Source: Pyrobaculum sp. (GTDB lineage: Archaea > Thermoproteota > Thermoprotei > Thermoproteales > Thermoproteaceae). From it: DNA of 19,901 bases. The translations under genes were made by a program, and so were the position numbers. Shown one piece after another: positions 1 to 19,901 of the stretch. The notes under the pieces were generated by a model that was given only the letters and a program-made list of their open reading frames with translations, was not told the origin of the DNA and made no database searches. The stretch lies in the NCBI GenBank assembly GCA_046293555.1, contig JBKBOT010000010.1, positions 33,379-53,279 on the forward strand, written 5' to 3'. Position 1 is the stretch's first letter. Each line of letters begins with the position of its first letter.

Positions 1-877
1 GGGGGTACCTGGAGGTTATATTTCTCACAAGCTCTTCTCTAAATATAGACACCACCCTATCTACATCCCCACCACATATAAGGTAGGGGAGGTAGGGCTT
101 GAGTACGTGGGGGGTTTTATTTAATAATGACACATATATATATTGTTTAACTCCCACTATACTTACATTTTTCGCCAAATTAATTAAAGTCATGTTTAAT
201 TTAGTTATTAAAATAGCCTCTGTCACATTATCTACAGCCGCCTCGCTCCCCCATGTCTTCCACGTCACGTGTTTGAGATAAGCCGACACGTTGCCATATG
301 CCACATCTGCTGCCATCCTGACGGCAGTATCCACGTCGTGACTGGCCACATACTGTCGGAAAGCCTCTAGAAATATGTCGCTTTTGTTATCCACAGCTTT
401 CCCCAAGGCAGCCACGCCATAGGTGGCTAGAAGCAGCTGTCTAGCCATAGCTCTAGCCGCGCTGTAGGCAGATTCCAGCTGGGCGAGTTCCCTACAGGCA
501 GCCTCTGTGGCGTTTGAAAACTGGAGCGCCGCCTCTCTAAACTTAGACGTGTAGTTATCCACTGTATTCCACACGTTCTCCCAATAGAGCTCTAACGCCT
601 TGTCTAATATAGTCCAGGGGGTCACCGCGCTGGGGTAAAGCCTGGAGAGAAACCGCGCCTTTTCTTCAAGGTCTGGGCCAAAGATAACCACGGGGTAGAC
701 TTCTTCTCCCACCTTCTCCATGTTTTTAACAATAGAGCTCACCACCACCGGCTCTATGTCTCGTGGCATTAGTTCCGACTCGTGATAAACCAAGACGTCA
801 AAAACCTTCGGGGCGTGTAGGGCCAGGTAGGTATATATAGCTAACACAACTGCAGCCACGGCGAGAAGTTTGCGCAC
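1..877 (-). CDS. 5' part of a large membrane protein, probably MMPL/RND-family transporter (runs off the left edge)
   Basis: Manual translation: GTG at 877, open for 292 codons to the edge (MRKLLAVAAVVLAIYTYLALHAPKVFDVLVYHESELMPRDIEPVVV...). One N-terminal TM helix, then an extracytoplasmic region with several N-x-S/T sequons (NYT, NAT, NKS, NVS, NVT, NMT, NIT). The start resembles MMPL TM1 plus the porter-domain entry. TATA at 897-902. Family call is tentative because the C-terminal TMs are outside the window. Confidence 0.6.
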   Translation of the reverse strand, partial: MRKLLAVAAVVLAIYTYLALHAPKVFDVLVYHESELMPRDIEPVVVSSIVKNMEKVGEEVYPVVIFGPDLEEKARFLSRLYPSAVTPWTILDKALELYWENVWNTVDNYTSKFREAALQFSNATEAACRELAQLESAYSAARAMARQLLLATYGVAALGKAVDNKSDIFLEAFRQYVASHDVDTAVRMAADVAYGNVSAYLKHVTWKTWGSEAAVDNVTEAILITKLNMTLINLAKNVSIVGVKQYIYVSLLNKTPHVLKPYLPYLICGGDVDRVVSIFREELVRNITSRYP

Positions 878-892
878 AGCCCACTTTTTAAG

Positions 893-904
893 AAAGTATA
901 TAAG
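893..904. promoter_or_regulatory. Shared bidirectional TATA box (AAAGTATATAAG)
   Basis: TATATA at 897-902 lies 20-25 nt from GTG 877 (minus) and 22-27 nt from GTG 924 (plus), the spacing typical of leaderless archaeal transcripts. Confidence 0.55.
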
Positions 905-923
905 TTTAAGGCGTGACTGTCCC

Positions 924-2063
924 GTGAGACATATTTACATTATCGCCATGGGGGACTTTAAGGCTCGTGCCGTCCGCTATTTACTCACGGCGATAGCCAT
1001 CGGGGTGGGGGTGGCCCTACTGGTGGCGTTAGTTACAGTAAGCGATGCGACGAGAGAATATGTGGAACAGACGCTGTATAGAGTATATCCCGCAGACATC
1101 ATGATGTATTCCGAGTCTATAAACATCCCCCAGCACCTAGTCGACGTAATTAAGAAAAGCCCCGTGGTGGAGTCAGCTGAGGGCATCATAATAGCCACTG
1201 GGGTGTATGGGGGGTCGGTAGTGTCAATTGTGGGAATCCCGCTTTATGCCATAGATTATTTCGCCATAGACCTAAGTCAAGGCAGATTGCCTATCGCAAA
1301 AGGCGAGGCAGCGGTTGAGGAGTCTCTCGGCGTAAAACCCGGCGAGGTAATCACGTTAAAGATATATTCAGGGGTATTGGGTGGAGAAAAAACGCTGGAA
1401 GTCAAAGTAACTGGCGTCATGCGTAGCTTCCTGAGGGGGTTCGTGGGGGCCTTTAGGCTAAATCTTGTGGTAGTTCCTCTAGACTGGCTCCAAGAAAACC
1501 TAGGCACAGGCCCTTTTATAAACGCCGTCCTCATAACGATGAAAGACAAGAATCAAGTCAGGCCGTTTTACTTGTCGCTAAAAGAACACTATAGAGACGC
1601 CCAGGTCTACACACAGGAGGGGCTGTTAAACACAGTGTCGCAAGTCTTCAACGCGTTAAACGCAATATTTGCCGTCATTAGCGCCGCCGCGTTGATCACC
1701 GCGGCGATAACCACCTTCGCGGTGATGTCTATAACTACAAACGAGAGGCTGAGGGAGTTTGGCCTACTTAAGGCTGTAGGCATCTCCTCAAGAGATATCG
1801 TCCTCTCCGTGGTAATAGAGGTCGTGTCTATCGCCGCCGTGGCTGGCGTCGGCGGTATGGCTATAGGACATATGGGGGCAGGCTTGGTAAAACAGATGCT
1901 AGTAGGCATGGGGATAAATTTCAACGTGCCGATAGCCTTCAAGCCCCACTACGCCTTGTTGGCACTATTCACGTCGCTAGCCGTGGCGCTAGCTGGAGCC
2001 CTCCTGCCGCTGTATAAAGTGTCCAAGCTAAGACCGCTGGAGATCTTGAGGTTATGGCAGTAA
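924..2063 (+). CDS. ABC transporter permease, MacB/FtsX/LolE family
   Basis: N-terminal 'RAVRYLLTAIAIGVGVALL' TM, large extracytoplasmic domain, 'ERLREFGLLKAVG' FtsX motif, three C-terminal TMs, terminal 'P..K.SKL.P.E.LR'. Start placed at in-frame GTG 924 from TATA spacing (track start 870 overlaps the divergent gene; ATG 948 is an alternative). Confidence 0.9.
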   Translation: MRHIYIIAMGDFKARAVRYLLTAIAIGVGVALLVALVTVSDATREYVEQTLYRVYPADIMMYSESINIPQHLVDVIKKSPVVESAEGIIIATGVYGGSVVSIVGIPLYAIDYFAIDLSQGRLPIAKGEAAVEESLGVKPGEVITLKIYSGVLGGEKTLEVKVTGVMRSFLRGFVGAFRLNLVVVPLDWLQENLGTGPFINAVLITMKDKNQVRPFYLSLKEHYRDAQVYTQEGLLNTVSQVFNALNAIFAVISAAALITAAITTFAVMSITTNERLREFGLLKAVGISSRDIVLSVVIEVVSIAAVAGVGGMAIGHMGAGLVKQMLVGMGINFNVPIAFKPHYALLALFTSLAVALAGALLPLYKVSKLRPLEILRLWQ

Positions 2064-2818
2064 AGCTAAGGGGAGTTACTAAGATATATAAAAACGGCGC
2101 TGTGGAGGTTCACGCGCTAGACGACGTCTCTCTACATGCTTCCACAGGCGAGGTGGTGGCCTTTATGGGGCCTTCTGGCTCCGGCAAAACCACACTGCTT
2201 AACATAGTCGCCACGTTAGACAAGCCCACATATGGAGAGGTCTACGTATTGGGGGCAGATGTTGGGAAGATGCCCGAAAAAAAGCTGGAGAAATTCAGGC
2301 TGAGAAACATAGGCTATCTCTTCCAGAGTTACAACCTTGTGACCTACCTAACGGCGGAACAAAACGTGGCATTACCACTGATAGCTCTCGGCGTGAAGAA
2401 AGATCTGGCGTTACTACGGGCTAAGATCTTACTGGAGCTAGTGGGCTTAGAGAAGGCGGCGGGGATGTATCCATACCAGATGTCCGGCGGTATGCAGCAA
2501 CGCGCCGCGGTGGCTAGAGCGCTATCTACCAACCCGCCGCTCTTAATACTTGACGAGCCTACTTCAAACGTGGATCTCGAAAACGCCGCGACGTTATTAG
2601 GCCTAATAACAGCCATAAATAAGGTCATGAAAACCACAGTGCTTATAGCCACCCACGATCCAGACGTCGCCGCCATAGCCACCAGGGTGATATATATGCG
2701 CGGCGGCCGTGTGTTTGAAACCACAGAGCCGCCGAGAAAAGAGTTGAAGATAGAGCTGGAAAAAGTATTTACAGCCTACGAGAAGTTAAGACAACTAGAC
2801 TCATCAATTGGGCTATGA
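2054..2818 (+). CDS. ABC transporter ATP-binding protein, LolD/MacB family
   Basis: Walker A GPSGSGKTT, 'IGYLFQSYNL' Q-loop, signature MSGGMQQR, Walker B LILDEPT, H-switch ATHD; overlaps the permease stop. Confidence 0.95.
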   Translation: MAVKLRGVTKIYKNGAVEVHALDDVSLHASTGEVVAFMGPSGSGKTTLLNIVATLDKPTYGEVYVLGADVGKMPEKKLEKFRLRNIGYLFQSYNLVTYLTAEQNVALPLIALGVKKDLALLRAKILLELVGLEKAAGMYPYQMSGGMQQRAAVARALSTNPPLLILDEPTSNVDLENAATLLGLITAINKVMKTTVLIATHDPDVAAIATRVIYMRGGRVFETTEPPRKELKIELEKVFTAYEKLRQLDSSIGL

Positions 2819-4620
2819 GAGCTCTCGCCTTGTTGTTACTTCTTGCATATCTGGCTCTCGCCTCTACAGTCGTCGTGACGTATACCATAAAGCCTACTGG
2901 CGAGGTCACCACAGTTGTAAAAACTAGAGAAGTGCTTATAAACAACGGCCCCACGCCTTTGAATAAATCCGGCGTGTTGATCCCGCCTTACTCTACTCTT
3001 GTTTTTGAAAAACTTGCCGACAATGTCTACCCCCCGTTTCTTAAAGTAGAGCGAGAGATAAGGTACATAGGCGGCGAGTTATCCAGAGGGGTCCTACAGG
3101 CTGATAACAACACTGTGGTTATGCTCACACTTAAGATATCCACATTGCTCCCCATCTCTGTCCCGGTAATGATCTCTCTGGCTACAGATGGAAAAGTTGC
3201 GGTGATTTACGAGAGGTTGCCCACATCGATTTCGCAGATGTCCGGCAGCACTATCTACCACTGGGCACTGGTGGTGGAGAACTACACCGAGTTTAACCTC
3301 AGCTTTAGGGTGAGAGATTTTGGTAGTTTTGGAGCTGTGAGACTACCCACAGTGTTGTTAACATCCTCCCTAGATTTAAACCGAACTATTGCCGTCACTA
3401 GAGAGCAACTTAAAAGCCTCCATACGGCTAAGACACGGCTACAAAACCTCACGGACGCAATCTCGCTTTATTTAGACATGGTGTACACACAGACACAGAA
3501 CTTGACGCAGTTGATCCAGGTATTTAACCTCACCGGCAGGGCTCTGGGCGAGGGCGCTCGGGCTCTAAACCTATCTACATACGCCCTAGAGGCCTTGAGG
3601 CGGCAGATAATGGCGATTGGAGACGCCGCAGGCGGGGCGGCGGCCACGATTAACCAAAGCCGTCTGTTGGTTGACTACCAATACCTAGCCCTAATGACCT
3701 TGGCCAACACGTTGGAGACACAGGCAGCCGCTCTGACGTCTTACCGCTCTGCCACCAGAGAGGCCATCAAGGGGCTTGAAGACACCAGAGGCCAGCTTTG
3801 GTCAATAAGAGAAAGCCTATACGCCCAAAGACAAGCCATAAATAACGCCATTAGGGAGGTAGAGAGAGCTAAGACAAGGATCTCCTCAATGCCTGTCAAC
3901 ACTACTGTCGTCATAGAGGCTCTAGACGTAGTTCTCAGACAGCTTTACGCCACAAGGGAGTCTATAGACTCGTTAATAGACGTGGTAGATAGCATAATTG
4001 CGATAACAGACTCTACAGTATACACTCTTGAAGCTATTGACAAAAATCTAGGCGAGTTAGCTCCCCTCCTCAACTCCACAGCTATATCTACCCGAAAAAA
4101 CGCCACAGAGCTCATGGAAAACATGCCACAAATTCTAGCCAACGCCTCTAGAAACCTAGCCGAGATATCGAGCAATCTCTACAAGACAGCCGACGAGGTG
4201 AATCAATACTACTCCCCCCTCTACGACGCGGCAAACACCTTGAGGGAGGTAGGCAGCCGGCTTCTACAGTCGGCAAAAGAGCTTGAAGAATTTCGACAAG
4301 CTCAACTAAAGGCCGTGCCTAAACTAGGCGCGTTGTTGGCAACAATATATAACTACACGGGGTATGTGTCTACAGAAGGAAAAAGGCTAGAACTAGCAGA
4401 GAGCGCACTAGTTCGATATCACTACGTCGTAAATGTCAGCAGGTTGGAGCTACAGTACTACATAGAGCTGCCCGTCGCCATGAAAAACGTCACATTGCCC
4501 ACCACCACGGCGTCTTTAGCGCCAGTAGAGACAAGACAGACACCAATCGGGTTAAGCGTCGTGTTGGCTATCGCCGCTGCGTTTGCCCTAGGGATGTTAT
4601 TAAAAAAACTATTTGGATAG
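2815..4620 (+). CDS. Secreted, C-terminally anchored long coiled-coil/helical surface protein of unknown function
   Basis: Signal peptide MRALALLLLLAYLALA; beta-rich N-domain of about 185 aa; about 350 aa of heptad-like helices; short beta segment; T/P-rich linker; C-terminal TM plus KK; about 17 N-x-S/T sequons. ATGA overlap with the ATPase. Confidence 0.85.
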   Translation: MRALALLLLLAYLALASTVVVTYTIKPTGEVTTVVKTREVLINNGPTPLNKSGVLIPPYSTLVFEKLADNVYPPFLKVEREIRYIGGELSRGVLQADNNTVVMLTLKISTLLPISVPVMISLATDGKVAVIYERLPTSISQMSGSTIYHWALVVENYTEFNLSFRVRDFGSFGAVRLPTVLLTSSLDLNRTIAVTREQLKSLHTAKTRLQNLTDAISLYLDMVYTQTQNLTQLIQVFNLTGRALGEGARALNLSTYALEALRRQIMAIGDAAGGAAATINQSRLLVDYQYLALMTLANTLETQAAALTSYRSATREAIKGLEDTRGQLWSIRESLYAQRQAINNAIREVERAKTRISSMPVNTTVVIEALDVVLRQLYATRESIDSLIDVVDSIIAITDSTVYTLEAIDKNLGELAPLLNSTAISTRKNATELMENMPQILANASRNLAEISSNLYKTADEVNQYYSPLYDAANTLREVGSRLLQSAKELEEFRQAQLKAVPKLGALLATIYNYTGYVSTEGKRLELAESALVRYHYVVNVSRLELQYYIELPVAMKNVTLPTTTASLAPVETRQTPIGLSVVLAIAAAFALGMLLKKLFG

Positions 4621-6333
4621 TTCTACAAATTTCTGTTTACTCCAGCCAGTCAGCGAGAGGCCTGTCACCTTAGTCCAGATCTTTGGATCTACTTTAAACG
4701 ACTGTTCTACCCTCTGTCTGTGTCCCACCACGTTGTAGGTACAGAATGGGAACACGCGGCCGTCAGGCGTGGCGTAGTGAATGTCACAACGTTGTACTCT
4801 CTCAATGTCGTAATTCATGGTGTCCATAAAGTGCATTATGCCTATACCCACAATGTTGAAGAAAAAGCGCCCTAGCGACTCGTAGTCTTTTTTAACGAGG
4901 AAGTCGTAAATGAGGTCTCTTACCCTCCTGTGTCTGACGGCTTTTAACAACTTCAGCGTCTTTACCTTAGCCACCTGTCTATAGACTCCACCCCTCTTGG
5001 CGGTGTTGTATACCTCCCAAGCGCCTTTCTCAAAGGCGTCTACATCTACAAGCTTGGTTATTGGGTATATCCTCCTCTCGTCCTCGTCGTAGTAGATAAA
5101 CGTGGCTGCGCCACACATGGGGTTCATGCTAAATAACGGCCGTGGGGAATCCGTGAGGACTTCCACCATCTTGGCTATAGCCACCGGCCAGTTTGTAGGC
5201 CTCCAGTCCCACCTACTAACCGCGCCGCCGGTCTGTTTCTCGATTTCTATTATCGTGTCGGGTATCGTGATGCGATATTTTCTAAGCTCCTCCTTGCTAT
5301 ACAGCTTTGCTCTTCCAGAGAAGCTCACCGGCTGTATATTTATCCACCTCACCACGTCTCTATTCTGAAGCGCAAAGTCTACAATCTTGCCGAGATCCTT
5401 GTCGTTATAGTTACGGGCTAAAGTAACCACGAGCACAATTGACCTATGGCCTAGCTTCCTGGCGTTTTCAATAACTCTCTCCTTAGTTATCCTATAGGCC
5501 TTGGGGTGGTAGAGCCGGTGTCTCCAAAGCCCCTCGTTTTTCTCATCTAGGGTGTCAAACTGGAGATATAGCGTAGAGGCCCCCGCATCTAGTAGCGCCT
5601 TATAGTACTCAATGTCGTTAGCAAGCCTGATGCCGTTGGTGTTTATCTCCACATGTGTAAAGCCGAGCTTTTTGGCCATCCTCACTATTTCCGGCAGGTC
5701 GTCTCTTAACGTGGGCTCCCCCCCAGAGATCTGGACGGCATTTGGGGGCCAAGGCTTCTGTGCTCTCAACGTTCTAAACATGTATTCAATCTGCTCTAGA
5801 GTGGGCTCGTAGACGTAGCCAGAGGCGCCCGCAGTGGCAAAACACACGGGACACGTCATATTACATCTATTGGTGACATCAATTATGGCAAGTACCGTAT
5901 TTGACTTATGTACAGGGCAGAGGCCACAGCCGTCGGGACAAGAGCCCATGTCCTTATAGAACTCCAAATCTGTATAGGGGTTGGCGAGCCCCTTGGCTAT
6001 ATATTCAGGTCTATCCCACTGCAGGAAGTAGTAATACATCTCGGCGTCGCCCCAATATAGGTCCTCAAATACGCCATGTTCTGGACATGTTTTCTTAAGC
6101 CAGATCGCGCCGTTTTCTTCATACACCACCGAGGGTATCCTTTTGGTACATACCGGACATACCGAAAGAGAGGCCTTGATGACTCTTGAATTTCTGGAAA
6201 GGCCATACTGACGTCTCAAGGCTTCTTGCCACTTTTCGTTCATTAAGGTGTTTCTATATCTCTCTGCTAGGCTGTATTTAGACAAGTCCACAAGCCTCTT
6301 TGGCCTCTCAGATATCTCAACCACCTGTTGCAT
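4609..6333 (-). CDS. tes: Tetraether lipid synthase (GDGT-macrocyclic archaeol synthase), radical SAM enzyme of the MJ0619 family
   Basis: N-terminal CPVC...KKTCPEHG.F.D.YW.D metal site, CPDGCGLC..H auxiliary-cluster motif, radical SAM CNMTCPVC, SGGEPT, NTNG, C-terminal MHFMD..NYD.ER..RC.IHY.TPDG...PFC.YN. Confidence 0.88.
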   Translation of the reverse strand: MQQVVEISERPKRLVDLSKYSLAERYRNTLMNEKWQEALRRQYGLSRNSRVIKASLSVCPVCTKRIPSVVYEENGAIWLKKTCPEHGVFEDLYWGDAEMYYYFLQWDRPEYIAKGLANPYTDLEFYKDMGSCPDGCGLCPVHKSNTVLAIIDVTNRCNMTCPVCFATAGASGYVYEPTLEQIEYMFRTLRAQKPWPPNAVQISGGEPTLRDDLPEIVRMAKKLGFTHVEINTNGIRLANDIEYYKALLDAGASTLYLQFDTLDEKNEGLWRHRLYHPKAYRITKERVIENARKLGHRSIVLVVTLARNYNDKDLGKIVDFALQNRDVVRWINIQPVSFSGRAKLYSKEELRKYRITIPDTIIEIEKQTGGAVSRWDWRPTNWPVAIAKMVEVLTDSPRPLFSMNPMCGAATFIYYDEDERRIYPITKLVDVDAFEKGAWEVYNTAKRGGVYRQVAKVKTLKLLKAVRHRRVRDLIYDFLVKKDYESLGRFFFNIVGIGIMHFMDTMNYDIERVQRCDIHYATPDGRVFPFCTYNVVGHRQRVEQSFKVDPKIWTKVTGLSLTGWSKQKFVELSK

Positions 6334-6353
6334 AAACCCGCGCGGATCTCTAT

Positions 6354-6393
6354 CTTAAAAATTTTTTAACTCTATTCACGAAAAGTTGTGAAT
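6354..6393. promoter_or_regulatory. Divergent tes/trmB promoter with inverted repeat ATTCAC-N8-GTGAAT
   Basis: AT block CTTAAAAATTTTTTAAC (6354-6370) between divergent starts 6333 and 6392; palindrome at 6374-6393 overlaps the regulator start codon. Confidence 0.45.
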
Positions 6394-7105
6394 GCAACAA
6401 CTAGAGTTATTACTAAACCTATTGGGTATAGCTAGGAGAGAGGTAGATATATACCTGCTGTTAGTAGAAAAAGGCGCGCTATCTGCAAGAGAGGTTGCCG
6501 AACAGCTGAACATACCATATACAAAGGTATACACATACCTCTCAAAACTTCAAAAACTTGGCGTTGTTATTACTGAAGAAAAGCCGCACCCCCGGAGATA
6601 TAGGGCATTGCCGCCTGTAGATATCTACAAGAAGCTCGTATCGGCGACATCTGAAGTTCTCAGACAGATAAAGCCCTTTTTCGACAGCCTACAGCTAGTT
6701 TACGAAAGTAAACAAGTCACCCCCACATTCCTAACCCTGATTAAAGGTAGAGAAAAGATAGTGGAGCTTATAGAAGAGGTGATAAAATCTACAGATGCCG
6801 AGGTACATGTGGCCCTCCCCTTTGTAGAACTGCTTACCGACAGACTAGTTACAGCTATAGTCGAGGAGTCTAAACGCGTGACAATAAAGATGCTTATAAA
6901 TGACCAACTTAGGCCACATCTAGACCTGCCGCCTAGGGTAGAGGTGAAAACCACACAGGAGATGTTCGGCGGGGGGGTCATTGGGGATGCGGTGGTTATC
7001 TTTGTAAAACATGGAGGCGAGCTTTCCGGAATATACTCTAACGAGAGACATCTCATCGAGATAGCGCGTACATATTTTAACCACCTGTGGCAAAGACACA
7101 TGTGA
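6392..7105 (+). CDS. TrmB-family transcriptional regulator
   Basis: N-terminal wHTH 'LGI..REV.IY..L...G..SAREVAE.LNIP.TKVY..L.KL...G.V'; C-terminal effector-binding-like domain ('I.GRE.I...I.E.I...'). Confidence 0.88.
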   Translation: MQQLELLLNLLGIARREVDIYLLLVEKGALSAREVAEQLNIPYTKVYTYLSKLQKLGVVITEEKPHPRRYRALPPVDIYKKLVSATSEVLRQIKPFFDSLQLVYESKQVTPTFLTLIKGREKIVELIEEVIKSTDAEVHVALPFVELLTDRLVTAIVEESKRVTIKMLINDQLRPHLDLPPRVEVKTTQEMFGGGVIGDAVVIFVKHGGELSGIYSNERHLIEIARTYFNHLWQRHM

Positions 7106-7158
7106 TGTAGAGAGAAAATGGGGCCTCTGACAAGTGAAGAAAGTCTGGAGCGCTGACC
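7100..7158 (+). ncRNA. C/D-box guide sRNA
   Basis: C box GTGATGT (7102-7108, overlaps the trmB stop), D' CTGA (7127-7130), C' GTGAAGA (7134-7140), 12-nt guide AAGTCTGGAGCG, D CTGA (7153-7156). Fills the convergent intergenic gap exactly. Confidence 0.8.
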
Positions 7159-9524
7159 TACTCCCTGGCTTCTGAATAATCTTTTTTTACTATAGTGAAG
7201 ACCTTTATATTGGGGACCTCTTTCAACATGTCTACAAATTCTCTAGATTGAGAAGCTATAACTAGCTGATAGCGTGAGGCAAGGCTTTTTATTAGATCCA
7301 TAAAGGCAGTTCTCACGTTTATATCTACATAAGGAATCGGCTCGTCAAATATCAAAAAGCCCAACCTTATCTGCGAAGTCTCTCTTAACGCCAGCGCGAG
7401 GGCTATAGCTAACGAGAGGCGTTGGCCGTCACTTAGCTTAGAGATGCCAAGCCGGTCACCTGTCGGAGAGATTGCGTAAAAATCGTAATGACCCTTTCTG
7501 TGCTCTATATCTGCACCCACCTTTACAATATCTCCATATTTGTAAATACTAAGAAAGATGTCATTAAATAAGTTTCTAGCTTTTTCAAGTAGTCTAACTC
7601 TTGTATTTATCTTTACAAGCTCTAGTCTAGACTTTATTTCTTGTAGCTTTCCAAATATATACATTATGTCCTCATGTCTTTTCCTAAGGACTTCAGGGTC
7701 CTCGCCAACTTCTCTAACTACCTCCTCCAGTAAGGACTTCTCCCTATGGAATTCCGCCAGGTGGGTAGAAACTCTCTCTAGCTCATATAAGGCCTCTCTC
7801 CAACGTAACTCAACGTCGAGAATTTCGTCGGAAAGCCCCACCTTTCTAAATTCGGCCTCTAGCTCTTTAAGCCTACGGCGTAGCTCTCTGACTCGTAGCG
7901 CCCTCCTGTATTTAGACACAGCCTCTGCGATCTTCCGTCTATCTATCCTGTTGAGCAACTCCCTTAGTTGTACTTCCTTTTTCTCAAGTTGTCTCAACGC
8001 CCTCTCCGCCTGGAGGGCCTTATTTACAGTCTCCTCTCTCTCCAGCCGTAGCCCCTCTGTTTTTGACTTTATGGCTAGATATTGAGCCACGTCGCCTTCT
8101 AGTATCTCCATCTCTTCTACTACCCGTTCTACCTCACGTATCTTCTCTCTTAAGGACTCCACCTCACGTATTACGTCGCCATGTCTTTCCCCCAGTTCCT
8201 GCAGGACGTGTGTCAAATGTTCTCTGTCGGCAGGAGCCCCACAGATGGGACATGTGGCCAGTCCAATCTCCGCCATGTAGGACACCACAGTCTTTAGTGA
8301 GGTAGAGAAGGCGGCTTTTCTCTCCGCGGCTTCAAGTCTTTTCCTGAGTTCTGCCAACATAGCCTTGGCCTCCCCAGCCGAGGAGAAGGCCTTCTGCAGC
8401 TCCTTATATCTTAGAAAAGACCTCTCTAGTCTCTTTAAGGCAGATTCCAACTCTGCAACCTCGCCATCTAGCCTTCTCGTCTTGTCGACATACTGCAGAT
8501 ATGCCTTCTGTAGCTCTGACTTCTGGAGCTCTATATCTCTCGACAAGGTCTCTAAAGCGTCGTAAGTATCAACCATGGCAGATGACAAGGTCTCTACATC
8601 TGGCGACATGAGGCGTTCCAAGAGAGATGGGGCTAGGGCGTGTTCAAACTCTTCAGCCACTTCCCTCAAGGCCTTTCTTATCTTCTCTAAAGTCTCCATG
8701 TCGACATAATACTCCTCTGTTTCCAACAGCTCGAGCTCAGACCTAGTCTTGTAGTACTCTAGTAACAACGTCTCGTATTCTTTGATTTTCTCTATGTGGG
8801 AAACCCGCCGTTTTGACAAATCCTCTATTTCTCTAGACAGCCTCTCTTCTTTCTTCTTTACCTCCGCGATCTCGCCGACGATGGCACTTAGCCTAGAGAC
8901 AATATTGGAATATCCGCCGTATTTCCTAAAGAGTTCTTTATATCTCTCGTACTTCCCCAGCCTTTTTCTCAAATTTTCTGCTTGGCTTAACAAAAGTTTT
9001 TCTATCGACGTGACTGCTTTAAACACCCCATCTATAATGTCGATACCAAATAGCTTGTCTACAGAGACAGACCTCTTCTGGGAGGTGCCGTAGATAAAAC
9101 CCTCTAAGGTGCGGTGCGATATATACACCAGGCGGTCATATAGGAGTTCATCTACGTCAAGAAGCTCCGCCAGTTTTTCTTCAGCCTCTCTTCTTCTATA
9201 CTCCACGTTGTTTACCACGGCGATGACCTTCTCGCCACCCCTCCTGTTTAACTCTCTCTCAATTTTAACGACATCGCTGCCGTTTGTGAGCTCTAGAGAG
9301 ACTCTAGCCTCATAAGCCTCTGTGTTTATAAGGTCTACCAACTTCGCCACTTTTTCCCTAACCTCCAGCTCCCTCCCAAACAGCGCGTACTCTATGGCAT
9401 ATAGAAGGGAGGTCTTGCCTGCGCCAATTCTACCCCATAGTACATTTACTTGGCCAAAATGGACTACATGCCTCCCTTTGTATGACCTAAAGTTCTCAAC
9501 TTCAATCTTGTTTATCCTCCACAT
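7158..9524 (-). CDS. rkd-4: Arcadin-4, SMC/Rad50-like ATPase of the arcade cluster
   Basis: 'I.VENFRSY', Walker A GRIGAGKTS, long coiled coils with central CPIC zinc-hook-like motif, signature LSDGQR, Walker B LIFDEP; last gene of the crenactin cluster. Confidence 0.85.
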   Translation of the reverse strand: MWRINKIEVENFRSYKGRHVVHFGQVNVLWGRIGAGKTSLLYAIEYALFGRELEVREKVAKLVDLINTEAYEARVSLELTNGSDVVKIERELNRRGGEKVIAVVNNVEYRRREAEEKLAELLDVDELLYDRLVYISHRTLEGFIYGTSQKRSVSVDKLFGIDIIDGVFKAVTSIEKLLLSQAENLRKRLGKYERYKELFRKYGGYSNIVSRLSAIVGEIAEVKKKEERLSREIEDLSKRRVSHIEKIKEYETLLLEYYKTRSELELLETEEYYVDMETLEKIRKALREVAEEFEHALAPSLLERLMSPDVETLSSAMVDTYDALETLSRDIELQKSELQKAYLQYVDKTRRLDGEVAELESALKRLERSFLRYKELQKAFSSAGEAKAMLAELRKRLEAAERKAAFSTSLKTVVSYMAEIGLATCPICGAPADREHLTHVLQELGERHGDVIREVESLREKIREVERVVEEMEILEGDVAQYLAIKSKTEGLRLEREETVNKALQAERALRQLEKKEVQLRELLNRIDRRKIAEAVSKYRRALRVRELRRRLKELEAEFRKVGLSDEILDVELRWREALYELERVSTHLAEFHREKSLLEEVVREVGEDPEVLRKRHEDIMYIFGKLQEIKSRLELVKINTRVRLLEKARNLFNDIFLSIYKYGDIVKVGADIEHRKGHYDFYAISPTGDRLGISKLSDGQRLSLAIALALALRETSQIRLGFLIFDEPIPYVDINVRTAFMDLIKSLASRYQLVIASQSREFVDMLKEVPNIKVFTIVKKDYSEARE

Positions 9525-9672
9525 CTATGCCGAAAGCCTTGAGGTATTCTACCAATACGGCTCTAGCCGCGCGGGTCCCCCCCTCTCTATATGCCACTAC
9601 CAGACTCTCTACTAGCCTGCCCTCGTCACTACTTCCAAAAACCTTTCTTACCTCCTCAAGAATTATGTCCAC
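9502..9672 (-). CDS. rkd-3: Arcadin-3 (56-aa helical protein; absent from the ORF track)
   Basis: Manual translation MDIILEEVRKVFGSSDEGRLVESLVVAYREGGTRAARAVLVEYLKAFGIDVEDKQD*; GTG preceded by SD-like GGAGAGG; lies between arcadin-2 and the SMC-like gene and overlaps the latter's start. Confidence 0.75.
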   Translation of the reverse strand: MDIILEEVRKVFGSSDEGRLVESLVVAYREGGTRAARAVLVEYLKAFGIDVEDKQD

Positions 9673-9695
9673 AACCTCTCCACAATACCCATATA

Positions 9696-10286
9696 TTAAC
9701 TCTTCGACCTAAGTATTCTAACCCACTCGTTTTCCAGGAGTTTACTCCGTTCAGCCGGCTCCTCCGCCCTTTTTGGCGGCTGTTCCCTCTTTTCTACCCT
9801 TCGCTCTTCTAACTTTTGGTCGACATATTTCCTTAATTTCTCATAAAGAGATGTTTCAAGTTTTTTGATTTCTGTATTTATGTATTCTAACAATGTAGCT
9901 TTAAGAGAGTCAACAATTTTATTTATGTCAAACTGTGGGAAAGAAATCTGGCGAGGTTTTGCATATATCTTGACCTCAACCCCCTCGACGCCTCTAGAGG
10001 GGTCTACCACCATTAAGCCCACGCCATGTGACTTAAAATATTTAGAATCTACAAAAGGCCAAGCCTCTGGCAATACCGCCAGATATATCTTCACCGCGTT
10101 TAGACTCAGCAAGGCCCCCACTTGTTTATATAGCTCTGCCCCCTCGTATATCTCTGTAAGATAAAAGCCGAGAGCCACTTTGTTAAGCCCCTCTTCAAAC
10201 CACGCAACATTGCCGTCAGTGTTTATATACCTCATTCCGAGAGTTTCAGCGAAATATCTTATTGCCAGTAATTTTACATACTCCAC
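9696..10286 (-). CDS. rkd-2: Arcadin-2, crenactin polymerisation inhibitor
   Basis: Directly downstream of crenactin; C-terminal ENEWVRILRSKS matches the crenactin-binding C-terminal helix I recall for P. calidifontis arcadin-2. Confidence 0.88.
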   Translation of the reverse strand: MEYVKLLAIRYFAETLGMRYINTDGNVAWFEEGLNKVALGFYLTEIYEGAELYKQVGALLSLNAVKIYLAVLPEAWPFVDSKYFKSHGVGLMVVDPSRGVEGVEVKIYAKPRQISFPQFDINKIVDSLKATLLEYINTEIKKLETSLYEKLRKYVDQKLEERRVEKREQPPKRAEEPAERSKLLENEWVRILRSKS

Positions 10287-10309
10287 AAAATCTCAGTTAC
10301 CTAAATTTA

Positions 10310-11963
<1,654 letters not shown>

Positions 11964-11990
11964 AGAGGCCTGGGGGCGGGGATATAAATA

Positions 11991-12707
11991 CTATAACAAC
12001 CCTCTTGTGGGCAGTAGCTCTCTTAACGTCTTGCCACGTGAGTCAAAATATCCGCCTTTCTCCACATATCGCCTAAGCACATTTAGCCAGTTTCCAGATC
12101 GCGTAATTTTTGCCATTACGGCATAAGCCCTCTCTAGCTCCTCAACCGTGTAGTCTCTATATGTGTCCATGTGGAATAACATCTCTAGAGGTAACCTCGG
12201 CCTGGGCTCCGGCGCCTCCTCTGGCACCCCCACCACAAGTCCAAACAGCGGGTAGGTGAGTGGAGGCAGTTTTAACATCTCGATAAGCTCACGTGGGGCG
12301 TTTTGGATGGCGCCTATGAAACAACTGCCGTATCCCAACGCGGTGGCCGCCAAGGCCATGTTCTCAGCGGCAAGCGCCGCGTCTACTGCAGCAAAGATAA
12401 ACAACGCCAGCTTGTCCTCTAGAAACTCCACGCCACGTAGATGTAAAAACCTCTCCAGTCTGTACAAGTCTGCAAGAAAGACAAAGAAGTCAGATCCCTC
12501 CTCTACGTGGGGCTGGCCTATGAGCGCCGCAATTGTCTTCTTCCTGTCGTCATCTCGAATTCTGATTGTTGTCCATAGATGTAATGTGGCGTCAGTAGGC
12601 GCAAGCCTTCCCGCCTCCATTATCCGTTGTATATCCTCCTCAGGTATCTTAACCCTCCTAAATTTCCTAATCGAGCGGCGTCTTTGTACGACCTCAAGGT
12701 AGTCCAT
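11991..12707 (-). CDS. Nitroreductase family flavoprotein (NfsA-like)
   Basis: RRRSIRKF, 'AG.LAPT', 'VDAALAAENM.LAA.ALGYGSCFIGAI', 'PRPRLP'. Start moved to ATG 12707 (MDYLEVV); the track's extension overlaps the opposite gene and the TATA block at 12724-12734. Confidence 0.9.
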   Translation of the reverse strand: MDYLEVVQRRRSIRKFRRVKIPEEDIQRIMEAGRLAPTDATLHLWTTIRIRDDDRKKTIAALIGQPHVEEGSDFFVFLADLYRLERFLHLRGVEFLEDKLALFIFAAVDAALAAENMALAATALGYGSCFIGAIQNAPRELIEMLKLPPLTYPLFGLVVGVPEEAPEPRPRLPLEMLFHMDTYRDYTVEELERAYAVMAKITRSGNWLNVLRRYVEKGGYFDSRGKTLRELLPTRGLL

Positions 12708-12753
12708 AGGCTTGACACAACTTAAATTTATATAATGACCACAACTTAGGGGC

Positions 12754-12969
12754 ATGCAGGAGTTTCCAGAAGATTGGGAATATTCAGGCGGGGAGCTAGA
12801 AAAGACGTTAAAAGTAAGGGCGACGTGTCCATATTGTAAACACAAGTTTGAAATAGAGATAGGGGAGAGTTGGTACAATATAGGCTTCTCAATCAACTGC
12901 CCCAAATGCGGCCGGTCGTTCCCCATAAACCTACATGGCGAGATAGTTGGGGTAGTACAGCAGAGATAA
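12754..12969 (+). CDS. Small zinc-ribbon protein
   Basis: CPYC and CPKC pairs in 71 aa; divergent from nitroreductase across AAATTTATATAA. Confidence 0.75.
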   Translation: MQEFPEDWEYSGGELEKTLKVRATCPYCKHKFEIEIGESWYNIGFSINCPKCGRSFPINLHGEIVGVVQQR

Positions 12970-13018
12970 TTCTAGTAATACCGAGCCCCGTTTTTTAAAA
13001 TGTAGACAGTTTTCCCAC

Positions 13019-13405
13019 ATGGAGCCCGTGCGGAAAATTGAGGAGGGGCTAAAAGAACTTTATGACACAAACGTGGGGAAGGTAGAAAGACAGCCAGACG
13101 TGGACATATATGACGTTGGCGAAAACGTGGTGATCTATATAGACATGCCTGGAGTAAAAAAGGAGTTTATCAAAGTGAGGATATACGATAGGTCTATTGA
13201 GGTGATATCTCAAGGCCAGCCAGAGGGAGGGTCGGGAAAGCCTTTGAGAAGAGAGAGGATCTCCAACTTTCCAATTGTGAGAAAGATAGAGCTGCCGTTT
13301 AGACTTAGGGTAGATACCGCCAGGGCTGTACATAAAGAGGGCGTGCTACAAATAATAGTAGGAAAAGCGGGGGAATTTGGAGTGACAGAACTTAAGATAG
13401 ACTAG
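13019..13405 (+). CDS. Small heat-shock protein (Hsp20/alpha-crystallin)
   Basis: 'PDVDIYD....V.IYIDMPGVKKE.I.V', 'RKIELP', 'A....GVLQI', C-terminal L-K-I (IxI-like) motif; TTTTTTAAAA at 12991-13000. Confidence 0.92.
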   Translation: MEPVRKIEEGLKELYDTNVGKVERQPDVDIYDVGENVVIYIDMPGVKKEFIKVRIYDRSIEVISQGQPEGGSGKPLRRERISNFPIVRKIELPFRLRVDTARAVHKEGVLQIIVGKAGEFGVTELKID

Positions 13406-14013
13406 TCGGGTGGCGGCAGGGAAATTGACAGCAGTCTTGCATGTTCTTCAGTTGTCAACACCTCGCCGAATTTCTCCAACTTGACGCCGCCCATAAGCCC
13501 CACCCTGTGGAATAAGAACTTCCTATTTGGCACATCTGCGGTAAACAGCCGGACCTCCCTTATAGACGCGAGATAGGTCCGGACGCCTTCGCTTACTAGT
13601 GAGAGCTGTTTTGTGGCAAGCCACACCCGCACGTGAAGCACCACTGCGCCTCGGTAGCCAGTCCTTGCGAGAGCCGAGAGAGTTTGGTCCGTAATTTTTG
13701 CAACCTGGCTAAGCTTTTGTTCCCCGCCGTAGGCGATATAGACGGCGTCTGGGTTGTACTCCAGTATCTTTTTCGCCATCTCTTCCTCTCTCCCCTCCTC
13801 ATATGTGAAAACTGCGGCGGCGCCGTCGCGGTAGTTGTTCTTAGCTATATACGACGTAACAAGCGCCGCGGCCATGGCGCTACAGATCCTGTCGGGATAT
13901 GTTACAACCGCCACCCTGCTGTAGCCCTGTAGGAGGTTTTGTCCCACGAGGTAGCCTGTCAGCGATCTGAGGTATATCTCTTGTTCTAACGACGCCCTAC
14001 TTGCCGTAGCCAT
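13402..14013 (-). CDS. Hypothetical protein, alpha/beta fold
   Basis: 203-aa ORF with natural composition, alternating beta/alpha pattern (RVAVVTY, AVYIAYGG, AVVLHVR) and upstream CTTAAAA. No family recognised. Confidence 0.75.
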   Translation of the reverse strand: MATASRASLEQEIYLRSLTGYLVGQNLLQGYSRVAVVTYPDRICSAMAAALVTSYIAKNNYRDGAAAVFTYEEGREEEMAKKILEYNPDAVYIAYGGEQKLSQVAKITDQTLSALARTGYRGAVVLHVRVWLATKQLSLVSEGVRTYLASIREVRLFTADVPNRKFLFHRVGLMGGVKLEKFGEVLTTEEHARLLSISLPPPD

Positions 14014-14040
14014 GGAGAAGTTTCGAATTCCAGTTTTAAG

Positions 14041-14592
14041 TTATAGACGGGCCCAGGAGAAGCCTAAAAGCACCACCTCGCCCGTGTTTTTCAACACCGT
14101 GGCTAATGTAAACGTCTTCTTGACGCTATGTCCCAGCCTGCCGCCTCTAGTTATATCTGTAGCCGATATGCCTCTCTCCGGCTCTAAAAACACCACCACC
14201 ATGGGCGCGTGGTCTATGCCAGGCCCCTTTTCGTATACAGAAAAAAGCGCGCCAAATTTAAGCCCACTTTTTACAATATATCCCAAATCCCTAAAGTATT
14301 TGTATATTAGATAAATTTCGTCAAAGTTTCTAATTTTTTCTCTACCGATTTCTCTAAGTTTTTCTATAGATACCTTCTCGCCAGACTCGGCGAAAACTTC
14401 TAGCTTACGCCTCTCCGCCAGGTAAAGAGCCTCATATAGGGCTAATATAAGTGGGGCATCTATCTTGTCTATCTCCTCCCTCTTGACCTTGTCGTGTCCC
14501 AAAAACTTTCCATAAAACCCCTCCCTATATAACGCACGTCCATATTCTATCTCTTCTATAACTACCGCAAGACCTCTCAACACGCCTCTCAT
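14041..14592 (-). CDS. endA: tRNA-splicing endonuclease, catalytic (alpha) subunit
   Basis: 'LYEALYL', '[26 protein letters not shown]', 'GRLGHSVKK' with the Tyr/His/Lys triad; crenarchaea-specific loop 'GFYGKFLG..K......IDAPL'. Confidence 0.95.
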
Positions 14593-14936
14593 CTCTTTCT
14601 GATTGTCACCACGGTATTTTCGGCAATGCCTAACGACCTGAGATCTTCTGGAGATATGTACACAACGCCGGGAGGCATCTTCTCGTCTACCACCACCCTA
14701 AAGATGTGTTTCTTCTCGTGGGAAGACCCGCCTGGCGCCACTATCTCCACCTCTGCCGGCCCGTCAAGCTCGGAATGTAGCTCTTTCGAGATCTTTACCA
14801 CGCCCTTCTCTATGTCTACAGCCTTTATCTTAACCCGCCTCTCTTTCTTTCTGGCCTCTTTCTTCTCCTGTTGCGGCGAGAGGAATGGGGGTATCAACAG
14901 TTTTTTTCCTCTCTCTACGTCTCTACCTTCTGCCAT
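14589..14936 (-). CDS. Small double-psi beta-barrel-like protein (Cdc48-N-like)
   Basis: Two internal repeats, '[14 protein letters not shown]....VEI' and '[23 protein letters not shown]'. Start at ATG 14936 (track start overlaps glyS). ATGA overlap with endA. Confidence 0.7.
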
Positions 14937-14961
14937 GTTAGATAATACTCCCCAATTAAAA

Positions 14962-16701
14962 TTATTGTGTCCTTCTAGCCGCCTCCTCAAAAGAGAGGCC
15001 TGCCTTTATGAAGCTGGCGAAAGTGGCCACGTCGCCTAGCTTAACTCTTACCTGTCTTCTGGTGTCCCGCTCTCTAATAGTCACAGTGCTGTCTACCGGC
15101 GTCTTTTCGTCTATTGTCACCGCCAGGGGCGTCCCTATTTCGTCACATGACGCATATCTACTCCCTATAGTCCCCTCGTCGTCATATATTACATACATGC
15201 CGTTTGACATAAGTTCACGCATAAGCCTACGGCCTATTTTTACATACTCCTCCCTCTTTACAATGGGGAGGATGCATAACGTCACTGGCGCTATGTCAGG
15301 CGGCAGGCGTAAGTAGACCCGCCCCTCTTCCGACGCTAGAGAGGACTCCAAGACGACGTAGAGAATTCTGTCTAGCCCAAAGGAGGGCTCGACCACATGT
15401 GGTATAAATTTCTCTATGTCTGTCTTCCGCCGCTCCGTCTTGACGAAAAACATCTCTGGCGTAATGACGAAATCGCCCACTGCCACCTCCCCACTCCCCT
15501 GTCTAAAGGCCTGTATTATCTCCTCTTCGCGTTCTTTAACTGCCTTGATGACTTCTCCCATTCTCTCGCCGTATTTTGCCCTAATTGCCGCAGGGTTTGG
15601 ATAGAGGCGGGAGATCTCCACCTCTTTTGGCTCTGGGAGTCTCCTCTCTAGATACATCTCATGTCCGCTATATTTCCCATGGCCGGCGAGGTCGTAGTCT
15701 GTACGGTAGGCATGTCCAGACACCTCTACCCAACCAAATCGCTCCGTGTAGGCCATCTGGTCGTAAGACCTGGCGGAGTAGTGGGCTCTCTCATGTGGGA
15801 GCTTTCCCACAAACTTCTGCCTCTCTACCCCCAGCTCTTTGAGAAACCTTGTGGCTAACGCCATGAAAAACGCCATCCACTCGTTGGCATGTCCCCTCTC
15901 CACGATCTGTCGAGCTGTGAGATACAGGGGGTCCACCTGGCCTTTCGCCACAAGCTCTTCCGGCACGATAGGCACCTCTAAGTTCTCCACTTCTGCAAAG
16001 AAGGGGCAGGCCGGGCTCTTGGGGTCGAAGAAGAGCTCTATCTCCATTTGGGTAAACTCTCTCAGCCTGATGAGGCCACCTCTGGGAGAGATCTCGTTTC
16101 GCGACACGCGGCCTATCTGTGCGACGCCAAATGGGTGCCGCCTTTTCATATATTCCGCAAGTCGGGGGAAGGCTACGAACATCCCCTGTGCGGTCTCCGG
16201 CCTTAGGTAGCCGGCGTTTTCGCTATATGGCCCAATTGCGGTTTTAAACAACAGGTTGAAAGTCTCCACAGCGCCTAGAGGGTTGCCGCAGTTGGGACAC
16301 GTGATCTTATGTTCTACAATTAGCCGCTCTAGTTCCTCTCTAGAGAGTCCTTCTGTAGAGATCTTAACCCCCCTCTTGCCCAACTCCTCCTCTATTAGGT
16401 GGTCGGCCCTGTATTTTCTGCCACATTTTGTACAAGACGCCATATAGTCGGTAAAGTGGTCCAGATGGCCAGAGGCCTTGAAGACAATTTCAGGCATGAC
16501 TATAGGCGTCTCGACCTCAACTATGACGTCTTGATAGGGCGATATGAATGTCTTCCTCCACTTCTCCACAATATTTCTCCGCATCTGTACCCCAAGGGGG
16601 CCGTAGTCATAAAAGCCGCCGACGCCGCCATATATCTCTGAGGACGGCCAGTAGAACAGCCTTCTTTTTACAATATCCTCTAAAACCTCGGCGCGACCCA
16701 T
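14962..16701 (-). CDS. glyS: Glycine--tRNA ligase (alpha2, archaeal/eukaryotic type)
   Basis: 'SSEIYGG..GFYDYGPLG', 'ASGHLDHFTD', 'YLRPETAQG.F', 'RNEISPR.GL.RLREFTQME', 'RAHYS', 'VEPSFGLDR', anticodon domain 'GTIG.RY...DEIGTP...TID'. Confidence 0.97.
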   Translation of the reverse strand: MGRAEVLEDIVKRRLFYWPSSEIYGGVGGFYDYGPLGVQMRRNIVEKWRKTFISPYQDVIVEVETPIVMPEIVFKASGHLDHFTDYMASCTKCGRKYRADHLIEEELGKRGVKISTEGLSREELERLIVEHKITCPNCGNPLGAVETFNLLFKTAIGPYSENAGYLRPETAQGMFVAFPRLAEYMKRRHPFGVAQIGRVSRNEISPRGGLIRLREFTQMEIELFFDPKSPACPFFAEVENLEVPIVPEELVAKGQVDPLYLTARQIVERGHANEWMAFFMALATRFLKELGVERQKFVGKLPHERAHYSARSYDQMAYTERFGWVEVSGHAYRTDYDLAGHGKYSGHEMYLERRLPEPKEVEISRLYPNPAAIRAKYGERMGEVIKAVKEREEEIIQAFRQGSGEVAVGDFVITPEMFFVKTERRKTDIEKFIPHVVEPSFGLDRILYVVLESSLASEEGRVYLRLPPDIAPVTLCILPIVKREEYVKIGRRLMRELMSNGMYVIYDDEGTIGSRYASCDEIGTPLAVTIDEKTPVDSTVTIRERDTRRQVRVKLGDVATFASFIKAGLSFEEAARRTQ

Positions 16702-16746
16702 TGGGAGGTCTTAAAGATATATTTAAAGTATTTTGGCTCTGAGGCC

Positions 16747-17610
16747 GTGAGGCCCTCGTTAAGACTGTGGCTAGCTTCTCTTTATCTCTTCATCATGGGG
16801 ACGATAAGCCTGGCCTTTACTTTACTAGAGTTTGCATTAGGTCTATTTTACCAAAGCCTGTTGGTGATAAGCGACTCTCTACACGGCTTTATGGATTCTG
16901 TAATTGCCTACGTCTCTGGGATTGGACTTTATTACGCCTCACGGAGAGGCCGCGCCTTTCCCTGGGAGGCATATAGGCTAGAAAGCCTCTTGACGCTTCT
17001 CTCTGCCTCTGGCGTCTTGGGGTTTTATACCTATATGCTAATCACCTCAATTAAGCTAGAGGGGGGGCCCACGCCTCTGTGGATGACGGCACTTCTCCTA
17101 ATAGGCGGCGTCTTGTCGTTTTTGTTATACCTCTGGCAAAGACATAATTACAACGTGTTAAAGCTGGAAATACTTAAAGCGGATGCTGTACACGCAAAAG
17201 TAGACGCCTCTCTTTCTTTAACCTCTACTCTGGCCGTGGTGGTTAGTAACGTTTTTGGCCTCTTTGTGGCTGAAGTGGCTGCTGTGTTTTTCATATATCT
17301 CTACGTGTTGTATGAATTCATAAAGCTCTCAAAAGATGCCACATATGGAATTCTCGGCGCTTTGTATAAAGACGCCTCTCTTGAAAACGCGATTAAAAAC
17401 GCCTTAATGGAGTTGGGGAAGCCTATAGACGTTAAGATCAGAAGGGCTGGCAGCTTTTTAGTTGTCTACACGTTAGTCGCCGTAAACCCGGAGATGACTG
17501 TAGGGAAATTACACCTCTTGAGGTCTAAAACTATTAGGGCAATCGCTAGACTACATCCGTTAATTGCTCACGTAGATATAAAGATCGTGCCAAAGAGGAG
17601 ATATGGCTAG
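16747..17610 (+). CDS. Cation diffusion facilitator (CDF) family transporter
   Basis: Six TMs; TM2 'SDSLHGFMD', TM5 'ADAVHAKVD', 'FPW..YRLE'; C-terminal dimerisation domain. Confidence 0.9.
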   Translation: MRPSLRLWLASLYLFIMGTISLAFTLLEFALGLFYQSLLVISDSLHGFMDSVIAYVSGIGLYYASRRGRAFPWEAYRLESLLTLLSASGVLGFYTYMLITSIKLEGGPTPLWMTALLLIGGVLSFLLYLWQRHNYNVLKLEILKADAVHAKVDASLSLTSTLAVVVSNVFGLFVAEVAAVFFIYLYVLYEFIKLSKDATYGILGALYKDASLENAIKNALMELGKPIDVKIRRAGSFLVVYTLVAVNPEMTVGKLHLLRSKTIRAIARLHPLIAHVDIKIVPKRRYG

Positions 17611-18385
17611 ATGTCAGATAAGGTTTTTCGGGGCGCCGATGGAAGACACGCTTAGCTTTAGGTCTGGAACGCGTTTTGCGCCACAGAAAGTGAGAAGCAT
17701 TATGCCGTATATAGAGTACACCACCCTGTTTGGCAACATGGCAAAGCCTTTTTGCGATTTAGGCGACGTGGAGTTACTACAGGGGATGCCTCTAGAGAAC
17801 ATAACTAGAATTAGGAAGTTTGTAGAACAAATAGAGCCGCCATTTATTATGCTGGGCGGCGAACATACGGCGACAATGGCGGCGTTGGAGGCATTAAGGC
17901 CGGATACATATGTCCATATAGACGCCCATTTTGACTTACGTGACCAATGGCCTTATGGCCAAACTCTCTCTCACGCCACGTTTGCCAGGAGGGCACACGA
18001 GAGGCTTGGATTTTACGCAATATTTATAGGCGTTAGAGCATACGACGACGAGGAGTATCAATACGCCAAGAGGTCAGATTTCTTCATTGTGGAGGGCGAC
18101 ATGTTTACACGGAGAGAAGTCGCAGACGCCGTGTCTACAGCCTCTGGGAGGATATACCTAAGCGTTGATATAGACGTCATGGACCCGTCAGAGGCGCCCG
18201 CCGTAGGGACGCCGGAGGCAGGCGGCTTGAGTTTTAGAAAACTAGAGCTGGTGTTAACAGACCTAATGCTTACACTAAGGCCTGTGGCTGTAGACGTGAT
18301 GGAGTTCTCTCCGCCAAACGACGTCTCTGACGTCACTGCGGTAAAAGTGGCGAGATTGTTACTACATCTCTCCTCCCTGTTCTAG
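17603..18385 (+). CDS. speB: Agmatinase (arginase/ureohydrolase family)
   Basis: 'T.SFR.GTRFAP', GGEH, DAHFD, 'SHAT', 'IGVR', SVDIDVMDP, GTPEAGG, 'DVMEFSP'. Confidence 0.9.
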   Translation: MARCQIRFFGAPMEDTLSFRSGTRFAPQKVRSIMPYIEYTTLFGNMAKPFCDLGDVELLQGMPLENITRIRKFVEQIEPPFIMLGGEHTATMAALEALRPDTYVHIDAHFDLRDQWPYGQTLSHATFARRAHERLGFYAIFIGVRAYDDEEYQYAKRSDFFIVEGDMFTRREVADAVSTASGRIYLSVDIDVMDPSEAPAVGTPEAGGLSFRKLELVLTDLMLTLRPVAVDVMEFSPPNDVSDVTAVKVARLLLHLSSLF

Positions 18386-18437
18386 TCAGCCAGTATGCCT
18401 GTCTTCACCCTCAGCCGCGAGCCGCAACATCACTATT
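18383..18437 (-). ncRNA. C/D-box guide sRNA
   Basis: Minus strand: C GTGATGT (18433-18427), guide TGCGGCTCGCGG, D' CTGA (18414-18411), C' GTGAAGA (18408-18402), guide CAGGCATACTGG, D CTGA (18389-18386). Two 12-nt guides, short TAG/CTA terminal stem, upstream TTTTTAAA (18460-18453). Confidence 0.9.
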
Positions 18438-18480
18438 TGTATTTACAACTAGTTTAAAAACTGTGGCAAGAAGTAACGCC

Positions 18481-18972
18481 ATGAGGGCCCTCTATGTGGG
18501 CCGTTTTCAGCCATTACACTGGGGACACGTGAAGGTAGTCGAGTGGCTGTTGGCACAATATGACGAGGTGGTGGTGGCCATTGGGTCTGCGGACAAGGCC
18601 TTGACACACGACAACCCGTTTACCCCAGGGGAGCGGCTGGAGATGTTCTATAGACACTTTGGCCAAAACTGCCGGCTGTATTACTGCACGGTCCCCGACA
18701 CGGGGGGGCAGACAAGCCTATGGGGCGCATATTTAAAACACTGGTGTCCCCCCTTCCACCACGTGTATTCAAATAACCCACATGTAGAGACGGCGCTTAT
18801 GTATTGGAAAATTGAGGTAAGGCGCCATCCATATTACGAGGGGTACTCAGCCTCTCTCATTAGACAACTTATGGCGCAAGATAGCCCAAAGTGGAGAGAG
18901 ATGGTACCAGCCACTGTGGCGAGCTATATAGAAGAGATAGAAGGCGTGCAAAGAGTCAAATCTCTGAGGTAA
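18481..18972 (+). CDS. nadM: Nicotinamide-nucleotide adenylyltransferase
   Basis: 'YVGRFQPLHWGH', 'IGSA......NPFT.GER', 'SASLIR', 'W..MVP..V'; start ATG 18481 from TATA at 18453-18460. Confidence 0.92.
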   Translation: MRALYVGRFQPLHWGHVKVVEWLLAQYDEVVVAIGSADKALTHDNPFTPGERLEMFYRHFGQNCRLYYCTVPDTGGQTSLWGAYLKHWCPPFHHVYSNNPHVETALMYWKIEVRRHPYYEGYSASLIRQLMAQDSPKWREMVPATVASYIEEIEGVQRVKSLR

Positions 18973-18973
18973 T

Positions 18974-19206
18974 ATGAAGTTCTGCCCGGTATGTGGGATA
19001 GAGCTAAAGCCCAGGGTTATTATGACGTCGAGATAGATGCGTGTCCAAAATGTGGCGGGGTAGACGGCGGCGAGCTACAAAAACTAGTGGCTAAGACCAA
19101 AGTTTAGAGACGGGTATTACAGCCATGAGGAATACAAGAGGTGGGAGGAGGAATATAAACACAGGAAAAGAAAGGGGATGACTTCCTTGGGGACGTCTTT
19201 GACTAA
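18974..19206 (+). pseudogene. Frameshifted zf-TFIIB-type zinc-finger gene
   Basis: First frame MKFCPVCGIELKPRVI then stop; shifted frame YDVEIDACPKCGGV-DGGELQKLV (the usual WL is missing); further shifts give a YYSHEEYKRWEEEYKHRKRK tail and FLGDVFD*. Confidence 0.75.
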
Positions 19207-19236
19207 AAATTTTTATATCTCCCCGTGGCGGCAGTT

Positions 19237-19392
19237 GTGGAGGAGAGAAAGCTCTATGTATGTATGCGTTGCGGCAAGATTTTCTCGAGGTCCGAAATGG
19301 AGATACTTCCCGGCATCAGGTGTCCTTACTGCAGCTTTAAGATCGTAATGAAGGTGAGAAGCCCCATGGTGAAGAGAATACAAGCGATCTGA
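19237..19392 (+). CDS. rpoP: DNA-directed RNA polymerase subunit P (Rpo12)
   Basis: Manual translation [51 protein letters not shown] (alternative GTG at 19225); TATA TTTTTATA at 19210-19217. Below the track's size cut-off. Confidence 0.93.
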
Positions 19393-19460
19393 CGACAGGC
19401 GTGGGTGGCCAGACGTGGGGGGCCATCTAACCGCCGCGAGGATGTTGGGGGCCTTGCGTT

Positions 19461-19471
19461 AAATTTATAAA
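19461..19471 (+). promoter_or_regulatory. tRNA promoter TATA box
   Basis: AAATTTATAAA, with the TATA core 21-28 nt upstream of the tRNA 5' end. Confidence 0.6.
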
Positions 19472-19491
19472 CTTGTATATAAACCGCGCCG

Positions 19492-19608
19492 GGGCCCGTA
19501 GTCTAGCGGTATGATGCCCAGGGCGGAAGCCCGCAGAGGCCTTACAAGGCCCATCCGCAAAAAGCCGGAGCACGCGGGTGGTCCCGGGTTCAAATCCCGG
19601 CGGGCCCA
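19492..19608 (+). tRNA. tRNA-Val(TAC) with two introns (29/30: 19520-19538; 37/38: 19547-19572)
   Basis: Acceptor GGGCCCG/CGGGCCC-A73; D arm GTCTAGCGGTATGAT; T arm CCGGG-TTCAAAT-CCCGG. Removing the two inserts gives the anticodon arm CCCGC-CTTACAC-GCGGG. Each insert forms a BHB-like motif. Confidence 0.88.
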
Positions 19609-19609
19609 C

Positions 19610-19807
19610 CTAGCCCAATCCCAACAGCCGTTTTATATTCTCCCCGAGGTCGTGTATAAACGTCTCTGTGGCGTTACGAAAGCCCAATATCTTGTCCACA
19701 GCCCCCTGTATCACTCCAGATAGAGTGAGGGCAAACGCGCTGATTAGCGCCACGGAGATTAGTATTAATAGCACCTCTTCCACTAATATCGCCCCCCTGA
19801 CCTTCAT
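19610..19807 (-). CDS. Small type IV pilin-like protein (class III signal peptide)
   Basis: MKVRG|AILVEE: basic leader, RG cleavage site, Glu at +5, then about 25 hydrophobic residues; one NAT sequon. Confidence 0.65.
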   Translation of the reverse strand: MKVRGAILVEEVLLILISVALISAFALTLSGVIQGAVDKILGFRNATETFIHDLGENIKRLLGLG

Positions 19808-19832
19808 GTAGTATATGGGGCTAAAAAACTAA

Positions 19833-19901
19833 CTATAGGCCACTGCTGGCCAGCGACACTGCGCTTTCTATAGTGGCCTCTGGCGCCACCACGTGCGGGA
19901 T
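19833..19901 (-). CDS. 3' end of a gene entering from the right edge; possibly uroporphyrinogen-III synthase
   Basis: ...IPHVVAPEATIESAVSLASSGL*, reminiscent of a HemD C-terminus; only 22 codons visible. Confidence 0.35.
   Translation of the reverse strand: MPHVVAPEATIESAVSLASSGL

What the first reader, a model, noticed from the sequence alone, without database searches (positions are those of the whole stretch)
1..6333. Candidate envelope/tetraether-lipid trafficking system: MMPL-like transporter + LolCDE/MacB-type ABC + coiled-coil stalk protein beside tetraether synthase
Seen: a divergon sharing one TATA box drives an MMPL-like gene one way and a translationally coupled permease-ATPase-601-aa protein operon the other way. 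That operon ends overlapping the stop of tes by 12 nt. Known: MMPL/RND proteins export lipids (MmpL3, HpnN), LolCDE/MacB ABCs extract or mechanically move envelope components, and Tes makes membrane-spanning GDGTs. How GDGTs are flipped or distributed is, to my knowledge, unresolved. Inference: these four genes may form one lipid or envelope handling machine linked to GDGT biogenesis. Convergent adjacency to tes could be chance.
Basis: partly seen in the sequence, partly recalled or inferred. Interest (0 to 1): 0.75.

Follow-up and report, generated by a model that had tools for sequence, protein, structure and literature searches.

The report
Archaeal MacB-type pump with coiled-coil partner
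A hot-spring archaeon carries a conserved, uncharacterised envelope machine (an ATP-driven MacB-type transporter plus a very long coiled-coil surface protein, next to an MMPL lipid-type exporter), but its position beside the tetraether-lipid synthase gene looks like a local accident of gene order, not a functional link.

Summary
The sequence observation holds. The left ORF is a full MMPL/RND gene of 886 aa. It diverges across a 49-bp spacer from an overlapping operon: MacB/LolCE-type permease, ABC ATPase and a 601-aa protein. That operon's end overlaps the tes stop by 12 nt.

- **Conserved unit:** ATPase plus 601-aa protein. They were adjacent in 35 of 36 related loci, spanning Pyrobaculum, other Thermoproteaceae, Thermofilum and further unnamed families of the class. 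The permease sat directly upstream in 28 of 35 assessable loci.
- **The 601-aa protein:** it founds a small, unnamed family limited to Thermoproteota. It has a signal peptide, a beta-sandwich, a single antiparallel coiled-coil hairpin of about 25 nm, a C-terminal membrane anchor and 17 N-glycosylation sequons.
- **MMPL:** linked in 21 of 22 loci from Thermoproteaceae plus one sister genus, and in none of 14 other loci.
- **tes:** adjacent only in Pyrobaculum (13 of 18 genomes) and 2 of 8 genomes of a sister genus. Where separated, tes stays beside its TrmB-family regulator and the crenactin cluster.

Most likely this is a type VII ABC engine with a new adaptor spanning the space beneath the S-layer. 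MMPL is probably a co-regulated neighbour. A role in GDGT trafficking is unsupported.

The parts
2..877 (-). N-terminal 292 codons of an 886-aa MMPL/RND transporter gene that continues left of the window
   Evidence: The full ORF from the own genome matches Pfam MMPL at E 9.8e-63. AF2 model pLDDT 79.8, with a helical insert at about residues 87-290 in the first ectodomain. Foldseek matches MmpL4/5/3. D449-Y450 and D783-Y784 are invariant in 18 orthologues and align to the D-Y pairs of MmpL5.
878..926 (.). 49-bp divergent promoter spacer with one TATATAAG box (898-905), about 25 nt from both start codons
   Evidence: Sequence. Promoter function and leaderless transcripts are inferred from spacing only.
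927..2063 (+). MacB/LolCE-type (type VII ABC) permease, 378 aa from GTG 927 (the ORF list starts it at TTG 870)
   Evidence: Pfam FtsX and MacB_PCD. A profile of 26 orthologues hits MacB at 1.7e-29 and LolE at 7.9e-26 over nearly full length. Most orthologues are 378-383 aa.
2054..2818 (+). ABC ATPase, 254 aa, overlapping the permease gene by 10 nt
   Evidence: ABC_tran E 4.1e-32. Nearest NCBIfam models are LolD, MacB and DevA, all below cut-off.
2815..4620 (+). 601-aa glycoprotein-like coiled-coil hairpin protein (CC601), overlapping the ATPase gene by 4 nt
   Evidence: No Pfam family. AF2 (pLDDT 79.1): N-terminal hydrophobic helix 2-13, beta-sandwich 18-187, helices 188-357 out and 364-539 back, strands 543-557, TM helix 579-600. 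17 N-X-S/T sequons against 4.9 +/- 2.0 in shuffles. Directly follows the ABC ATPase gene in 35 of 36 related loci.
4609..6333 (-). tetraether lipid synthase Tes, convergent, overlapping the CC601 stop by 12 nt; a neighbour, not part of the module
   Evidence: NCBIfam rSAM_GDGT_ether equivalog, 640.8 bits against a 450 cut-off. Adjacency is not conserved.
6392..7105 (+). TrmB-family regulator, divergent from tes; the neighbour that tes keeps
   Evidence: Pfam TrmB E 6.5e-18. Found next to tes in 4 of 5 loci where tes is away from the ABC module.

Best explanation
The functional unit is a type VII (MacB/LolCDE-class) ABC engine, made of permease and ATPase, together with a dedicated partner of a new family, CC601.

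CC601 is anchored in the membrane by its C-terminal helix. A beta-sandwich sits at the membrane surface, next to where the permease's extracytoplasmic domain would lie. A single antiparallel coiled-coil hairpin of about 25 nm projects into the wide space under the S-layer.

Proposed mechanism (inferred): ATP hydrolysis moves the permease's outer domains, as in MacB, LolCDE and FtsEX, without carrying a substrate across the bilayer. This motion is passed to CC601. CC601 then acts as the adaptor that takes a hydrophobic, amphiphilic or peptide cargo from the outer face of the membrane and moves it away from the cell.

The MMPL gene is a proton-driven exporter that shares the promoter region in Thermoproteaceae and one sister genus. 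It is probably co-regulated and acts on related hydrophobic cargo, but it is not an obligate part of the machine. The adjacency to tes is inherited local gene order.

Shown here: gene identities, conservation of the ABC-CC unit, the limited MMPL linkage, and the non-conserved tes linkage. Inferred: physical contact between CC601 and the permease, the direction and nature of the cargo, and co-regulation with MMPL.
For: **ABC-CC unit is conserved.** The CC gene directly follows the ABC ATPase gene in 35 of 36 related loci. In L009 the CC gene is cut by the contig end and was seen by tblastn only. The permease is directly upstream in 28 of 35 assessable loci. Flanking genes differ between families: MFS, enolase, M48 peptidase, CDF and solute-binding protein genes.

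**Transporter class.** The permease profile matches MacB, LolE, LolC and LolF over nearly its whole length.

**CC601 topology is extracytoplasmic.** It has a hydrophobic N-terminus and a C-terminal TM helix. All 17 sequons lie between them, a threefold enrichment.

**The hairpin is real.** The two arms change length together between lineages: 136/136, 139/159, 173/193-200 and 183/220-228 residues.

**There is a space for it to span.** The Pyrobaculum S-layer extends about 37 nm from the membrane on its own Ig-domain stalk (bioRxiv 10.64898/2026.08.21.746120; abstract, section 5 and passages).

**MMPL.** It is divergently adjacent in 21 of 22 loci from f1 and g9. It keeps both D-Y relay pairs. 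All 13 of its sequons lie in the predicted ectodomains.
Against: - No direct evidence exists that CC601 touches the permease.
- In g6, g8 and g9 the permease gene is not next to ABC-CC (7 of 35 loci). In g9 its best homologue lies more than 1 Mb away.
- One metagenome-assembled genome (L007) lacks the ATPase gene between permease and CC.
- CC601 has no HlyD/MFP, MlaD or LytM domain, so the adaptor role rests on analogy.
- No substrate is indicated by any neighbouring gene.
- MMPL orthologues are unlinked in g6 and g8. They were not found at E <= 1e-10 in f8, f10, f11, f12 and f14, where the ABC-CC unit exists.
- No RNA data were available.
Confidence: 0.5

Rival explanations
1. One reading: MMPL, the ABC pair and CC601 form one machine that flips, extracts or distributes GDGT lipids made by the neighbouring Tes.
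For: tes is directly adjacent, with a 12-nt overlap, in this window and in 13 of 18 Pyrobaculum genomes. MMPL relatives export lipids; PDB matches are to the MmpL3 trehalose-monomycolate exporter and the hopanoid transporter HpnN. No GDGT transporter was found in print in the searches.
Against: - tes is in 61 of 62 genomes of the order. It is adjacent to the module only in Pyrobaculum and in 2 of 8 g2 genomes. It lies 22-26 kb away in 5 g2 genomes and elsewhere in g3, g6, g8 and g9.
- None of the 14 loci from g6, g8 and further families has tes within the roughly 20 kb fetched.
- tes is convergent, so it shares neither transcript nor promoter with the operon.
- When separated, tes stays with TrmB and the crenactin cluster.
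- Type VII ABC systems do not move substrates across the bilayer (established for MacB, LolCDE and FtsEX; reviews listed, abstracts only).
- A membrane-spanning GDGT has no obvious destination in a cell without an outer membrane.
Confidence: 0.06
2. The ABC pair and CC601 work like FtsEX-EnvC. No cargo is moved. ATP-driven motion is passed along the coiled coil to switch on a remote envelope enzyme or to remodel the S-layer, for example during growth or division.
For: Same transporter class. A long coiled-coil hairpin partner is the hallmark of FtsEX-EnvC (PMC7668044, abstract). In Pyrobaculum the module lies about 2.5 kb from the crenactin/arcadin cell-shape cluster. Thermoproteales are recalled to lack both FtsZ and Cdv division systems (recall, not tested).
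Against: - The permease profile matches MacB/LolE far better than true FtsX (1.7e-29 against 7.8e-10).
- CC601 has no catalytic or LytM-like domain.
- No hydrolase gene is conserved nearby.
- Proximity to the crenactin cluster is lost together with tes in most g2 genomes.
Confidence: 0.2
3. MMPL is functionally unrelated to the ABC-CC unit. The two merely share a promoter region through inherited gene order.
For: MMPL orthologues are unlinked in g6 and g8. In one Pyrobaculum genome MMPL lies about 47 kb from the module (G040). The ABC-CC unit exists in families with no MMPL orthologue at E <= 1e-10, and family f4 has an MMPL but no CC match.
Against: The divergent pairing survives across two families. 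In g9 it persists even though the permease gene has left the locus and the other flanks differ (21 of 22 loci). This is more than expected from neutral synteny at 30-45% protein identity.
Confidence: 0.35
4. CC601 is a structural surface protein, an S-layer stalk or anchor like SlaB, and its place in the ABC operon is secondary.
For: It has a signal peptide, a beta-sandwich, a coiled coil, a C-terminal anchor and many sequons. This resembles the description of SlaB in the passages.
Against: In Pyrobaculum the S-layer protein anchors itself and forms its own stalk from Ig-like domains. The CC601 chain folds back, so both ends are at the membrane and no distal domain is offered to a lattice. Operon linkage to the ATPase is seen in 35 of 36 loci.
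Confidence: 0.04

Closest known systems
MacAB-type tripartite pumps (MacB + MacA adaptor; Gram-positive MacAB-like pumps; DevBCA glycolipid exporter)
   Same: The permease has an FtsX four-helix domain and a MacB-like outer domain. The ATPase is of the LolD/MacB/DevA type. A third operon gene encodes a membrane-anchored protein with an alpha-helical hairpin pointing away from the membrane.
   Different: CC601 has no HlyD/lipoyl/beta-barrel adaptor domains and no sequence relative in the PDB. Its hairpin is several times longer, about 25 nm. It is anchored at the C-terminus. There is no outer membrane or TolC. That Gram-positive pumps and DevBCA use such adaptors is recalled, not tested here.
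FtsEX-EnvC (and FtsEX with PcsB, RipC, CwlO)
   Same: A type VII ABC engine paired with an extracytoplasmic coiled-coil hairpin protein; signalling by mechanotransmission (abstracts).
   Different: The permease is closer to MacB/LolE than to FtsX. CC601 lacks a LytM or hydrolase domain. Archaea of this group have no peptidoglycan.
LolCDE
   Same: Same transporter class. LolE, LolC and LolF are among the best PDB matches, and LolD is the best NCBIfam match for the ATPase.
   Different: Scores are far below the equivalog cut-offs: lolCE 24.7 against 362, LolD 191 against 308. No LolA/LolB pathway or outer membrane is expected.
Mycobacterial MmpL3 / MmpL4 / MmpL5 and HpnN (MMPL/RND lipid and siderophore exporters)
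   Same: Two MMPL repeats, the same fold, and both Asp-Tyr relay pairs. MmpL4 carries a helical 'coiled-coil domain' in its outer part, according to PDB entry titles.
   Different: Only 17-20% identity. The helical insert here is in the first ectodomain. No MmpS-like gene was seen. The substrate is unknown. NCBIfam equivalog and subfamily cut-offs are not reached.
YbbAP-TesA
   Same: A type VII ABC system proposed to extract hydrophobic compounds from the membrane with an outer partner protein (abstract).
   Different: The partner there is a lipid hydrolase, and YbbP is a duplicated permease. The match to YbbP is weak, 1.7e-09.

Membership tests
MMPL family (RND superfamily) | Two MMPL transmembrane repeats | tested here: met
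   PF03176 at E 9.8e-63 with two stretches on the 886-aa ORF.
MMPL family (RND superfamily) | Fold of 12 helices with two ectodomains like MmpL3/4/5 | tested here: met
   AF2 model pLDDT 79.8. Foldseek E about 1e-21, TM-score by target 0.60-0.65, about 600-660 aligned columns.
MMPL family (RND superfamily) | Asp-Tyr proton-relay pairs in the two central helices | tested here: met
   D449, Y450, D783 and Y784 are invariant in 18 orthologues. They align to the DY pairs of MmpL5 in the HMMER alignment. That these pairs are the relay is established knowledge, recalled.
MmpL3, HpnN or BstA orthologue | NCBIfam equivalog score cut-off | tested here: not met
   MmpL3 73.5 bits against 1400; HpnN 32.3 against 752; BstA 15.1 against 1400.
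Type VII ABC transporter (MacB/LolCDE/FtsEX class) | FtsX four-helix domain plus an extracytoplasmic MacB-like core domain between helices 1 and 2 | tested here: met
   PF02687 E 5e-17 (residues 269-387) and PF12704 E 3.3e-13 (residues 38-230). Profile match to MacB over positions 8-382.
Type VII ABC transporter (MacB/LolCDE/FtsEX class) | Cognate LolD/MacB/FtsE-type ATPase | tested here: met
   ABC_tran full-length match. The best NCBIfam models are LolD, MacB, DevA and FtsE, at E 1e-52 to 1e-56. The gene overlaps the permease gene.
LolCDE lipoprotein-release system | Equivalog scores for LolC/E and LolD | tested here: not met
   lolCE 24.7 bits against 362.45; LolD 191.1 against 307.75.
Membrane fusion / periplasmic adaptor proteins (HlyD, MacA) | HlyD, lipoyl or beta-barrel domains | tested here: not met
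   No Pfam family for CC601 at E <= 0.01. Four homologues scanned at E <= 1 gave only weak coiled-coil matches.
MlaD/MCE (label that one source gives to homologues) | MlaD domain PF02470 | tested here: not met
   No MlaD hit. There was only a weak sub-threshold Mce4_CUP1 coiled-coil match (E 0.0039, 17.3 bits against a 32.6 cut-off) and a structural lead with TM 0.41/0.57.
Tetraether lipid synthase Tes | NCBIfam equivalog cut-off and radical SAM core | tested here: met
   NF045702 640.8 bits against 450. Radical_SAM E 3.3e-26.
Functional gene cluster with tes | Conserved linkage beyond close relatives | tested here: not met
   Adjacent in 13 of 18 g1 genomes, 2 of 8 g2 genomes and 0 of 2 g3 genomes. 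Not adjacent in any g6, g8 or g9 genome where both genes lie on one contig. Absent from all 14 loci from g6, g8 and further families.

The most novel reading that the evidence does not exclude
CC601 oligomerises on the MacB-type permease into a helical conduit or lever about 25 nm long. This crosses most of the roughly 37-nm space between membrane and S-layer. It would be an archaeal counterpart of bacterial tripartite pumps, built from an unrelated protein. In Thermoproteales it would work together with the MMPL exporter, whose first ectodomain carries its own helical extension, to carry lipidic or glycolipid cargo from the membrane surface to or through the S-layer.
Probability: 0.2. Interest if true: 0.75.

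Novelty: new variant of a known kind. Interest (0 to 1): 0.45.

Why it matters
How hyperthermophilic archaea move material across the wide space between membrane and S-layer is essentially unknown. No archaeal type VII ABC system with an outer partner turned up in the literature searches.

A conserved operon that pairs a MacB-type engine with a hairpin about 25 nm long gives a concrete, testable candidate for such a machine. It also defines a new protein family of 75 representative clusters among 1.84 billion proteins.

The negative result matters too. tes neighbourhoods in Pyrobaculum should not be read as a lipid-trafficking cluster. The conserved neighbour of tes is a TrmB-family regulator.

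Tried and rejected
- **Complex prediction:** permease (378 aa, 26-row alignment) with CC601 (601 aa, 26-row alignment). Score 0.08 against a mark of 0.32. The tool's verdict was 'no answer'; this counts neither for nor against binding. One permease copy was used because a dimer plus full CC601 would exceed the size limit.
- **Sequencing runs:** no RNA holder was listed. The only holder is a DNA run that may be the source sample.
- **Foldseek of the whole CC601 model against the PDB:** this gave only generic long coiled coils (chemoreceptor cytoplasmic domains, MukB, Rad50). For the beta-sandwich it gave low-TM matches to mu-homology domains. No functional lead came from it.
- **ESM Atlas:** the best structural neighbour is an unnamed Bacillota cluster of 1723 members (TM 0.66/0.62). 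It is a lead only, and I could not fetch or identify it.
- **PDB sequence searches:** the CC601 beta-domain profile gave 0 hits at E <= 1. The ~160-aa downstream protein gave nothing below E 0.1.
- **Literature:**
  - 'mmpl' + 'archaea' + 'tetraether' returned 0 papers.
  - Locus tags PAE2281-PAE2286 returned 0 papers.
  - None of the 20 listed papers for MmpL with crenarchaeal genus names contained 'MmpL'.
  - None of the listed type VII ABC papers dealt with archaea.
- **Shared TATA box:** I considered reading it as evidence of strict co-regulation and rejected that. Other Pyrobaculum spacers carry two separate boxes.
Full report
**What is in the window.** By the names of its closest protein homologues and related contigs, the window comes from a Pyrobaculum genome. 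It lies at G000:C10:33379-53279, at the end of that contig.

- 2..877 on the minus strand, running off the window.
- 870..2063, 2054..2818 and 2815..4620 on the plus strand, with overlaps of 10 and 4 nt.
- 4609..6333 on the minus strand, overlapping the end of the 601-aa gene by 12 nt.

**The left gene is MMPL.** I fetched the DNA left of the window from the same genome. The ORF is 886 aa. A short stretch of it outside the window reads N in the copy held here, so 33 codons are unknown.

The evidence for MMPL membership is as follows:
- It matches Pfam MMPL at E 9.8e-63 in two stretches.
- Its AF2 model (pLDDT 79.8) superposes on MmpL4, MmpL5 and MmpL3 with TM-score by target 0.60-0.65.
- D449-Y450 and D783-Y784 are invariant in 18 orthologues and align with the Asp-Tyr pairs of MmpL5.

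It does not reach any NCBIfam equivalog cut-off for MmpL3, HpnN or BstA, so its substrate is open. The model shows a helical insert of about 200 residues (87-290) in the first ectodomain. All 13 N-X-S/T sequons lie in the two predicted ectodomains.

**The operon.**
- *Permease.* It has FtsX and MacB_PCD domains. A profile of 26 orthologues matches MacB (1.7e-29) and LolE, LolC and LolF over almost its whole length. It matches true FtsX only weakly, at 7.8e-10. Its start is more likely GTG 927 than TTG 870, since most orthologues are 378-383 aa.
- *ATPase.* It is nearest to the LolD, MacB, DevA and FtsE models, all below their cut-offs.
- *CC601, the 601-aa protein.* It has no Pfam family. With a 22-row alignment, AF2 (pLDDT 79.1) gives a hydrophobic N-terminal helix, a beta-sandwich (18-187) and helices 188-281 and 283-357. 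A six-residue turn follows, then helices 364-463 and 466-539, two strands (543-557), a low-confidence linker and a terminal helix 579-600.

The breaks at 282 and 464-465 are too short for reversals. I therefore read CC601 as one antiparallel hairpin of about 170 residues per arm, roughly 25 nm. This is an inference from secondary structure, as I had no coordinates.

Two further results support that reading:
- Both arms change length together between lineages: 136/136, 139/159, 173/193-200 and 183/220-228 residues. That fits a real hairpin.
- The protein has 17 N-X-S/T sequons against 4.9 +/- 2.0 in shuffles, all between the two hydrophobic ends. This points to an extracytoplasmic glycoprotein.

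**Promoter region.** With GTG 877 for MMPL and GTG 927 for the permease, the spacer is 49 bp. It holds one TATATAAG at 898-905, about 25 nt from each start codon. Other Pyrobaculum genomes have 71-83-bp spacers with two TATA-like boxes.

**Which links are conserved.** I collected 36 related loci and annotated them with profiles built here. They are not all independent, and a few may be the same genomes reached by two routes.

| Link | Result |
|---|---|
| ABC ATPase directly upstream of the CC gene | 34 of 35 loci with a complete CC ORF |
| Same link, counting L009 (CC cut by contig end, seen by tblastn) | 35 of 36 |
| Permease directly upstream | 28 of 35 assessable loci |
| MMPL divergently adjacent | 21 of 22 loci from f1 (g1, g2, g3) and g9 |
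| MMPL adjacent in g6, g8 and further families | 0 of 14 loci |

- The one exception for the ATPase is a metagenome-assembled genome in which the permease gene runs straight into the CC gene (L007).
- The 7 loci without an adjacent permease are all from family f3 (g6, g8, g9). In g9 the best permease homologue sits alone more than 1 Mb away.
- The one MMPL exception in f1 and g9 is P. oguniense, a genome with known large inversions (abstract of PMC3558965 in the listing).

By whole-genome search, MMPL orthologues are present but unlinked in g6 and g8. They were not found at E <= 1e-10 in f8, f10, f11, f12 and f14, and were found in only 1 of 23 f15 genomes. Those families do carry the ABC-CC unit.

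In the non-Thermoproteales operons a conserved cytoplasmic protein of about 160 aa follows the CC gene (8 aligned examples). It has no match to a known family.

**tes.** tes is present in 61 of 62 genomes of the order. I compared its position with that of the CC gene:
- *g1 (Pyrobaculum):* adjacent in 13 of 18 genomes. Not adjacent in 3, at about 189 kb, about 207 kb and on another contig. Undetermined at contig ends in 2.
- *g2:* adjacent in 2 of 8 genomes. It lies 22-26 kb away on the same contig in 5, and on another contig in 1.
- *g3:* 0 of 2.
- *g9, g6, g8:* never adjacent where both lie on one contig. The nearest case is 19 kb.

In five loci where tes is away from the module, it still sits divergently beside a TrmB-family gene in 4. 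It sits beside the arcadin-4-like, crenactin and arcadin-1 genes in the 3 loci from family f1.

tes is also convergent to the operon.

**How wide the CC601 family is.** A profile of the beta-sandwich alone found 75 representative clusters at E <= 0.001, 36 at <= 1e-10 and 14 at <= 1e-30. This was among 1.84 billion representatives, and nearly all hits are 580-760 aa with the domain at the N-terminus.

Named members are from Pyrobaculum, Thermoproteaceae, 'Thermoprotei', Thermofilum and Bathyarchaeota. All are hypothetical or carry automatic labels such as MlaD, YhgE or chromosome segregation ATPase. I looked up 20 of the 75 representative clusters.

**Context from the literature.**
- A 2026 preprint (10.64898/2026.08.21.746120) reports that the Pyrobaculum S-layer extends about 37 nm from the membrane. 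One 292-kDa Ig-rich protein provides anchor, stalk and lattice. I read the abstract, section 5 and passages. This leaves a wide space that a 25-nm hairpin could largely cross. It also argues against CC601 being the S-layer stalk.
- A 2025 preprint (10.1101/2025.10.20.683597, passages) found GDGT methylase genes next to MFS, ABC and one HAE3 RND transporter. The authors read this as a response to amphiphiles, not as lipid trafficking.
- I found no paper on archaeal MMPL or archaeal type VII ABC systems in the searches.

**Reading.** The best-supported unit is a type VII ABC engine with a dedicated coiled-coil partner of a new family. By analogy with MacB-MacA, DevBCA and FtsEX-EnvC, the ATPase would drive the permease's outer domains. 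CC601 would pass on that motion or guide cargo away from the membrane surface.

I favour an extraction or efflux role (0.5) over a pure signalling role (0.2), because the permease is MacB/LolE-like rather than FtsX-like and no hydrolase is linked. MMPL is a probable co-regulated partner in Thermoproteales but is dispensable for the unit elsewhere. A GDGT role is not excluded by chemistry, but no comparative support is left for it (0.06).

**Limits.**
- There are no expression data.
- The complex prediction gave no verdict.
- There are no coordinates to measure the model.

Noticed in passing
window 7158-11963 (-): The crenactin 'arcade' cell-shape cluster lies just beyond tes and TrmB. It comprises an SMC/Rad50-like 788-aa gene (arcadin-4-like, 7158-9524), a 196-aa ORF (9696-10286), crenactin (10310-11599, Pfam Actin) and arcadin-1 (11622-11963, Pfam Arcadin_1 at 3.3e-42). 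The cluster is described in PMC5173319 (passages).
   Followed up: partly
window 4609-7105; loci L080, L081, L083, L084: tes keeps a divergent TrmB-family regulator as neighbour in 4 of 5 loci where it is away from the ABC module, across two families. In Thermoproteaceae the tes-TrmB pair also travels with the crenactin cluster, in 3 of 3 loci. This suggests TrmB-type control of tes.
   Followed up: partly
L007:8859-11803: In one metagenome-assembled Thermoproteales genome the permease gene is followed directly by the CC gene (stop and start overlap). The ABC ATPase gene is missing from the operon. This is either a clean deletion or an assembly artefact.
   Followed up: no
L064:11054-11533 and 7 other loci (alignment A3): Outside Thermoproteales the operon carries a fourth conserved gene for a cytoplasmic protein of about 160 aa. 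By eye its N-terminus looks like a ribbon-helix-helix DNA-binding motif. It has no Pfam or PDB match. CC homologues in these lineages also have an extra cytoplasmic helix after the membrane anchor.
   Followed up: partly
L002:7561-8187 (-), left of the window: A HAD-family hydrolase gene lies directly downstream of MMPL in most Thermoproteaceae loci and two genes away in g6. It is a possible functional partner of MMPL or just synteny.
   Followed up: no
L005:12358-14230; G041: tes appears split into two overlapping frames in Pyrobaculum sp. WP30. This is a frameshift or a sequencing error.
   Followed up: no
L048-L051 (genus g9): In g9 the MMPL gene diverges from ABC ATPase + CC with no permease in the locus. 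In two of the four loci (L050, L051) the MMPL gene is broken into three ORFs.
   Followed up: partly
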